Part shown: positions 1-60,202 of the stretch, one piece after another | Numbering within the stretch: the stretch's first letter is position 1 | How the letters are laid out: the number at the start of each line of letters is the position of its first letter | Source of the DNA: Anaerolineae bacterium | GTDB lineage: Bacteria; Chloroflexota; Anaerolineae; UBA1429 | DNA: 60,202 bases | Direction of reading: 5' to 3' | Assembly: GCA_007132185.1 (NCBI GenBank) | Contig: SLPC01000081.1 | Span: forward strand, 1 to 60,202 | The notes under the pieces: generated by a model | Told to the model about the DNA's origin: nothing | The model's input: the letters and a program-made list of their open reading frames with translations, nothing else | Database searches by the model: none | Program-made: the position numbers and the translations under genes

Positions 1-1586
1 ATATGCCCCAGCACATGCTGGCGGTTCTCGGTGCCCACCCTGACCAGATGCTCGCCATCGCCGCCCGTCTCGACCGAGCCCCAGGTGTTGCGCCCGTCAA
101 AGTCACCGACGTTAGTCATCAGCTCGCCCCACTGGCTGGCCAGCAGGTTCACGACGTTCACTCCCTCGGCGGCGCCTTCCAGCATGGCCGACATGGGCGA
201 CAAAAAGTGCACATGGGTATCGGCGCTGACCCAGCCACGCTCGCGCCAGGGCAGCACCTTTTCCAGCGGAATGGTGATCTCGCGAGTATCGGCCGTCACA
301 TCCACGGTCATGCGGATCGGCTTGATCTCGAACCCTTTGGCAATCTCAATGTACACACGCCCCAGGGGCAGATCCAGATCCGTCTCGCCGGCGATATAGG
401 TGCAATAGTGCAACCCCGCATGCACAAAGTCGACGGAATAGTCCTCAAACCAGTAGGGATTGGGGATACGATGGCGGTCAACAGGCGCGAGATACTCGCC
501 CGCCTCGCCATGCATGTGCAGCTTGACGGGGACGGGCTTGCCACCGGCGGCCTCGACCACCCGCAGCGTCACACGCTGGGAGGCGGGGGCCACGGGGGCT
601 AGGGGAGCATCAGTCTCCATGGCCTGCAGCTCTGCCACGGGCACCTGCATACCGTTCCACAGGTGAAAGGCCCCCTTGGGGTGGGCCGTGTACTCGATCA
701 GGATCTGGTTTTCCGCCAGTGCGGGCAACTGGTTGTTATAGCTGGCGTCCCAGCTCTTGTCGGGATAGAGAGGCCGACGCTCCGCCGAGATGACTTGGCC
801 CATATCGAGTCGAATCTGGTCCAGCAGGCCGTTGTCGTCGACCTCGGACCGAAATGCCACGTCCTCAGGCAGGGTGAGCAGCGCCTTGCACCGGGACTCC
901 CAGCGCAGGGGCTGGCTCTCGACATCGCCCGCGGCCAGGCCCATCACCAGCACGGCCCCCGACACCGGCTCAAAGCGGATCCACGCCAGTGTCTTGTCCG
1001 GGTGGGGATTATCCCAAGCCCACAGCCAGTTCACCCACTCGGACTGATCTGGATTGAGCGTCCGGGTCTGACGCTTGCCCCAGCCCGGCGGGGCCTGATC
1101 CTGCTCCAGGCGCAGAGGGTACGGCTTGTGGTCGGCCACAGCGATCAGGCAGTTCTCGCCCCAGATCCTCTGAAAGGCCCCGATCTCGTAACGACGACGA
1201 ATGGGGATCGCGATCTCGGTGCCATCGGCATAGCCCATGACATAGTGGGCTGCCACCTCGCCGAGCTGCCCCACGCCACGGCTGGCGGCGGTCAGCCCAT
1301 ATTCGTCATGAGGATAGGGCCTGGCATCCGAAGTGTGCATAAAGACCAACCAGCGAGCCCGCACACCGGGCAGGGTCACCTGTACCGGCTCCTCGGCCAC
1401 GAGAATGGGATCGTGGATTTCAAACGGGATGCCCCAGCCCACGGCAAGATCACGGGGGGCCTCGTCCAGAACGGCCCGTAGCTCGTCCGAGAGCGATGCC
1501 GTTCGCAATGCCTCCCACGACATCTCGCTATCGAACAGGATCGGCCAGAAATGGCTGCTAAAGGGTCCATCTTTGCGTTCCATCAT
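1..1586 (-). CDS. putative metal-dependent hydrolase (HxH motif), 3' end outside window
   Basis: Minus-strand frame open from ATG 1586 (SD GGGGAGG upstream) to the left edge. It is absent from the ORF track because no stop lies in the window. Hand translation: MMERKDGPFSSHFW...SADTHVHFLSP. The + ORFs 3..602 and 663..1481 are its mirror frames. Confidence 0.5.
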   Translation of the reverse strand, partial: MMERKDGPFSSHFWPILFDSEMSWEALRTASLSDELRAVLDEAPRDLAVGWGIPFEIHDPILVAEEPVQVTLPGVRARWLVFMHTSDARPYPHDEYGLTAASRGVGQLGEVAAHYVMGYADGTEIAIPIRRRYEIGAFQRIWGENCLIAVADHKPYPLRLEQDQAPPGWGKRQTRTLNPDQSEWVNWLWAWDNPHPDKTLAWIRFEPVSGAVLVMGLAAGDVESQPLRWESRCKALLTLPEDVAFRSEVDDNGLLDQIRLDMGQVISAERRPLYPDKSWDASYNNQLPALAENQILIEYTAHPKGAFHLWNGMQVPVAELQAMETDAPLAPVAPASQRVTLRVVEAAGGKPVPVKLHMHGEAGEYLAPVDRHRIPNPYWFEDYSVDFVHAGLHYCTYIAGETDLDLPLGRVYIEIAKGFEIKPIRMTVDVTADTREITIPLEKVLPWRERGWVSADTHVHFLSPMSAMLEGAAEGVNVVNLLASQWGELMTNVGDFDGRNTWGSVETGGDGEHLVRVGTENRQHVLGH

Positions 1587-1757
1587 GTCCTCCCCTGCAT
1601 TGGCATAGCTGATCAGATCGCCGATTGTCGACGAGCCCAATGATAGCCGCTCAGGAGAACGAACGCAATGAGGGCAGCGCAAAGGCGCCGTCTAGCGAGC
1701 TGATCGCCCGTTAGACAGCGCCTATCAAGCAAGAGGGCCACTCTCTCGCTCTACATA

Positions 1758-2900
1758 CTACCTAAACATCATAGGCAGATAAAAGACGAATGCATCAGGA
1801 GCCTGCAGCATCATTAGCTCTATGAAGCGAGGATATCCGGTGTACTTGGTAGAGACAAGCTCACCAGCTCGGTTAATCTCATAGACACCCGCACTGGTAG
1901 ACACCAAGAGATTGTTATTAGGCAGCTCATAGACGCCACGATACTGGCCGAGTTCTGCAGGATTATACACGCCCACTAGCGCACCCTCGGGGGTGAGTTC
2001 GACGATACCTTCCTGAGCTCCAGCATAGTTTGCGACCAGGACGTTGCCATTAGCCGCTTGCGCGATCTGCTGCGGAAAGTCGTTGACCGGGGCTAGCTCC
2101 GCAATGAAATCACCCGTGTCCAGCCCATAGCGAAGGATCTGATCGGTCAAGGAGCTGCTGACGAGCCAATCGACATTGTCTCTAAGATACACATCAAAGG
2201 GCGCGTTGAGCCCTCCAGCGCCAGCCGTTACAAAAGTGCCCACAAAGACCCCATCGGTATCAAACTCCACGACGCTGTTCGCATTAAAGCCGTTCGCATT
2301 GTCCCACTCGTACACAGTGACCAGGAGATTGCCGTTCGGTCGCAGCGCCATACCACGGATATTCTCCATGATCTCGGGATTGGCGCCGCCAGCCGGCGCG
2401 AATATCCCCAGATAATTTCCATCCAGATTGTACTGGTGGACCACATTCCTTGTCTGATCCGACACCAAGACCCTGTTATTGGGGCTTATAATGGCATGAA
2501 CGGGCGTCCCTGTCGCATCCTCGTCCATCTCAATAAAGGCCGCATCTACAAGATCACCCGTAATGGCGTTGAACGCCATTACGTTTCTCGTGAGGATATC
2601 GGGGACAAGCAGAATCCCCCCGGTCTGCGCCAGAGCAAGGGCCTCGGCACGCGCCTCGGGGGCCGCTGGCACTCGGACAGTTGCGCGTGGCATCTCGCAC
2701 AGATATACCTCGTACCTCTCATCAAAGACGCAGTCATCCGTCAAGGGCTCTGTAGTAGCCAGATAGCCCGTCTGTTCGCTGATCCGATCGAGATCAATAG
2801 CGACCGGCTCGGCCTGAACCGGCACCATAGACCAGGAAATCAGACTCACAAGCGTCATCACGATTATCATGCTCATAAGAGCGATCGTCGTACGCTTCAT
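1758..2900 (-). CDS. secreted repeat protein, beta-propeller-like (NHL/YncE-like), function unknown
   Basis: 380 aa ORF. N-terminal signal peptide MKRTTIALMSMIIVMTLVSLISWSMVPVQAEP. Repeated ...NxLVxxxxxxxVxxY/F... blades. Confidence 0.55.
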   Translation of the reverse strand: MKRTTIALMSMIIVMTLVSLISWSMVPVQAEPVAIDLDRISEQTGYLATTEPLTDDCVFDERYEVYLCEMPRATVRVPAAPEARAEALALAQTGGILLVPDILTRNVMAFNAITGDLVDAAFIEMDEDATGTPVHAIISPNNRVLVSDQTRNVVHQYNLDGNYLGIFAPAGGANPEIMENIRGMALRPNGNLLVTVYEWDNANGFNANSVVEFDTDGVFVGTFVTAGAGGLNAPFDVYLRDNVDWLVSSSLTDQILRYGLDTGDFIAELAPVNDFPQQIAQAANGNVLVANYAGAQEGIVELTPEGALVGVYNPAELGQYRGVYELPNNNLLVSTSAGVYEINRAGELVSTKYTGYPRFIELMMLQAPDAFVFYLPMMFR

Positions 2901-3182
2901 TTCTATGCCTCCTGTACATACTTTTCCTTGTGCATATATAGCATTCGGGACTGGCGCCCCAAATGCGAATGCCTGATGTCAGGTTCCTTGACAGTGGCCG
3001 TCATGCGCCCAAAGTGACATACAGGCCTGTTAGCATTATGAGTTATGTAACTAGGCTTGTCAATGGGTATAATAGGTAAACTAGCTCTTTGGCTTAGTAT
3101 GCTGTGCTGCCTTATCGCTGGTTTTCTTTATTTGCGTGTGGTATATTTGGCCACAATGTGGAACCCGACAGGAGAGGGCGCT

Positions 3183-4283
3183 ATGACAGAACATACGAAT
3201 GGCATGGATCAAGCATACGATGCTTCCCGCCTCGCTCTGGCGCTGGATCTGCTCAAAAGTGCCGTGGAAATTGGTGAGGTGCCCGCTGCGGCAACCGCGA
3301 TTGCGCTGCATGATCGCCTGCTGGCCCACAAGGCCTGGGGCCGCCCAGGTTGGGCTATCGAGGAGGCGCCTCTTGCGCCCGACGCGCCCTTTATAGTGGC
3401 CTCCATCACCAAGCCAGTGGTGTGCATGGGCGCTATGCTGCTGCTCGATCAAGGAGTCATCACCCTGGATGATTCCGTGGCCCGCTATGTGCCGGCTTTT
3501 GCCGCCCGGGGCAAACAGAGCATCACGCTGCGTCATCTGATGACCCATACCTCGGGCCTGCCCGACCAGCTTGAGCAGAATATCGCTTTGCGGCAGCAGC
3601 ATGCGGGCCTGGGGCACTTTGTGGCGGCGGTATGCGCACTGGAGCCCCTATTCGAGCCTGGGACACGAGTCAGCTACCAGAGCATGGGCCTGCTGATGCT
3701 GGGACATCTGATGGAGGTGGTTACCGGCCAGCCGCTGCGCCAGTTCCTGCGCGAGAACCTGTTCGAACCCCTGGGCATGATCGGAACAACCCTGGCAATG
3801 CCCGATGGCGGCCTGGCAACGAGCGCGCGGGCCAACGACTCGCCTGTAGACACGCAATCCAGCGTCGAGAGCGATTGGGGGTGGAACTCGGACTATTGGC
3901 GCGATCTGGGTGCCCCGTGGGGCGGCCTGCATGCCACCGCCGGCGATCTGAGCCGCCTGCTCCAGCACATGCTGGGGGCCCGGCCGGGCCCGCTCAGCCC
4001 CGCCGCACGCCGCGCCATGGTCTGCGACCAGATTGCCACCATGCCCCGGATCTCGCCAGAGCAGCGGCTCACGGACCGGTGGGGTTTGGGCTGGCGCCTC
4101 GGCGCGGCCTCTCAGGGCGACCTGGCCTCGCGCGACGCATTTGGCCACACGGGCGCCACGGGCACTCTTTTCTGGGCCGATCCCGAGACGGGCCTGTCAT
4201 GCGTGCTGCTCACGAACCAGCCGTCGATTCATCGCCTGTTCGCCCGCTACTCGAACGCGATAGCGTCGGCGCTGAGAGGGTAG
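3183..4283 (+). CDS. serine hydrolase, beta-lactamase/PBP family
   Basis: SxxK motif (ASITKPV) in ORF 3057..4283. Start placed at ATG 3183 after SD GGAGAGG. The upstream 42 codons are AT-rich, unlike the rest of the gene. Confidence 0.8.
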   Translation: MTEHTNGMDQAYDASRLALALDLLKSAVEIGEVPAAATAIALHDRLLAHKAWGRPGWAIEEAPLAPDAPFIVASITKPVVCMGAMLLLDQGVITLDDSVARYVPAFAARGKQSITLRHLMTHTSGLPDQLEQNIALRQQHAGLGHFVAAVCALEPLFEPGTRVSYQSMGLLMLGHLMEVVTGQPLRQFLRENLFEPLGMIGTTLAMPDGGLATSARANDSPVDTQSSVESDWGWNSDYWRDLGAPWGGLHATAGDLSRLLQHMLGARPGPLSPAARRAMVCDQIATMPRISPEQRLTDRWGLGWRLGAASQGDLASRDAFGHTGATGTLFWADPETGLSCVLLTNQPSIHRLFARYSNAIASALRG

Positions 4284-4285
4284 AA

Positions 4286-5236
4286 TCACATCGCGCCCCA
4301 AGCCCCGCGCAGTTCGTCCCGGCGCTCGACCAGCAGCCGCATATAGTCCAGTTCCAGGGCCAGCATCTCCTCATCAGCGCGGCGCAGCCACTCGGAGAGC
4401 CAGCCAAAGCGGATGCCCAGCACCAACGCCCAGAGGGCGGGATCGGCGGCGGCCGGATGGCCCGCGGCCCGGAGCCGGGCCAGGAGAGCGCGCACAAAGG
4501 GCCCCTTCAACGCCTCGGGGTCTTCGCTGCCCGCGCAGCCGATGAGCAGGGCCACATCGTAGGCTTGCGGCTTGGTTCCGCAGAACTCCCAGTCGATCAC
4601 AGCGCGGATCTCTTGTTCCTGCCAGATCACATTGAGGGGATGGGGATCGCCATGGCAAAAGGCGGTGTGCAGAGGAACATCGGGGCCCAGCCAGCGATCC
4701 AAGAGGGGCTCGACGATGGGGGCGATCTGGCTGGCCAACTCGGGCCGCTCTTGGGAGAGACGACCATCAAGAGTGATGACGAAATCACGGATGGAAAAGG
4801 GGTCGCCCGGCGGTAGCGAAAGGCCCGTCGTGACGCGCCGCAATTCGATGATAAAGTCAGCCAGTGCCTGCCCGCGCCAGCCCTCCTGCACCCAGCCGGG
4901 CCGGGGCACCGGCTCGCCCCGCAGATAGGGGCTGATCTGCCAGTAGCTATTGCCCAGGGGCAGCACGTGCCACCCAGCGCTATCCTCGAGATAGCCATGG
5001 GCCTTGTCCAAGCCAGCCCTGGCCAGAGCATCCAGGATCGCCGCTACCCGCATCTTGTGGGGCGCTGTGCGGGGATCCAGGCGCTCGACCACATAGATCT
5101 GACCAGCCTCATCCTCGACCACCCACCGTTCCAGGCTACGGTCAGGGCTCCCTGCGGGTAACAGGTCGGGCCGCAACCGCGCCGCCCGCACCCGCCAAAG
5201 GCGACAGACGATGGTTAGGGTAGAGATATCGATCAT
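4286..5236 (-). CDS. phosphotransferase family kinase (APH/ChoK-like)
   Basis: 316 aa ORF with the catalytic-loop signature CHGDPHPLNVIW...VIDWEF, typical of aminoglycoside/homoserine-kinase-II-like phosphotransferases. Confidence 0.7.
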   Translation of the reverse strand: MIDISTLTIVCRLWRVRAARLRPDLLPAGSPDRSLERWVVEDEAGQIYVVERLDPRTAPHKMRVAAILDALARAGLDKAHGYLEDSAGWHVLPLGNSYWQISPYLRGEPVPRPGWVQEGWRGQALADFIIELRRVTTGLSLPPGDPFSIRDFVITLDGRLSQERPELASQIAPIVEPLLDRWLGPDVPLHTAFCHGDPHPLNVIWQEQEIRAVIDWEFCGTKPQAYDVALLIGCAGSEDPEALKGPFVRALLARLRAAGHPAAADPALWALVLGIRFGWLSEWLRRADEEMLALELDYMRLLVERRDELRGAWGAM

Positions 5237-5249
5237 AGCAGCTCTTGTT

Positions 5250-6326
5250 CTATGTCCGGATCAGGTGGCGCAGCCGGGCCAGGTTAGCTGGCCGGGCCGG
5301 CAACGTACCGCTCTCGACGTCGCGCAGCAGATCAGCAATGGCCTGGTTAATCGGTGTCGGGACGCCCAGCAGCTCGCCTTCCGCCACGATACGCCCATTC
5401 AGGTAATCCACCTCGGTGCGGCGTCCCTTGAGCACATCCTGTAGCAGCGAGGGCCGTGCTGGGACCTTTACCCGACCGGCGCTCTCCGGCGGGCCGCGCC
5501 GGGCGCGGGCCAATTCCCGCATACGCACGACGAGTGCGTCCAGATCGGCCTCACAGCTGGCGCCCGCGAAATCCTCGGGCGGGATGCCCCAGATAGGCTC
5601 TAGTGCGATCCCCTTGGCAAAGGCGACCCGAACAGACTCGCATCCGGCCATGACCTGAATGCGCTGCACCTGCGCGATCTCCTGCTCGTTCAGCTCCTCG
5701 GGGCCTGCGCCCAAGGCCCCGTATAGCGCATTGCCCATCGAGTTCCACACCAACTTGGCCCAGCGCGCCCCCCAGATGTTGGTCGTCGCGGCGCTGGGCC
5801 CGATCACCTGCAGTGCCTCGACCACGGCCTTGACCCGTGGGGTGATCTGACCGGAGAGCTCGCCCACGTCAAAGGCGTGAGAGGTGACCGGATCGGTGCG
5901 AGACACGCGCCCCGGCTCATAGACGCCAGCACTGATGGTGGCCACACAGCCAATGGTGCGGGGATAACCCACGATCTGGGCCACCGTCTCGTCGTTCAAG
6001 GCGTTCATCACGGGCAGAACAAAACCCGTGGGCTTGAGAAAGGGCGCGACCAGATGCGTAGACCAGATGGTGTCATAGGATTTCACCGAGAGAAACACCA
6101 CGTCAAAGGGCTCGGCCAGCCCGCTCACATCACCTATGTGCAACGCGGTCACAGGCACGGTGAACGTCTCGTCAACGGCAGCCAATGTGAGACCGTCCCG
6201 GCGCATGGCCTCCACATGGGCCGGCCACTGATCGATGAGGGTCACGTCATGGCCTGCCCGCGTAAGATAGGCCCCACATGTGCCACCGATACCGCCCGCC
6301 CCCACGATCCCGATGCGTCCCTGCAT
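5250..6326 (-). CDS. panE: 2-dehydropantoate 2-reductase (ketopantoate reductase)
   Basis: 358 aa ORF. N-terminal Rossmann motif IGIVGAGGIGG. ApbA/PanE-like length and C-terminal domain. SD AGGAAGG upstream of ATG 6326. Confidence 0.75.
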   Translation of the reverse strand: MQGRIGIVGAGGIGGTCGAYLTRAGHDVTLIDQWPAHVEAMRRDGLTLAAVDETFTVPVTALHIGDVSGLAEPFDVVFLSVKSYDTIWSTHLVAPFLKPTGFVLPVMNALNDETVAQIVGYPRTIGCVATISAGVYEPGRVSRTDPVTSHAFDVGELSGQITPRVKAVVEALQVIGPSAATTNIWGARWAKLVWNSMGNALYGALGAGPEELNEQEIAQVQRIQVMAGCESVRVAFAKGIALEPIWGIPPEDFAGASCEADLDALVVRMRELARARRGPPESAGRVKVPARPSLLQDVLKGRRTEVDYLNGRIVAEGELLGVPTPINQAIADLLRDVESGTLPARPANLARLRHLIRT

Positions 6327-6364
6327 GGTGCCTTCCTATGTTTATCCGATGATGTACTGGCATT

Positions 6365-6470
6365 CTAGCGCCAGGAAGCATCGGGGTCAATGTTTCCCAG
6401 GCTAGCGCCAGCTCCCGATCGCAGGGGCGGCCCTGTAGATAGGCCACGTCGCAATTGTACTGAGCGCGTC
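6365..6470 (-). pseudogene. frameshifted remnant of a metallophosphoesterase 3' end (copy of 10548..~10655)
   Basis: Hand alignment to 10549-10654 gives about 82 of 105 columns identical with one 1-nt indel. It encodes ...VAYLQGRPCDRELALAWETL, then after a frameshift DPDASWR-stop. The intact gene ends ...AAYVQGRPCDRELIVTWEAVDPDAPWR-stop. Confidence 0.65.
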
Positions 6471-6553
6471 AGGCGTGTTCCGTGCACCAAGCCCCTTGGA
6501 AAGAGACTCGCCTTGATGGCTCGTACATTTCACGTCACTTTTACGCAAAACTG

Positions 6554-6582
6554 TTGACTTTTGCTTTCCCTGGTCATACCAT
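6554..6582 (+). promoter_or_regulatory. putative sigma-70 type promoter of the radical-SAM cassette
   Basis: TTGACT (6554-6559), 17-nt spacer, TACCAT (6577-6582). The hpf promoter at 32558-32586 has the same architecture. Confidence 0.4.
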
Positions 6583-6700
6583 GAGATTGGTACCAGTTAA
6601 CTACTATTGATTTCTCGAAAGCAATATGGGTCTATTATTATCTCTCTCTCGGAAGCGTCCCAGGGATTGGCTTTGCGACAGGTCTGAATCAAGAACGCAA

Positions 6701-6742
6701 GCATCTTTTGTCTGACATGCGTCGGCGACAGATGCTTTTTTT
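6701..6742 (+). promoter_or_regulatory. terminator-like hairpin plus T7 tract inside the cassette leader (possible attenuator)
   Basis: GCATCT..GTC pairs with GAC AGATGC (6701-6735), followed by TTTTTTT (6736-6742). It lies between the putative promoter and the first ORF (ATG 6808). Confidence 0.35.
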
Positions 6743-6807
6743 GTTCGACAGATACCCAACGCTGACGGGCCGGGAACCGAGCACGATCATCGAAGGAGGC
6801 GCGTGGC

Positions 6808-7059
6808 ATGCAGCCAGATAGAGAGGATCATGTATGGCGTTTCGCCGTGCATGCGCAAACAGATACCCCCGTGTATGACGACCCTCTGATAGAGATGGTC
6901 CGAGTGTTCCTGAAGGACTTTTTAGACATGGGTTTTTTCACCTATGAAGGCAAAAAGGTGCAGGTCGATGGCTTTGCCTTTGCTAATAAACCCCAGGAGC
7001 TGTATGCGCTCTTTGAAGAGTCCGGAGACTGCCAGGATGATACCCAGACCATAGCATGA
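6808..7059 (+). CDS. small acidic protein (83 aa), unknown; possible peptide chaperone or substrate
   Basis: ATG preceded by GGAGG at 8-nt spacing. First gene of the co-directional cassette. D/E-rich, with a single Cys, and ends ...DDTQTIA. Confidence 0.55.
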   Translation: MQPDREDHVWRFAVHAQTDTPVYDDPLIEMVRVFLKDFLDMGFFTYEGKKVQVDGFAFANKPQELYALFEESGDCQDDTQTIA

Positions 7060-7124
7060 ATCTGGTGGTGGATTGCTGCCTGTTCCAAGATAAACGCAAC
7101 ATTGAAAAAAAAGGAGTATAGATC

Positions 7125-7415
7125 ATGACAGATGGACCCAGCTTTAGACTGCCATCAAGGCTGACTCTGGTGCGACATGCCGATCTGGCACCCGACAGCA
7201 AGCGTGAGATTGCGGATGCGATCGCGCCCGGGTTGGAGCACCTCGTTACCGCAGCAGGAACAAGACTGTCGGACGAACAGACACAGCAGCTACGGGAGTC
7301 GCTTCGCGATCGCGGCATGATCGAGGTGCCACCTGGCGGTGAGACCATGTCAGCCACCATTTCCGTTTCCGGCTCGTTGAACTATACAAGCAAAGAGAGC
7401 GAGTTGCTTCGGTAA
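7125..7415 (+). CDS. small protein (96 aa), candidate precursor peptide
   Basis: ATG preceded by AAGGAG at 8-nt spacing. It ends 12 nt before the rSAM/SPASM gene. The C-terminal segment PPGGETMSATISVSGSLNYTSKESELLR is Ser/Thr-rich and Cys-free. Confidence 0.55.
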   Translation: MTDGPSFRLPSRLTLVRHADLAPDSKREIADAIAPGLEHLVTAAGTRLSDEQTQQLRESLRDRGMIEVPPGGETMSATISVSGSLNYTSKESELLR

Positions 7416-7427
7416 GAAAGGCGTCAA

Positions 7428-8531
7428 ATGAACAGTGTTGGCGTGCTTGAGGAACAGGCAGCAATCCACCATCAGATCCTTTCTCTGCAATTGAGCTGGA
7501 ACTGCAATGCCGCATGCCGGCATTGCCTGGTTGAGGGCGACATGAGCCACAGCCACGTGATGCCGCTATCGGAAGCCAAGCAGATCCTTAACCAGTTGGA
7601 GCACCTGCCCCTGACCCGTCATGTAGGCTTCTCTGGTGGTGAGGCATTCCTGCACTATGACCTTTTGCTGGACCTTGGCGCTTTTGTCAAACAGAGGTTT
7701 GGCCACTCTATGGGTATTGCGACAAACTGCTTTTGGGCCACCGATCGGGACAGGGCGCATGCTATGCTTTCGCCCCTGGTGGACCTGGGCTTGACCGATC
7801 TGCTCATCAGCCTGGATGACTTTCATCTCGAGTTTGTCGATGCCCGATACATCGAGAATTGCATTCACCAGGCCCTGGCATTGGACATTAACGTCGTGGT
7901 ACAGACGGTCAAGACCAGAACGGGGCATGGATCCCTGTACTTTCAGAAGCATCTGGACATTCCATCACCGCCAGTGGTCACCTGGATGGAAATCCCCTGC
8001 CATCCTGTGGGTCGCGCCCTGGCCGGGGTTCCAGAGAGCGATTATGTGTATGACTGGACAAACCGGCCGGGGTACTGTACAGCGCTGCGCGTATGGAGTG
8101 TGGACCCCTTTGGAGGCGTCACGCCCTGCTGCGGAACGGCCATTGCGCCACCCCTACAGGTGGGCAACGCATTGCAGAAGGGGATGGCCGATATCGTCAA
8201 CCAGGCCAATGTCAACCCGCTGCTGAACACCATCGCCGCTTGGGGCGGGCCCTATATGCTGATCAAGGTGCTCGAACACCAGGGCGATTTCCGCTACTCC
8301 CACAGGGCCTTTGCCAGCCATTGCCATGCCTGCTCCACGATTCTGCGGGATCCCGACGCGATGCGCATCCTGGATCGGGAGCTGCCCGATCATTGGCTGG
8401 ATGCCCTGGCGGCGCGGTTGGCTGCTCATACGCTCTGGTATCGCACCACCGTCCTGCATGATGAGAACAGCCGCTGGCTTCCAGGAGGGTGGCTGCCCGA
8501 AACCAAAGAGCGGGTCGAGGCGCACCTCTAG
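7428..8531 (+). CDS. radical SAM protein with Cys-rich SPASM/twitch-like C-terminal domain
   Basis: CX3CX2C motif (WNCNAACRHC) near the N-terminus. Additional C-terminal cysteines (GYC...TPCCGT...SHCHAC) are consistent with auxiliary Fe-S clusters. Confidence 0.85.
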   Translation: MNSVGVLEEQAAIHHQILSLQLSWNCNAACRHCLVEGDMSHSHVMPLSEAKQILNQLEHLPLTRHVGFSGGEAFLHYDLLLDLGAFVKQRFGHSMGIATNCFWATDRDRAHAMLSPLVDLGLTDLLISLDDFHLEFVDARYIENCIHQALALDINVVVQTVKTRTGHGSLYFQKHLDIPSPPVVTWMEIPCHPVGRALAGVPESDYVYDWTNRPGYCTALRVWSVDPFGGVTPCCGTAIAPPLQVGNALQKGMADIVNQANVNPLLNTIAAWGGPYMLIKVLEHQGDFRYSHRAFASHCHACSTILRDPDAMRILDRELPDHWLDALAARLAAHTLWYRTTVLHDENSRWLPGGWLPETKERVEAHL

Positions 8532-8568
8532 AGCCTCGTGACCGCACAGTCAAGATAGGCAAGGGACG

Positions 8569-10383
8569 ATGACACAAGTCAAAGAAGAGAAAGATGGCAG
8601 CCGTGTGGCCCCCTCTGAGGGCTTTGTGAAGCTCATTCGCCATCAGATCGCTAACCTGCAGCGCATCATCGCGCTGGAGAGCCAGGGGACGCCGGTTGCG
8701 ATCGAGGCTTTTTCCTTCAGACAGCAAATAGGCGAGGCCGTTTGCGCGCAGGAACAGGACGCACCAAGGGTGCTCAGAAAGGATCAGCCCGACCTGCCCG
8801 AAATGTACCGGCAGATCGAACCGCGGCTGCAGATGATCTCGCACCTGCTGGCGCACCTGGGCCGCTGCGGCACCTTTGAGGCCGGGGGACAGCCGGTAAG
8901 CGTCGAGAGCTTTCGCCTCAAGGATCTGGCCTTTTGGGCGCGCTATCCCAGCTCCAATCTGCTGGACAACTTGGGCGAGCTGTCGTCCTGGTGCAGCAGC
9001 GACTGTGTCTTTTGCTTTCTAAAGGGCGCCCCCATGATCGCCTGGCGGCGCCCGATGCTGTCGATACAGGAGGCCAAAACCAGGGCGCGCTACTTTACGC
9101 CAGCCAAGCAGCGCGGCTTGCCCACACCGATGGCGGTGCCGGGCGAGCCCCTGGCGAACCCTGATACTGTCGAGCTGCTTCAGATCGTGCGCGAGACCAA
9201 CCCGGACACGGTCATGGACCTTACCACCAATGGCGATTTTCTGAGCGAGACGCTGGTCGATGCGTTGGCCGCCCTCAAGCCGCTGCACATCTCCCTCTCG
9301 CTAAACTCGTCCAACGCGGAGCGGCGCCGCCGGGTCATGCGGTCGCCCCGGGCTGAGCAGGGCATACGTGCCGCCGAACTGCTGCGGTCGCGGGACATCC
9401 AGTTCACGGGAAGCATCGTCCCTTCGCCCAACGAGCCTCTGGACGATGTGGCCGAGACCATACGCTATCTCGATAGCCATCATCCTATCCAGATCCGACT
9501 GCTGCTGCCAGGCTATACCCGCTACAACGCCGACGCGGTCCAGTTTGATACGCCCATCTTCTGGCAGGCCCTGGTGGACCTGGCCGACCAGATGCGCCCC
9601 GAGCTCTCGTCGCCGGTCTTGATCCAGCCTTCGTTCTATTGGAATAGGACCATCATGGCTTATATCGACGGGATTTTCCCCAACTCACCCGCCGCCCATG
9701 CCGGGCTGCAATTCGGCGATCTTGTTACCAGGGTCAACGAACAGGTCGTGATCAGCCGCGCCGAGGCGGTGCACTTTTTGCAGCAAAAGCCAAGAGACGG
9801 CAGCCCCTGGGCGGTGGATGTCGAGATACAACGAGGAAGAGAGCGGTTCACCGTCACGCTCTCGAACCAGCTCGACCGGGAGGAGGATTTCTATCCCTAC
9901 AAGCCCCAGGGCTATGCTCCCTCCTTTAGCGCCCTGGCCCGTTGGGGCTTTGGCATCCAACTGGCCGACGGCTTTGACATGGGGGCGCTCAAGCGCCTCA
10001 AAGAGATCGTCACAAGACATCCGGAAGCGGAGCGGGTGCTGATCTTTACGACGCCCCTGGTCAGGGATCTGTATGCCCAGGCCCTGCAGATCGTGGGCGA
10101 TTCGCCCGAATGCCGCCTGCCAGACGTCGAGGTGCGCATCACCATGGCCCAGCACAATTTCTGGGGCGGCAATATCATGATCGGCGATCTGCACGTCGTT
10201 CAGGATTATATCGACCAGATCCGGCTCGTGCAGCACTCGGGCTATCACCCCGACCTGGTCCTCATCCCCGGCAGCTTTGCCAACGCCTGGGGACTGGATC
10301 TGTTGGGGCACTCTTATGCCGAGATCGAGCGGCGGACGGGCACTACCGTGGAACTAATCCCTCTGCAGCGTATCATGGTCTAG
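8569..10383 (+). CDS. radical SAM protein with internal PDZ-like domain and DUF512-like C-terminal domain
   Basis: CX3CX2C (WCSSDCVFC) at about residue 150. PDZ-like segment: GIFPNSPAAHAGLQFGDLVTRVNEQVV. The C-terminus (NFWGGNIMIGDLHVVQDYIDQI...LIPGSF) resembles DUF512. Confidence 0.85.
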   Translation: MTQVKEEKDGSRVAPSEGFVKLIRHQIANLQRIIALESQGTPVAIEAFSFRQQIGEAVCAQEQDAPRVLRKDQPDLPEMYRQIEPRLQMISHLLAHLGRCGTFEAGGQPVSVESFRLKDLAFWARYPSSNLLDNLGELSSWCSSDCVFCFLKGAPMIAWRRPMLSIQEAKTRARYFTPAKQRGLPTPMAVPGEPLANPDTVELLQIVRETNPDTVMDLTTNGDFLSETLVDALAALKPLHISLSLNSSNAERRRRVMRSPRAEQGIRAAELLRSRDIQFTGSIVPSPNEPLDDVAETIRYLDSHHPIQIRLLLPGYTRYNADAVQFDTPIFWQALVDLADQMRPELSSPVLIQPSFYWNRTIMAYIDGIFPNSPAAHAGLQFGDLVTRVNEQVVISRAEAVHFLQQKPRDGSPWAVDVEIQRGRERFTVTLSNQLDREEDFYPYKPQGYAPSFSALARWGFGIQLADGFDMGALKRLKEIVTRHPEAERVLIFTTPLVRDLYAQALQIVGDSPECRLPDVEVRITMAQHNFWGGNIMIGDLHVVQDYIDQIRLVQHSGYHPDLVLIPGSFANAWGLDLLGHSYAEIERRTGTTVELIPLQRIMV

Positions 10384-10475
10384 CCATCGCTGGCTGTGGC
10401 GTAGGCATGGCCGGCATCCATTTCGTCGCCCGATCGCCACAACCGCAACGGTAGAACCAGGCCCTCGGCGGCCTT

Positions 10476-10511
10476 GACCGGGGCCCTCCACGATACCGAT
10501 GTGTTCTAACA
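10476..10511 (-). pseudogene. degenerate copy of the panE 5' end (SD + ATG + first ~12 codons)
   Basis: The minus strand reads GGTGAGGAATC ATG TTA GAA CAC ATC GGT ATC GTG GAG GGC CCC GGT (MLEHIGIVEGPG). Intact panE reads MQGRIGIVGAGG. The reading frame decays downstream. Confidence 0.4.
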
Positions 10512-10547
10512 TGATTCCTCACCCTGTCCGATGATGCTGTGGCGCTT

Positions 10548-11441
10548 CTACCGCCAGGGAGCATCGGGGTCAACGGCCTCCCAGGTCACAATCAATTCCC
10601 GATCGCAGGGGCGCCCCTGGACATAGGCCGCATCGAAATCGTACTCGGCGCGCCAGCCCACCTCGTGAAAGAGAGCCACGGTGCGCACCGTGAGGCCCTC
10701 GTCAGTGACCTCGATATCCTTGAACTCGAACGGGCTCTCGGCAAAGCTGCTAGCCATCAGCCAATGCGCCTTACCCAGCGACCCCAGGCTATTGATATGA
10801 CTGTGGCCCGAGAGAATAAGATGCAGGCTGGCATAGGCCTCTGCCAGCTCGGCCAGGGCCTCGGCATACGCAGGCGGCGGGCCATGGGAATCCTCGGCCT
10901 CGCCGGTCTGCTCGGCCGATACCGCCCCGGGGGCGCTGTGGCAACAGAGGAGTTGCGGGATGTGATACCCACCGGCCAGGCGGGCCTCGAGCTCGTCAAG
11001 CTGCTCGGGATAGAGGGCGGCATGCGGCACATCCTCATCCCAGAAATAGGGTCGGTCGCCCCACTGGGTGGGTATTACATGCAGGAGACAGTCGTCCAGG
11101 TCGAGGGTATAGGCAGGCTCGCCCTCGGCAAAGAGATGGCCGCCAAACTTGCGCCACATATCCAGCGCATCCGGGGCGGTGAGATCATGGTTGCCCAGGG
11201 CCAGGTAGAGGGGCACCGAGAGGGTCGCCCAGTCGGCCACGGCCTGCTCGATCACTTCTGCCTCGGCCCACTCGACCATGTCGCCGCCATGCAGCACCAG
11301 GTCGATGTTGCCCCGCTGTCGGATCCACATTTCGAGTGCGTCGATGAGCTGGGGCAACCGCTCGATATAGGACACCTGACGGTGATAGCCCCGTGGCCCG
11401 CCGCCATGATGCGTGTCGCTGAGGTAGATCAGTCGCGTCAT
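10548..11441 (-). CDS. metallophosphoesterase (calcineurin-like)
   Basis: Motifs LSDTHHGG, GGDMVE and GNHD. Start set at ATG 11441 (SD AAGGAG), giving MTRLIYLSDTH. The track ORF extends to 11468. Confidence 0.85.
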   Translation of the reverse strand: MTRLIYLSDTHHGGGPRGYHRQVSYIERLPQLIDALEMWIRQRGNIDLVLHGGDMVEWAEAEVIEQAVADWATLSVPLYLALGNHDLTAPDALDMWRKFGGHLFAEGEPAYTLDLDDCLLHVIPTQWGDRPYFWDEDVPHAALYPEQLDELEARLAGGYHIPQLLCCHSAPGAVSAEQTGEAEDSHGPPPAYAEALAELAEAYASLHLILSGHSHINSLGSLGKAHWLMASSFAESPFEFKDIEVTDEGLTVRTVALFHEVGWRAEYDFDAAYVQGRPCDRELIVTWEAVDPDAPWR

Positions 11442-11542
11442 GCCGCTCCTTGCTGGTCGAGATAGCACGAGTGTAACACGACAAGCGCCACGGAGCCAAC
11501 ATCGAACGCCGGCCCTTTACGGCTGAGATTCGGTTTCGCGGA

Positions 11543-13000
11543 TTACTTGATCGTCATCGGCAACCAGCGCCGAGGATACTCTGGTGGAAAAGGCGTTCTC
11601 GTGGGAGTAGGCATCGGCGTCATCGTAGGAGTAGGCGTCCGTGTCGGGGTGCGGGTTACCGTTGGCGTCATGGTTCGAGTCGGAGTAGGATTGGCCGGCG
11701 CACCTTGCTGGACAGCCCTGTAGACGTTCAGGCGGCCAACCCCGTAGAAAGAGTTCCATCCGGGTGGAACGTCAGCATTATCCATGAGCGCCTGAATCAC
11801 CTGATTCGGTGTGTAATTTGGGCGATAGGACCAGACCAGCCCGGCCGCGGCACTGACCAGAGGCGCAGCCATAGAGGTGCCGCTCGCATAACCGTAGGGA
11901 GGATTCGAGTGCCACGGCGGAAGGGTAGAGAGTATGCTCTCCCCCGGGGCTCCGAGGTTGCCATATTGGCTAAAAGAGGCAGGCCAGTCATTGCTGCTCG
12001 TGGCTGTGATGGCACCCACCCCGGGCAAAGCCGCTGGATACGTCGGATTACCGGGCCCGCCATTGCCTGCCGCTGCTATGATCACAGCTCCTTTGTCCAG
12101 AGCATAGTCAACGGCGCTTGCCTCAAGGCTCGAGTATGAACCGCCCAGACTCAGGTTGATGATCGACTGCTTTCCCAGATGAACAGCCGCATCCGCTGCA
12201 AAGGCAATCCCATTGGCTGAATCAGAGGTGGACCCGCGACCCTCATTATCAAGCACCTTGACATAAAGCGTTGAGCACAACGGGCACAGCCCGCTGATCC
12301 CGATCCCGTTGTTGCCCGCCGCCGTCGCAATGCCCGTCACATGGGTTCCATGACCATTGTCATCCCAGGGATCATTGTCATTGTGGATGAAATCCCACCC
12401 CAGCCATGCGTCTGCAGGGCGATCGGGGTGAAAGTAATCGAATCCGGAATCGACAATCGAGACGAGAACCTGGGTAGAGCCCAGGGTCAAGTTCCATGCG
12501 TGCGGAGCCTGCACTTTGGGCAAGCCCCATTGCAGAGAGTAATAAGGATCGTTGGGAGTAAACGATACTGATCTGTTCCCATCAATCTCGGCATCGATTA
12601 CCTGCGGCAGCGAGGTCAGGGTCTCGAGTTCGGCGCTGGCTATAGAAGCATCCTGACTGCAGACACGCCACCATTGGGGGACCAGCAGGCCTTCGATCTG
12701 CGTGTACCCCTGCTCTTCCAGCAGCTTTCGAAACGCTTCAGAGGAGACATTGTCGGCACGCTTGATAACCAGAGCTACATCACAAGAGATGGCCTCTGGC
12801 CGGTCCCGGACCTCATCGCGATCCTCTTCCAACCTGGCAAGGAACTCGTCAGCATCCAGGGGAGGAGGCAGGCAGATACCGTCGTCACGGCAAAAGAGAT
12901 CGCGATCCTCCTCTGCAGAGAACGATAGAGGCAGGAAAAGACCGGTAAAAAGAACCACCAGACAGAGACAGATCAGCCATCGGGATCTAGGCTTGTTCAC
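11543..13000 (-). CDS. secreted subtilisin-like serine protease (S8) with C-terminal Pro/Thr-rich linker
   Basis: Asp/His/Ser triad motifs VSIVDSGF, GHGTHVTG and SGTSMAAP. Has a signal peptide. GTG start after AAGGAGG. PT-rich tail: PTPTRTMTPTVTRTPTRTPTPTMTPMPTPTRTP. Confidence 0.9.
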   Translation of the reverse strand: MNKPRSRWLICLCLVVLFTGLFLPLSFSAEEDRDLFCRDDGICLPPPLDADEFLARLEEDRDEVRDRPEAISCDVALVIKRADNVSSEAFRKLLEEQGYTQIEGLLVPQWWRVCSQDASIASAELETLTSLPQVIDAEIDGNRSVSFTPNDPYYSLQWGLPKVQAPHAWNLTLGSTQVLVSIVDSGFDYFHPDRPADAWLGWDFIHNDNDPWDDNGHGTHVTGIATAAGNNGIGISGLCPLCSTLYVKVLDNEGRGSTSDSANGIAFAADAAVHLGKQSIINLSLGGSYSSLEASAVDYALDKGAVIIAAAGNGGPGNPTYPAALPGVGAITATSSNDWPASFSQYGNLGAPGESILSTLPPWHSNPPYGYASGTSMAAPLVSAAAGLVWSYRPNYTPNQVIQALMDNADVPPGWNSFYGVGRLNVYRAVQQGAPANPTPTRTMTPTVTRTPTRTPTPTMTPMPTPTRTPFPPEYPRRWLPMTIK

Positions 13001-13135
13001 AACACACGGCCTCCTTATAGTGGATCGTCAGGGCGCCTATTATAAGCGCTCCTGCTGGCCTGTCCAGGGAGTTATGTCAGCACAGAGGCAGGTCGCTGGG
13101 AATGCTGAAGACAGCGCAGAGGGCCATCCCGCTCC

Positions 13136-14647
13136 TCAGTACGCTCCCTCTCCTCGCAGCACAACGCCGATGGTGCGCCAGAGGATCCACAGGTCGAGGG
13201 CCAAGGAGTAGCGCCGGATATAGTAGAGATCATCCTCGACATGCAGATGCTTGGGCTTGTCGCTGCGCCCCGAGATCTGCCACCAGCCCGTGATGCCCTG
13301 GGGCACGCTAAAGCGGCGGCGCTGCCAGGGAGCATAGTGTCTGGTCAGGGCCGGTAGCTCGGGGCGGGGCCCCACCAGACTCATCTCGCCGCGCAGCACA
13401 TTCACCAGTTGGGGCAGCTCATCCAGGCTGTAGCGTCGCAGCCAGCGTCCCACGCGGGTGATGCGGTCATCATCCGGCTCTTTGCAAAAGTCCAGGTGGC
13501 CATCGTCACCCTGCGAGATCAGCGCCTCTTGCTCTCGATCAGCGCCCAGCACCATGGTACGGAACTTGAGCATCCAAAAGAGCCGCTCGCCCTCGCCAAC
13601 ACGCCGGCTGAGGTAGAGGATCGGACCGCGCGAGTCCAGCACAATGGCCAGTCCGATCAGGACCATCAGGGGGATCAGCAGGATCAGCAGCATCGCAGAT
13701 ACGACCAGATCAAAGATCCGCTTGAGCGCCCGATCGATGGGGCCGATGACCGGCTCGTTCAACCCGATGAGGAACAGGTCGCCCAGCGGCTCTACATCGG
13801 CTCGGGATAAGATACGCTGGGAATAGTCAGGGACGACGCGGATATGCACCGGTTGCTCCTGCAGTAGCGCGATCCAGCGATCCAGTTGGGGCTGTGCATC
13901 GGGGGCCAGCGCCAAGATCACTTCGTCAATGCCCAGGCCCTGGATGATCTCGGCGGCATCCTCGGCACCCCCAAGCACGGGCAACCGTTCTATTGCCGTC
14001 GGCAGGGGCTCTGCCTGAGTGCGCTCGTCCAAATAGCCCATCAGGTCCGCATCGGCAGCACGCTCCGCCTCCAGGGCGCGGGCCACGCGACGCCCCACAA
14101 CGCCCAGGCCCACAACCAGAATTCTGCGGCGTTCCAGACCCTGACCCTGGGCCCGCGCCCGCCAGATCGCGCGCGCCCCCACGGTCAGGGCCAGATCCAA
14201 CGCCACAAAGTAAAAAAACATGAGCCGCGAGAGCTCGCGATAGGAAAGGTAGAGCAGCCCGGCATACACGAGGGCTGCGATGGCAACTCCCCCCACCACG
14301 GCCTGCAGCTCGTCTACGGGGTCGGCCATGCGCCGCCGGTCATAGCTATGGACGGCGGCCAGCGTCACCGACCAGACGACCAGCGCCAACATCAGCATGG
14401 GCCAGCGGAGGGCCAGGCCGTCGGCGTCTATGGGCAGACCAAAGGGCAGGGTGACCCGTAACCAGCGCGCCAGGTAGAGGCTGACGAATAGGCACGCTAT
14501 ATCAGTGATATAGCGTGCCAGTGCCAGAGGCACGACCGCCTCTCTTGGGCGTGCGACATGCGTCGCCTTATTCTGCCGCTCTGCGCCACGCTTCCGAGCG
14601 TCACGCTTCCGAGCGTCACGCTTCCTGACTTTGGGTCGTTCGGTCAT
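13136..14647 (-). CDS. polyprenyl-phosphate glycosyl-1-phosphate transferase (WbaP/EpsB-type bacterial sugar transferase)
   Basis: 503 aa with N-terminal TM helices. The C-terminal domain KRIFDLVVSAMLLILLIPLMVLIGLAIVLDSRGPILY...KFRTM is typical of the bacterial sugar transferase family. Confidence 0.85.
   Translation of the reverse strand: MTERPKVRKRDARKRDARKRGAERQNKATHVARPREAVVPLALARYITDIACLFVSLYLARWLRVTLPFGLPIDADGLALRWPMLMLALVVWSVTLAAVHSYDRRRMADPVDELQAVVGGVAIAALVYAGLLYLSYRELSRLMFFYFVALDLALTVGARAIWRARAQGQGLERRRILVVGLGVVGRRVARALEAERAADADLMGYLDERTQAEPLPTAIERLPVLGGAEDAAEIIQGLGIDEVILALAPDAQPQLDRWIALLQEQPVHIRVVPDYSQRILSRADVEPLGDLFLIGLNEPVIGPIDRALKRIFDLVVSAMLLILLIPLMVLIGLAIVLDSRGPILYLSRRVGEGERLFWMLKFRTMVLGADREQEALISQGDDGHLDFCKEPDDDRITRVGRWLRRYSLDELPQLVNVLRGEMSLVGPRPELPALTRHYAPWQRRRFSVPQGITGWWQISGRSDKPKHLHVEDDLYYIRRYSLALDLWILWRTIGVVLRGEGAY
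14587..14625. repeat. 15-bp tandem repeat (2.6 copies) inside the sugar transferase 5' end
   Basis: CACGCTTCCGAGCGT occurs at 14587-14601 and 14602-14616, plus a partial copy at 14617-14625. It encodes KRDARKRDARKR in the N-terminal tail. Confidence 0.8.
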
Positions 14648-14717
14648 ATTCTTGGCCAGGTGAGACGGCTCCGTGTCAGCACTGTGTCACGTCGCCGAGT
14701 CTCGACAAACATCGGCG

Positions 14718-15218
14718 CTAGACTCCAAAGAATCCCAACAGCAAGCGCAGTATCCATCCAATCACGATGGTCAGTGCCGCCTTTTCGGTGGTTAGCTCCA
14801 TGATCTCGCGGATGGCGAAAAAGCCCAGCACCAAGGACAGGATACCGCCCACCAGCGCCGCGATCCAGCCGAGGCAGGGGATCACGGCCAGCAGCGCCAG
14901 GACCGAGGGCGCCATCGTAAAGCCCAGCACACGCAACACGGCCATAAAGGTCGCCTGGCCGGTGAATAGCTTGGTGCCCACCAGATAGACCAGGCCGGCC
15001 CAGATGAGCCACCCCAGCGGCACCTGAATGATAAGGGTATACAAGAACAGGATCAGGCTGCGCCCCGCGATGCCTGATCCGATAGCCGAGGCGATCGCGA
15101 CAACCAGAACGATGATAGCGGCCTGCACGGTAGCCTCATCGTCTTGGGCGATCTCCCGATAGACGGTGTGATCGAACTGCAACATGCGGGTCAGGCGGGC
15201 GATGATCTGGTCCAACAT
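14718..15218 (-). CDS. Yip1-domain membrane protein
   Basis: N-terminal MLDQIIARLTRMLQFDHTVYREIAQDDEAT followed by about 5 TM helices. Start set at ATG 15218 (SD AGGAGAG). The track ORF extends to 15251. Confidence 0.7.
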   Translation of the reverse strand: MLDQIIARLTRMLQFDHTVYREIAQDDEATVQAAIIVLVVAIASAIGSGIAGRSLILFLYTLIIQVPLGWLIWAGLVYLVGTKLFTGQATFMAVLRVLGFTMAPSVLALLAVIPCLGWIAALVGGILSLVLGFFAIREIMELTTEKAALTIVIGWILRLLLGFFGV

Positions 15219-15343
15219 TCTGTACTCTCCTGTCCTTTCTCCATCGAACATGCATTGTGGCCAACCACACCCTATACGTTGAGAGTACGCCAGGGTCGCG
15301 TCTAACCGTGAAAATCTGATTACAGCGATCAGATTGTACGCGG

Positions 15344-15859
15344 CTAGGCGATCGACGCTCCATAGAGCGCCCGTGGCTCTGAGAGCTGCAGGCCGCGCCA
15401 GAGACGCTCCCTGGGCGCCTCTTTGCGCCAGAGGTCCCCAATCTCGCTGGCCTGCAACAGGGCGGCTAGATCAGTGTGGATAAAGGTGACACGCCGCAAC
15501 CGCAAGCTGGGAATAGGGCGCGGCAAGCGCTGCAAGGACCCCAGCTCCAGCTTGTAGTACAGGTCATCGCCCCGGGGATGGTCCACATCCTCGGGCAGCA
15601 GCTCGCGCCTCGGCACCACACTGTAGCGCCGAATGGGCGCATAGTAGTGGATGGCCCAACGCAGCTCATCAAAGCACTTGGGGTGATAAAAGGCCAGGTA
15701 GGCTGCTCCGATCCGGCGCGGCGTGCGTCGCAGGGGAATGCGGTACCAGCCCTCCTGGCACACTCGCTCCCAATCGGCTACGCTGGGCACCACGGCCACC
15801 AGGACCCGCGGCGCCTCGTCCGCATGGCCCTCGGCCATCTCCCACGAATCATCCCACAT
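15344..15859 (-). CDS. conserved hypothetical protein
   Basis: Long ORF with GC-rich third positions. ATG 15859 lies 5 nt after AAGGAG. No family recognised. Confidence 0.55.
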   Translation of the reverse strand: MWDDSWEMAEGHADEAPRVLVAVVPSVADWERVCQEGWYRIPLRRTPRRIGAAYLAFYHPKCFDELRWAIHYYAPIRRYSVVPRRELLPEDVDHPRGDDLYYKLELGSLQRLPRPIPSLRLRRVTFIHTDLAALLQASEIGDLWRKEAPRERLWRGLQLSEPRALYGASIA

Positions 15860-15925
15860 ACTCACTCCTTCGTCTCAACCGATCAGACAGATGCCCGCCA
15901 CAACATGCCGGGCCCGCCCGCTGCG

Positions 15926-16909
15926 CTACAGGCCGGTCGCCTCAGCGATGGCCTGGCGTGCATAGATCAGATTGTCCAAGGGCGTATCGCTGGGCACCGT
16001 GCATCCCGCCCCCAGCATGAATCCCTGGGCGCCCATCTCGGCCAGCGCCTGATCGATCTCGCGTTGCAGATCCTCACGCGGTCCATAAACCAGAGGACCC
16101 CGCTCATCCAAGCCCCCCAGGATGCTCACTCCCCCAAAGATCACCTTGCCCTCCTGGAGCGACGGATTATTCGATTGATAGGCCCAATTAGCCAGATTCA
16201 CCGGATACTCAGCAAAGCGCTCCAGGTTAAGGCTCTGGCCACAAAAGTGCCCCACCAGATAGTCGGCCACCTGGCCGACCTCGCGCAGGACATGCAAATC
16301 AAAGGGCGCCACAAAGCTCGCGTGCTCCTCATCGGTCATATGATCACGCTCGCCCCCTTTGGCCGAGAAATAGATGCCGCCGGCGCCAGCCTCGACGACG
16401 CAGGCGCGGTAAAAGCGGGCCAGATCGTCGGCGATCACCTGCAGGCCTTCAAGCACCGGCTCTGGCTCGCGGCGTAGCTGCTCTAGCAGGGCCTTGCGGG
16501 CCTCGGGCTCGCCGGGATAGCGTTCTGGATCGCTGGCCTGCAGCGTAACGACCGCCTCGCGAAACGGGTTGAACGCGGTGGTGATGATGGGAACCTCGGC
16601 CCCCAGGGCATCCACGATGCCCTTGAGACCCTCCAGGTGACTCTGGAAGTGGGCCTCCGAAATAGGAGTGGGCTCCAGTTTGAGCCAGTCGGCGGGCTCG
16701 CGCACCTGAAAGCTGCCCACGGGGCCATAGCCGGTATCATTCATCACCTTGAGCAGGTCGAATCCTGTCTGCCGATAGAACTCGATATGTCTTTGGGCCA
16801 TGGCCTGGCCACCATAGTACTCGGGCTCAAAGTGGAACCAGAACCCCGCCGGCACATGATCCACCGGATGCCCCAGCAACATGGCCCGAAAGCGCTCGAT
16901 ACGATTCAT
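15926..16909 (-). CDS. uroporphyrinogen decarboxylase (URO-D) family protein, MtaA/CmuA-like
   Basis: 327 aa. N-terminus MNRIERFRAMLLGHPVDHVPAGFWFHF and overall URO-D-like layout. SD GAGGAGG. Confidence 0.75.
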   Translation of the reverse strand: MNRIERFRAMLLGHPVDHVPAGFWFHFEPEYYGGQAMAQRHIEFYRQTGFDLLKVMNDTGYGPVGSFQVREPADWLKLEPTPISEAHFQSHLEGLKGIVDALGAEVPIITTAFNPFREAVVTLQASDPERYPGEPEARKALLEQLRREPEPVLEGLQVIADDLARFYRACVVEAGAGGIYFSAKGGERDHMTDEEHASFVAPFDLHVLREVGQVADYLVGHFCGQSLNLERFAEYPVNLANWAYQSNNPSLQEGKVIFGGVSILGGLDERGPLVYGPREDLQREIDQALAEMGAQGFMLGAGCTVPSDTPLDNLIYARQAIAEATGL

Positions 16910-16993
16910 CTATATGCCTCCTCATACTTCTTGCCTCAAGTATAACGAACCCTGGAGTGCTTGTACAGTATCAGTCGGGATCGATCTCGACGA

Positions 16994-17022
16994 TTGACAA
17001 CCCCCTTTCCCCTGGCTATGAT
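16994..17022 (+). promoter_or_regulatory. putative promoter of the EamA transporter gene
   Basis: TTGACA (16994-16999), 17-nt spacer, TATGAT (17017-17022). Confidence 0.45.
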
Positions 17023-17040
17023 GCCGGCTATTGATAAAGA

Positions 17041-17988
17041 GTGCAGGAGGCTGGCGTGCCGCCCAATGAACAGGCTGAACAGAAAGATCCCTCGGGGCAT
17101 CGTGCTCACGAGTATGGCATTCTGCTGGTCGGCATCCTCTCTGTCTCCACAGCATCCATCCTGATCCGCTTGGCCGGGGCGCCCCCCCTGGTCGTAGGCG
17201 CCTGGCGTTTGCTCCTGGCCACGCTGTTCCTGGCGCCCGTGGCCTGGCCGCGCGCTCGCCGGGAGTGGCGACTGGCAGAACGAGGCGAGGTCGTCGCGCT
17301 GACAGCCTCGGGGGTAGCCCTGGCGGTCCATTTCGCCGCCTGGATCTACTCCCTCTCCCTGACCACGGTGGCCAGTTCAGTGATCTTGGTGGCTACCAAC
17401 CCGATCTTTGTGGGCTTGGCGACTCATTTCCTGCTGCGCGAACGTGTGAGCCGGCAAACTATCGTGGCCATTGTCCTCACCATCCTCGGAAGCGTCATCA
17501 TCTCTTATGGCGACCTGGCTGTCTCGGGGCGGGCGCTATTGGGCAACGCCTTGGCTCTGGTAGGTGCGGTGGCTGGCTCGGCCTATATCCTCTTGGGGCG
17601 TGTAGTTCGCCGCCGCATCTCTACCTGGGCCTATGTTTGGCCCTGCTATGGTCTGGCAGGTGTGATCCTGCTGCTGGTATGCCTGATCACACGGCAGCCA
17701 CTGCTCGGCTATCCCCCCCAGACCCTGTTGATCCTGGCGCTGCTGGCACTGGTGCCGCAAATACTGGGCCATTCGGCGTTCAACTGGGCCCTGGGGCGCT
17801 TTAGCCCCATCCTCGTAACCATCGCCCTGCTGGGCGAGCCGGTGGGCGCGACGGTGCTGGCCTTTGTCGTGCTCAGCGAGATCCCCACGCTGACAGCCTA
17901 TCTGGGTGGGCCACTGATCCTGCTGGGTATCCTGTTGGCTTCGCTGGCCGAGGCAAGGGTAAAAGCAGAGGACCCATCGTCGGGTTGA
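17041..17988 (+). CDS. EamA/DMT family transporter
   Basis: About ten predicted TM helices in two EamA-like halves. The start may be GTG 17056, which follows GGAGG. Confidence 0.8.
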   Translation: MQEAGVPPNEQAEQKDPSGHRAHEYGILLVGILSVSTASILIRLAGAPPLVVGAWRLLLATLFLAPVAWPRARREWRLAERGEVVALTASGVALAVHFAAWIYSLSLTTVASSVILVATNPIFVGLATHFLLRERVSRQTIVAIVLTILGSVIISYGDLAVSGRALLGNALALVGAVAGSAYILLGRVVRRRISTWAYVWPCYGLAGVILLLVCLITRQPLLGYPPQTLLILALLALVPQILGHSAFNWALGRFSPILVTIALLGEPVGATVLAFVVLSEIPTLTAYLGGPLILLGILLASLAEARVKAEDPSSG

Positions 17989-18105
17989 CTCTATGGCGCA
18001 TCAGGCCTATAGTAGGCGATAATCTGGCGGCATCCACAAAAGCCGCGCACACCAAGGCGGGTGGAATTTCTCCACGCGCCTTCTTTTTTCGGGAGGGAGC
18101 TTGCT

Positions 18106-19329
18106 ATGTCGGTAGACTGGTCTGGTCTGTATGCGCAACGGCTTGGCAGGATGGAGACCTCGGCCATCCGTGAGATCCTCAAGGTGGCCCAGTCACCCGA
18201 CATCATCCCCTTTGCTGGTGGCTGGCCCGAGGCCGAGCTGTTCCCCCTCGAGCAGATCAGCATGATCTGTGACGAGGTCCTCAGCGAACGGCCCCGCGAG
18301 GCGCTCCAGTATGGACTGACCGATGGCCTGCCTCTCCTGCGCGAGGCCATTGCCGGCTATATGACGGCGCGGGGCATGGCCGCCCGCGCCGAAAACATCG
18401 TGATCGTCAGCGGCTCCCAACAGTCGCTGGACCTGGTGGGACGCCTGTTCATCGATGAGGGCGACACCGTTCTGGTAGAGAGCCCTACCTTTTTAGGGGC
18501 GGCGCAAGCGTTCAACGCCTATGGCCCGCGCTACGTGACGGCGCCCATGGACGAGCAGGGCCCTTGTGTCGGTGCCATCGAGGACCTGCTGGCCCACCAC
18601 CGATGCAAATTCATGTACCTCATGCCTACCTTTCACAATCCCACCGGTGTGACCACGACCCTGGCCCGGCGCCAGCAGGTGGTGGCTCTGGCGCGCGAGG
18701 CCGGCGTCCCGATCCTGGAGGACGACCCCTACGGGCAGTTGCGCTACACTGGCGAGACCCTGCCCACCCTGGCTGCCATCGACATCGCGGCGCAAGAGGG
18801 TGACCCCGAGCGGGCCAATGTGATCTATGCGGGCACCTTTTCCAAGACCCTCGCCCCTGGGCTGCGGTTGGCTTGGGTCGTGTGCCCCAGCGAGCTGGCG
18901 GAGCAGTTGGTGATGGCCAAGCAGGGGGCCGACCTGCACAGCAACACCCTCTCGCAGATGATCGCCTACGAGTTTTTGCGGCGAGACTGGCTGGACGATC
19001 AGGTGGAGCGCATCCGCAGCACCTACAGCGCGCGTTGCGACGCCATGTGCGAGGCCATCAAGGCCCATTTCCCACCTGAGGCCCGATATGTACGCCCCGA
19101 GGGCGGCCTGTTTCTGTGGGTGACGCTGCCCGAGGGCCTGGATACCGCCGCGATGCTCGCCGATGCCGCGGCCCACAAGGTGGCTTTTGTGCCCGGCGCG
19201 CCCTTTTTCGTGGAGGGCGGTGGGCAGAACAGCTTTCGCATGACCTTTGCCAGCGTACCTGCAGACACGATCCGCAGGGGCATCCGCATCCTGGGGGATG
19301 TCATCCGGGATCATCTGGCACGCCTTTGA
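18106..19329 (+). CDS. PLP-dependent aminotransferase (class I/II, 2-aminoadipate/LysN-like)
   Basis: Motifs SGSQQSLDLVGRLF..GDTVLVESPTF and FSKTLAPGLRLAW (PLP lysine). ATG 18106 follows GGGAGGGAG. Confidence 0.85.
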   Translation: MSVDWSGLYAQRLGRMETSAIREILKVAQSPDIIPFAGGWPEAELFPLEQISMICDEVLSERPREALQYGLTDGLPLLREAIAGYMTARGMAARAENIVIVSGSQQSLDLVGRLFIDEGDTVLVESPTFLGAAQAFNAYGPRYVTAPMDEQGPCVGAIEDLLAHHRCKFMYLMPTFHNPTGVTTTLARRQQVVALAREAGVPILEDDPYGQLRYTGETLPTLAAIDIAAQEGDPERANVIYAGTFSKTLAPGLRLAWVVCPSELAEQLVMAKQGADLHSNTLSQMIAYEFLRRDWLDDQVERIRSTYSARCDAMCEAIKAHFPPEARYVRPEGGLFLWVTLPEGLDTAAMLADAAAHKVAFVPGAPFFVEGGGQNSFRMTFASVPADTIRRGIRILGDVIRDHLARL

Positions 19330-19419
19330 GGGCGGCAGAGCGCGATTATTTTGAAAAATGCCTCTCCGGGGGCATAATAAAGGTGAACAGACCGTGCTCA
19401 CAACAAGCGGAGGTGCGCC

Positions 19420-19656
19420 ATGCCGCTGTATGAATATCGCTGTCCCCATTGCGAGATTACTTTCGACAAGCTGCGCCCGTTCAGCCAGGCCGATGCGCCC
19501 ATCGCCTGCCCCGAATGCCAGGGTGAGGATGTCAAGCGATTGATCTCGGCATTTGCCAGCTTTGGCAGGGGCAGTGACGGCGCTATGCACTCTGTAGGCG
19601 GCGGGGGAGGCTGTGGAGGCTGCAGCGCCAGCTCTTGCGCCGGTTGCGGCCACTGA
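19420..19656 (+). CDS. FmdB-family zinc-ribbon protein
   Basis: MPLYEYRCPHCEITFD...CPECQGEDVKRLIS (CxxC...CxxC) with a Gly/Cys-rich tail. SD GGAGG. Confidence 0.8.
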   Translation: MPLYEYRCPHCEITFDKLRPFSQADAPIACPECQGEDVKRLISAFASFGRGSDGAMHSVGGGGGCGGCSASSCAGCGH

Positions 19657-19678
19657 TTTTCTGGCATAGCATTTCATT

Positions 19679-19720
19679 CGCCCTCCTGTAGGTCTCTTTG
19701 CAGGAGGGCGTTCCGTTTGG
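19679..19720 (+). terminator. intrinsic terminator after the zinc-ribbon gene
   Basis: 10-bp perfect stem CGCCCTCCTG / CAGGAGGGCG (19679-19688 and 19701-19710) followed by a T-rich TTCCGTTT. Confidence 0.5.
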
Positions 19721-19735
19721 GCTCTCGCCTCCCTG

Positions 19736-19744
19736 TGCTATAAT
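19736..19744 (+). promoter_or_regulatory. extended -10 promoter element (TGCTATAAT) upstream of tgt
   Basis: TGC TATAAT occupies 19736-19744. The first in-frame ATG of tgt (19751) is only 6 nt downstream. Confidence 0.5.
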
Positions 19745-19750
19745 CGCCTC

Positions 19751-20962
19751 ATGGATGATTCTCACGCGCAAACCGATAACAATACCTGCCGGCCGCCCGG
19801 CAGCTTTTCTATGATCAAAGAGGATGATGCCTCACGCGGGCGCGTCGGCGAGTTGCAGACGGCCCACGGCGTCGTACCGACGCCCGTGTTCTGCGCCGTA
19901 GGCACATTGGCCACGGTCAAGTCACTGGCGCCCCGCGATCTGGTCGAGTTGGGCGCATCCATGATCCTCTCGAATACCTATCACCTCTACCTGCGCCCAG
20001 GCGCCGATCTAATCGCCCGTCTGGGTGGGCTGCACGCCTTTATGAGCTGGGATGGCCCCATACTGACCGACAGCGGCGGCTTTCAGGTGTTCAGTCTCGA
20101 GGGCCTGCGCAACCTGGATGATGACGGCGTGACCTTTCGGTCCCATGTGGACGGCTCCGAGCATCGCTTTACCCCGGAAAAAGTGATCGAGATTCAGGAG
20201 CTATTGGGCTCGGATATCGCCATGGTGCTGGACGAATGCGCCGAGCCCAACGACCGTGCCTATAATATAGAGGCACTGCGACGCACCCATCTGTGGGCCG
20301 AGCGCTGCCATAAGGCGCACAAGCGCCCCGACCAGCTCCTGTATGGCATCGTGCAGGGCGGCATCTTTGAGGACCTGCGGCGCGAGAGCGCCCGCGTTCT
20401 GACGGACATGGATTTCCCCGGATACGCCATCGGCGGGCTCTCGGTAGGCGAGAGCAAGGCCGACATGCACCGCATTCTGGACGTGGTGACGCCGCTCTTG
20501 CCCAAGGACAAGCCGCGTTACCTGATGGGCGTCGGCTCGCCCGAGGACCTGGTCGAATGCGTGGCCCGGGGCATCGACATGTTTGACTGCGTACTCCCCA
20601 GTCGCCTGGCGCGCAATGGAGCCGTATTTACCCCCGACGGGCGCATGAACCTGCGCAACGCCCAATATCGTGAGGACCCGCGTCCTATCCAAGAGGACTG
20701 CACCTGCTATACGTGCCAGCACTTTGGCCGGGCCTATCTTCGGCATCTGATCATCGGCCGCGAGCTGCTAGCCCCGCGCCTGAACACCATCCACAACATT
20801 CACTTTTTGCTGGATCTGATGCGTCGCATGCGCCGGGCCATCCTGGAGGGCAACTTTGAGGCGCTGCGCCAAGAGTTCTTGGCGCGATACCAGATCGCCG
20901 ATGCGGCCGCACGCGAGCGCAATCGCGCGCTCTGGAACCAGAATCGGGAGTGCCGCGCCTAG
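19751..20962 (+). CDS. tgt: tRNA-guanine transglycosylase (queuine tRNA-ribosyltransferase)
   Basis: Conserved RVGELQTAHGVVPTPVF, LTDSGGFQV and a zinc site CxCxxC (CTCYTC). The start is either a leaderless ATG 19751 or the internal ATG 19811. Confidence 0.9.
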   Translation: MDDSHAQTDNNTCRPPGSFSMIKEDDASRGRVGELQTAHGVVPTPVFCAVGTLATVKSLAPRDLVELGASMILSNTYHLYLRPGADLIARLGGLHAFMSWDGPILTDSGGFQVFSLEGLRNLDDDGVTFRSHVDGSEHRFTPEKVIEIQELLGSDIAMVLDECAEPNDRAYNIEALRRTHLWAERCHKAHKRPDQLLYGIVQGGIFEDLRRESARVLTDMDFPGYAIGGLSVGESKADMHRILDVVTPLLPKDKPRYLMGVGSPEDLVECVARGIDMFDCVLPSRLARNGAVFTPDGRMNLRNAQYREDPRPIQEDCTCYTCQHFGRAYLRHLIIGRELLAPRLNTIHNIHFLLDLMRRMRRAILEGNFEALRQEFLARYQIADAAARERNRALWNQNRECRA

Positions 20963-20975
20963 TTCATACGATAGA

Positions 20976-21014
20976 ATCGAATGATTGTATCGTATGATTC
21001 TATCGTCAGATTAC
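20976..21014. repeat. three tandem 13-bp repeats (ATCGnATGATTnn) overlapping an 11-bp inverted repeat
   Basis: Units: ATCGAATGATTGT, ATCGTATGATTCT, ATCGTCAGATTAC. The inverted repeat is ACGATAGAATC (20968-20978) / GATTCTATCGT (20996-21006). Confidence 0.7.
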
Positions 21015-21034
21015 CGGGAGGGAATCATTCCGCT

Positions 21035-21844
21035 ATGAGCGTCATCGAGGCCGTTCTCTGGGGTATCTTGCAGGGAGTGACCGAGTTTGTGCCCGTCAGC
21101 AGCTCGGGTCATCTTGTACTGGTACCCTGGTTGACGGGCCGGGAACCCTCCAGCTTTACATTCGACGTGCTGGTGCACTTTGGCACCCTATTCGCCATCC
21201 TGATCTATTTCCGGCATGACCTGAGGGACCTGATCGAGGGCGGCATAGTGCTGCTGCGCACGCGTAGCATCGAGACCCCAGAGGCGCGTATGGCATGGCT
21301 CATTCTCCTGAGCCTGATACCGGCAGTGCTGGTCGTGCTCCTGTTCCGACACCTGTTCATGCAACTATTCTCTGCGCCCCCGGCTGCTGCGGCCCTGCTG
21401 CTGGTTACTGGAACAGCCATGTTCCTGGCCGAGCAGTATGCGGCCCGACGGCGAGGCATGATAGCCCTACAAGCCCGCGAGTCGGTGATCATCGGTGTGG
21501 CCCAGAGCGTGGCTCTGGCGCCAGGCATCTCCCGCTCAGGGGCCACGATCTCCACCGGACTGGTCCTGGGCTTGCGTCGCCCTGACGCCGCTCGCTTTTC
21601 CTTTCTGATGGCGATTCCCGCTATCCTGGGAGCCACCGTCCTCGAGTTCATCCAGTTGTTGAGGGGCACCATTCCCAACGAGCCGACCCCCGTCCTGGCT
21701 GCTGGTTTTGTAGCGGCTCTGATCAGCGGCTATCTGGCCATTGCCCTGCTACTGCGGCATCTGCAGAATCGCGGCCTGCGCCCCTTTGCCTACTATTGCT
21801 GGGCCATGGGGCTATTCAGCCTGCTCGTGTTCCTGGTGCGGTGA
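21035..21844 (+). CDS. uppP: undecaprenyl-diphosphate phosphatase
   Basis: MSVIEAVLWGILQGVTEFVPVSSSGHL, the BacA/UppP signature, with polytopic membrane topology. The track ORF starts at 20981, inside the repeat region. Confidence 0.9.
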   Translation: MSVIEAVLWGILQGVTEFVPVSSSGHLVLVPWLTGREPSSFTFDVLVHFGTLFAILIYFRHDLRDLIEGGIVLLRTRSIETPEARMAWLILLSLIPAVLVVLLFRHLFMQLFSAPPAAAALLLVTGTAMFLAEQYAARRRGMIALQARESVIIGVAQSVALAPGISRSGATISTGLVLGLRRPDAARFSFLMAIPAILGATVLEFIQLLRGTIPNEPTPVLAAGFVAALISGYLAIALLLRHLQNRGLRPFAYYCWAMGLFSLLVFLVR

Positions 21845-21852
21845 GGATCAAT

Positions 21853-22728
21853 ATGCAGCTGAGAGGGACATGGCGCCGACGTTTGCGGCAGGCAACGATG
21901 ATCGCGATCCTGGCGTTGTCGTTATCGGCCTGCGACGCTCTCTTTACGCCGCTGCAACCTACGCGCATATACGACAAAGACGCGCCACCCCCTCAGATGG
22001 TGCGTCTGGCGGTCGCGCCGGCGGCTCTACCCCTGGCCGAGGACCTGCGCCTCGCCTACATGGGTTATCGGCCGGGAATTACCATCGAGATCCTGTCCAT
22101 GTCCTCAGAGCAGGCCTACAGTATGGCGAATGCAGGCCAGGTGGATCTGGCCATCGTTTCTGCCGCCGACGAGCAAAGCCTGCGCCGATGGGCCCCCGCT
22201 CTTTCCTGGCAGCCGCTGGCCCAGGATGGGTTGGCCATCATCACACATCGCGACCTCTCCCTGCCGCAGATCACGAGGCGCGAACTAGGTTCTCTGTTTG
22301 CGGGCTATGTGGCCGATTGGTCGCTGCTGGACGCCGGCACGGGTGCCCCCGAATTGACGATTCAGGGGGCGGACGCGACGGCGCGTCAACTATTTGACAG
22401 CGTCATCATGGCCGAGCAAGAGGTAACGTCAGCTGCGTTGGTATTGCCCCATGACGAGGCGGTGTTGACCTATGTAGCCGAACACCCACTGGCCATCGGC
22501 TATCTCTCGGCCGCCTATCTGGAGCGCGACGAGCGGGTCAAGGTGATCGCCCTGGATCGCCTGCTGCCCACTCGCTCGCAACTGGAGCAGGATGGCTACC
22601 CGTTGAGCTATACTCTGTTCATCGCGCAGACGCCGGGCGCCCCCGATGAGGCAGCGCGGCTCCTGTCGTTTGCGATGGGGCGCGCGGGCCAAGAGGTAAT
22701 CGGACAGCGCTATGGGCTGCCCCGCTAG
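21853..22728 (+). CDS. PstS-like periplasmic substrate-binding protein
   Basis: Signal/anchor sequence followed by a PBP-like domain (LAIGYLSAAYL...). ATG 21853 follows the uppP stop at 21844. Confidence 0.65.
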   Translation: MQLRGTWRRRLRQATMIAILALSLSACDALFTPLQPTRIYDKDAPPPQMVRLAVAPAALPLAEDLRLAYMGYRPGITIEILSMSSEQAYSMANAGQVDLAIVSAADEQSLRRWAPALSWQPLAQDGLAIITHRDLSLPQITRRELGSLFAGYVADWSLLDAGTGAPELTIQGADATARQLFDSVIMAEQEVTSAALVLPHDEAVLTYVAEHPLAIGYLSAAYLERDERVKVIALDRLLPTRSQLEQDGYPLSYTLFIAQTPGAPDEAARLLSFAMGRAGQEVIGQRYGLPR

Positions 22729-22739
22729 CGGGGCTCTGG

Positions 22740-23366
22740 CTAGACGCGCACAAAGGGATTGCGGCCCTTTTCCCAGCCGATGGTGGTCTTGGGCCCATGT
22801 CCCGAATATACCTCCGTCTCATCGTCGAGGGTGTACAGCCTCTCCCGGATGCTGGCCGCCAGGGTGTTCATATCGCCGCCCGGGAAATCGGTGCGACCGA
22901 TCCCCTCCCGAAACAGGGTATCCCCCGAAAAGACGACCTTTTCCGAGGCAATATAGAGTGAGATACCGCCAGGCGAGTGGCCGGGCGTGTGTAAAACCTC
23001 TATCTCCAGGTCGCCGACGGTGAGATGTTCGCCATCTGTTAGCAGGCGGTCGGCCTGCAGCGTGGGTATGTCGGGCTGGAAGTAACGAAACAGCGCCGGC
23101 GGCTCCTGCAGCAGGTCTGCTTCTTGCATATGAATGGCCAGTTCGGCGCCGGTGCTCTCTTGCAGTGGTCCGACCGCCTGGATATGATCAAAGTGATAGT
23201 GGGTGAGCACGATCAGGTCGATCTGGAGGTCCGCCTCGTCGATGGCGCGCTGGATCAGGGTCGCATCGGCGCCCGGGTCTATGACGATTCCCTGTCGCGT
23301 GCGCTCGCAGCCCACGACATAGCAGTTACTCGCCAGTTGGCCGACCTGAAGCGTACGTAGGATCAT
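22740..23366 (-). CDS. MBL-fold metallo-hydrolase (glyoxalase II-like)
   Basis: HxHxDH motif (LTHYHFDHI), a downstream HTPGHSPG, and 208 aa length. Confidence 0.85.
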   Translation of the reverse strand: MILRTLQVGQLASNCYVVGCERTRQGIVIDPGADATLIQRAIDEADLQIDLIVLTHYHFDHIQAVGPLQESTGAELAIHMQEADLLQEPPALFRYFQPDIPTLQADRLLTDGEHLTVGDLEIEVLHTPGHSPGGISLYIASEKVVFSGDTLFREGIGRTDFPGGDMNTLAASIRERLYTLDDETEVYSGHGPKTTIGWEKGRNPFVRV

Positions 23367-23544
23367 CGTGCCTCTATCTCCTTGTTGATGCAGGCTGCAT
23401 TTTGGCTGATGATAGAGGGCGACGCAGGGGGCGTCAAACGCCTGCCGCGAGTGTGCTGACGCCAGGCGCGATCAGCGCCACAGGGCGGGCAGCGTCATCC
23501 GATGTCCCTCTTAGCGGCTGAATCCAATTCGATGGGAGAGTATC

Positions 23545-25290
23545 ATGCGTCTTTCGCACCTGTTCGGGCACACCTTGCGCGAAAACCCGGCCGAGGCCGA
23601 ACTGCCCAGCCACCGGCTGGCACTGCGTGCGGGGCTGATTCGCCCCCTCGCCCAAGGCATCTATGCGCTGTTGCCCACCGGATGGCGCGTGGTGCGGCGC
23701 ATCGAGACCATCATCCGTCAGGAGATGGATGCTATCGGCGGCCAGGAGATGCTCATGCCCATGGTACAGCCTGCCGAGCTCTGGCAGGCCACGGGGCGTT
23801 ATCAGGCGCCCTCCCCCGGGACCGCCCTGGCCCGCTTTCAGGATCGCGCCGGCAGGCCGCTGGTCCTGGGAATGACCCACGAAGAGGTGGCCACCGAGCT
23901 GGCCCGGCAAGAGATCCGCTCCTATCGCCAGCTCCCATGCCTCATCTACCAGATCCAGATCAAGTTCCGTGACGAGCCCCGGGCCCGGGGTGGGCTGATC
24001 CGCGTGCGCGAGTTTATCATGAAAGACGCCTACAGTCTGGACGCCACCCCCGAGGACATGGCAGGGGCCTATGGGTATATCTATGCCGCCTATGAGCGCA
24101 TATTCGAGCGCTGTGGCCTGGAGGTATTGCCGGTAGAGGCCGCTTCGGGCATGATGGGGGGCCAGGTCTCGCACGAGTTCATGTTCCTCAACGAGCATGG
24201 CGAAGATACCCTCTTGCGATGCGATGCCTGTGGGCTGGCGGCCAACGCCGAGGGCGCCCGCATCGGGTTGGGGCCCGACCGGCGCGAGGTAGAGCTCCCG
24301 CTGGAAGAGGTCGCCACCCCAGGCCATGAGACCATCGAGGATGTGGCCCGCTTCTTGCAGGTGGACAGGGCGCAGACCCTCAAGGCCGTCTTTTTCGTGC
24401 GTGCCGAGCCGGGCGAGAACGAATCGGGACCCGACGACACGGGCCTCGTGTTTGCCGTGATCCGGGGCGACCTGGAGGTCAATGTCGACAAGCTCTCGGC
24501 GGCGCTGGGCGGCACCGCATTAGAGCCCGCCGCAGATCCTGTGCTGCGCGCGGCAGGCCTGACGCCGGGCTATGCCTCGCCGGTGGGCATACGCGATATT
24601 ACCGTCATCGCCGATGAATCGGTGCTGGCGGGGAGCAACTATGTGGCCGGAGCCAACGTCGAGGGCTATCACCTGCGCAACGTCAATGTGCCCCGAGATT
24701 TCCAACCCGACCTGGTGGCCGATATCGCTCTGGCGCGGCAGGGTGACCCCTGTCCCCGCTGTGGCGCTTCCCTGGGGACCTCACGCGCCATCGAGGTGGG
24801 GCATATCTTTCAGCTTGGCACCCGCTACGCCGAGGCCCTGGGCGCCACCTACCTCAACGAAGAGGGCCGGGCCACGCCCCTCTGGATGGGCAGCTATGGC
24901 ATCGGTGTAGGCCGTCTGATGGCATGCATCATGGAGCAACACCACGACGACCATGGCCTGATGTGGCCGCCGGCTGTAGCGCCTTATGACGTGCACCTGG
25001 TCTCGCTGGCGCGCCCAGACACACCGGTAGAGCAGGCCGCCGAGGCGCTCTATGCCGACCTACAGAGCTCGGGACTGGCCGTGTTGTATGATGACCGTCC
25101 CGAGCGGGCCGGCGTCAAGTTCAACGATGCGGACCTGATTGGGGCGCCCGTGCGTCTGACGCTGAGTCCTCGCACCCATGTCGAGGGAGAGGTCGAGTTC
25201 AAGTTGCGCACCGCCCCCGATGCCGCCCGTGTGCCACTGGCGCCGCTGGATCCCCTGTTGGGGCGGATACGCAAAGCGACGGGTAACTAG
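23545..25290 (+). CDS. proS: proline--tRNA ligase (bacterial type with editing domain)
   Basis: MRLSHLFGHTLRENPAEAELPSHRLALRAGLIRPLAQGIYALLP plus class II motifs. 581 aa. Confidence 0.95.
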   Translation: MRLSHLFGHTLRENPAEAELPSHRLALRAGLIRPLAQGIYALLPTGWRVVRRIETIIRQEMDAIGGQEMLMPMVQPAELWQATGRYQAPSPGTALARFQDRAGRPLVLGMTHEEVATELARQEIRSYRQLPCLIYQIQIKFRDEPRARGGLIRVREFIMKDAYSLDATPEDMAGAYGYIYAAYERIFERCGLEVLPVEAASGMMGGQVSHEFMFLNEHGEDTLLRCDACGLAANAEGARIGLGPDRREVELPLEEVATPGHETIEDVARFLQVDRAQTLKAVFFVRAEPGENESGPDDTGLVFAVIRGDLEVNVDKLSAALGGTALEPAADPVLRAAGLTPGYASPVGIRDITVIADESVLAGSNYVAGANVEGYHLRNVNVPRDFQPDLVADIALARQGDPCPRCGASLGTSRAIEVGHIFQLGTRYAEALGATYLNEEGRATPLWMGSYGIGVGRLMACIMEQHHDDHGLMWPPAVAPYDVHLVSLARPDTPVEQAAEALYADLQSSGLAVLYDDRPERAGVKFNDADLIGAPVRLTLSPRTHVEGEVEFKLRTAPDAARVPLAPLDPLLGRIRKATGN

Positions 25291-25312
25291 CACAGCACGG
25301 TTGTATCGTTTC

Positions 25313-25341
25313 TTGCTAGACGTCTGTCGCCATGCTATAAT
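25313..25341 (+). promoter_or_regulatory. putative promoter of secG (extended -10)
   Basis: TTGCTA (25313-25318), 17-nt spacer, TGC TATAAT (25333-25341). Confidence 0.5.
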
Positions 25342-25389
25342 GGCGTCCAGTTGGCTCATCTGATTCTTGTATGCCAGGGAGTAGATACC

Positions 25390-25608
25390 TTGTCACCATA
25401 TCTGAATATTGTACAGATCATTGTGTCGATTGCCTTGATCGCCATCATCCTGTTGCAGGGTAAAAAGGGCGGTCTGGGAGGCCTGGTGGGGGGCGATAGC
25501 GGCGTCTATCGTACGCGCCGGGGCATCGAAAAGACCCTTCACAATCTCACGATCATCCTGACAGTGACCTTTTTCGTCACGTCGCTCCTCAACGTACTCG
25601 TCAACTAG
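25390..25608 (+). CDS. secG: preprotein translocase subunit SecG
   Basis: NIVQIIVSIALIAIILLQGKKGGLGG, the typical SecG core. TTG 25390 lies 8 nt after GGGAG. The track ORF begins at TTG 25351. Confidence 0.8.
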   Translation: MSPYLNIVQIIVSIALIAIILLQGKKGGLGGLVGGDSGVYRTRRGIEKTLHNLTIILTVTFFVTSLLNVLVN

Positions 25609-25638
25609 GCTGCGCACTCGCTGGGAGAACATACTCTC

Positions 25639-27315
25639 ATGGGGCGGATTCGCCTTCAAGTCGTTATCGCACTGCTCGCTATCATTGTCCTGGCAGTAGT
25701 TCTCGGCTATGCGGCGGTCACGGCCACGACAGTAACACTGCCAGAGGCCGGCGGCACCTATATCGAGGGCATCGCCGGCAATCCCTATCTGATCAACCCG
25801 GTCCTATCCCAGGCTAATCCTGTGGATCAGGATCTCGTAGCTCTGATCTTTACCGGCCTGACGCGCGCCGATGTGGATGGCAGTATCCTCCCCGATCTCG
25901 CCACACGTTGGGAGATCACCGAAGGGGGGATGGTCTATACCTTTTTCCTGCGCGACGACGTCTACTGGCATGATGGCGCACCCTTTACCTCTTCGGACGT
26001 CGTCTTTACCTTTCACGTCATGCAGGATGACGCCTTTGAGGGGATGCCCTTTCTTTCCAGCATGTGGCGCTCGGTGGTCGTCGAACAGCTCGATGACTAC
26101 ACTGTGCGGTTCATCCTGCGCGAGCCTTTTTCGCCCTTCCTGGACTATACCACCATTGGAATCCTGCCCGCTCATATCCTGGGCAGCGTTGATATCTCGG
26201 TGCTAAGCCAGAGCGCTTTCAGCACCGCACCTGTGGGCACTGGCCCCTATGCCGTGCAGGAGCTTGACCTGCAGCGCATCGTTCTCGCTGCCAGCCCTGA
26301 CTATTATGGCGAAAAGCCCTATATCGACCGGCTCGAATTCTTCTTTTATCCCGACGCTCCCTCGCTGCTAGAAGCCCGGCGCCGCGGTGAGATCTTGGCC
26401 ATGTCCCGGGTGCTGCCCGACCAACTCCCCGCCGTCCTGGAAGATGGATCGCTGCAACTCTATTCGGCGCCTCTCTCGGGCTACAATCTGGTCTTTTTGA
26501 ACCTGGATCGGGCCATCTTTCAGGATCGAAACGTGCGCCAGGCGATGATGTATGCCCTCAACCGACAGCAGTTGGTGAACGATGTCCTCGGCGGGCAAGG
26601 CATTGTGACCCACAGCCCCGTCCTGCCCGACTCGTGGGCCTACAATGCTTCCACGCCGATCTATGAGCAGGATCTCCGCAAGGCGCGCACCCTGCTCGAG
26701 GAGTCAGGCTGGTTCGATGATGACGGCGACGGCATACGTCAGCGCGGCGACCTGCGCCTCGAGTTCACCCTGGCCACCAACGCCGATGATCCAATCCGCG
26801 TCCAGTTGATCCATGCCATCAGTGAGCAACTGCTCAAGGTGGGCATCCACGCCATCCCCGAGACCGTCGGCTGGGAGGAGTTGGTGGGCCAGCAATTGCG
26901 GCTACGCCGCTTTGATGCCGTGCTCAGCGGTTGGCAGAGCCTGCCGCCCGATCCCGACCCCTATCCGTATTGGCATTCGAGCCAGGTCAGTGAGAATGGC
27001 GTCAACTTTGCCGGCTACATCAGCACCGAGGCTGACGCCCTCCTGGCCGAGGCCCGCCGCACCACCGATCTCGACACGCGCTGGAGCCTCTATCAGCGCT
27101 TTCAGGAGCTATTCGCCGAGGATGTGCCTTCTCTGCTGCTCTATCAGCCCGTCTATACTTATGCGGTCGACGAGAGTGTCTATGGCGTTCAGATAGGGCC
27201 CCTCTCCCACTCGGGAGAGCGATTCCGCAGTCTGCCCGCCTGGCACCTTTCGGTGCAGCGCATGCTCTACAGCGAGGCCCGAGAGCGAGGGCTCATCTCA
27301 CCAACCACCCGCTAG
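25639..27315 (+). CDS. ABC transporter substrate-binding protein, family 5 (peptide/nickel type)
   Basis: 558 aa with an N-terminal anchor. SBP_bac_5-like sequence: VYTFFLRDDVYWHDGAPFTSSDVVFTF. Confidence 0.85.
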   Translation: MGRIRLQVVIALLAIIVLAVVLGYAAVTATTVTLPEAGGTYIEGIAGNPYLINPVLSQANPVDQDLVALIFTGLTRADVDGSILPDLATRWEITEGGMVYTFFLRDDVYWHDGAPFTSSDVVFTFHVMQDDAFEGMPFLSSMWRSVVVEQLDDYTVRFILREPFSPFLDYTTIGILPAHILGSVDISVLSQSAFSTAPVGTGPYAVQELDLQRIVLAASPDYYGEKPYIDRLEFFFYPDAPSLLEARRRGEILAMSRVLPDQLPAVLEDGSLQLYSAPLSGYNLVFLNLDRAIFQDRNVRQAMMYALNRQQLVNDVLGGQGIVTHSPVLPDSWAYNASTPIYEQDLRKARTLLEESGWFDDDGDGIRQRGDLRLEFTLATNADDPIRVQLIHAISEQLLKVGIHAIPETVGWEELVGQQLRLRRFDAVLSGWQSLPPDPDPYPYWHSSQVSENGVNFAGYISTEADALLAEARRTTDLDTRWSLYQRFQELFAEDVPSLLLYQPVYTYAVDESVYGVQIGPLSHSGERFRSLPAWHLSVQRMLYSEARERGLISPTTR

Positions 27316-27344
27316 CAGCCCAGACGGGGCGGGGATATGGTGGT

Positions 27345-27373
27345 TTGACAGGATCGGGGAGCGGTGCTATCAT
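27345..27373 (+). promoter_or_regulatory. promoter of tRNA-Leu
   Basis: TTGACA (27345-27350), 17-nt spacer, TATCAT (27368-27373). The tRNA 5' end lies 13 nt downstream. Confidence 0.55.
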
Positions 27374-27385
27374 CTTGATTGCCTG

Positions 27386-27470
27386 GCCGAGATGGCGGAA
27401 CCGGCAGACGCGCTGCGTTCAGAGCGCAGTGGATATTAGATCCGTGAGGGTTCAAATCCCTCTCTCGGCA
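27386..27470 (+). tRNA. tRNA-Leu (anticodon CAG), class II with long variable arm, CCA not encoded
   Basis: Acceptor GCCGAGA/TCTCGGC, anticodon stem-loop CTGCG-TTCAGAG-CGCAG, variable arm TGGATATTAGATCCGT, T arm GAGGG-TTCAAAT-CCCTC, discriminator A. Confidence 0.9.
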
Positions 27471-27476
27471 TACAAA

Positions 27477-27509
27477 GCCCCGGTCCTCAATGGCCGGGGT
27501 GTTTTCTTT
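27477..27509 (+). terminator. intrinsic terminator after tRNA-Leu
   Basis: Stem GCCCCGG / CCGGGGT followed by GTTTTCTTT. Confidence 0.6.
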
Positions 27510-27547
27510 GCCGCATCATGTGATGTGGCCACACAAGAGAGAAAGCC

Positions 27548-28099
27548 ATGTGCTCGATAGAGCCCAAACAGCCCGACAGACAGGGCCTGGATGTGCGCAT
27601 CATTCGCAGCGCACGTCGCAAAAAGACAATCAGCGCCAAGCTGGTGAACTGGTACACCCTCGAGGTGCGCGTTCCGGACGATATCTCGGACACCGAGCTT
27701 GAGCAAGCTGTGGATGATCTGGTCCAGCGAATGCTGACCAAGCGGAAGAAGATGCGCGATTTCGTCTCCGATGAGGACCTGGAGCGCCGAGCGGCGCGTT
27801 ATAACCGGGCATTTTTCGGCAACGAGCTGAAATGGCGCAGCATCCGCTTTGTGGGCAACCAGCAAAAGCGCTTTGGCAGTTGCTCGCCCGCGCGAGGCAC
27901 GATCCGCATCTCGGATCGGCTGATCAACGCTCCGGCCTTTGTGCTCGATTACGTAATCATCCACGAGCTGGCGCACCTGATCGAGGCCAACCATTCGCCG
28001 CGCTTTTGGGAGCTGGTGTATCGCTTTGAGCGGACGGAACGGGCTCGAGGCTATCTGATGGCCCTGGCCATGGAGGACGATCTGGTGGGCGAATCATAA
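27548..28099 (+). CDS. YgjP-like metallopeptidase (DUF45/M48 family)
   Basis: HELAHLIEANHSPRFW zinc-binding motif near the C-terminus. 183 aa. Confidence 0.8.
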   Translation: MCSIEPKQPDRQGLDVRIIRSARRKKTISAKLVNWYTLEVRVPDDISDTELEQAVDDLVQRMLTKRKKMRDFVSDEDLERRAARYNRAFFGNELKWRSIRFVGNQQKRFGSCSPARGTIRISDRLINAPAFVLDYVIIHELAHLIEANHSPRFWELVYRFERTERARGYLMALAMEDDLVGES

Positions 28100-28201
28100 T
28101 AGATCAAAGAAGCCAGGTCGCGGCGCTGCGGATCTCTGATAAAGGGCACGAGTAGAGCCAGGGCCTGGATCCTGGGGCATGTACTCGGATTGGGGGGAAA
28201 C

Positions 28202-29614
28202 GTGAGAACGGAAACCGATTCTTTGGGCGATGTCCTTGTCCCTGGTGAGGCGCTGTGGGGGGCACAGTCCCAACGGGCAATCGAGAATTTCGATGTCAGC
28301 GGGCTCAAGCAGGCGGCAAGCTATCTGTCGGCCACGGCCCTCGTCAAGCTGGCCGCCGCCGAGGTAAACATGGCGCTGGGCCTGTTGGACAAGGAGCACG
28401 GCCAGGCCATTGCCGAGGCAGCCCGCGAGATCGTCGAGGGCCGTTGGCATGACCAGTTCGTCGTAGATCCCTTTCAGGCCGGGGCGGGTACGTCCCACAA
28501 CATGAACGCCAACGAGGTGATCGCCAACCTGGCTAACGAAAAGCTGGGCGGCCAACGCGGAGTGTATCAGCCCGTACATCCCAACGACCACGTGAACATG
28601 GCGCAATCCACCAATGACGTGATCCCCACCGTCCTGCGGGTGGCCGCCAGCCTGGAGGTGGGCAGCCTGCTGGATGCGCTGGATGGCCTCGCCGCACACC
28701 TGAAGGAAAAGGCAGCTGCATTCGATCGGGTGCTCAAGCCGGGACGCACCCACCTGCAGGATGCCGTGCCGGTACGCCTGGGCCAAGAGTTTGGCGGCTA
28801 TGCCCAGGCCATCCGGCTGGATCGCGAGCGCATCGCCCGCGCCGCCGAGGGCCTGCGCCGGCTGGGCATTGGGGGAACCGCCACCGGCACGGGGCTCAAC
28901 TCGCACCCCCGCTATCATATATGCATGGTCGAGCGCCTTGCGGAGCTCACGGGTATTCCGTTCGTCAGCTCGGGCAACCTCTTCGAGTCGATGCAGAGCT
29001 CGGCCGATATGACGGACTTTTCTTCGGCTCTGCGCACCCTGGCCGTCACCCTCACCCGCATCGCCAACGATCTGCGCCTCCTCAGCTCGGGGCCTACCAC
29101 AGGCCTGTTCGAGATCAACCTCCCGGCCCTGCAGCCCGGCTCATCGATTATGCCCGGCAAAGTGAATCCCGTGATCCCCGAGATGCTGAATATGGTATGC
29201 TATCATGTGATGGGCAACGATCTGGCGGTGATGAGCGCAGCGCAGGCGGGTCAACTCGAGCTAAACGTCATGACGCCGATCATTGCCTACAACCTGCTGC
29301 AATCGATGCAGATCCTGACCAACGGCGTGCGCCTTTTTGCCGACCGCTGCATCCGCGGCATCACGGCCAATGTCGAGCGCTGCCAGGAACTGGCCGAAAA
29401 GAGCATTGGCCTGGCCACAGCCCTCAATGCCTACATCGGGTATGCGGCCGCAGCCAAGGTGGCGCAAGAGGCCATGACGCGCAATGTGCCCTTGCGGCAG
29501 GTGATTCTGGAGCAGGAGTTGCTGACGGAGGAGCAGTTGGCCCAGATCCTGGACCCTCTGGCCATGACCGAGCCGGGGATCCCGGGGCGCGCGGCGGACG
29601 AGACAGCGGAATAG
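28202..29614 (+). CDS. aspA: aspartate ammonia-lyase (class II fumarase/aspartase family)
   Basis: Signature GSSIMPGKVNPVIPE. The C-terminal LTEEQLAQILDPLAMTEPGIPGR is aspartase-like. GTG 28202 follows GGGGGGA. The track starts at TTG 28190. Confidence 0.8.
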   Translation: MRTETDSLGDVLVPGEALWGAQSQRAIENFDVSGLKQAASYLSATALVKLAAAEVNMALGLLDKEHGQAIAEAAREIVEGRWHDQFVVDPFQAGAGTSHNMNANEVIANLANEKLGGQRGVYQPVHPNDHVNMAQSTNDVIPTVLRVAASLEVGSLLDALDGLAAHLKEKAAAFDRVLKPGRTHLQDAVPVRLGQEFGGYAQAIRLDRERIARAAEGLRRLGIGGTATGTGLNSHPRYHICMVERLAELTGIPFVSSGNLFESMQSSADMTDFSSALRTLAVTLTRIANDLRLLSSGPTTGLFEINLPALQPGSSIMPGKVNPVIPEMLNMVCYHVMGNDLAVMSAAQAGQLELNVMTPIIAYNLLQSMQILTNGVRLFADRCIRGITANVERCQELAEKSIGLATALNAYIGYAAAAKVAQEAMTRNVPLRQVILEQELLTEEQLAQILDPLAMTEPGIPGRAADETAE

Positions 29615-29717
29615 GACATCGAGGAAAAGCATCTTGTCCAGACATGAGAGAGCCGAAATGCGTGGTGGGCATAGACAAGCTTTGCCCTTACACAAGACCG
29701 TACGAGCTACTCGCACC

Positions 29718-30824
29718 CTACCATAGAGTGCCCTGCAGCTTTTCCAGGGTCTTGACGGTCACGCCCGTCAGGCCATAGTCGGCCAGTTCGTCCTGGGCCA
29801 GCCAATGGAGAGCATCCCAAGTCTGGTGCTCATGTAGAGCAGGCTCGCCCGAAATACAGCAGTCATAGACCCGCACCCGCACATTGAAATGCGTATAGCC
29901 ATGAGCAACGTTCAGCAACTCCTCGCCGATCTGCGCAGCTACGTGCAACTCCTGTTGGAGCGCTGTTATGAGGAACGTGGCGAGCGGCTCCCCAGCATCG
30001 GATGGGACAGAAAAGGTGGGTAGCTCCCACAAGCCACCCAGCAGCCCCTGGGGGCGCCGCCGGGCGATCAGCCAACGGCCGTCGTCGCGCTTTAAATAGG
30101 CCGCTACCATCTGGACCGTGGGATTGGGGCCCCGCCGGGCGCGAAGGGGGCGCAGCTCTTGGACGCCGCGCTCACGGGCGAGGCAATAGGGCGCAATGGG
30201 ACACGCGCCACAGGCAGGCACGCCGGGCAGGCACACGGAGGTCCCCAGGTCCATAAGCGCCTGGTTGAACTGACGGGCTCGACCGGTGGGGAGCAGGGCC
30301 CTGGCATAGCCCTCGAGCGTGCGTTTGGCCGCCGTCGTGCTGCTCTCGCCAGCATAGTCGAACAGGCGGGCCAGGATCCGCTTGACATTGCCATCCAGGG
30401 CGACCGCATCCTGGCCAAAGGCGATGCTCAGGAGGGCGCCCACCGTGTAATCGCCAATACCCGGCAGGCGCAATAGCGCCTCGCGATCGGCGGGGAGTTG
30501 ACCGCCATGTTCCGAGACCACGATCCGGGCCGCCCGATGCAGACTACGAGCCCGTGCATAGTAGCCCAGGCCCTGCCACAGGGCCAACACCTCGGACAGC
30601 TCGGCCTCGGCCAGAGCCCGGACGGTGGGGAACCGCTCTAGAAAACGTTCATAGTAAGGGATCACCGCCGTAACTCGGGTCTGCTGGAGCATGATCTCCG
30701 AGACCCAGATCCGGTAGGAATCCTTGGTGCGGCGCCAGGGCAGATCGCGCCGGTGTACTGCGTACCAGGCCAGCAGCGCATCGGCCAGCTCTGCGGCATG
30801 GTGTACAGAAAAGCCGTCAGGCAT
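29718..30824 (-). CDS. mutY: A/G-specific adenine DNA glycosylase
   Basis: LLAWYAVHRRDLPWRRTKDSYRIWVSEIMLQQTRV, Fe-S cluster loop CxxxxxxCxxCxxxxxC, and a NUDIX-like C-terminus. Start set at ATG 30824. The track ORF extends to 30923. Confidence 0.9.
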   Translation of the reverse strand: MPDGFSVHHAAELADALLAWYAVHRRDLPWRRTKDSYRIWVSEIMLQQTRVTAVIPYYERFLERFPTVRALAEAELSEVLALWQGLGYYARARSLHRAARIVVSEHGGQLPADREALLRLPGIGDYTVGALLSIAFGQDAVALDGNVKRILARLFDYAGESSTTAAKRTLEGYARALLPTGRARQFNQALMDLGTSVCLPGVPACGACPIAPYCLARERGVQELRPLRARRGPNPTVQMVAAYLKRDDGRWLIARRRPQGLLGGLWELPTFSVPSDAGEPLATFLITALQQELHVAAQIGEELLNVAHGYTHFNVRVRVYDCCISGEPALHEHQTWDALHWLAQDELADYGLTGVTVKTLEKLQGTLW

Positions 30825-31063
30825 GGGATCGCCTGCCCGAGTTTGCGATTGTCTATTGAATGAGGATTCCAATGTATCTTTCTTTGCTACGCTTGCTCGT
30901 TGAAATCTCGCAGCAGAGCCCACTGCTCTATATCGGGCTGATCGTGATCTTGATGGCCTCCTGGGGCCTGATCGTTGCGGCCATCACCGAAATCGCGATC
31001 AAGCTGTTCGATATCCGCGACATGGTCTGATCCAAGGCGACACAGCTTGATCGCGCCTGCCCG

Positions 31064-32095
31064 TCACCTGTATACGTTGGTCATGTCGCGCAACACCGCC
31101 GCCGAAGTGGCCACCGGGCCCTCAGCCGTGATGACGGCGCTGATGCGGCCCATCGTGTCGGTGTGATAGACCACGCCCATATCCCACATTCCCGTGCGGG
31201 CCATCGGATGCGATTGCTCGAGGGCCACAGGCCCCACCGAGAGATCAAAATCTTGGCCATCCCACTCGGCAACGGCTAGGGGCTTGATCACGCGGCCCTG
31301 CGCCTGGGCCTCTTCCAGTTGCTCTAACGTTACCTTACGGATGCCCTCTACCCTGACATCGGCCAGGGTGGTGGCACGCCGTAGAACGCTGTTGGCGATG
31401 ATCACCAACTTGTTGGCGGCATCCCATCCGTCCACATCCAAGGTCGGATCCGCCTCGGCGATGCCACCCTCTTGCGCGCCCTTGAGCGCCTCGTCATATC
31501 CCATCTGCTCGCTGGCCATGCGAGTCAGGATATAGTTAGTGGTGCCGTTGAAAATGCCCTCGACTCGAGTCACGCCGCTGCCCGCCAGATCGCGGACGCC
31601 GATATTGACCGTGGGCAAGCCGCCGGCCACGGTGCCGCTGTAGGATAGTGTGACCCCCGCCTCCTCAGCAGCCCCTGTCAGCTCACCAAAGGCCAGTACC
31701 AGAGGCCCCTTGTTGGCCATAACTACATGGCAGCCCTGGGCGATGGCGGCGCGCACGCAGCTCATCCCTGGCTCGCCATCTTCCAAGTTGGTGGGGGAGG
31801 CATCCACAACAATGTCCGCCTCGACGCTTTGCACCATCTCTAGCGCATTCATGCCCGGGCGCCCAGCCTGCGGGTAGACGGCAGCACCATAGCCGCCCAG
31901 CTTGAGCTGGATCAACTGCCTCAGTGTGAGGCCGGCATCATCTATCGCTGCGCCAGAAGAGTCGGCGGCCCCCACCAAACGAAAGCGCAGACCATAGTCA
32001 CGGGCGATGGCCTCTTGTCGCTGTAGTAAAATGTCTAGCAGATTGCGCCCGATATTGCCCAGACCGATCAGAATAAAGCGAATCTCGCGCTCCAT
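31064..32095 (-). CDS. hom: homoserine dehydrogenase (no ACT domain)
   Basis: IRFILIGLGNIGRN Rossmann motif, plus ANKGPLV and GIFNGTTNYILTRM. ATG 32095 follows AGGAGATAACA. The track ORF extends to 32155. Confidence 0.85.
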   Translation of the reverse strand: MEREIRFILIGLGNIGRNLLDILLQRQEAIARDYGLRFRLVGAADSSGAAIDDAGLTLRQLIQLKLGGYGAAVYPQAGRPGMNALEMVQSVEADIVVDASPTNLEDGEPGMSCVRAAIAQGCHVVMANKGPLVLAFGELTGAAEEAGVTLSYSGTVAGGLPTVNIGVRDLAGSGVTRVEGIFNGTTNYILTRMASEQMGYDEALKGAQEGGIAEADPTLDVDGWDAANKLVIIANSVLRRATTLADVRVEGIRKVTLEQLEEAQAQGRVIKPLAVAEWDGQDFDLSVGPVALEQSHPMARTGMWDMGVVYHTDTMGRISAVITAEGPVATSAAVLRDMTNVYR

Positions 32096-32159
32096 TGTTA
32101 TCTCCTGTCGAGTGGATCCCAGGTCAACTCCCAAGAATTGTGCTAACGGCCCCAAATAG

Positions 32160-32190
32160 AAAAAAAGGGGAGCTCATATTGAGCCCCCCT
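32160..32190 (-). terminator. intrinsic terminator after the selenoprotein gene
   Basis: Minus strand: AGGGGGGCTC-AATAT-GAGCTCCCCT followed by TTTTTTT (plus-strand A run 32160-32166). Confidence 0.6.
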
Positions 32191-32206
32191 TTGCGCTCAG
32201 ATAAGC

Positions 32207-32446
32207 CTAGAGCTTTTTACCAATGTCCTCAACCACGGCAGTCTCACTGGGAAACCGCCCTGTTTCGAGTTTGGAGTAGATCTGCTCTTCGTCCACCTTG
32301 ATCTCGAATGCGCCTCCCCCTGAAGGGAGGAGTGCAAGCTCGGACACCTGGTTCTTGAACTTGTCGAGGATGAGCTGCGCCAGACTGGCGGCTCGAGGAA
32401 GGTAGCCTCAAGCAGTGCAATACTGAATCGAAACTTTACTACTCAT
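32207..32446 (-). CDS. SelW/SelT/SelH (Rdx) family selenoprotein with in-frame UGA (Sec) in a CxxU motif
   Basis: Not in the ORF track. Hand translation: MSSKVSIQYCTA-U-GYLPRAASLAQLILDKFKNQVSELALLPSGGGAFEIKVDEEQIYSKLETGRFPSETAVVEDIGKKL-stop. TGA is codon 13 (32408-32410). SD AAGGAG is 7 nt before the ATG. 240 nt in total. Confidence 0.8.
32372..32394 (-). other. candidate bacterial SECIS-like hairpin
   Basis: The minus-strand RNA GAGC-CGCCA-GUC-UGGCG-(CA bulge)-GCUC starts 13 nt after the UGA. The apical loop contains G and U. Confidence 0.4.
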
Positions 32447-32484
32447 GTCTTTCTCCTTCTCGTATAGAGAACACCAACAGCTAC

Positions 32485-32514
32485 ATTATAGCTCATTGTC
32501 AGGGGACGAGGCAA
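32485..32514 (-). promoter_or_regulatory. putative promoter of the selenoprotein gene
   Basis: Minus strand: TTGCCT, 18-nt spacer, TATAAT (plus coordinates 32509-32514 and 32485-32490). Confidence 0.4.
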
Positions 32515-32557
32515 ACCGATTTGAGCTTTGCTGGAGCCAAATCAGCCACTGTCCGCA

Positions 32558-32586
32558 TTGACAGCGCCCGCTCATAGTGTTACCAT
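32558..32586 (+). promoter_or_regulatory. putative promoter of hpf
   Basis: TTGACA (32558-32563), 17-nt spacer, TACCAT (32581-32586). Confidence 0.5.
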
Positions 32587-32589
32587 CAA

Positions 32590-32627
32590 GTCAACAGAGG
32601 GACTCGAGAATCTGACCCTCTGTTGAC
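32590..32627 (+). promoter_or_regulatory. 12-bp perfect stem-loop at the predicted 5' end of the hpf mRNA
   Basis: GTCAACAGAGGG (32590-32601) pairs with CCCTCTGTTGAC (32616-32627), with a 14-nt loop. Confidence 0.5.
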
Positions 32628-32689
32628 CCGGCCATGAGTCTAGCCCGTGTCCTCAACTCGTGACCACAATACAGTTAGGAGGCGCAAGC

Positions 32690-33262
32690 ATGGAAGTTAT
32701 TGTCAAGAGCCGAGGGGTAGAGTTGGGAGATGGCCTGCGCGAATATGTCGAACGCAAGGTAAATAAGCTCGATCGTTTCTTGCCAGATATCCGTGAAGCC
32801 GAAGTAGACTTGATTGTTCAAAAGACCCGCTCTGCGGAGGCGAGTCAAATAGCCCAGATCACACTACGTGGGAACCGAGGTCTCGTCGTGCGCGCCGAGG
32901 AGAGGTCCGGAGACCTGCGCTCATCTGTGGATGTGGCGCTGGACAAGATAGAGCGCCAGATCAAGCGCTACAAGGGTAAGCATTGGGCCTCCCAGCAGCA
33001 ACAGCAGCAACGTCAGGCTGAAAATGAGATGGAGGCGGCTGTTGAAGAGATGGGGATGGAGCCAGAGGAAGAGTTTCCCGGGCAGGTAGTGCGCGTCAAA
33101 GAGTTCTATACCCGTCCCATGGACGTCGAAGAGGCCATCGAGCAGATGGAGCTGCTGGGGCATGACTTTTTTATCTTTTACAACATAAACACCAACAATT
33201 ACAGCGTCGTCTATCGCCGGAGCGATGAAGGGTATGGCTTGTTGCTGCCCGAGTTGGTCTAG
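32690..33262 (+). CDS. hpf: ribosome hibernation promoting factor (long HPF)
   Basis: MEVIVKSRGVELGDGLREYVERKVNKLDRF, a poly-Q/E linker, and the C-terminal dimerisation domain VVRVKEFYTRPMDVEEAIEQMELLGHDFFIFYN. SD AGGAGG. The track starts at GTG 32660. Confidence 0.9.
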   Translation: MEVIVKSRGVELGDGLREYVERKVNKLDRFLPDIREAEVDLIVQKTRSAEASQIAQITLRGNRGLVVRAEERSGDLRSSVDVALDKIERQIKRYKGKHWASQQQQQQRQAENEMEAAVEEMGMEPEEEFPGQVVRVKEFYTRPMDVEEAIEQMELLGHDFFIFYNINTNNYSVVYRRSDEGYGLLLPELV

Positions 33263-33276
33263 TTGCCGCTATAGGC

Positions 33277-33310
33277 AAGCGGGGTGAGAATCGATCTCAC
33301 CCCGCTTTTG
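33277..33310 (+). terminator. intrinsic terminator after hpf
   Basis: 13-bp stem AAGCGGGGTGAGA / TCTCACCCCGCTT with loop ATCGA. The stem's terminal TT runs into TTG (T run 33306-33309). Confidence 0.7.
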
Positions 33311-33329
33311 CGTTGCTCGCAGGACATAC

Positions 33330-34088
33330 CTAGGCCTCGGTCCGCCTGAGCCGCATCAGCCGTAACGTCACCAAAAAGCCGTAATAGTAGGCCACCAGGG
33401 CGCACAGCTTGAACCCGTGCCAGCCGTCCCGATAGCCCTCGAGCCGCACATAGCGCCGCCAGAACTCTTTGAGAGGTTGTGTGACCAGATGTCGCAAACG
33501 GGGACGCCCCCCCTCCTGCAGGCGGATGTGCGCCTCCAGATCCACGTATTGCTGCTGCTTGGTAAGGAACTGGGACATGCTGGTATAGTTCTCGTGCAGC
33601 AGATGCTCCTTGAGGTAACCCTCAGGGCCATTGAGAAGCACCACCTCGTGGACGCGGCGCTGCGGGTCATAACGCGCCTTTTCCACCCGCAACAGACGAA
33701 GCTGATAGTCGGGGTACCAACCGCCATAGCGGGTCTCCTTACCCCAGATATAGTTGCGCCTCGGCACCCACCACCCGGCGCACTCGCCTTCACTGATCCG
33801 CGTGCGGATCTCCTCGCCCAGGGCCGGCGTCGTCCGCTCATCCGAGTCCAGGTAAAAGAGCCACTCGGTGCGCGTCTGCTCGAGGCCAACGTTGCGCTGC
33901 TGGGCGAAATCGCAAAAGCGACTGCGCACCACCCGCGCCCCAAGGCCCCGGGCGATCTTTGCGGTACGGTCGGTGCTGCGGTCATCGAGGATCACCAGCC
34001 GCTCGTCAGCCCACGCCGCGCTTTCCAGGCATTCGCCGATAATGTCCTCGTTGTTGCCTGCCAGTATGCCGACGGTGATGCGAGCCAT
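33330..34088 (-). CDS. glycosyltransferase family 2
   Basis: MARITVGILAGNNEDIIGECLES...ILDDRSTDRT (GT-A fold, DxD region). The ATG lies 1 nt after the upstream TAA. The track ORF extends to 34145. Confidence 0.85.
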   Translation of the reverse strand: MARITVGILAGNNEDIIGECLESAAWADERLVILDDRSTDRTAKIARGLGARVVRSRFCDFAQQRNVGLEQTRTEWLFYLDSDERTTPALGEEIRTRISEGECAGWWVPRRNYIWGKETRYGGWYPDYQLRLLRVEKARYDPQRRVHEVVLLNGPEGYLKEHLLHENYTSMSQFLTKQQQYVDLEAHIRLQEGGRPRLRHLVTQPLKEFWRRYVRLEGYRDGWHGFKLCALVAYYYGFLVTLRLMRLRRTEA

Positions 34089-34089
34089 G

Positions 34090-35025
34090 TTACATCTCCA
34101 TGACGGTGCGATAGGCGCCCAGTTGGCGCTCGGCGGCCTCGGCATCCAGCTCGCCGTGCGACAGAGCCCGGCGCACCTGGCGGCTCTGATAGGCCAGCCC
34201 CCCTCGCACGATCAGCCGCACGAGGGCCTGGTAGGTGGCAGAGTAATGTTTGGCAAAGAGGCGAAAGCGGCTGCGCCAAAGGGCTATGAACATCCGCTCG
34301 CGGAACTGCCGCGTGCTCTGGCCCTCCAGATGGGTGATACGTGCCAGGGGCACGCAATAGATCCCCCAGCCCAGGCGCTTGGCGCGCATGCACCAATCGA
34401 TCTCTTCGCAATACATGAAATAACCCTCGTCCAGCGTCCCCACCTGTTCCAGCGTCGCTCGCCGAATCATCAGCGCTGCCCCCAGAGGATGGTCGATGAG
34501 GAACGGCTCCCCCGCCTCGTACAGGCCGCGAGGATAGCGCCCGTTGAGCCGCGAGTTGAGCAGACGATGATTGATGGGCCAAAAATCAAAAATCGCCATC
34601 CACAGGTTCGGAAAGCGAAAGGCGCCGTGCTGAAAGCTACCGTCTCCATAGGCCAACTGGGCGCCCACGGCACCGACTTCTGACCGCTGATCCAAAAAAG
34701 CCACCATGCGTGACAGCGCCTGAGCTTGCACCAGAGTGTCAGGATTAAGCAGCAGAATATGGCGGGGCACGGGCTCTCGCTCGGTGAGCCGGCCTAGCCC
34801 CAGGTTGGTCCCCCCCGCAAAGCCCAGATTCTCGTCGCTGCGAATCAGCGCGACCTGCGGGTAACGCGCCTCGATTTGGGCAACGCTATCGTCGGCCGAG
34901 GCGTTGTCCACCACGCATACTCGGGCATCCAGCGACTCTTGATCCAGCGCCGCATAGACCGACTCGAGGCAATCCAGAGTGAGCTGGCAGGTATTATAGC
35001 TGACGATCACGATGCCCAGATCCAT
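34090..35025 (-). CDS. glycosyltransferase family 2 (rhamnosyltransferase-like)
   Basis: MDLGIVIVSYNTCQLTLDCLESV...VVDNASADDS, and EEIDWCMRAKRLGW. Start set at ATG 35025. The track ORF extends to 35166. Confidence 0.85.
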   Translation of the reverse strand: MDLGIVIVSYNTCQLTLDCLESVYAALDQESLDARVCVVDNASADDSVAQIEARYPQVALIRSDENLGFAGGTNLGLGRLTEREPVPRHILLLNPDTLVQAQALSRMVAFLDQRSEVGAVGAQLAYGDGSFQHGAFRFPNLWMAIFDFWPINHRLLNSRLNGRYPRGLYEAGEPFLIDHPLGAALMIRRATLEQVGTLDEGYFMYCEEIDWCMRAKRLGWGIYCVPLARITHLEGQSTRQFRERMFIALWRSRFRLFAKHYSATYQALVRLIVRGGLAYQSRQVRRALSHGELDAEAAERQLGAYRTVMEM

Positions 35026-35036
35026 GGGCGGGCCGC

Positions 35037-36248
35037 CTAAAAGCCTATTGAGATCTGGGTTGGCTCGACCCGATCTTGCACGATCCAGACCTGCTCGTGG
35101 ATCAGCCCCAACCAATAGTAGGGCTCGGCCATCACGGGTTGATCGTCGATGCGCAGCCCTCCCCAAACAGTCACTGATTGACCCGGCATAAGGTACTTTT
35201 GCGGGCCAATGACGGTGTCAATCAGTGTGAGCTCGTCGTCCATGCCCAGCTGCCAGCGGAAGGGGTACATCCGACCGGCCGTATTGCCCTCATAATCGAG
35301 GCCGATACGAAACAGGCCCGGCTCCTCATACTGCTCGAGAGTGTTATAATTCTCGCTCGTGCTATAGATGGTCCCCGGCTCGGGCCCCTTGGTGCGGATG
35401 GGGACAGTGCCCACGTTCTTGACGGTGCAGGTGAAATACAGAGTATCACCCAGAGGCACCACCTGGGGATCGAATATGGCCGCGCGATGCACGATCTCGA
35501 CCAGGGGCAAGCCGCCACCCTCGATGGTCAGCGATCCACGAGCCTCGGCGCGGTTGCCCACGGCATCTTCCGCCACGACCACGACGGTATAATCGCCGTC
35601 GGGGGGCGGGGTCGCGCCCAGATCGATGCCACCATCATAGTCGTGCTCATGAGTTCCGGGCGCCCCCATCTCACGAATCTTGTCCTCCGGCACGGGGTGC
35701 TTGGCGCCATCGGGCCCCAGCAAAAAGACATCGACCCGGCGGGCCTCTTTGTTGAGGCTATAGCCAATCTTGACCCGATCGGCGATACCGTCGCGATTGG
35801 GCTGAAAGGTCTGCGGCCAGATGTTGAGGTTGTCGATGCGCATGGGCACCGGGTCGCCATCTGCCAGGGTGATGGCCTGGGTCACGCGCTCGCTGCGACC
35901 CCGGGCATCCACGGCCTCAAAAACCATGGTATAGTCGCCATCGGGCAGCAGGCTGCCATCTACCACGCCACCAAAATAGAGGGTACGTACGCCTCGGGAG
36001 CGGCGCTCGTTGACGCGCAGATCGTGACGCTGGCCACTCTCATCCTCAAGATAGATCGTGATCCAGGAGAGACGCGAGAGGGTGTATTGAACCTCGGCGA
36101 TATCATCCTGTCCATCGGCGTTGGGCTTGATGACGTCGGGACGAATCGTAACATCATAGAGCAGTCGTCGGCCGGAGCAACCATGCAAAGCCCCGCCCAA
36201 AAGGATGAGCAGGGCGCACAGGAGAAGCCAGGAACGGCGTACGGCCAA
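35037..36248 (-). CDS. lipoprotein with FlgD-Ig/Big-like repeats, function unknown
   Basis: TTG start after GGGAGG. Lipobox LHGC in MAVRRSWLLLCALLILLGGALHGCS. Repeated PNADGQDD and PNRDGIAD motifs. Confidence 0.65.
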   Translation of the reverse strand: MAVRRSWLLLCALLILLGGALHGCSGRRLLYDVTIRPDVIKPNADGQDDIAEVQYTLSRLSWITIYLEDESGQRHDLRVNERRSRGVRTLYFGGVVDGSLLPDGDYTMVFEAVDARGRSERVTQAITLADGDPVPMRIDNLNIWPQTFQPNRDGIADRVKIGYSLNKEARRVDVFLLGPDGAKHPVPEDKIREMGAPGTHEHDYDGGIDLGATPPPDGDYTVVVVAEDAVGNRAEARGSLTIEGGGLPLVEIVHRAAIFDPQVVPLGDTLYFTCTVKNVGTVPIRTKGPEPGTIYSTSENYNTLEQYEEPGLFRIGLDYEGNTAGRMYPFRWQLGMDDELTLIDTVIGPQKYLMPGQSVTVWGGLRIDDQPVMAEPYYWLGLIHEQVWIVQDRVEPTQISIGF

Positions 36249-36355
36249 GCAAACCTCCCATGAGGAGCAAGTTGGTCGGTCAACAGAATGGGCGCAGTGT
36301 AGCCCATAGGCAGAGCCTGGTCAAAAACTGACAGCGGTGGACGGAGGTACATCGA

Positions 36356-36385
36356 TTGGACAGCCATCACGCTTGTGCATATATT
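36356..36385 (+). promoter_or_regulatory. putative padR promoter
   Basis: TTGGAC (36356-36361), 18-nt spacer, TATATT (36380-36385). Confidence 0.35.
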
Positions 36386-36386
36386 A

Positions 36387-36403
36387 ATATCGATTGTCGA
36401 TAT
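36387..36403. promoter_or_regulatory. candidate PadR operator (7-3-7 perfect inverted repeat)
   Basis: ATATCGA-TTG-TCGATAT sits immediately downstream of the putative -10. ATCGATT occurs three times within 36351-36408. Confidence 0.45.
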
Positions 36404-36427
36404 CGATTTTCGCAATAGGGAGCGATT

Positions 36428-36772
36428 ATGGTCTGGCGGGCTCTCTTCCGAGGCTTTATCCAGGTGCATATCCTACACCATGCCAGAGAGCATCCGGTCT
36501 ATGGGTCGTGGCTGATTGACGAGCTGGCGCGCCACGGTTACACCCTGAGCCCGGGTACCCTCTATCCCATCCTGCATCGCATGGAAGAGGATGGCCTGCT
36601 CAGCAGCACCCATCAGGTGATAGACGGCAAGCGACGCCGCTACTATACGATTACCTCTGCCGGCGAGCAGGCCTTGAAGGAGGCCCGACGCCAAGCTATT
36701 GAGCTGGCCAAGGAGATCGTCCCCGCCCAAGATCTGGGGAACTGTGATACAGACACACAGGAGAAACAATAG
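36428..36772 (+). CDS. PadR family transcriptional regulator
   Basis: ILHHAREHPVYGSWLIDELARHGYTLSPGTLYPILHRMEEDGLLSS, a winged-helix PadR signature. Confidence 0.85.
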   Translation: MVWRALFRGFIQVHILHHAREHPVYGSWLIDELARHGYTLSPGTLYPILHRMEEDGLLSSTHQVIDGKRRRYYTITSAGEQALKEARRQAIELAKEIVPAQDLGNCDTDTQEKQ

Positions 36773-36777
36773 TAACT

Positions 36778-37995
36778 ATGAAAAGACGCGTGCTCTCGCC
36801 CTTTTTTCTTCTCTGCATCGTCGGGGGCCTGGCCATATTCTCTTCGACCATGGCCAAGAACCCCGCGCTGCCCCTCTTTATACGTAGCCTGGGCGTATCA
36901 CCGGGCACGGTAGGCTTTGTCGCCGCTGCCTCCACCGTGGTGGGCATTGTGATCAGCATCCCGGCGGGCATCCTCTCTGATGTCATCGGGCGACGCAAGG
37001 TGCTGCTGATCAGCCTGGTGGTGTTTGCCACGGCGCCCTTTCTCTACCTGCTGGTACGTGATGCCTGGCACTTGGTGCTAGTGCGCGTCTATCACGGACT
37101 GGCAACGGCCATACTGGGGCCGGTGGCCATGGCCACCGTTGCCGACCTCTATGATGCGCGGCGTGGCGAGCGCATGGCGTGGTACTCTTCGGCCACTATG
37201 GTCGGGCGATTCCTGGCGCCAACGGCGGGTGGTCTGTTGATCCTGGGCGAAAGCTTTCAGTGGGTCTACCTCGCCGTTGGTGTAGTGGGCGTGATGGCCC
37301 TGCTGGTGGCCCTGCAACTGCCCCGACTGAAGGATGCAACAGAGGTCTCCACAGAGGGGGCCAGCGCTCAGATGCTCCAGAGTTGGCAAGCGGTACGCCA
37401 GGATCTGGCCGTCCTTGTGCGCAACAGTCGGCTATTAGCCACGAGCCTGGTGGAGGCTACCCAGTACTTTAGCTTTGGGTTCGTCGAGGTCTACTTGCCC
37501 ATCTATCTGTTCGAGCAGGTAGGACTGGCTCCGTGGCAGATTGGTCCTCTCTTTACAGGGCAGATCATCGTGGCCGCTGTGGTCAAGCCTTTTAGCGGGC
37601 GGCTCTCTGATCGGGTGGGGCGCGTGCCCATGATCACCGCCGGGATGCTCGTATGTGCGACTTCGGTGTTCCTCATGCCCATCGCCAGTTCCTATGCGAT
37701 ACTGATGCTGGCAGTGGCGTTCTATGGTCTGGGGTTGGCCACGGTAACGGCCTCCACCTCGGCCTTTGCCGCCGATCTCGCCACAGCCACGACCCACGGC
37801 GCGGCCCTGGGCACCCTATCGAGCATCATGGACATTGGCCACTCCACAGGCCCGATGGTTGGTGGATTGCTGGTGGGTGCCCTGGGCTATCAGATAGCGT
37901 TTCACTATGTGGCTGCGGGCATCGCAGCGGTGGCGCTGCTGTACGCCTGGCGTGTAGGCGTGGCGCAAAGGGCGCCTGCTCGCTCTCAGGCCTAG
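36778..37995 (+). CDS. MFS transporter
   Basis: 405 aa with about 12 TM helices and an MFS loop motif (GILSDVIGRRKV). It starts 5 nt after padR. Confidence 0.85.
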   Translation: MKRRVLSPFFLLCIVGGLAIFSSTMAKNPALPLFIRSLGVSPGTVGFVAAASTVVGIVISIPAGILSDVIGRRKVLLISLVVFATAPFLYLLVRDAWHLVLVRVYHGLATAILGPVAMATVADLYDARRGERMAWYSSATMVGRFLAPTAGGLLILGESFQWVYLAVGVVGVMALLVALQLPRLKDATEVSTEGASAQMLQSWQAVRQDLAVLVRNSRLLATSLVEATQYFSFGFVEVYLPIYLFEQVGLAPWQIGPLFTGQIIVAAVVKPFSGRLSDRVGRVPMITAGMLVCATSVFLMPIASSYAILMLAVAFYGLGLATVTASTSAFAADLATATTHGAALGTLSSIMDIGHSTGPMVGGLLVGALGYQIAFHYVAAGIAAVALLYAWRVGVAQRAPARSQA

Positions 37996-38105
37996 ATCAC
38001 CCGGGGCCTGCTGTGACCCGACTATCTTGGGGCGAAATTGGTCCGGCCCCGCCTCTGGAGTACAATCGCGAGCGGTTCCTGTTCTGCATCCATCGGGGAG
38101 AGACC

Positions 38106-39467
38106 ATGCCCAGCTATCGCGAGACCTTGGAGTACATCCTATCGCGCACCGACTTTGAGCGCGACCGCGGCACACCCTATAATCAGCGCGACTGGCGGCT
38201 CACGCGCGTCGAGGAACTGTTGGCTCAGTTGGGCAAACCCCACCGCGCCTACCCGTCGGTGCATATCGCCGGCACCAAGGGCAAGGGCTCGACGACAGCC
38301 ATGGTGGACTCGATTCTGCGGGCAGCGGGCTATCGCGTCGGTATGTACACATCGCCCCACTTGCACACTTTTCGCGAGCGCATCCAGCTCCAGGGCAGGC
38401 CGATTCCAGAAGAGGACCTGGTGACACTGGTCGAGGAGATTCGACCCATCGTGGAGGCTCGCCCCAAGACGTCAGTCTTTGAGTTGATCACGGCGCTGGC
38501 CATGTGGCATTTCGCCCGCCAAGAGGTGGACTTGGCCGTGTTCGAGGTGGGGCTGGGCGGTCGCCTGGACGCCACCAACGTCCTTACGCCCCTCGTTTCG
38601 CTGATCACATCCATCAGCATCGACCACATTGGCGTGCTCGGCACTACGCTGGCGCAGATCGCACGGGAAAAGGCAGGGATCATCAAGCCGGACGTGCCGG
38701 TGGTGAGCTCGCCGCAGCGCCCGTCAGCCATGCGCGTGATCCGTGAGACGGCCGCCGCCCAGCAAGCACCGTTGACTATCGCCAAGCGTGACTGGCGCTG
38801 GCGCGATCTTGGGCCCACGAACAACAGCCAGCGCCTGGCGATCTATCGTGCCGGAAGCCATCGGTCGCCCGAGTATCCCGAGCTGTGGCTACCGCTGTTG
38901 GGCAAGTTCCAATTGGAGAATGCCTGCACAGCCGTGGCCGGCATCGAGGCACTGCGCGAGCAGGATATCGAGATTCCAAGAGAAGCAGTGCATGAGGGTC
39001 TGGCCCAAGTGTACTGGCCGGGGAGAATGCAAGTGCTATGTCGCGAGCCCTTGGTGGTAGCGGATGGCGCCCATAACGCCTATTCCGTGAGCCAGTTGAT
39101 CCAGTCGCTGCCCGCCTACCTGGAATATCAGCGCATTCGGCTGATCTTTGGGGCTGGGCAGACTCATCGCCCAGCATCCATGCTGGAGCTGCTTCTCCCA
39201 CAAGCGGCACATGCGTATGTCACAGCGGCCCGCCATCCCAAGTCGGCTTCGCCCGAGATGCTGCGAGACCTGGGGCAGGAGCTGGGCTATTCCGTCGAAA
39301 TCTGTGCCACCACCGAGGCAGCATTGCGCCTGGCTGTACGCGAGGCAGGGCCAGATGAGCTCATCCTTGTGACGGGATCGCTCTTTATCGTAGCCGAGGC
39401 CCTGTCTGCTTGGGAGGCCATGCAGGGGCGCAATCCCTTCCCCAGCGACCCCCCGGGCATCTACTAA
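38106..39467 (+). CDS. folC: bifunctional folylpolyglutamate synthase / dihydrofolate synthase
   Basis: MPSYRETLEYILSRTDFE...HIAGTKGKGSTTAM (Mur ligase P-loop). The track ORF 37653..39467 has a spurious 151-codon extension overlapping the MFS gene. Confidence 0.9.
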   Translation: MPSYRETLEYILSRTDFERDRGTPYNQRDWRLTRVEELLAQLGKPHRAYPSVHIAGTKGKGSTTAMVDSILRAAGYRVGMYTSPHLHTFRERIQLQGRPIPEEDLVTLVEEIRPIVEARPKTSVFELITALAMWHFARQEVDLAVFEVGLGGRLDATNVLTPLVSLITSISIDHIGVLGTTLAQIAREKAGIIKPDVPVVSSPQRPSAMRVIRETAAAQQAPLTIAKRDWRWRDLGPTNNSQRLAIYRAGSHRSPEYPELWLPLLGKFQLENACTAVAGIEALREQDIEIPREAVHEGLAQVYWPGRMQVLCREPLVVADGAHNAYSVSQLIQSLPAYLEYQRIRLIFGAGQTHRPASMLELLLPQAAHAYVTAARHPKSASPEMLRDLGQELGYSVEICATTEAALRLAVREAGPDELILVTGSLFIVAEALSAWEAMQGRNPFPSDPPGIY

Positions 39468-39477
39468 CGCGAACCCA

Positions 39478-39517
39478 GGCTATGGCCAAGCGCAGACTTA
39501 TTTGCTTGGCCATAGCC
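39478..39517. terminator. 14-bp perfect inverted repeat between convergent folC and trpB2 (no clear U tract)
   Basis: GGCTATGGCCAAGC (39478-39491) / GCTTGGCCATAGCC (39504-39517), with a 12-nt loop. Confidence 0.45.
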
Positions 39518-39534
39518 CATCACAGTGCCGTATC

Positions 39535-40893
39535 CTAGAAATCGACCTGGGGCAGATGCGTCAACGACTCCCGGATCTTTTCCTCAGGGTAGGCATAGTC
39601 TTCAAGATCGCCTGCCATATATGCATCATAGGACGACAGGTCCAGATAGCCGTGGCCACTCAGCTCGAACAGGATCACCCGCTCCTCTTGCTTTTCCTTG
39701 GCATCCAGCGCCTCATCGATGGCGGCACGGATGGCATGGGCTGATTCGGGCGCCGGGATGATGCCCTCGCTGCGGGCAAACTGTGCCGCCGCCTCAAACA
39801 CCGGGATCTGGTAATAGGCGATGGACTCGACCAGCTTGTGCTCGTGCAAGAGTGCCAGGATGGGCGCCACACCGTGGTAGCGGAGGCCACCAGCGTGGAT
39901 GCCAGCCGGCACAAAGTCGTGCCCGAGAGTGTTCATCTTGACCACTGGCGCCATCTTGGCCGTGTCACCATAGTCAAAGGCATAGGGCCCCTTGGTCAGG
40001 GTGGGGCAGGCCATGGGCTCGACACCCACCAGGCGCGTCTTGGTGCCATCCCGCAGATTGCGCTGCAGATAGGGCAGCGCAATCCCGGCAAAGTTCGAGC
40101 CGCCGCCGACGCAGCCGATCACGACGTCCGGCTCAAAGCCGGCTATCTCCATCTGTTTGATCGTTTCCTGGCCAATCACTGTCTGGTGCAGCAGCACATG
40201 GTTCAGCACGCTGCCCAACGAGTACTTGGTATCCTCATTGAGCATGGCCACTTCGACGGCCTCGCTGATAGCGATGCCGAGGCTTCCGGGCGAATCGGGA
40301 TCCTGTGCCAGGATGCTGCGGCCCGACTCGGTCTCTTCACTGGGGCTGGGCGTCACCTCACCACCAAAGATACGGATGATCGAGCGACGGCCCGGCTTTT
40401 GGTGATAGCTGACCTTGACCATGTACACTTTGCATTGCAGATCGAAAAAATTGCACGCCATGGCCAAGGCCGAGCCCCACTGGCCTGCGCCCGTTTCGGT
40501 AGAGAGTCGCTTGACACCTGCCTGCTTGTTATAGTAGGCCTGCGCCACGGCCGTATTGGGCTTGTGGCTGCCCACAGGGCTCGTGCCCTCATACTTGTAA
40601 AAGATCTTGGCTGGCGTACCAAGGGCCTTTTCCAGGCGCACGGCGCGCAACAAGGGTGTGGGACGCCAGAGCTGCAGGATATCGCGCACTTCGGCGGGGA
40701 TGTCGATGTAGCGATCCTGGCTCACCTCCTGCAGGATCAACTCCATGGGAAAGATGGGCGCCAGATCATCCGGCCCCACCGGCTGCAGGGTCTTTGGATG
40801 GAGCGTGGGCGGAAGCGGCTCTGGCAGATCGGGAATGACATTGTACCACTGGGTCGGCAGGTCGTTCTGGCTGAGTAGATACTGGCTCTCCAT
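39535..40893 (-). CDS. trpB2: TrpB-like PLP enzyme (tryptophan synthase beta chain 2)
   Basis: 452 aa. N-terminus [29 protein letters not shown] is characteristic of TrpB2, with a PLP-Lys region. SD AAAGGAGAGG. Confidence 0.9.
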
Positions 40894-40984
40894 GGTTTCC
40901 TCTCCTTTGCGTGCCTACAGGATGAACATATTGAACGCCAAAATACAGGTCACGTATCGCTTTGCCGGAACTGCTATGAGAAGC

Positions 40985-41313
40985 AAAAAAAGGCCCCGTC
41001 CCCTGAGGGACGAGAGCCTTGCTCCCGCGGTACCACCCTACTTGGCCTGGCCCAGAAACGACAAAATCCGCCGTGATGGCGGATAACCTGTGCCAGCCCC
41101 ACTCTTGCAGATACAGGGCCCGATCTCGCATCGATCAGGTCCGATATCCTCTGCCCTGATAACGGTGGCGACTCCGGCTTTGTCTACTCGCCATGCTTTC
41201 GACAAAGCGACTCCCGGGCCCATTCCCTGTCTGCGCCGATGCCGGGCTCACACCTCTTCCCGGCTCTCTGTATCTCGCCTTGGCAGGTACTCTTCCCGAT
41301 CCAAGTCTTTACG
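40985..41313 (-). promoter_or_regulatory. T-box riboswitch leader, Trp specifier (UGG), with terminator/antiterminator
   Basis: Minus strand carries GGGAAGAGUA (GA/AGUA motif), CAGAGAG, GGUGUGAG, and a specifier GAA-UGG-G (plus 41220-41222). The T-box sequence AGGGUGGUACCGCGGGAG is at plus 41026-41038. The terminator stem is at 40992-41018, followed by U7. Confidence 0.85.
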
Positions 41314-41319
41314 TGAAAC

Positions 41320-41348
41320 ATTCTAATCCACAATCAACTGGCTGTCAA
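41320..41348 (-). promoter_or_regulatory. promoter of the T-box/trpB2 transcript
   Basis: Minus strand: TTGACA (plus 41343-41348), 17-nt spacer, TAGAAT (plus 41320-41325). Confidence 0.6.
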
Positions 41349-41460
41349 GCGCCGCACAAATCGTGCATCACTGCAGCACAGGCGCTCTGCCGCATGGGGA
41401 TGTCCGCGGGCATATGGGCGTAAAATGGGCGTTTGCTCTGGCGTCAGGGGCGCATAGCGG

Positions 41461-41489
41461 TTGTGCGGTTTCTCACCCCATGTTATACT
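41461..41489 (+). promoter_or_regulatory. putative promoter of the HEAT/membrane-protein operon
   Basis: TTGTGC (41461-41466), 17-nt spacer ending in TGT, TATACT (41484-41489). Followed directly by the 14-bp palindrome TGCACCGCGGTGCA (41489-41502). Confidence 0.45.
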
Positions 41490-41548
41490 GCACCGCGGTG
41501 CAGACTAGGGTTCTCCAATCGGTCTTCTTAGCCCAAGGATACTACTCA

Positions 41549-42457
41549 TTGAGCCAATCTACCCGTGAGCGCGAGTCGAGTTCTCAAAGAGATGCCTTGA
41601 CACGCTGTATCGAGATTCAAAGCTATGCCGGGTCCACCAATCGCGAGATCGCAAGCGCATTGATGGCCTCTCTCACCGATGACGACCCTCTGGTACGGTG
41701 GGAAGCTGCCCTTGCGCTGGCCAAGACGGCACAAAACTTGGAGAATCCCCAATTGGGCCGCGTGCTCCGTAGCAAAGGCGATGCGCCGCTCACATTGGAT
41801 GAGCTGTTGGCTTGGATACAAAGAGATCTTGGAGAGTCCGATATAGCCCGACGCGAGGCTATATCGGACGCCCTGGGACATTGGCCGCAGCAGGCCGCCG
41901 TGCAGCTTTTGCGCGAGGCTATGCATGATGAGGCCTCCGGTGTGCGGGCCAGTGCGGCCCGTTCGCTGGGGCGTCTGGGCGCCATGGAGGCAACCGATAG
42001 CCTATTGGCGATGCTGGAAGATCCGTCGCTCTGGGTTCGTAGGGCGGCCGCCGACGCGCTGGGTACCATCGGGGACACCCGGGCTGTGGGCCCATTGTCC
42101 AGCATGGCTGCTCAAGGTCCCATGCTGACGCGGGTGGCGGCCATCTCGGCCCTCGGGCAGTTGCCCTCTCGCGAGGCGCGCCAACAGTTGATCGAGTGCC
42201 TCTCGGATGAGTGCGGCGAGATTCGCTGGAACGGCGCCAGAGCCCTGGAACAGATCGGAACCGTCGCGGCGCTGCCCGGATTGGAACGCCTTTTGAGCGA
42301 TGATTATACCCTTTTCGATCAATCCATTCATCGTATCGCCCAGTCTACGATTCTAGCAATCCGGCAAAGAGAGCAGGGAGCATGGCACGCCATCAGACAC
42401 GCCATCTTTCGGCTGCTGGGTTGGGTTCGCCGCCGGCGCGCCACCTGGCATCCATAG
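41549..42457 (+). CDS. HEAT-repeat protein (PBS-lyase HEAT-like repeats)
   Basis: Repeats DDPLVRWEAALALAK, DEASGVRASAARSLGRLG, DPSLWVRRAAADALGTIGD and GEIRWNGARALEQIG. Start tentatively TTG 41549 after AAGGA. The track ORF begins at 41363, upstream of the predicted promoter. Confidence 0.65.
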   Translation: MSQSTRERESSSQRDALTRCIEIQSYAGSTNREIASALMASLTDDDPLVRWEAALALAKTAQNLENPQLGRVLRSKGDAPLTLDELLAWIQRDLGESDIARREAISDALGHWPQQAAVQLLREAMHDEASGVRASAARSLGRLGAMEATDSLLAMLEDPSLWVRRAAADALGTIGDTRAVGPLSSMAAQGPMLTRVAAISALGQLPSREARQQLIECLSDECGEIRWNGARALEQIGTVAALPGLERLLSDDYTLFDQSIHRIAQSTILAIRQREQGAWHAIRHAIFRLLGWVRRRRATWHP

Positions 42458-42753
42458 GCACAATAGCCAAGGCCCCTGTAACAGCAGCCGCTGGAAACGA
42501 GCCTTTGCTCGAGGGGCTGACTAGCGCACTACAGGCGCGCCGATTGACCATGCCTGCCCTCTTTGTGCTGGAGATGATCAAGCCCTGGCGCTTTGTCGCC
42601 AGCCAACTACTGCTCATGTCCCAACCCCTATGGGGTGGGTCCGGACGGCAAGCGGTGGACCGATACGCCGCTTGGCTGGACACGCCTGATGGCATCGAGA
42701 CTCTCCAAATGGCCCTGCAACAGGCACGCGCTAACGAGACGAAAAGCAGATAA
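42382..42753 (+). CDS. small hypothetical protein (start uncertain; likely 42505-42550)
   Basis: The ORF overlaps the HEAT gene end by 76 nt. An internal ATG at 42550 gives MPALFVLEMIKPWRFVASQLLLMSQPLWGG. Its stop overlaps the next start (TAATG). Confidence 0.45.
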   Translation: MARHQTRHLSAAGLGSPPARHLASIGTIAKAPVTAAAGNEPLLEGLTSALQARRLTMPALFVLEMIKPWRFVASQLLLMSQPLWGGSGRQAVDRYAAWLDTPDGIETLQMALQQARANETKSR

Positions 42754-43520
42754 TGCCAGTACAACAGTTCGTGTTGACCTATCCGGTTGAGGCAGCCCTG
42801 ACTCTTTTGGGGCTCTTTATCTTCTTGTTCGTTCTGTTCAACCTGCTGAAACGGCCTGACAGCTCGTTCCTGCTGCGCCCGATTCCCGCTTATGAGCGTC
42901 TCCGAAACCTTACCGTGCAAAGCATCGAGACGGGCCAGCCGATGCACGTAAGCATGGGAAGCGGCGAGTGGAGTCAGGCCACGCCCGAGTTGGTGGCCGG
43001 GCTCATCGCCCTGGACTATGTGGGGCGGGAGGCGACGCGGGCCGATGAGGCCCTCTGCGCCACCATGGGCAACCCCGTCACCCTGCTGTTGGCTATGAAT
43101 GTTCTGCAGCTCAACTTTGTCCGCGCGGGCGCCTACACAGGTCCTGCCGGCAACGAGCTCTATTTCTACGGCCCTGATCGCTTGGCCTATGCGGGCGGCA
43201 GCGCGCATCAGGCGTATCGCCGCCCGCGAGAGGCCCACGCCCTCGTAGGAAACTTTGGTGATGACGGCCTGTGGTTGGCCGAAGCGCTACAGCCCGGTGG
43301 AGCGCCGGTTCTCGGCGGAACGAGCGACCCGGCCACCGCGGCCTTGATGCATCTTTCGGTGGACGAGTCGATTATCGGCGAGGACCTGTTTGCCGCGGGC
43401 GCCTATCTGCACCGCCCGCGCCATCTAGGCAGCCTGGCTGCTCAGGACGTGATGCGCTTCCTGGTTGCGCTGGCCATAATCGCAGGGGCTATTCTGGCCT
43501 CGTTGGGTGTCGGGGGATAG
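42753..43520 (+). CDS. membrane protein, unknown function
   Basis: 255 aa with N- and C-terminal TM helices. Start is coupled to the upstream stop (TAATG). Confidence 0.65.
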   Translation: MPVQQFVLTYPVEAALTLLGLFIFLFVLFNLLKRPDSSFLLRPIPAYERLRNLTVQSIETGQPMHVSMGSGEWSQATPELVAGLIALDYVGREATRADEALCATMGNPVTLLLAMNVLQLNFVRAGAYTGPAGNELYFYGPDRLAYAGGSAHQAYRRPREAHALVGNFGDDGLWLAEALQPGGAPVLGGTSDPATAALMHLSVDESIIGEDLFAAGAYLHRPRHLGSLAAQDVMRFLVALAIIAGAILASLGVGG

Positions 43521-43523
43521 TCG

Positions 43524-44135
43524 ATGAGACGTGTTCTGCCTATAGCCGTCACTTGTCTCACAGGCCTGGTAGTCCTGCTGGGCTTTTTCGGGAATGGCGA
43601 CATACTGGGCGGCTGGCCGAATCTGCTGGTCGAGGGGGCTGCCTTTTTGGCAGCGCTGGCGCTGCTGATGGGTGTCGCCCACCTGGCGCTGGCCCATGGG
43701 CGCCGTGCGGTGCGGGGGGAGCCGCAGGCGGGCTACAGCCTTGTCCTGGTCATCGCCATGCTGGCCACCTTTGGCCTCGGCGTGGTCTTGCCGGGCTCGG
43801 CAGAGCTGGCCTGGGTCTTTGATCACCTATATACCCCGCTCCAGGCGACCATGACGGCTCTACTCGCCTTTTTCGTTGTCAGTGCGGCCTACCGTGCCTT
43901 TCGTCTGCGCCACGCCGAGGCGGTCGTGCTGCTGATTACCAGCCTGTTCATGCTGCTCGGCCAGCTGGCCGTGAGTGAGCGTCTCTCGCCCATCATCCCG
44001 GCCCTGCGGGAGTGGACTTTGGCGATACCTGTGACGGCCGGCGTCCGCGGCATTTTGCTGGGCACAGCCCTGGGAACCCTGGCCGCCACGCTGCGTATCC
44101 TGACTGGCATAGACCGGCCCCAGGCCCTGGAGTAA
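43524..44135 (+). CDS. polytopic membrane protein, unknown function
   Basis: 203 aa with about 5-6 hydrophobic helices. It starts 3 nt after the upstream stop. Confidence 0.65.
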   Translation: MRRVLPIAVTCLTGLVVLLGFFGNGDILGGWPNLLVEGAAFLAALALLMGVAHLALAHGRRAVRGEPQAGYSLVLVIAMLATFGLGVVLPGSAELAWVFDHLYTPLQATMTALLAFFVVSAAYRAFRLRHAEAVVLLITSLFMLLGQLAVSERLSPIIPALREWTLAIPVTAGVRGILLGTALGTLAATLRILTGIDRPQALE

Positions 44136-44144
44136 GCTGCCAAG

Positions 44145-45407
44145 ATGATTGCCTGCCAAGAGTGCGGTCACAACAACCCCGAGTCGGCGCAGCGCTGCGA
44201 ATCCTGTGGCGCACCGCTGGGGCCTGCGCTGTACCGGGAATGCCCGGCCTGTGGCGCTCTCAATGCGGCCGAGCGCTCGACCTGCAGCCGGTGCCTGGCC
44301 CCTTTGACTGCGCCACCATCCGGTGCTGATGCGTCCGAGTCAGCCAGCGACAGCTCTTTTACCCAGGATGAGCCAACTGCCGGTGCGCCGCAAGAGGACG
44401 ATCCCCTCGCGGATCTGGAAGGCCTCTTGCCCCCAGCCGCTGTCCCCGATCCTGTCTCACAACCCAGTCGTTTCGCATCCCATGAATCCAGCGAGGCGGA
44501 ACGTGACGATGCCGCCCTATTACATCGTATCGCCACCGAGCCGGCGCCTCTGGGACAGGTGCGGCGAGAGGACGCACCGACTGGGCGTGAACGCATGCCA
44601 GACGGCATCCGCTGGCTGCTCTATCTGCTGGTGCTGCTGGCTGCGCTGGCGCCGCTGATCACGGGTAATCGCGGCCAGCAATGGGAGAGCCCCAGGCCAC
44701 AGACTCTGCTATTGGCGGAAGCTGTGGCGGACATTGCCCCAGGGGAGCGGGTGCTGGTGGCGTTCGACTATGCCCCGGGCTATGGCGGCGAGCTGGACCC
44801 GCTGGCCGAGCGTGTGCTCACCGATCTGGCGCGGCGGGGCGCCGTCCTCGTGGCGATCAGCACGCGGCCCGAGGGGGTGGGCCTCGCGCGGCAGGTGCTG
44901 GGGCGCGTCGCAACGTTCGCCCCTGACTATCGCTATGGAGCCAACTATGTCATTCTGGGATATTTGCCCGGGGCGGAGCGTGGCCTTCGGCTGGCAACCC
45001 AGGACCTGGCCGCCATCCTGCCCCATGATGACGTGCTCCAAATGCCATGGGAGCAGCTGCCGGCCATGCAGGGCATCGGGACGTTGAACGATTTCGAGGC
45101 GACTCTCTTGCTGACCGATGACGGCAACTCGGCGCGACGCTGGATCGAGCAGGTAGGCACACAGGTGGACACGCCAACCTATGCCCTGGCGACGGCGCGC
45201 ATCGAGCCGCTGCTGATCCCCTATCAGCAATCGGGCCAGTTGGCGGCCCTGGTGGGTGGAGTGTATGGAGCGCTGGAATATCCCCTGGAGGATGCGCCGG
45301 AACGCCATGACCTGCATAGCACGGACGGCTACCTGGCCCTGCTGGGTGTGTTCTTTCTCGCCGCTGTATTGGCCAATGTGGTTCCGTGGCGCATGCACCA
45401 GAACTGA
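44145..45407 (+). CDS. zinc-ribbon protein with acidic linker, TM helix and extracytoplasmic domain
   Basis: N-terminal double zinc ribbon CQECGHNNPESAQRCESCGAPL...CPACGALNAAERSTCSRC, a D/E/P-rich linker, and the TM helix IRWLLYLLVLLAALAPLI. Confidence 0.7.
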   Translation: MIACQECGHNNPESAQRCESCGAPLGPALYRECPACGALNAAERSTCSRCLAPLTAPPSGADASESASDSSFTQDEPTAGAPQEDDPLADLEGLLPPAAVPDPVSQPSRFASHESSEAERDDAALLHRIATEPAPLGQVRREDAPTGRERMPDGIRWLLYLLVLLAALAPLITGNRGQQWESPRPQTLLLAEAVADIAPGERVLVAFDYAPGYGGELDPLAERVLTDLARRGAVLVAISTRPEGVGLARQVLGRVATFAPDYRYGANYVILGYLPGAERGLRLATQDLAAILPHDDVLQMPWEQLPAMQGIGTLNDFEATLLLTDDGNSARRWIEQVGTQVDTPTYALATARIEPLLIPYQQSGQLAALVGGVYGALEYPLEDAPERHDLHSTDGYLALLGVFFLAAVLANVVPWRMHQN

Positions 45408-45434
45408 CCGCAGAGCGAAAGGAGCATAGCAGAC

Positions 45435-46127
45435 GTGCCGCTCGCCAATATAGGCAACCTGATCGGGATCTGGATAGCCGGCCTGCTCACGCTGGCCGTC
45501 CTAAGCTATATCCTGGGCGATAACCCGGTCTATCGCCTGGCGCAGCATCTCTTTGTGGGAATCGCTGCCGGCTATGCGGCGGCCCTGGCATGGAACCATG
45601 TCCTGGCGCCCCGGCTGACGCGCCTGGTGCAAGCCCCGGCAGAGGCCTGGCCCGTGGCGCTGTTCGCGCTCCTGGGACTGCTGCTACTGGCTCGTGGGTG
45701 GCGCCCACTCGCCGCCCTCTCCGGGATTCCCCTCGGCTTGCTCATGGGCACCGGGGCAGCCCTCGCCCTGGGAGGCATCCTCACGGGCACCCTGGTGCCC
45801 CAGTTGGCCGCTTCTTTCGTGCCGCTGGCCCCTGCTGCCTATGGCGGCGGCGTCATGGGGTGGGCCTTGGCGCTGGACGCGGCCTTTTTGCTGCTATGCA
45901 CCCTGGCTGTACTGGCCGCCTTTCAGTATCACCGCGCCGCTCGAGGCTCATTGCGCCTCTGGTATCGTGGCGTGCAGGCGATGGGGCGGTTGGGCCGCCT
46001 CGTGATGATGGTTGCCTTTGGCGCCATCCTGGCCGGAGCGGCCCTTTCCTTCTTTACCATCCTGCAGAGCCGCCTCGCTTTTCTGGTTTACGAGTGGCTG
46101 GGTAGCCTGGCAGAATTGGGGCTCTAG
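45435..46127 (+). CDS. polytopic membrane protein, unknown function
   Basis: 230 aa with about 6 TM helices and GC-rich third codon positions. Confidence 0.65.
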   Translation: MPLANIGNLIGIWIAGLLTLAVLSYILGDNPVYRLAQHLFVGIAAGYAAALAWNHVLAPRLTRLVQAPAEAWPVALFALLGLLLLARGWRPLAALSGIPLGLLMGTGAALALGGILTGTLVPQLAASFVPLAPAAYGGGVMGWALALDAAFLLLCTLAVLAAFQYHRAARGSLRLWYRGVQAMGRLGRLVMMVAFGAILAGAALSFFTILQSRLAFLVYEWLGSLAELGL

Positions 46128-46130
46128 ATC

Positions 46131-47849
46131 ATGTCCACAGATAGTTCGATTCGGTCCATCCTCGCCCTGGACATTGGGGCGACTCTCACCCATGCGGCTC
46201 TGCTAGAGCCGGTTGAGGGGGCGCATCGCATGGTCGCCTGCGTCAACACGCCCACCACCCTGCGCCCACAGACAGACCTGGTCGCCAGCCTGCATCGCTC
46301 TGTCGAGCGCATCCAAGAGATCGTGGGCCGCCGTCTCTTCGATGAGGACGGCACACCGAGCAAGCCACGTCAGGGGCAAAAGGGAATAGACGCTCTGATA
46401 GTTACGCTGAGCGCCGCAGCCCCGCTGGAATGCGCCCTCATCGGGCTTACAGAGGATCTCAGCCTCAAGAGCGCCAGGGCGGCCTGCCAATCCGGGCATA
46501 CGATCGTCCGCCGCGAGATCATTCTGGCCCAAGAGCGCCATGCGCGCCACCGTGAACTGGCGGCGCTGCGTCAAGATCCGTCAGAGGTCATCATTATAGC
46601 GGGCGGGGTCGATGGCGGGCCGGTGCATCAGGTCATCGATGCCGCCGAGCTACTGGCGACCCTCTTTGCAGATCTCGAGCCACAGCTACGGCCAACAGTG
46701 CTCTTTGCCGGGAATCAGGAGGCCCGCCGTCCCATAGCGGCTGCTTTGGGGCCCGATTTTGGCTTTGGCGTGGTAGACAATGTACAGCCCACGCCCGATC
46801 TGAGCAGTCCGCAGGAACTGCAACGGGAGTTGGCTCATCTCTACGAGAGGCGCAAATTCCCCGAGCTCGCGGGATACGATACCCTCTCGGAATGGACTAG
46901 CATACCCCTCATGGCCAGCCAGACGGGCCTGAGGGCGATTCTACAGTTTCTCAGTCGCCAGGGACTCTATGGCTCACGGGTCTTGGGCCTTGATGTAGGT
47001 GGCCGCCAGACGACAGCCGCCCTGGCCAATGGGCGACTCGTCGCGAGCCAGAGCATCCAGGTGGGCATGTCTCAGGGCCTTGAGGATCTGCTGCACGCCG
47101 TGGACATAGAATACATCCAGCGCTGGCTCCCCACCGAGGACCTGACCCGCCGGGCGGCGGCGCAACTGGGCAATCAGGCGCTGCGCCCACAGAGCCTGCC
47201 CACCGAGCCCGATGATCTTGTCTTGATCCAAGCCGCCATGCGAGAGGCCGTGCGCCTAACTCTGACAGGCCTGACGTTGAACCTGCATGAGCACCCCAGG
47301 GAGACCTGGGCAGTGGACGCGATCGCGGCTCGGGGCGGCTCGTTGCTGCATGCAAGGCCGGATGCGCAGGCGACCCTTGCCCTACTCGACGCCGTACAGC
47401 CGGTGGGTACCACCCGCCTGCTTCTGGATTGGGCCTCTGTCTGGCCGCAGCTCGGCGCGCTAGCTCAGATCGAGCCATTGGCCGCGTTACAGGTGCTCGA
47501 CCGTGACGCCCTGCTCGACCTGGGTACCATAGTCAGCTTGCCGGGCCAAGGAGATACGGATCAGACCGCCGCGCACTTGAGTCTGTTGCGCAATGTGGGC
47601 GGCGTCCAGGTGGCCAACATCGACTGGGGACACCTGTTGCGGCTCGATCTGGATCATGGCGAGACTGCAATCCTGGAAATCAACCCGGTGACGGGCACCT
47701 GGCAGGGGTCGAAGGAGACCCGGAGCGTCAAGGTGCAAGGCGGGCGCCTGGGACTGATTCTCGATGCTCGCGGACGCCCCTTGGCGCTACCAGAGGATGC
47801 CGAGATGCGCCGCGGAAAGATGCAGACATGGACAAAAGAGCTCTCCTGA
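46131..47849 (+). CDS. GlmL/MutL-like actin-fold ATPase family protein
   Basis: ILALDIGATLTHAALL (phosphate-1-like), IIAGGVDGG and LFAGNQEA motifs resembling the glutamate mutase accessory protein GlmL. It starts 3 nt after the upstream stop. Confidence 0.65.
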   Translation: MSTDSSIRSILALDIGATLTHAALLEPVEGAHRMVACVNTPTTLRPQTDLVASLHRSVERIQEIVGRRLFDEDGTPSKPRQGQKGIDALIVTLSAAAPLECALIGLTEDLSLKSARAACQSGHTIVRREIILAQERHARHRELAALRQDPSEVIIIAGGVDGGPVHQVIDAAELLATLFADLEPQLRPTVLFAGNQEARRPIAAALGPDFGFGVVDNVQPTPDLSSPQELQRELAHLYERRKFPELAGYDTLSEWTSIPLMASQTGLRAILQFLSRQGLYGSRVLGLDVGGRQTTAALANGRLVASQSIQVGMSQGLEDLLHAVDIEYIQRWLPTEDLTRRAAAQLGNQALRPQSLPTEPDDLVLIQAAMREAVRLTLTGLTLNLHEHPRETWAVDAIAARGGSLLHARPDAQATLALLDAVQPVGTTRLLLDWASVWPQLGALAQIEPLAALQVLDRDALLDLGTIVSLPGQGDTDQTAAHLSLLRNVGGVQVANIDWGHLLRLDLDHGETAILEINPVTGTWQGSKETRSVKVQGGRLGLILDARGRPLALPEDAEMRRGKMQTWTKELS

Positions 47850-48898
47850 CAACCGAACCAGGGTGTATGATTTCGCCGCTCGCCATTATCTTGCGTGAAC
47901 GCCTGCTGGCCTGCCCCGGCGAGGTATTGGTGCAGATGGGGGATCATCTGACTTCGGATGACGTCGTCGCGCGTCCGGCAGCCGGGGGCTCTCTTGTGGC
48001 GATGGACTTGGCCAGGGAGATGGATATCGACCCCCTGCGTGTGGACCGTCATCTCCTAGTGCAGGCCGGCGATCAGGTCACGCCAGGCGCGTTGGTGGCT
48101 CAACGAAGGCATTGGGGCCCATTCTACCGGCAAGTGCGCGCCGAGCTCCTGGGCGATGTGGTCGGCATCCATGATGGAAGTCTGTTCTTGCGCCAGGTCG
48201 GTGAACCGGGCCTACTGCGCGCCTTTGTACCGGGAGAGGTCGTAAAAGTGCATCCCGGCCGAGGGGCCTCGATCCGGACCACCGGCGCCTATATGCGCTG
48301 CATTTGGGGGTGTGGCGGCGAGGGTTGGGGGAGATTGTCCATGATGGTAGACGATCCCGGAGCCCCCCTAACCTGGAATCAAGTCGGGAGGCGGCAACGT
48401 GGCCAGGTGCTGGTGGGGGGGCATCTCGAGAATCCGCGTACATTGTCCCGCGCCGAACTGTTTGGCGTGCGCGGCATCATAGCGGGCAGCATCGATCCCG
48501 GGTTGATGCGCCAGTGCAAGCAGCTTTCCATTCCCGTCCTCGTCACGGAAGGAATGGGCGATGCTCCCATGGCGAACCCCATCCATGAGATGCTCGCGCT
48601 ACACCACAAACGTTGGGCCGTCCTATCAGGGAACTGCTCCAGGGGGCAGGCCGAGCTGATCATTCCCCTTCCAGGCAAGGCGGACAATCTGGACGTCACC
48701 AACCCAAACTCGCTCAAGGAGGGCTGTCTCGTGCGCCTGACGAGCCCCTCACTCTGTGGCATGGTGGCCGCGATCGAGTCGCTTCCCACCGAGAGGCAAC
48801 CGACCGGACTCGGATATCTGACGCACGGCGCGATTGTGCGGCTGTCTGATCAAAGCAGCCTCTTTGTTCCGCTCTCCAACTTGGAGCTTTTGAGATAG
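47828..48898 (+). CDS. hypothetical protein (last gene of the operon)
   Basis: 356 aa. It overlaps the upstream gene by 22 nt (alternative ATG at 47866). No family recognised. VQAGDQVTPGALVA is reminiscent of barrel-sandwich hybrid folds. Confidence 0.55.
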   Translation: MDKRALLTTEPGCMISPLAIILRERLLACPGEVLVQMGDHLTSDDVVARPAAGGSLVAMDLAREMDIDPLRVDRHLLVQAGDQVTPGALVAQRRHWGPFYRQVRAELLGDVVGIHDGSLFLRQVGEPGLLRAFVPGEVVKVHPGRGASIRTTGAYMRCIWGCGGEGWGRLSMMVDDPGAPLTWNQVGRRQRGQVLVGGHLENPRTLSRAELFGVRGIIAGSIDPGLMRQCKQLSIPVLVTEGMGDAPMANPIHEMLALHHKRWAVLSGNCSRGQAELIIPLPGKADNLDVTNPNSLKEGCLVRLTSPSLCGMVAAIESLPTERQPTGLGYLTHGAIVRLSDQSSLFVPLSNLELLR

Positions 48899-48924
48899 CG
48901 TCATCCGAACGAGGCGAATAGATT

Positions 48925-48953
48925 TTGTCGCGTCCCGTGCCGGATGCTATAAT
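48925..48953 (+). promoter_or_regulatory. putative gatCA promoter (extended -10)
   Basis: TTGTCG (48925-48930), 17-nt spacer, TGC TATAAT (48945-48953). Confidence 0.5.
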
Positions 48954-49050
48954 CGCAAGAGCCCTGTAAAAGCAAGGACTTCGCTTCTCGCGACCTCAGG
49001 CCTTTGGCGTGAGTGCCCGTGGAGCAGTTGATGGGAGGATATAGAATACG

Positions 49051-49338
49051 ATGAAGCTGGATCGCGAGCAGGTATTGCACATCGCCGAGCTGGCCAAGCT
49101 CTCGCTGACCGAAGAGGAGACCGAGCTATTCTCCGAGCAGCTCTCCGAGGTGCTGGCCTATTTCGAGCAACTCCAGGAGCTGGACACTGACGACATCCCG
49201 CCAACGGCCCAGGCGATCTACCAGCGGAACGTGATGCGCCCAGATACCACCGCGCCATGCCTGACGCCTGATGAGGCTCTTGCCAACGCGCCACAGCGCA
49301 AGGGCGACTACTTTCAGGTCAAGCCGATCCTGGACTAG
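49051..49338 (+). CDS. gatC: Asp-tRNA(Asn)/Glu-tRNA(Gln) amidotransferase subunit C
   Basis: MKLDREQVLHIAELAKLSLTEEETELFSEQLSEVLAYFEQLQELDT. 95 aa. SD GGGAGG. Confidence 0.9.
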   Translation: MKLDREQVLHIAELAKLSLTEEETELFSEQLSEVLAYFEQLQELDTDDIPPTAQAIYQRNVMRPDTTAPCLTPDEALANAPQRKGDYFQVKPILD

Positions 49339-49374
49339 AGCCGATCAAACCCTATCCCGCTATGGGAGGATCCC

Positions 49375-50829
49375 TTGGAACTGTACGATCTCACCATCCA
49401 TCAAGCTCACGAGTTGCTCGCCCGCCGCGAGATCTCGTCCGTCGAACTCACCCAGGCCCTGCTCGATCGCATTGCAGCCGTAGACGAAAAGGTCAAGGCC
49501 TATCTGTGCGTGCTGGAGGAGGCAGCCCTGGCCGATGCCGCTGCCGCCGATCGGCGCCGCGCCGAGGGCGAGGATCATCCCCTGCTGGGCATTCCCCTTG
49601 CTGTCAAGGATGTGCTCACCACCCGAGGCATCGAGACCACCTGCGGATCGCGCATGCTCGAGAATTTCAAGCCAACCTTTGATGCGACCGCAATCATCAA
49701 GTTGCGGGATGCGGGCGCCGTCCTGATGGGCAAGACCAATACCGACGAGTTCGCCATGGGCTCTACCACCGAGAACTCGGCTTTTTTCACCACGCACAAT
49801 CCCTGGGATCTGTCGCGGGTGCCCGGGGGCTCGAGCGGGGGCAGTGCAGCTGCAACGGCCGCCGGCGAGTGTATTGCGGCCATCGGCAGCGATACCGGTG
49901 GCAGCATCCGGCAGCCCGCTTCCTTTTGCGGTGTGGCCGGCCTCAAGCCCACGTATGGGCGAGTCTCGCGCCACGGCCTGGTAGCCTTTGCCTCCTCCCT
50001 CGATCAGGTGGGCGCTCTGGGCAAGGATGTGACCGATTGCGCGCTCTTGCTCCAAACCATGGCCGGGCACGATCCGATGGATTCCACATCGGCAGAGCTG
50101 CCCGTGCCCGACTATCGCGAGGGCATGGACAGAAGCGTAGCCGGCATCAAACTGGGCGTGCCCCGCGAGTATTTCCGAGAGGGGATGCAGCCCGAGGTAG
50201 AGCAGGCTGTGCGTCAGGCCCTGGACGTATACGAGAGCCTGGGCGCCGAGCTTGTTGACATATCGATGCCACACACCGACTATTGCCTATCGACATACTA
50301 TGTGCTGGCCCCGGCCGAAGCCTCGGCCAACCTGGCACGCTTTGATGGCATTCGATACGGCTATTCTGCGCCCGATGCCCAGGACATCTGGGAGACCTAC
50401 CGCAAAACCCGTGCCGAGGGCTTTGGCCCCGAGGTCAAGCGCCGCATCATGTTGGGTACCTATGCTCTCTCGACCGGCTACTATGATGCCTACTATCTCA
50501 AGGCCCAAAAGGTCCGCACCCTGATCAAGCAGGACTTTGACCGGGCCTATGCGCAAGTTGACGCGCTTGTGGCGCCCACAGTACCTCTCACCGCCTTTCG
50601 CATCGGCGAAAAGATAGACGATCTACTACAACTCTATTTGGTCGACATATTGACGCTTTCGACAAACCTCGCCGGTATCTGCGGGGTTTCTATTCCATGC
50701 GGGATGGCTAACGGGCTGCCCATCGGCATGCAAGTGCTGGGGAATGCCTATCAGGAGGCGACCGTTCTGCGCGTCGCCTATGCCTACGAGCAAGCTACCG
50801 ATTGGCACCTGCGCCGGCCGCCGCTCTAG
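49375..50829 (+). CDS. gatA: Asp-tRNA(Asn)/Glu-tRNA(Gln) amidotransferase subunit A
   Basis: Amidase signature GGSSGGSAAA, 484 aa, immediately downstream of gatC. Confidence 0.95.
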   Translation: MELYDLTIHQAHELLARREISSVELTQALLDRIAAVDEKVKAYLCVLEEAALADAAAADRRRAEGEDHPLLGIPLAVKDVLTTRGIETTCGSRMLENFKPTFDATAIIKLRDAGAVLMGKTNTDEFAMGSTTENSAFFTTHNPWDLSRVPGGSSGGSAAATAAGECIAAIGSDTGGSIRQPASFCGVAGLKPTYGRVSRHGLVAFASSLDQVGALGKDVTDCALLLQTMAGHDPMDSTSAELPVPDYREGMDRSVAGIKLGVPREYFREGMQPEVEQAVRQALDVYESLGAELVDISMPHTDYCLSTYYVLAPAEASANLARFDGIRYGYSAPDAQDIWETYRKTRAEGFGPEVKRRIMLGTYALSTGYYDAYYLKAQKVRTLIKQDFDRAYAQVDALVAPTVPLTAFRIGEKIDDLLQLYLVDILTLSTNLAGICGVSIPCGMANGLPIGMQVLGNAYQEATVLRVAYAYEQATDWHLRRPPL

Positions 50830-50870
50830 AAAGGCCTCTGGCCTCATACATCCAAGAAAAAGGTGATCCC

Positions 50871-51848
50871 ATGCAAGTTATATTACCCGTTGCCGGTTTT
50901 GGCACCCGTATGCGTCCCCACACCTGGTCTCGACCCAAGCCTCTCTTGCACGTCGCCGGAAACACCGTACTGGGCCACACTCTGGACAAGTTCGAGTCCA
51001 TTGATGTGGACGAGATCATCTTTATCACCGGTTGGTTGGGTGATCAGATCCAGGAATACGTCGAGAGTCACTATGACTACAAGACGCGGTATGTCGTGCA
51101 GGAGCAGATGGAAGGCCAGGCCCACGCGATCCATCTGGCCAAGAAGCATATCTCGGGCCCCTGCCTCGTAATCTTTGTGGATACCATCTTTGAGGCAGAT
51201 CTCTCCATCCTGAACGATAATCCGGCCGACGGCGTCATCTATGTCCAGGAGGTCGATGACCCCCGCGCCTTTGGCGTGGTGGTCGAGGAGCAGGGCCGCG
51301 TGACGCGCTATGTTGAAAAACCCGACACTATGGAGAATCGCAAGGCCACCGTTGGGGTATTCTGGTTCAAGGACGGTCAAGAACTGATCTCGGCCATTGA
51401 CTATATGCTCGAGCAGGATATCCGCACCAAAGGCGAGTACTATTTGGCCGATGCCATCAATATCATGATCGAGCGGGGGAACCATTTTGTGACCGAGGGC
51501 GTGTCCGTCTGGCAGGATTGCGGCCAGATCGAGACCACGCTGGAGACGAACCGATTCCTACTCTCGCATGGCCATGCCTCAGATGCAGTGCAGGGCGAGA
51601 ATTGCGTCATTATCCCGCCTGTCCATGTGGCGCCATCGGCCAAGATTCGCAATGCCGTCATCGGCCCCCATGTCAGCATTGCGCCAGATGCCCAGATCGA
51701 GTCTTCTATTGTGCGTGATTCGATTGTGGACAAAGGCGCAAAGATTGAGAATAGCCTCCTGGGGGGCTCGATCATCGGTCAGCGGGCCATCGTCAAGGGC
51801 CAGACCGCGCAACTCAATATTGGGGATGACGCGTCGTCAGGCATGTAG
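50871..51848 (+). CDS. sugar-phosphate nucleotidyltransferase with left-handed beta-helix C-terminus
   Basis: MQVILPVAGFGTRMRPHTWSRPKPLL (G-x-G-T-R motif). C-terminal hexapeptide-like repeats. The track ORF starts at 50802, overlapping gatA. Confidence 0.85.
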   Translation: MQVILPVAGFGTRMRPHTWSRPKPLLHVAGNTVLGHTLDKFESIDVDEIIFITGWLGDQIQEYVESHYDYKTRYVVQEQMEGQAHAIHLAKKHISGPCLVIFVDTIFEADLSILNDNPADGVIYVQEVDDPRAFGVVVEEQGRVTRYVEKPDTMENRKATVGVFWFKDGQELISAIDYMLEQDIRTKGEYYLADAINIMIERGNHFVTEGVSVWQDCGQIETTLETNRFLLSHGHASDAVQGENCVIIPPVHVAPSAKIRNAVIGPHVSIAPDAQIESSIVRDSIVDKGAKIENSLLGGSIIGQRAIVKGQTAQLNIGDDASSGM

Positions 51849-51954
51849 CGGCTGCCTATCGGACGCGGTTCGCGCATGGCCCTCTGGGATGATCTGCGAA
51901 TCGAGTTGAAACTTGGTGCGCCCTTTTCCGGGCACGCCAGAAGGGAAATCCGAT

Positions 51955-53067
51955 ATGATCGTTGGTTTACCCAAAGAGATCATGGATAACGAATACAGGG
52001 TAGCTCTCACGCCCGGTGGCGTTGAATCCCTCGTTCACGCCGGGCACGAGGTGCTTGTGGAGCAAGGCGCCGGTGTCGGCAGTGGCTTCTCCGATGACGA
52101 GTATGCCGGGGCGGGTGCACGCATCGTCAACACCATGGCCGAGGCCTATGCCGCCGACCTAGTGACCAAGGTCAAAGAGCCCCAACCTTCCGAATTTGAT
52201 CTGCTACGCCCCGGAATGATCTTGTTCACCTATCTGCATCTGGCGGCCGCAGAGCCGCTTACCCAGGTTCTCCTTGACCAGCAGGTGACGGCCATCGGCT
52301 ATGAGACAGTGCAACGCGACGATGGCAGTCTGCCCCTGTTGACACCCATGAGCGAAATTGCGGGGCGCATGGCCGTACAGATTGGCGCCCATTTGCTGGA
52401 ACAGACTCAGGGCGGACGAGGTGTCCTTCTGGGAGGCGTGCCCGGCGTGCGCCAGGGCATGATCGCCATCGTGGGCGGCGGCGCAGTGGGAACCAACGCG
52501 GCCCAAGTAGCTCTGGGACTGGGCGCGCGCGTCACCGTCATCGATCTCAACCTGGATCGCTTGCGCTATCTCGAGCATGTGCTGCGCGGCAATCTTAGCA
52601 CGGTCGCATCGAATCGCCGCAACGTATCCGAGGCTGTGCGCCGCGCTGAGGTGTTGATCGGAGCAGTGCTCATTCCGGGCGCTCGCGCGCCACGTCTGGT
52701 AACAGAGGAAATGATTGCCTCCATGGCGCCTGGCTCGGTGGTGATTGATATTTCGGTGGATCAAGGCGGCTGCATCGAGACTATCCACATGACAACCCAC
52801 AGCCAACCCACTTATACTGTTCATGATGTGATCCACTATGGCGTTCCCAACGTGCCCGGCGCTGTGCCGCGCACCTCGACCTATGCCTTGTCGAACGCCA
52901 CATTGCCATACGTGTTGGCGCTGGCCAATCGGGGTTTCGAGGCCGCCGTCCAGGCGGACCAGGCGCTGGCGCGAGGTGTCAATACGGCGTTCGGTGAAAT
53001 CACCCATCCCGCTGTGGCAGAAGCCTTTGACAGGGAACATATACCGATAGAACATATTTTGACATAA
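51955..53067 (+). CDS. ald: alanine dehydrogenase
   Basis: MIVGLPKEIMDNEYRVALTPGGV...; NAD motif IVGGGAVGTNAA. The track ORF starts at 51913. Confidence 0.9.
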   Translation: MIVGLPKEIMDNEYRVALTPGGVESLVHAGHEVLVEQGAGVGSGFSDDEYAGAGARIVNTMAEAYAADLVTKVKEPQPSEFDLLRPGMILFTYLHLAAAEPLTQVLLDQQVTAIGYETVQRDDGSLPLLTPMSEIAGRMAVQIGAHLLEQTQGGRGVLLGGVPGVRQGMIAIVGGGAVGTNAAQVALGLGARVTVIDLNLDRLRYLEHVLRGNLSTVASNRRNVSEAVRRAEVLIGAVLIPGARAPRLVTEEMIASMAPGSVVIDISVDQGGCIETIHMTTHSQPTYTVHDVIHYGVPNVPGAVPRTSTYALSNATLPYVLALANRGFEAAVQADQALARGVNTAFGEITHPAVAEAFDREHIPIEHILT

Positions 53068-53109
53068 TCGCGCGACGACCAACGTAGCTCGTCGCAAGGA
53101 GCATATCGT

Positions 53110-53721
53110 ATGAAACGTAGATATTGGATTCTGGCAGCCATCCTACTCGCGCTGCTCAGCGGACCAGCCTGTGCCTTGGGGGGCCTGCTGGAGCAAGTCG
53201 GATGGGGCCAGAGCCCTGATGAGTCCGCCCAGGCGGAACCAACTCTGTATCCCACCGTGACGCCAACGCCAACCCGGCCCTCCCCCACGCGCCCTGCCTC
53301 GACTGCTGATGAGGGCGACTTTCGCCTGGAGATGACCGAAGCCGACCTGTCCGAGCTCATCGGAGACATGGGCATAGACGAGGAGGGTATCCGCATCCAG
53401 GACATGCGAGTGAGGATCACGGAGCAGAATGTGCTCGGCGCATTCCTCTTGTCGCACGACGGCACGGGCCTGAGCGGCGAGATCGCAGTGAAGGCAGAGC
53501 CTCAGGTCGTCGACGGCAAGCTCTATCTGGAGATCGTGGACTATGAGTTGGGGGAGGGGTTCTCGGGCTTTGCGCGGACCGTCGCCAGAAACGCGATCCA
53601 GTCCACGATCAATAGCATCAACGCGGCCCACGGGGTTCCTATCCCGATAGGGGGCGTCGCTGAGATCACCTCGATCGAGCTCTATGAGGGCCTCCTGGTG
53701 ATCAACGGCAAGCTAGACTAG
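53110..53721 (+). CDS. secreted/lipoprotein-like hypothetical protein with PT-rich linker
   Basis: Signal sequence MKRRYWILAAILLALLSGPAC, then the linker TVTPTPTRPSPTRP. Its stop overlaps the murE stop (shared CTAG). Confidence 0.6.
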   Translation: MKRRYWILAAILLALLSGPACALGGLLEQVGWGQSPDESAQAEPTLYPTVTPTPTRPSPTRPASTADEGDFRLEMTEADLSELIGDMGIDEEGIRIQDMRVRITEQNVLGAFLLSHDGTGLSGEIAVKAEPQVVDGKLYLEIVDYELGEGFSGFARTVARNAIQSTINSINAAHGVPIPIGGVAEITSIELYEGLLVINGKLD

Positions 53722-55292
53722 GGCGACGCGGCACTGCAAGCGTCATAGCCCAAGTGCGCCAGGCCCTCGCGTACAGCATCCTGGTCGCTCCAGGGGTATT
53801 CGGTCTCGCCAAAGCACATGGAGCGCTCATGGCCCTTGCCCGTGGCGATCACGACATCGCCGGGCTGCGCCATCCGGAGGGCAGTGCTGATCGCCTCGTT
53901 CCGATCACCGATCTTCCAGTAACCCTCGCCCTGCCGGCGTCCGGCCTTTTGGCACCCTTCGGCGATCTGATCCATGATGGCGTCCAACGGCTCGGTGCGG
54001 GGGTCCTCGGCGGTGATGATCACCCGATCGGCCAGCCTGCCCGCGACCTCGCCCATCCAGGCGCGCTTGGCCACGTCCCGCAGCCCCGCGCAGCCAAATA
54101 CCACGACCACCTGCCCCTGGGTCAGGTCTCTGGCGCACTGCAGAGCATTTTCCATGGCATTGGGCGTATGCGCAAAATCCACGATAGCGGTAAAGGGCTG
54201 GCCGCAGTCGATGCGCTCCATGCGCCCCACGATGCCCCTCACCTGGGCGATCCCTGCGGCAATGGCCTCAGGCGCGATCCCCTGCGAGTAGGCGACGCTG
54301 ACGGCCGCCAGGATGTTGGACACGTTGTAACGCCCCACCAGAGGCGAACTGACCTGCAGCGGCCCCTGGGGCGTCACGATCTCGATGTGCAGGCCCGAGG
54401 GGCTCACGTCCACGTTGTACGCATACAAGTCAGCAGACTTGTCCAGGTCGGCAGCCTCGTCCAAACCATAGGAGAGCTGGCGCTCGGCCGGAATAGGACT
54501 GAGGTAGGCATAGGACGAGTCATCGCGGTTCAGCACCGCCACCTTGTCCACGCCGTCCTTGCGCGCTGACGTCCGCAGGGCGTGAAACAGCATCGCTTTG
54601 GCCTGCTGGTAGGCCTCCAGGCTACCGTGGAAATCCAGGTGCTCGTGGGTGATGTTGGTAACCACGGCCACATCATACTCAACAGCCGTAACCCGGTGCT
54701 GTGCCAGACCATGAGAGGTGGACTCGATCACGACATACTCGACGCCCGCCTCTACCATCTCGGCCAGATAGGCCTGCACCTCGGGGGCGTCGGGGGTCGT
54801 GGTATGGAATCCGGTGGGCGTCTCGCGGCCCGCGATGGTGGCGCTCACCGAGTCGATGGTGCCGACGACGTGCCCCGCCGCGCTCAGGATGCCCGCGATG
54901 AGACGCACTGTCGTTGTCTTGCCATCGGTACCGGTCACGCCGATCACGCGCAGCTTGCGCCCTGGATAGCCGTGCCACGCCGCCATCAGGTAGGCGAGGG
55001 CCTCACGTGCGTCGGGGACGCACACGGTGGGCACGCAGACGGTGTACTCACCGTTCAGCTCGGGCGTGAGGCGCTCGACGACGCAGGCGACCGCCCCCGC
55101 CGCCAGCGCCGCCGGAATAAAGCGGTGCCCATCCACATTGACACCCGGCACGGCGACGAACAGATCGCCCGGCTGGACCCGGCGCGAATCGGTCGTGATC
55201 CTGGCGATCTCGAGGGGCCGCCAGGCATGGCGCGTCGCGGCGGGCAGGGCATCAACCAGCGGATCAAGGGCTCTCATGAGCGAACCTTTCAT
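53718..55292 (-). CDS. murE: UDP-N-acetylmuramoyl-L-alanyl-D-glutamate--2,6-diaminopimelate ligase
   Basis: ITTDSRRVQPGDLFVAVPG..DGHRF and the P-loop GVTGTDGKTTT. The start may be ATG 55277 (GAAAGG upstream). Confidence 0.9.
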   Translation of the reverse strand: MKGSLMRALDPLVDALPAATRHAWRPLEIARITTDSRRVQPGDLFVAVPGVNVDGHRFIPAALAAGAVACVVERLTPELNGEYTVCVPTVCVPDAREALAYLMAAWHGYPGRKLRVIGVTGTDGKTTTVRLIAGILSAAGHVVGTIDSVSATIAGRETPTGFHTTTPDAPEVQAYLAEMVEAGVEYVVIESTSHGLAQHRVTAVEYDVAVVTNITHEHLDFHGSLEAYQQAKAMLFHALRTSARKDGVDKVAVLNRDDSSYAYLSPIPAERQLSYGLDEAADLDKSADLYAYNVDVSPSGLHIEIVTPQGPLQVSSPLVGRYNVSNILAAVSVAYSQGIAPEAIAAGIAQVRGIVGRMERIDCGQPFTAIVDFAHTPNAMENALQCARDLTQGQVVVVFGCAGLRDVAKRAWMGEVAGRLADRVIITAEDPRTEPLDAIMDQIAEGCQKAGRRQGEGYWKIGDRNEAISTALRMAQPGDVVIATGKGHERSMCFGETEYPWSDQDAVREGLAHLGYDACSAASP

Positions 55293-55361
55293 ACGTGATC
55301 AGGGCAGATGATTGGGCAGGCGGCTGAACAGCGCCATTGTACGCGCACGGCGTCGAGGCGC

Positions 55362-55398
55362 AAAAAAAGAGCCCCGCGACCCTTGGTCACAGGGCTCT
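55362..55398 (-). terminator. intrinsic terminator after the hydrogenase operon
   Basis: Minus strand: AGAGCCC...GGGGCTCT hairpin followed by the T7 run (plus-strand A run 55362-55368). Confidence 0.6.
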
Positions 55399-55410
55399 AC
55401 CGCTGTATTA

Positions 55411-56331
55411 CTACCGTTGGCTGTTGCCCTCGTCCTCGGGCATCTCGCGCAAGAGACCCGTCAGCACGGCACGTCGCCGCCGGAGCTGGCCCTTGCGGTC
55501 ATACTCGCGCACCACGGCCTCGTAGGCCACCAGCTTGTCCAGCGCCTTGTTCCACGCCCCCGACTCGATGGGGGTGTGCAGGATGTTGGTACGCTGCACG
55601 GTGATGGCGCCCTCGGCGGGGCAGATGTGCTCGCAGGCGCCGCAAAAAACGCAAAAGCGCTCATCGACGCTCACCTGCTGACCATCATAGCTGATGGTCT
55701 TGGTGGGGCAGATGTCGGCACAGGCCTGGCAGCCCTCGGGGCAGAGGGATACATCCAGGCGCACATGGCCCTGGTAGGGCCTGGTGATGGTAAAGGCGCC
55801 CTTGGGCCCCAGCTCCATGCAGCGAGTGCAGGCAATGCACAGCTCGCGATCCACCTCCACATTGCTCACCGCCGTCACCTGACCCGCGTCATCCGTCGCC
55901 AGCTCGGCGCTGATGGCACCCACGGGGCAGTTGTCGATATAGCTCGTATCGGTGGACGCTGCAGCAGCGTCCTGATCGATCTTGACGTTGCGCAGCAGGT
56001 AGGGAAACGCCTTGCCCGAGATCACCGGAATCTCGGGCTTGCCGTCGATGGTCATCGACAGGGCATGGGCGGGGCAGACCACGACGCACTCGCCGCACAT
56101 GCTGCATGTGGCCGGGTCAATGTCGATGCGGGGCTGGACGGTCATGCGGCCGTCCACCAGCTGGCCCTCACTGAGGGAGATCGACTCGTGGGGGCACACC
56201 AGGCTGCAGATCTCACAGCCACAGCAGGCCTCGTGATCCACGACCAGCGCGCTGCGGCGCAGCACCATGGGGCGCAGCAGAGTCTGGTTTTGCGGGGTAT
56301 CGGTCTTGATGATGCGGCCACGTGTGGTCAT
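55411..56331 (-). CDS. polyferredoxin (MvhB-like, multiple 4Fe-4S motifs)
   Basis: Several CxxCxxCxxxCP motifs (CCGCEICSLVCP, CSMCGECVVVCP, CIACTRC, CQACADICP, CVFCGACEHICP). It starts 3 nt after the large-subunit stop. Confidence 0.8.
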   Translation of the reverse strand: MTTRGRIIKTDTPQNQTLLRPMVLRRSALVVDHEACCGCEICSLVCPHESISLSEGQLVDGRMTVQPRIDIDPATCSMCGECVVVCPAHALSMTIDGKPEIPVISGKAFPYLLRNVKIDQDAAAASTDTSYIDNCPVGAISAELATDDAGQVTAVSNVEVDRELCIACTRCMELGPKGAFTITRPYQGHVRLDVSLCPEGCQACADICPTKTISYDGQQVSVDERFCVFCGACEHICPAEGAITVQRTNILHTPIESGAWNKALDKLVAYEAVVREYDRKGQLRRRRAVLTGLLREMPEDEGNSQR

Positions 56332-56334
56332 GTT

Positions 56335-57819
56335 CTAACCCTCGCCTCCCGCAGATGGATCTCGTCGCAGTTGGGCCAACAGCTCGCCTGACGGATCGTA
56401 CACAGAGACCTCCAGGTCCATCTCGCCCGGGGCCGCGTGGGTGGCGCAGCCAAAGCAGGGATCATAGGCCCGGAACGCCATCTCGACCCGATCCAGCAGC
56501 CCCTGGGTGATCTCTTTGCCGCCGCCGATCAGCGTCTGGGCCGCCTTTTTGATCGACATGCAGATGGCCGCATGGTTGTTGGTGGTGCCCACGATCAGGT
56601 TCACCCTGGTCAGAAGGCCCTGCTCGTCGGTAACATAGTGATGAGTGAGCAGGCCACGCGGCGCCTCCACGATGCCCACGCCCTCGCGGGGCGTCTCGGT
56701 GGGAATGACGCGGATGTTGGGATCGGTCAGCGCCTCGTCGCGCGCCAGCTCGAGCACGCGTTCGCCGGCATAAAGCATCTCGATCAGGCGCGCCCAGTGG
56801 GTCGCCAGAGTGGCGTGCACCGGCTTGGCCCCCATATAGGCATAGAACTCCTCATAGGCCTCCTGGGCCAGGGGCGTCGCCAGCCCCTCGCTCACATTCA
56901 GGCGCGACAGGGGGGTGGAGCGATAGACGCCGCTCTCCATGCCGTCGGTGAGCCCCTGCCAGCCAAAGTGCTTGAGGTAGGGGAACTTGACATAGGTCCA
57001 CGGTTCGACCCGCTCGGCCACGTGCTCCAGGTACTCGTGGGGCGGATAGCAGGCGACCTCGTTGCCCTCGACATCGACGATGCGCACCTTGCCATCATAA
57101 AAGTTGAGCTGCTTGTTGGCATCCACCAGCCCGATGCTATGGGTGCGGTGCAGATAGGCGTCACCCATAATCATGTCGCGGAATTCGTCATTGCCCAGCA
57201 CCAGATCGCGCCACAACTCGAGGCTGAACTGGCCAAACTCGACCATGCTCTCGCCGATCTCGATCAGGCGCCGCTGCATCTCGGGCGTCACAGCCTTGGC
57301 GACGCCCCCGGGCAGCCCCATGACGGGGTGCACAAAGCGGCCGCCCAGCATCGAGAGCACCTCGTGGGTCTCGGACAGGTGGCGCAGCACGCGCTGTCCC
57401 AACCGCACGCCCAGCTTGTTGACGATGCCCAGGATATTACGCTGCGCCGGGTCAGTATCCGGCCCCAGGATGAAATCGGGCCCTGAGAGCACGAAAAAGT
57501 GAGTGGCGTGGTCGCCCGAGACAAAGGCATCATATGCCAGCTCGCGGATCCGATGGGCGTTAGGGGGCGGCTCGACGCCATAGACCGCGTCGGCGGCCTT
57601 GGTCGCCGCCATATGGTGGGCCATGGGGCATACGCCGCAGATTCGCTGGGTGATGCGGGCCATTTCCTCTACCGGGCGCCCCTCGCAAAAGCTCTCGAAC
57701 CCACGAAACTCGGGCACCTGAAAGTAGGCGTTGGCCACATCGCCCTGGTCATCCATGAATATCGTGATCTTCCCGTGCCCCTCCAAGCGGGTGACAGGAT
57801 CGATGGTTATGCGTTTCAC
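56335..57819 (-). CDS. [NiFe]-hydrogenase large subunit (Mvh/group 3-like)
   Basis: N-terminal RLEGHG...RICGVCPMAHH and C-terminal DPCFGCATH Ni-binding motifs. The GTG start overlaps the small-subunit TGA (GTGA). The track ORF has a spurious 93-codon extension. Confidence 0.9.
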   Translation of the reverse strand: MKRITIDPVTRLEGHGKITIFMDDQGDVANAYFQVPEFRGFESFCEGRPVEEMARITQRICGVCPMAHHMAATKAADAVYGVEPPPNAHRIRELAYDAFVSGDHATHFFVLSGPDFILGPDTDPAQRNILGIVNKLGVRLGQRVLRHLSETHEVLSMLGGRFVHPVMGLPGGVAKAVTPEMQRRLIEIGESMVEFGQFSLELWRDLVLGNDEFRDMIMGDAYLHRTHSIGLVDANKQLNFYDGKVRIVDVEGNEVACYPPHEYLEHVAERVEPWTYVKFPYLKHFGWQGLTDGMESGVYRSTPLSRLNVSEGLATPLAQEAYEEFYAYMGAKPVHATLATHWARLIEMLYAGERVLELARDEALTDPNIRVIPTETPREGVGIVEAPRGLLTHHYVTDEQGLLTRVNLIVGTTNNHAAICMSIKKAAQTLIGGGKEITQGLLDRVEMAFRAYDPCFGCATHAAPGEMDLEVSVYDPSGELLAQLRRDPSAGGEG

Positions 57820-58832
57820 GATGCGTCTTCTCCGTTCCGCTGCGAGTCGCAGACCTGGCCAGACTCGGCGAGGCCCATCTTGATCTGGTGCAAGACCGAG
57901 GCCCCGAGGCTGAACCGATACAGGGTACCCACGGGGTCGACGATCGTCGAAAGCACCTGCCGGATGTCGGCATCGCTCTCGCCCTCGAAACCAGCCACAA
58001 TGGCATCCAACATGGCGGCCCCCTGATCGACCACGCCGGCGGGCGGCCCATAGCAGCCCCGGCAGGGCATCTCGGCATGGATGCACAGCGCGCCGCAACC
58101 GGCATGGGTGGCAGGCCCGGCACAGATCAGGCCCTGCTCCAGGAAGCAGATCTCTGGATCAGGTATGATCTCGTGGGGCCGTACAAAGCGGTCCACGCGG
58201 ATCTTGCCCTCCCGCTCGCGCGGGCACTGGTCGCACACGGTGCGATCGTCCACACCCAGCAGGCTCCCCACCTCGGGCAGCTTGTTCTCGATAACGGCCG
58301 TCATCGCCTTCCAGATCTGGTCGTGGTGGGGCGGGCACCCGGGGATCGAATACTCGACGGGCACTACCTGCGACAGGGTGCGGAGCTGCTTGGAGAGCAC
58401 AGGCAGCGTCAGATCGCCTTCGGGCATGGCAAAGTGCCCCTGCTGCAGGACCTGAGCGCCGTTATCGACAGAGGGCGATGTCCAGGCGGCACCTTGCAGC
58501 GCATGGTCAGGGCCCTTGATATTGCTCAGTCCGGGGATGCAACCCTCCATGGCGCATGAGCCAAAGGCCACCAGCACTTTGGTCTTGGTCCGGAGCAGGT
58601 GCGCAATATGGGCGTCCTCGTCGGTGCGGATGCCGCCGTTGAAAAGGGTCACGTCGATATGCTTGTCGGGCATGGCCTCGACATCGGTGTACTTGAAATC
58701 CATGGCGGCGGGCCAAAAGACAATGTCCGCCACCTGGGCCAGCTCCAGCAGGCGCTCGCCCAGCTCGACGATGGCAATGTCGCAACCGCCGCAGCTCGAG
58801 GCCCAGTATACGGCCAGTTTCAGCTTCTCCAT
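57816..58832 (-). CDS. [NiFe]-hydrogenase small subunit (MvhG-like)
   Basis: MEKLKLAVYWASSCGGCDIAIVE... proximal-cluster Cys pattern, with further Cys clusters (GCPPH, CAGPATHAGCGALC, CRGC). SD GAGGAAAG. Confidence 0.85.
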   Translation of the reverse strand: MEKLKLAVYWASSCGGCDIAIVELGERLLELAQVADIVFWPAAMDFKYTDVEAMPDKHIDVTLFNGGIRTDEDAHIAHLLRTKTKVLVAFGSCAMEGCIPGLSNIKGPDHALQGAAWTSPSVDNGAQVLQQGHFAMPEGDLTLPVLSKQLRTLSQVVPVEYSIPGCPPHHDQIWKAMTAVIENKLPEVGSLLGVDDRTVCDQCPREREGKIRVDRFVRPHEIIPDPEICFLEQGLICAGPATHAGCGALCIHAEMPCRGCYGPPAGVVDQGAAMLDAIVAGFEGESDADIRQVLSTIVDPVGTLYRFSLGASVLHQIKMGLAESGQVCDSQRNGEDAS

Positions 58833-58841
58833 ATCTTTCCT

Positions 58842-59864
58842 CTATGCCCCATCCGCCGCAGAAAACATGGCGGGAGCCGCCGCCGTCGAGGCCGTCACGA
58901 TCTCGTTTGCCATCTGGTCGAGGAGCGCCGGCAGCGCGCTACGGGTCAGCGCCCCCAGCTCTACGAAACGCACCCGACCGGGATGGATGCTCATCTGGTT
59001 CAGCACCGTATCCAGCAGGGCGACCTTGCCGCGCCCCAGGTAGGTCCCCCGCTTGTAGTGGCACTCGCCCTCGTGGCAGCCCGCCACCAGCACGCCGTCG
59101 GCGCCCTGGGAGAGGGCCAGCAGGATCATGGCCGGGTCCACACGGCCCGAGCAGGGCAGGTTGACCAGGTGCAGCCGCTCGCTCTCCAAGGCCTCCAGGG
59201 CGGCCCACTCGGCGTCAGAGCGAATGCTCCACTGGCACACAAAGGCCAGGATGCGCGGCGCATCGGCAGCACCTTGCAGGTAGCCCGGCTGCTCCAGCCA
59301 GCCCCCGGAGCCCATGCGCGACAGGATCTCTTGATCGTTGAACTCTTCCAGGCTCATGGCCCCCGACGGACAGGCCGCCACGCACACGCCACAGTGCATG
59401 CACAGGTTCTTGTCCACCTGAGCGATTACGCGCTCATCGCCGTTGACCATCACGGGCCCGCGGGCCAGCGCCTCGTAGGGGCAGGAACGGGTGCACACAG
59501 CGCAACCGGAGCAGATAACCTCGTCCACGGAGGCAAAGGGGCCCGGCGGCTCGTATCCCTCGCGGATGGCGATGGTCCGTATGGCTTGCATCACCTCCGA
59601 GATATGGATCTCCTTGGGGCAGCGCGGGTAACAGGCATCACAGGCAGAGCACTGCCAGATCTCGCGGCTGGAGAGCACCGCCTCGCGCAGGCCCAGACCC
59701 GCCTTGCGCAGGATCAGCCGCGGGTTGAACGCGGGATCAAAGCGGCGCACCAGACAGGTGGCTGCGCAGGTGCCGCACGACCAGCAGTCGAGCAGATGCT
59801 CGCCGCCGGGCTCGGCCATGACATCTTGCACGAAATTGCCGTCAAACTCGCCGGAACGGATCAT
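58842..59864 (-). CDS. fusion protein: HdrC-like 4Fe-4S domain + ferredoxin dicluster + MvhD domain
   Basis: CWSCGTCAATC...CSACDACYPRCP (HdrC-like), CSGCAVCTRSCP and CMHCGVCVAACP (ferredoxin), LPCSGRVD...GCHEGECHY (MvhD). The ATG overlaps the upstream TGA (ATGA). The track ORF extends to 60083. Confidence 0.8.
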   Translation of the reverse strand: MIRSGEFDGNFVQDVMAEPGGEHLLDCWSCGTCAATCLVRRFDPAFNPRLILRKAGLGLREAVLSSREIWQCSACDACYPRCPKEIHISEVMQAIRTIAIREGYEPPGPFASVDEVICSGCAVCTRSCPYEALARGPVMVNGDERVIAQVDKNLCMHCGVCVAACPSGAMSLEEFNDQEILSRMGSGGWLEQPGYLQGAADAPRILAFVCQWSIRSDAEWAALEALESERLHLVNLPCSGRVDPAMILLALSQGADGVLVAGCHEGECHYKRGTYLGRGKVALLDTVLNQMSIHPGRVRFVELGALTRSALPALLDQMANEIVTASTAAAPAMFSAADGA

Positions 59865-60202
59865 GATGCGGGCACCCCCTCTTCCGAGGCCACCGCCGGC
59901 TCTATGTCGGCCAACAGGTCGATCATCTGCGGCGAGTTCTTCCAGCGCTGCAGGCGCCGCTCGATGGTAGGCCGCGCCTCGCGGTTCTCTGCCAGAATCT
60001 GCTCGCGCGGGATCGACTTGAGCGTCTCGTTCATCTCGGTGATCACGCGGGCGTACTTTTCGCCCTCGGCGGCCGAGATCCACTCGACCCGGAAGCGCTC
60101 GCGGCTGATGCCCATGCGCTCGAGCTGGGTGGCCAGGCGCTCAAAGCGCTTGGCAGCCACCTGCTGGCCGGTGATATAGTGGCAGTCCTGCGGATGGCAA
60201 CC
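59861..60202 (-). CDS. MvhD-domain (hydrogenase Fe-S delta subunit-like) protein, 5' end outside window
   Basis: The frame is open to the right edge. Hand translation from the edge: GCHPQDCHYITGQQVAAKRFERLATQLERMGISRERFRVEWISAAEGEKYA... Confidence 0.7.
   Translation of the reverse strand, partial: GCHPQDCHYITGQQVAAKRFERLATQLERMGISRERFRVEWISAAEGEKYARVITEMNETLKSIPREQILAENREARPTIERRLQRWKNSPQMIDLLADIEPAVASEEGVPAS

Follow-up and report, generated by a model that had tools for sequence, protein, structure and literature searches.

An unannotated SelW-like (Rdx) gene with a conserved in-frame TGA in an uncultured soda-lake Anaerolineae population

A complete Rdx frame interrupted by TGA

Does a minus-strand frame that is interrupted by a TGA at its thirteenth codon encode a selenoprotein, or is it a decayed gene or a shorter ORF read too far upstream? 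The question was raised by an earlier note on the window (the whole 60,202-nt stretch of DNA that was analysed), which had proposed an 80-codon frame with a Shine-Dalgarno (SD) sequence, an ATG, an in-frame TGA and a TAG at 32207, a stem-loop 13 nt past the TGA and a strong terminator. The frame was found exactly there, on the minus strand at 32446..32207, and reads MSSKVSIQYCTA-TGA-GYLPRAASLAQLILDKFKNQVSELALLPSGGGAFEIKVDEEQIYSKLETGRFPSETAVVEDIGKKL-TAG. The stem-loop and the terminator were located as well, and the features of the locus are as follows.

32485..32514, minus strand: sigma-70-like promoter, TTGCCT-18 nt-TATAAT (10/12 matches); the TATAAT box is kept 5' of the gene in the relatives L003 and L005
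32453..32458, minus strand: SD sequence AAGGAG, 6 nt 5' of the ATG; SD and ATG are kept in the relatives L003, L005, L008 and L010
32207..32446, minus strand: complete coding sequence of the predicted SelW-like (Rdx) selenoprotein, 80 codons (79 residues, with Sec13, and the TAG)
32446-32444, minus strand: ATG start of the Rdx gene
32408..32419, minus strand: CxxU redox motif TGC-ACT-GCT-TGA (Cys10-Thr-Ala-Sec13), aligned with the CxxC of 3DEX and 2FA8
32419-32417, minus strand: Cys10 codon
32410-32408, minus strand: TGA, codon 13 of the Rdx gene and its predicted Sec codon
32372..32394, minus strand: SECIS-like hairpin, 9-bp stem (GAGC+CGCCA / UGGCG+GCUC) with a CA bulge on the 3' side
32390-32378, minus strand: conserved core of the hairpin
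32385-32383, minus strand: apical loop of the hairpin, GUC
32209-32207, minus strand: TAG stop of the Rdx gene
32164..32192, minus strand: intrinsic terminator, with a T-run behind its 13-bp G+C-rich stem; it begins 15 nt past the stop and is present in L003 too

A locus comparison showed the identical architecture in the orthologues of the gene. The gene had been described as unlisted and as missed by stop-to-stop ORF callers, and this proved true of both source assemblies: neither gene table contains it, and nothing is called between the S30AE and homoserine-dehydrogenase genes. The mechanical ORF list has solely a 46-aa GTG fragment at the locus. Gene callers missed the gene because its presumed Sec codon, TGA, looks like a stop. 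The same region is carried by contigs SKPO01000296.1 and SKPO01000119.1 of the MAG GCA_007119475.1 and by an ENA metagenome contig (exact-protein match). The nearest species-representative genome is that of Anaerolineae bacterium CSSed162cmA_480 (SKRJ01), a MAG from soda-lake sediment with 91% protein identity; the G+C content of the window is 61.8%.

HMM searches were run with the TGA read as Cys, that is, with a protein of 79 residues. The Pfam family Rdx (PF10262) matched residues 4-75 of 79 with E=1.3e-24 and 86.6 bits (cutoff 22.6), and the NCBIfam model of the SelT/SelW/SelH family (TIGR02174) scored 79.9 bits (cutoff 34.2). Judged by these profiles, the Rdx match is far beyond chance and membership of the family, which the earlier note had assigned as Rdx/SelW-T-H, is established. 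Both matches cross the TGA, and homology therefore spans it. The score for the SelTWH_Campy equivalog (NF041051) stayed below its cutoff (84.5 vs 88 bits), so that the protein is filed under the broader subfamily and not under the narrow equivalog.

The bacterial Rdx structures 3DEX (SAV_2001), 2FA8 (Atu0228), 2OBK, 2OKA, 2OJL and 2P0G and the human MIEN1 structure 2LJK aligned over residues 3-73. Their CxxC falls on Cys10..TGA13 (3DEX and 2FA8 read CTQC), and the CxxU/CxxC near the N-terminus that characterizes the family is present as C10-T-A-U13. The comparison with Cys-containing homologues thus gave alignment on both sides of the TGA; alignment downstream only, which had been named as a sign of a pseudogene or a shorter ORF, was not observed. 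Homology to the solved structures (E=4e-16) points to a thioredoxin-like fold for the window protein. The Cys-containing bacterial structures (E from 4e-16 to 3e-9) have the GG.FE core in common with it, but they carry Cys for Sec, are ~25 residues longer and read RAAW(L/M)AQ where the window clade has RAA/VSLA, a segment that encodes the SECIS loop. Mammalian SELENOW (CxxU) and MIEN1 (CxxC, E=2.8e-8 for 2LJK) belong to the same Rdx fold family and have the motif at the corresponding place. Sec insertion in eukaryotes relies on a SECIS in the 3'-UTR, together with SBP2 and eEFSec. The element of the window gene, by contrast, is part of the coding sequence and follows directly on the UGA.

Bacterial SelW-like CxxU selenoproteins were reportedly described by Zhang & Gladyshev in 2005-2008. 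The window protein is like them in its HMM families (PF10262/TIGR02174), N-terminal CxxU and size (~80 aa), and in its gene, as in theirs, the UGA is directly followed by a SECIS hairpin whose small apical loop holds a G. The family is well established among bacterial selenoproteins (PMC1088965, PMC1794560, PMC13188914). With 48 genes it was the most abundant selenoprotein family of the Sargasso Sea data (PMC1088965), and a 2026 review lists it among the prokaryotic selenoproteins "predicted with high confidence" (PMC13188914). Its Sec forms are many and its Cys forms few (PMC1794560, PMC1088965), which matches the close relatives of the window gene; Cys homologues are scarce in Sec-using organisms, and Sec has been suggested to be the original state (PMC1794560). 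Nothing essential sets the window copy apart; its source is an uncultured Anaerolineae population of a soda lake, in which it had remained unannotated. The window gene is a real but ordinary addition to the long-known SelW-like (Rdx) family. Since both family and mechanism are textbook matter, its value is one of annotation only: one correctly delimited selenoprotein gene is gained for this population.

Conservation of the TGA and of the hairpin

The protein-database search with the Rdx query returned mostly fragments of 44-64 aa, corresponding to the C-terminal 53-82% of the query. These entries, which restart past the TGA, are a gene-calling artefact and not biology. We have read several relatives upstream of their short calls, namely L003 (a syntenic Anaerolineales genome), L005-L008 (JGI contigs) and L009 (a planctomycete-like contig), and all of them had the SD sequence, the ATG, the N-terminal strand in conserved form and, within CxxU, an in-frame TGA. 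The "full-length" database homologue P0008 (L094, 198-440) has Trp at the Sec position. The DNA reads TGA there, and the Trp arose in annotation, when a TGA=Trp table was applied to a short contig.

A species scan with one genome per species (GTDB) gave 80 Rdx loci from about ten phyla, drawn from Chloroflexota/Anaerolineae, Planctomycetota, Verrucomicrobiota, Acidobacteriota, Eisenbacteria, Methylomirabilota, Sumerlaeota, Bacillales, Peptococcaceae and Actinomarina. The homologous codon was TGA in 79 of these 80 species-representative loci, as it was in all of L001-L009 and in every other relative retrieved, the metagenomic ones included. The sole Cys form among the 80 genomes (TGC, in CSGC) was that of L074, a Thermomicrobiales MAG with the Rdx gene around 1991-2179. 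The in-frame UGA is thus aligned with Cys both in L074 and in the CxxC proteins of the PDB, with homology on both sides of it. The 80-genome comparison also shows how systematically automatic annotation truncates or drops the SelW-like family.

Substitution patterns were compared among five Anaerolineae orthologues, for which pS was about 0.26-0.8, with synonymous divergence rising to about 0.5-0.8, and which retain both the TGA and the hairpin. The pN/pS ratio was 0.32 over the 11 codons before the TGA and 0.25 over the 60 codons past it. By this measure, purifying selection acts on the codons 5' of the TGA as well as on those 3' of it. The low values on either side show the frame to be a single coding sequence, unbroken at the TGA and long maintained.

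Folded alone, the hairpin at 32394..32372 (GAGC-CGCCA-GUC-UGGCG-(CA)-GCUC) had an energy of -11.9 kcal/mol (z=-2.18), and 7 of 200 shuffled sequences were as stable. Its conservation was evaluated in an alignment (A2) of 77 distinct sequences that extends from TGA-3 to TGA+45 and contains no indels. RNAalifold independently predicted the hairpin at columns 24-28/32-36 of this alignment. In a 6-bp version of the hairpin, 94.6% of the cells were standard pairs, compared with 24-49% when the 3' arm was slid by 1-3 nt. Compensatory changes were present in three of the six pairs (for instance C-G to A-U, G-C or U-A), and the observed covariation score was reached by none of 500 column shuffles. Pair 26:34 was U-G in 42 sequences, U-A in 22 and C-G in 13, the C-A mismatch never occurring. 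In the apical loop, the first base was an invariant G and the second was nearly always U. Hence, the hairpin for which a SECIS function had been proposed is conserved throughout the family, with covariation in its stem.

The hairpin encodes A-[A/V]-S-L-[A/T], and protein constraint therefore also contributes to its conservation. The Cys form of L074, a single control (n=1) for RNA-level versus protein-level constraint, keeps a weakened 4-bp remnant of the hairpin (GCCGCCAGUCUGGCC), suggestive of a recent Sec-to-Cys conversion. No Rfam SECIS family matched the hairpin, even at E<=10, the scan giving noise matches on the terminator only. The bacterial SECIS models of Rfam are narrow and lineage-specific, which makes this miss weak negative evidence.

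In bacterial SECIS elements, the hairpin follows directly on the UGA and has a small, G-containing apical loop (PMC1088965); both properties were found in the window hairpin. Like the SECIS of E. coli fdhF, it is located in the ORF just 3' of the UGA and combines a small G-U apical loop with a bulged stem (PMC8659212). The two differ in spacing (13 nt from the UGA in the window vs 11 for the upper stem-loop of fdhF), in the position of the loop G-U (+26/+27 vs +23/+24, that is, G23/U24, the U of UGA being 1) and in the bulge, which is a 2-nt CA on the 3' side in the window and a bulged U17 on the 5' side in fdhF (PMC8659212).

Folding of the whole region favoured a different structure, an 8-bp hairpin that includes the UGA (CUUGAGG/CCUCGAG, 32395-32415, minus strand, z=0.16). 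We have rejected it as a functional element because its pairing is not conserved in L003. In the window, it competes with the base of the SECIS stem.

Sec machinery and the decoding of the UGA

Scans of the 60-kb window with ARAGORN, Rfam and Pfam (the latter on the long ORFs), its gene table and tblastn with related SelA/SelB/SelD revealed no selA, selB, selD or tRNA-Sec, and none of these genes was found within 10 kb of the Rdx gene in any of ~32 Chloroflexota loci. The Sec-decoding trait and tRNA-Sec have been reported for Chloroflexi (PMC1794560, PMC5322559, PMC5389517). An unusual 8/4 tRNA-Sec has also been reported in this phylum. Together with these reports, the long retention of the TGA and the hairpin in the lineage is strong, if indirect, evidence that the source organism decodes UGA as Sec and probably possesses selA, selB, selC and selD.

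Further indirect support comes from other phyla, in which linkage to the Sec machinery was observed. ARAGORN detected a tRNA-Sec in the fetched flanks of the Rdx gene in 29 of the 80 loci, usually within about 1 kb, and tblastn placed selD near the gene in 24 loci and selA and selB in 22 loci each. The identities of selD, selA and selB were confirmed by TIGR00476, TIGR00474 and TIGR00475, all above their cutoffs. In 22 Verrucomicrobiota and Bacillales loci, the Rdx gene stands beside tRNA-Sec, selD, selA and selB. The typical order in Verrucomicrobiota is Rdx(U)-tRNA-Sec-selD-selA-selB, as in L037 (Rdx(U) 6914-7147, tRNA-Sec 7255-7351, selD 7535-8467, selA 8607-10046, selB 11114-13072) and in about 20 more loci (L035, L047, L055, L059, L061-L067, L073, L077, L080, L082-L085, L087 and L089), with the tRNA-Sec typically 40-750 nt past the Rdx stop codon. 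The Bacillales locus L029 (Aquibacillus halophilus NZ_WJNG01000002.1, 4635-12447) comprises selD(-), a glycosyltransferase gene(-), tRNA-Sec(-), selB(+), Rdx(U)(+) and selA(+), the Rdx gene beginning 52 nt past selB; L049 is similar. In Planctomycetota, the Rdx gene directly precedes selD.

The tight linkage of the Rdx clade to tRNA-Sec, selD, selA and selB in Verrucomicrobiota, Bacillales and Planctomycetota is the sole mildly new point of this analysis. We have found no mention of linkage between Rdx, tRNA-Sec and sel genes in the selenoprotein literature cited here. At the planctomycete-like locus L009, the selD that adjoins the Rdx gene (10401-11390) has an in-frame TGA of its own (DYASCAG-TGA-AGKLPP) and was cut short to 288 aa by the gene caller, so that two selenoprotein genes lie side by side.

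Could the UGA be translated as something other than Sec? A tRNA-Sec-like tRNA-Cys(UCA) (selC*) might decode it as Cys, or near-cognate read-through stimulated by the hairpin might insert Trp or Cys. The selC* type of tRNA-Cys opal suppressor exists in some anaerobes, but the reports of it concern Firmicutes, Thermodesulfobacteria, Nitrospirae and Proteobacteria and do not include Chloroflexi (PMC5389517). In the relative P0008, the TGA was indeed taken for Trp by one gene caller; that residue, however, is the product of the TGA=Trp table noted above. Furthermore, TGA is the stop of 10 of the 45 long ORFs of the window, including the neighbouring homoserine-dehydrogenase gene. It is thus an ordinary stop elsewhere in the window, which is indicative of the standard genetic code and not of genome-wide recoding. 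In other phyla, moreover, the clade is physically linked to a genuine tRNA-Sec and to selA, selB and selD. Given the normal use of TGA as a stop and the taxonomic range reported for selC*, we regard decoding as Cys or Trp as very unlikely.

Less credible still is a pseudogene, in which an ordinary CxxC Rdx gene would have lost its Cys codon (TGC/TGT) by mutation to TGA and the frame would be decaying. TGC and TGA are a single base apart, no gene is called at the locus in either source assembly and the window showed no Sec machinery. Conservation of the same TGA across about ten phyla nevertheless effectively refutes decay, and the conserved SD, ATG and N-terminal codons with their low pN/pS, the covarying hairpin downstream and the intact promoter and terminator all argue against it. 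The reading in which a shorter ORF is the real gene (46 aa from GTG 32347, or about 58 aa from a CTG/TTG), with a 5' leader or a 12-codon mini-ORF upstream, agrees with the GTG fragment of the ORF list and with the 44-64-aa products of relatives in databases but is hardly tenable, as the product would be without the family-defining beta-strand 1 and CxxC/U active site, the Pfam match begins at residue 4, no SD precedes the internal starts, start positions vary among relatives (L/M at different residues) and the codons upstream evolve as coding sequence behind a conserved SD and ATG.

Proposed function, and other features of the window

The locus is very probably a monocistronic gene for a 79-residue Rdx/SelW-like selenoprotein, a putative thiol/selenol oxidoreductase whose UGA13 would be read as Sec by means of a SelB-bound hairpin. 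Transcription would most likely start from the gene's own promoter and give a monocistronic mRNA of about 320 nt, as estimated from the -10 box (32490-32485) and the end of the T-run near 32154. Translation would begin at the ATG at 32446. When UGA13 reaches the A site, the hairpin, 13-35 nt past the UGA and thus at the mRNA entrance, would tether SelB-GTP-Sec-tRNA(Sec), its small G-U apical loop being bound by SelB, the Sec-specific elongation factor that carries Sec-tRNA(Sec). SelB would then bring Sec to the ribosome, competing there with release factor 2.

The product would be a small protein of thioredoxin fold with a Cys10/Sec13 redox pair, most likely a thiol/selenol-based oxidoreductase that cycles between a selenenylsulfide (Cys10-Sec13) and a reduced form. 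This role is suggested by what is known of the family, that is, by the CxxU motif and by the reported interaction of SelW with glutathione (PMC1088965). From the sequence evidence, then, we infer Sec insertion in the source organism, the binding of SelB to the hairpin, and a redox function of the product.

The linkage of the Rdx clade to the sel locus in other phyla hints at a role in selenium metabolism. The clade, recognizable by IYSKLETGRFP and with Sec in 79 of 80 species, might be a dedicated component or sensor of selenium metabolism or a regulator of sel genes and not a generic redox protein, an idea that we consider speculative and rather improbable. If it were true, the Rdx protein could pass selenide or perselenide to SelD or, alternatively, the Rdx UGA could gauge the supply of Sec-tRNA during translation and tie the expression of downstream sel genes to it. 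The window's Anaerolineae copy would in that case belong to this selenium-metabolism system as a dispersed member.

The genes around the Rdx gene form a conserved block with homoserine dehydrogenase, mutY, fumarase and SBP genes, and the upstream side varies, with S30AE in the window and a Cpn60-family gene in L003. Between the homoserine-dehydrogenase gene and mutY lies a hydrophobic ORF of 52-56 aa (30860-31030, plus strand), which has no Pfam match and is called and syntenic in L001, L002 and L003. A tRNA-Leu(CAG) gene (27386-27470, plus strand), some 5 kb away from the Rdx gene, has syntenic counterparts in several Anaerolineales genomes (L011, L012, L015). Farther away, a T-box leader (41003-41312, minus strand; Rfam RF00230, 109 bits) precedes a gene for a 452-aa pyridoxal-phosphate enzyme of the PALP family (39535-40893, minus strand).

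We have found no second selenoprotein gene in the window with a heuristic TGA scan, an insensitive procedure that missed the Rdx gene too and whose 16 candidates all resembled antisense ORFs or adjacent gene pairs. The end of the window is occupied by an Mvh-type [NiFe] hydrogenase cluster (55411-60083, minus strand), composed of the following genes.

58842-60083, minus strand: MvhD/HdrC-like gene
57816-58832, minus strand: [NiFe] hydrogenase small subunit
about 56335-57819, minus strand: [NiFe] hydrogenase large subunit, with C-terminal DPCFGCATH
55411-56331, minus strand: poly-ferredoxin

All of these genes have Cys at the positions where some organisms have Sec.

Follow-up and report, generated by a model that had tools for sequence, protein, structure and literature searches.

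The window analysed here is a 60,202-nt stretch (contig SLPC01000081.1, positions 1 to 60,202, assembly GCA_007132185.1) of an Anaerolineae bacterium. Between 41480 and 48898 it carries eight co-directional genes, all on the + strand, as claimed in an earlier note on this DNA and borne out by the ORF listing and direct reading of the sequence. The genes and their putative promoter are:

41461..41489, + strand: putative promoter, TTGTGC-17 nt-TATACT, with the -35-like hexamer at 41461 (direct reading)
41480-42457, + strand: g1, HEAT-repeat protein of ~325 aa, start uncertain (ORF listing and direct reading)
42382-42753 (ATG), or from a TTG start at 42505, + strand: g2, small protein
42753-43520, + strand: g3, DUF6754 protein
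43524-44135, + strand: g4, polytopic membrane protein (203 aa, ~6 TM)
44145-45407, + strand: g5, zinc-ribbon membrane protein
45435-46127, + strand: g6, polytopic membrane protein (230 aa, ~6 TM)
46131-47849, + strand: g7, ASKHA-fold ATPase (PF13941)
47828-48898, + strand: g8, partner of g7

The junctions are as tight as had been reported: TAATG at g2/g3, 3 nt at g3/g4, 9 nt at g4/g5, 27 nt at g5/g6, 3 nt at g6/g7 and a 22-nt overlap at g7/g8, which is also kept in locus L001. The g1/g2 junction had not been described. If g2 starts at ATG 42382, which AGGGAG precedes, the two genes overlap by 76 nt; if it starts at TTG 42505, they are 47 nt apart. In-frame start candidates for g1 lie at 41363, 41414, 41480, 41498, 41549 and 41597, and g6 has a GTG start with AAAGGAG 11 nt upstream. 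All eight are real coding genes: each was found by tblastn, with order kept, on 10 independent Anaerolineae contigs (E 1e-5 to 1e-140). The claim of one putative promoter fared less well. The sequence is present, but it matches only 8 of 12 consensus positions, its -10-like hexamer overlaps ATG 41480, and it falls below the threshold of a consensus scan, which detected no + strand promoter upstream of g1. With the promoter match below threshold, the placement of all eight genes on one transcript is inferred from spacing alone.

Seven of the genes, g2 to g8, constitute a core module that stays together despite rearrangement. They co-occur in 10 colinear Anaerolineae loci and also in loci at 25-35% identity. 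The order is unchanged in Anaerolineae/Thermoflexus-type Chloroflexota, and in a second clade of metagenomic contigs, whose named members carry the labels of the six phyla other than Chloroflexota listed below, it reads gX-g2-g7-g8-(g3-g4-g5-g6)n with n = 1-3, the four-gene block being repeated two to three times in tandem behind a single g2-g7-g8 in L067, L070, L075, L080, L088 and L096. L017, L019 and L020 show a permuted order, the module is divergently transcribed in L021, and g7::g8 fusions occur in two protein families (P0077, 845 aa; P0322, 995 aa). The linkage is kept down to 25-30% identity, and in metagenome-assembled genomes labelled, by their own submitters, as at least seven phyla (Chloroflexota, Latescibacterota, Nitrospirota, Planctomycetota/Scalindua, WOR-3, Poribacteria and Gemmatimonadota). 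Gene order had been proposed as a check on the system, and the linkage indeed reaches far beyond close relatives, persisting through permutation, inversion, tandem multiplication and gene fusion.

A further 80 metagenomic loci were compared. Of the 55 with enough upstream sequence, 44 have g7 immediately upstream of g8, and of the 23 flanked by 6 kb or more on each side, 15 contain all four membrane families. In 8 of 23 well-flanked second-clade loci g8 occurs with or without g7 and the membrane genes are absent within 10 kb, so the ATPase pair is not strictly tied in cis to the membrane platform proposed below; g8-bearing loci without membrane genes include L018 (with an AAA+ gene), L034, L056, L059 and L073. 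In L002, g7 is shortened to 526 aa and no g8 adjoins it. The gatCA genes follow the module in 8 of 11 genome-scan loci, in a syntenic housekeeping context. Clustering of neighbouring genes returned unrelated housekeeping families plus lineage-specific accessories, namely g1 (Anaerolineae loci) and gX (second clade), and revealed no substrate-binding or pathway genes consistently near the module.

The identification of g1 as a HEAT-repeat protein holds (PF13646, 1.7e-35; also PF03130, 9.6e-21). Its orthologues, 320-327 aa long, precede the module in L002-L006, L008 and L010 and are absent from L012, L014 and every second-clade locus; g1 is a lineage-specific accessory rather than a core member, seen only in colinear Anaerolineae loci. 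The conserved core of the small protein g2 spans residues 40-115 (~75 aa) and includes a moderately hydrophobic segment, PALFVLEMIKPWRFVASQLLLMSQPLW; the protein belongs to no Pfam or NCBIfam family. HMM searches (E 1e-15 to 1e-20) place homologues immediately upstream of g7 in L017, in L020 and in most loci of the second clade, and g2 travels with g7/g8.

Three membrane proteins had been predicted in addition to the zinc-ribbon protein. All are membrane-bound, but g3 is not polytopic, having two TM helices around a soluble domain of ~190 aa. It matches DUF6754 (PF20539, 3.3e-25) and is laid out as a TM helix, a Rossmann-like domain of six strands on the cytoplasmic side, whose first strand is followed by a GxGxxG-like loop (LGSGxxG in the consensus), and a second TM helix. 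The cytoplasmic placement is deduced from second-clade orthologues, which carry an N-terminal signal-like segment and an fn3 domain. In Foldseek searches the AF2 model (pLDDT 89, pTM 0.82) retrieved only generic nucleotide-binding alpha/beta folds (shikimate dehydrogenase, the MthK RCK domain, USP) at E >= 3.7e-3 and TM <= 0.4, and a PDB sequence profile search gave no match; the domain is probably nucleotide-binding. The g4 gene always immediately follows g3. Its product has ~6 TM helices by hydropathy, with the conserved Arg/Gly motifs AYRAFRLR, RGILLGxALG and LRxLxxxDRP in the alignment, and no Pfam, NCBIfam or PDB relative. The g6 protein likewise has ~6 TM helices (hydropathy, alignment) and no Pfam or PDB relative, and no profile similarity between it and g4 was detected. 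Conserved intramembrane Arg, Gly and polar residues are found in both.

The description of g5 needs revision. The double C4 zinc ribbon is as claimed (PF12773/PF13240; Cys 4, 7, 18, 21 and 33, 36, 47, 50), and so is the acidic Pro-rich linker, whose residues 55-150 include 20 D/E, 13 P and no K. The single TM helix is incorrect, since hydropathy and alignment give two hydrophobic helices (154-172 and 395-413), and the outside domain put at ~250 aa exists but measures ~220 aa and lies between these helices. The order is ribbon, linker, a conserved PLA(G/D)LExLLP motif, TM helix, alpha/beta-type outside domain, TM helix. Linker length varies from ~100 to >500 aa among loci, and the orthologues in the second clade, at 269-300 aa, comprise just the TM-domain-TM portion; the ribbon and linker are lineage-specific accessories, not core. 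In a PDB sequence profile search the ribbon alone matched, and nothing was found for the outside domain.

Residues 10-458 of g7 match PF13941 'MutL' (2e-48) over profile positions 1-448 of 450, and the second-clade orthologues reach 419 bits. Beyond this match lies a conserved C-terminal domain of ~110 aa with a DARGRPL motif. Invariant residues (D14, G16, G158, G159, D161, G163, D288, G290 and G402) correspond to the phosphate-1, phosphate-2 and adenosine-type Gly and Asp residues of ASKHA proteins. The label GlmL-like is sound as far as the PF13941 match and these motifs go, but g7 is not a GlmL orthologue: the NCBIfam GlmL equivalog model gives 59.8 bits where the cut-off is 475, over residues 11-313 only. 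The weak NCBIfam matches are to the GlmL and Or-4 models, with NF040745 at 2.1e-16. No solved relative was found in the PDB, where the best match (E 0.0024) is a hypothetical protein of 133 aa that aligns with the C-terminal domain, and no DdrA or EutA chain was retrieved. The term actin-fold is correct only at the superfamily level; g7 sits in the non-polymerising GlmL/EutA/DdrA/Hsp70-type branch and not among the cytoskeletal actins.

The g8 family comprises 1389 representative clusters at E <= 1e-30. The protein from the window has no Pfam match, while some homologues match PF13375/PF00364. Its AF2 model (pLDDT 88.4) begins with a barrel-sandwich hybrid (lipoyl/RnfC_N-like), continues with a swivelling-type alpha/beta domain in the middle and ends in a KOW/SH3-like barrel. 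Foldseek matches are to T. maritima NusG, the ZNRF3 PA domain, RraA, UPF0107 and the Spt5 KOW domain, those of the middle domain being weak and generic, and profile matches are to NusG/Spt5 KOW and GcvH/BCCP. With no TM helix or signal peptide, g8 is cytoplasmic, and its domains are beta-rich and of interaction type.

The earlier note recognised no known transporter or secretion family here, and no component has a Pfam transporter match. No characterised pathway matches, the only core Pfam families being DUF6754 (g3) and PF13941 (g7), both uncharacterised. PADLOC returned only generic HEAT repeats, and a full-text literature search found no papers on DUF6754, PF13941 or TIGR01319. Nothing among the papers, solved structures, NCBIfam models or PADLOC entries searched accounts for the module. 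The suggestion of an undescribed membrane-associated system is thus supported by conserved linkage and the absence of a pathway match, and a physical complex, which we infer, has not been shown.

On balance we lean toward the view that the operon specifies an ATP-driven multiprotein machine, associated with the membrane and not described before, with no experimental data on any member. In the proposed model, g3-g4-g5-g6, always encoded together, would form a membrane platform in which two unrelated ~6-TM proteins (g4 and g6) are accompanied by two hairpin-anchored ones, g3 with its Rossmann-like domain facing the cytoplasm and g5 with its alpha/beta domain exposed outside. The cytoplasmic unit would consist of the PF13941 ASKHA ATPase g7, its fixed partner g8 and the small g2. 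By analogy, g7/g8 may act as a nucleotide-dependent clamp of the Hsp70/DdrA kind rather than as a filament, an inference drawn from the non-polymerising nature of GlmL, EutA, DdrA and Hsp70 within the actin superfamily (PMC5597319). The pair is inferred to dock on the platform from the cytoplasmic side, with the g3 domain as the most plausible site, and ATP binding and hydrolysis would then change the conformation of the platform and thereby that of its outside domain or of a path running through g4/g6. A single ATPase unit could serve several paralogous platforms, and g1 and the zinc-ribbon/disordered linker of g5 would be adaptors added in Anaerolineae. A role in envelope-directed transport or assembly is our preferred guess, and is inference only.

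Two other readings also make use of the membrane proteins. In one, g7 is a polymerising actin-like protein and the module a membrane-anchored cytoskeletal system, comparable to MreB with RodZ/MreC/MreD or MamK with its adaptors, by which something at the membrane is positioned or given its shape, the tandem membrane modules being alternative anchors. The superfamily fold of g7 and its linkage to bitopic and polytopic membrane proteins fit this idea, as does the fact that the named Chloroflexota carriers are mostly Anaerolineae, a filamentous group. New bacterial actin families are, moreover, still turning up (PMC12645912). We nonetheless consider it unlikely: g7 has no Pfam match to MreB, FtsA, ParM, PilM or actin at E <= 0.1, its matches are limited to PF13941 and the weak GlmL-type models, and the second-clade proteins additionally match only hydantoinase and BcrAD-type non-polymerising ASKHA enzymes. 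The extra C-terminal barrel and a fixed, sometimes fused, 360-aa partner are also unlike known filament formers. Alternatively, the membrane proteins might be a channel or transporter, with g3 an RCK/KTN-like nucleotide sensor and g7/g8 a regulator or chaperone rather than a motor. The loop-bearing Rossmann-like domain of g3, for which MthK RCK is the rank 2 match (probability 1.00, but E 5e-3 and TM 0.32-0.37), would suit such a sensor, and so would two unrelated 6-TM proteins with conserved intramembrane residues, and paralogous tandem modules, which are common among transporters with different substrates. This reading is doubtful given that no component matches a Pfam transporter or TrkA_N, that the structural matches of g3 are generic, and that substrate-binding and pathway genes are not consistent neighbours.

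Two further readings remain. That g7 is a GlmL/EutA/DdrA-type reactivating chaperone of a coenzyme-B12 enzyme, with the membrane genes as unrelated neighbours, is suggested by the NCBI name of its homologues ('glutamate mutase L'), by the weak GlmL and Or-4 matches, and by the swivelling-type domain of g8, a fold also present in DdrA. The shortfall against the GlmL cut-off, the absence of mutase, B12-binding and eut/pdu genes from the operon and its flanks in the window and from the recurrent neighbours in ~100 loci, and the persistence of membrane-gene linkage through rearrangement across phyla make this very improbable. A multi-gene cassette with an ATPase and a HEAT protein, patchily distributed among phyla and weakly matching PADLOC HEAT models, might also serve in anti-phage defence or be a mobile accessory system of another kind. 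We give this hardly any credence: g2-g8 have no PADLOC match, the base composition of the operon resembles the remainder of the window, no integrase or transposase lies at the module borders in the window, and the position next to gatCA is stable across g7 identities from 37% to 80%.

The preferred reading, an ATP-driven membrane-associated machine, has partial parallels in several known systems. The ASKHA fold of g7 is also that of GlmL, EutA and DdrA, to which g7 is weakly similar in sequence, and the DdrA large subunit combines an ASKHA and a swivelling-type domain, both of which are held by the g7 and g8 pair; g7 differs in its low GlmL score, its extra C-terminal barrel, the lack of a nearby B12 enzyme and its linkage to four membrane proteins. 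The MreB-RodZ-MreC-MreD, FtsA-FtsN, PilM-PilN-PilO and GspL systems also encode a cytoplasmic actin-superfamily protein with bitopic and polytopic membrane proteins, and RodZ, like g5, has a small cytoplasmic domain, a linker, a TM helix and an outside domain. However, these systems have no sequence or profile similarity to any module component, g7 belongs to another branch of the superfamily, and the module consists of four new-family membrane components plus g8. MthK and KtrAB/TrkAH resemble g3 in joining a cytoplasmic Rossmann-like domain with a Gly-rich loop to membrane helices, but beyond the weakness of the MthK match, the g3 domain lies between two TM helices of one chain and no K+ channel pore signature is seen. 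GldG (TM, large outside domain, TM) with GldF is presumably a further likeness, to the g5 topology and its ~6-TM partners of 200-240 aa; the module, in contrast, has no ABC2_membrane or ABC_transp_aux Pfam match and no ABC ATPase, its ATPase being ASKHA-type. Finally, the end domains of g8 match the barrel-sandwich hybrid of RnfC/NqrA, the lipoyl/biotinyl carriers and the KOW domain of NusG/Spt5. No lipoyl/biotinyl attachment motif was identified in g8, Rnf/Nqr redox domains are absent, and its middle domain and overall architecture are without counterpart among PDB chains (best whole-chain TM 0.15-0.26).

The genes g2 to g8 form the core of a module that is a widespread, undescribed system, and the seven gene families to which they belong stay together through permutation, inversion and duplication. 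In the window they follow the HEAT-repeat gene g1, and the eight co-directional genes reported earlier at 41480-48898 hold up, with small corrections, against the ORF list, the raw sequence and a check of starts and stops. The junctions are also as first described: TAATG at g2/g3, then 3, 9, 27 and 3 nt, and a 22-nt overlap of g7 and g8. The g1/g2 junction is ambiguous, with either a 76-nt overlap if g2 begins at ATG 42382 (AGGGAG before it) or a 47-nt gap if it begins at TTG 42505. All eight genes are real, since tblastn of the eight proteins against the 11 contigs found via g7 recovers the same gene order across 10 Anaerolineae MAG contigs; the identity of g7 across these colinear contigs runs from 79% down to 36%. 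HEAT/PBS-lyase-type repeats are indeed found in g1, and the base composition of the module is like that of the remainder of the window.

The earlier note placed the operon behind a single putative promoter and began it at 41461, which is the first base of TTGTGC-17-TATACT. Such a promoter is possible but unsupported, since this site matches the consensus at only 8/12 positions and was not reported by a consensus scan. The scan found a much better promoter match beyond g8, one of the following flanking features:

48925-48953, plus strand: promoter-like TTGTCG-17-TATAAT with TG extension, 10/12, between the g8 stop at 48898 and gatC at 49051
41348-41320, minus strand: near-consensus promoter-like TTGACA-17-TAGAAT, serving the T-box leader
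41312-41003, minus strand: T-box leader (RF00230), 109 bits, E 3e-23
40893-39535, minus strand: PALP/TrpB-like gene, divergent from g1 and downstream of the T-box leader

The position of the first site ahead of gatC suggests that the transcription unit ends at g8. The gatCA genes probably have their own promoter, although they lie downstream of the module in many Anaerolineae; gatC-gatA adjoins its 3' side in 8 of the 11 contigs found via g7. The minus-strand T-box leader occupies most of the 590-nt gap that precedes g1. This leader and a tRNA gene (RF00005, 27386-27470, plus strand, 53 bits) are the only Rfam matches in the window, and the flanks are housekeeping genes (MFS transporter, Mur-ligase/FolC-like, TrpB-like, GatC, GatA, nucleotidyl transferase and alanine dehydrogenase).

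The evidence for a system lies in the linkage of these genes, also in distant relatives. In two distant Chloroflexota-type loci with g7 at about 30% identity (L012 and L014), the order g2-g3-g4-g5-g6-g7-g8 is kept and the HEAT gene is missing; a cluster containing a g7 homologue about as distant carries a Thermoflexus label. Searches from g8 reached a second clade of metagenomic loci with other arrangements, such as g2-g7-g8-g3-g4-g5-g6 in L017 and ...g5-g6-gX-g2-g7-g8 in L020, where gX is an extra gene. The incomplete contig L019 shows g7-g8-g3-g4, in L021 g3-g4 is divergent from g7-g8, and in L018 g7-g8 adjoin an AAA+ gene only. A metagenome scan seeded with the distant g8 clade matched more than 600 stretches, and the best 80 loci were annotated with HMMs from our own alignments (gene calls are our own, ORF-based; alignments A1 and A3 proved too diverse for pattern-based locus searches, and the narrower A2 and A9 were used). 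The dominant layout among these best 80 loci is gX-g2-g7-g8-(g3-g4-g5-g6)n, with two or three tandem g3-g4-g5-g6 copies behind a single g2-g7-g8 in L067, L070, L075, L080, L088 and L096, so that the four membrane genes act as one duplicable unit. In these tandem arrays (e.g. L075:11255-20278) the g3 copies vary in their N-terminal outside fn3-type segments.

Linkage within the clade is incomplete. In 44 of the 55 loci whose upstream sequence is long enough, g7 immediately precedes g8. Of the 23 loci flanked by 6 kb or more on each side, 15 have all four membrane families and 8 have none. Two families of natural g7-g8 fusions were found, P0077 (L015:10001-12538, 845 aa), with no membrane module within 10 kb, and, by exhaustive search, P0322 (995 aa). 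An Anaerolineales (UBA1429) locus, L002:10001-11578, has g1-g7 complete with g7 shortened to 526 aa, gatC next and no adjacent g8; two similar short g7 homologues are P0013 and P0005 (525 and 537 aa). In L034 (unlabelled), L056 (Poribacteria) and L059 (WOR-3), no g7 occurs within 10 kb of g8, whose neighbours are housekeeping genes (DnaK, AccA, RF-1/PrmC). Exact-match protein names label the contigs Latescibacterota, Nitrospirota, Planctomycetota/Scalindua, WOR-3 and Poribacteria, one more is labelled Gemmatimonadetes, and Chloroflexota labels are also present; all are those of the MAG submitters. The g2-g8 families thus remain together, despite permutation, in MAGs labelled with at least seven phyla, which answers the earlier concern that the order might not extend beyond close relatives.

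The extra gene gX encodes about 150 aa, with two TM segments followed by a small beta-rich domain that we tentatively read as PH-like, and lies directly upstream of g2 (e.g. L017:7343-7813). It occurs in 11 loci by clustering and in 23 second-clade loci by HMM (L017 and 22 others), and is missing from the window and the Chloroflexota loci. Its position is taken by the HEAT gene g1 in colinear Anaerolineae loci (7 loci by clustering). The idea of consistent functional neighbours was dropped, as clustering of 542 flanking genes gave only gX, g1 and unrelated housekeeping genes, among them glycine cleavage P protein, lipoyl synthase, LpxB and peptide ABC components. Cell-wall genes within or next to the module are known from two single, non-recurrent cases, a PG_binding_1 plus Peptidase_M15_4 protein between g2 and g7 (L096:7008-7802) and a LytR_cpsA_psr gene directly upstream of g7 (L018:6879-8201).

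Membership was met only for two uncharacterised Pfam families. The ATPase g7 matches PF13941 ('MutL protein', ASKHA clan, the actin/Hsp70 superfamily fold) with 165.7 bits (gathering threshold 27) over profile positions 1-448 of 450, and g3 matches DUF6754 (PF20539) at 89.1 bits against a threshold of 27, as a distant member. Second-clade proteins score far higher (g7 419 bits; g3 orthologues 380-417 bits), which suggests that both models were built largely from sequences of this module. In g7 the invariant Asp/Gly of the ASKHA phosphate-1, phosphate-2 and adenosine motifs are kept, and beyond the matched region the protein continues into a conserved C-terminal domain of about 110 aa. The earlier note called g7 GlmL-like; it is no orthologue of GlmL, with 59.8 bits against the cut-off of 475 for the equivalog NF040745. 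TIGR01319 is also below its cut-off (38.9 bits versus 204).

No Pfam family matches the partner g8. Its own family is large, with 3996 representative clusters (50% identity) at E <= 1e-3, or 1389 if the limit is set at E <= 1e-30. An AF2 model (pLDDT 88), Foldseek and profiles divide it into three domains: at the N terminus a lipoyl/RnfC_N-like barrel-sandwich hybrid, then a swivelling-type alpha/beta domain, and at the C terminus a KOW/SH3-like barrel. The middle domain resembles RraA (1q5x) and UPF0107 (2hi6), with TM by target 0.48-0.64, and the ZNRF3 PA domain. Having no TM segment, g8 is cytoplasmic. A CW_7 peptidoglycan-binding repeat, to which a PDB profile match with the Cpl-7 lysozyme (5i8l, E 1.1e-7) pointed, was rejected as chance: one short Gly-rich motif, QGiWGvGgE, is matched three times, each at E ~1, and forms a beta-strand in the model.

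Among the remaining proteins, g2 is small, and its conserved core of about 75 aa includes a stretch of moderate hydrophobicity. In a confident AF2 model of g3 (pLDDT 89), TM helices at the N and C termini flank a parallel alpha/beta domain of six strands; the loop that follows strand 1 bears a GxGxxG-like motif, which reads LGSGxxG in the consensus of the family. A cluster of K/R after TM1, together with the signal-like segment and fn3 domain that extend the N terminus in orthologues of other phyla, places the DUF6754 domain on the cytoplasmic side. A B12-binding domain in g3 was rejected: the listed Foldseek matches include no such fold, and by our own reading of the motif its conserved His is part of strand 1 and not of a DxHxxG loop. 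The proteins g4 and g6 have about six TM segments each, within which Arg, Gly and polar residues are conserved (hydropathy, alignments), and neither has a match among Pfam or NCBIfam families or PDB sequences. Paralogy of g4 with g6, or between the domains of g3 and g5, was rejected at the sensitivity of hhalign (probability <= 1.8%; alignments of 8-13 sequences, repeated with 47-56). The earlier note recognised no known transporter or secretion family among the membrane components, and g3-g6 indeed have no above-threshold transporter, permease or secretion match in Pfam or NCBIfam, only sub-threshold noise such as TMD0_ABC (E 0.03, 14.9 bits versus 27).

For g5, the double C4 ribbon and acidic Pro-rich linker described earlier were found, but the single TM helix must be replaced by two (154-172 and 395-413), which enclose a domain of about 220 aa on the outside. 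At both ends, positive residues point to an N-in, C-in topology. Outside Chloroflexota, conservation is limited to the TM-domain-TM part. The L014 orthologue (6623-9292, 889 aa) has a much longer cytoplasmic linker, about 500 aa, with 11 copies of P-[DSA]-W-[LV] (PDWL, PAWL, PSWL), which look like multivalent short linear binding motifs; the linker in the window, unlike that of L014, has only a conserved PLADLEGLLP element.

The earlier inference of an undescribed membrane-associated system is thus supported and considerably extended, with a physical complex itself still inferred. The analysis also shows that the ATPase motifs are intact, that the Rossmann-like domain of g3 faces the cytoplasm and that a domain of g5 faces outwards. 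The general model that we favour, an ATP-driven membrane machine, is on balance probable, in the absence of experiments on any member. In it, g3-g6 would form a membrane platform, and g7/g8 with g2 a cytoplasmic ATP-dependent unit that would dock there, with the g3 domain as the most plausible site. The g7/g8 pair may act as a nucleotide-driven clamp rather than a filament, because its nearest actin-superfamily relatives, GlmL, EutA, DdrA and Hsp70, are all given as non-polymerising (PMC5597319). A single g7/g8 unit would be shared by several platforms that are paralogues of one another. For its output we favour, by inference only, an envelope-directed role in transport or assembly, because of the outside domains (g5 everywhere, fn3 on second-clade g3), the pair of polytopic proteins, whose polar residues within the membrane are conserved, and the transporter-like tandem paralogy. 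We take the second-clade phyla to be diderm.

Other readings account for parts of the evidence. A polymerising cytoskeletal system built on g7 has the actin-type fold in its favour and remains an unlikely but serious competitor; g7 matches no MreB, FtsA, ParM, MamK or PilM Pfam family at E <= 0.1, and its nearest relatives do not polymerise. An RCK-like gated channel with g7/g8 as its regulator, which we hold somewhat less likely still, draws on the appearance of MthK RCK among the Foldseek matches of g3. These matches to the PDB are only generic nucleotide-binding Rossmann-type folds at E >= 3.7e-3, shikimate dehydrogenase and a universal stress protein among them.

That g7/g8 might be a reactivase for a B12 enzyme, as the weak similarity to GlmL and the swivelling-type domain of g8 could suggest, is very improbable. 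There is no match to DdrA or EutA by sequence profile and no B12 enzyme near the module, no mutase family is found among the called genes or the recurrent neighbours of related loci, and g7 does not adjoin glmS/glmE, its neighbours being membrane proteins, g8, and gatCA, TrpB-like and FolC-like genes. A defence or mobile system is the least credible of these readings: PADLOC-DB 2.0 was negative for g2-g8, and g1 matched generic HEAT models only. Beyond the envelope-directed machine that we prefer in general terms lies a bolder proposal, that of a new class of trans-membrane machine in which g7, an ASKHA ATPase of the Hsp70/GlmL branch, and g8, its dedicated partner with three domains, would energise one or several interchangeable g3-g6 platforms, so that something is moved or assembled at the cytoplasmic membrane or across it; this is tentative, and we doubt it more than we believe it.

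A literature search returned nothing relevant on DUF6754, PF13941, TIGR01319, GlmL as an ASKHA protein or glutamate mutase L, and a 2025 paper on a 'fifth actin family', FcmB, concerns ParM-derived proteins unrelated to the module. Most carrier lineages are poorly cultured, and the system has therefore been missed by genetics. Its function, once defined, would give roles to PF13941, DUF6754 and at least five families without a Pfam model, and would possibly uncover a new envelope process in the carrier phyla.

Functionally, the module resembles nothing that can be named with confidence. In DdrA, as in g7 plus g8, an ASKHA fold is combined with a swivelling domain, and this is a resemblance only. 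The nearest analogies are MreB/RodZ/MreCD and PilMNO, actin-fold proteins with membrane partners, and the transport systems that join an ATPase to a platform. Membrane actin-superfamily proteins are known as scaffolds or filaments, and to our knowledge the well-studied bacterial membrane machines are all powered by ABC or other P-loop ATPases, by AAA+ ATPases or by ion gradients. If the bolder proposal is true, the module would represent an energy coupling distinct from ABC, AAA+, FtsK/VirB4-type and ion-driven systems, in MAGs labelled with at least seven phyla. What sets it apart from known machines is a chaperone-branch ASKHA ATPase genetically locked to a four-protein membrane unit, as argued by the fusion of the partner genes, the rearrangement-proof linkage and the one-to-many tandem arrays.
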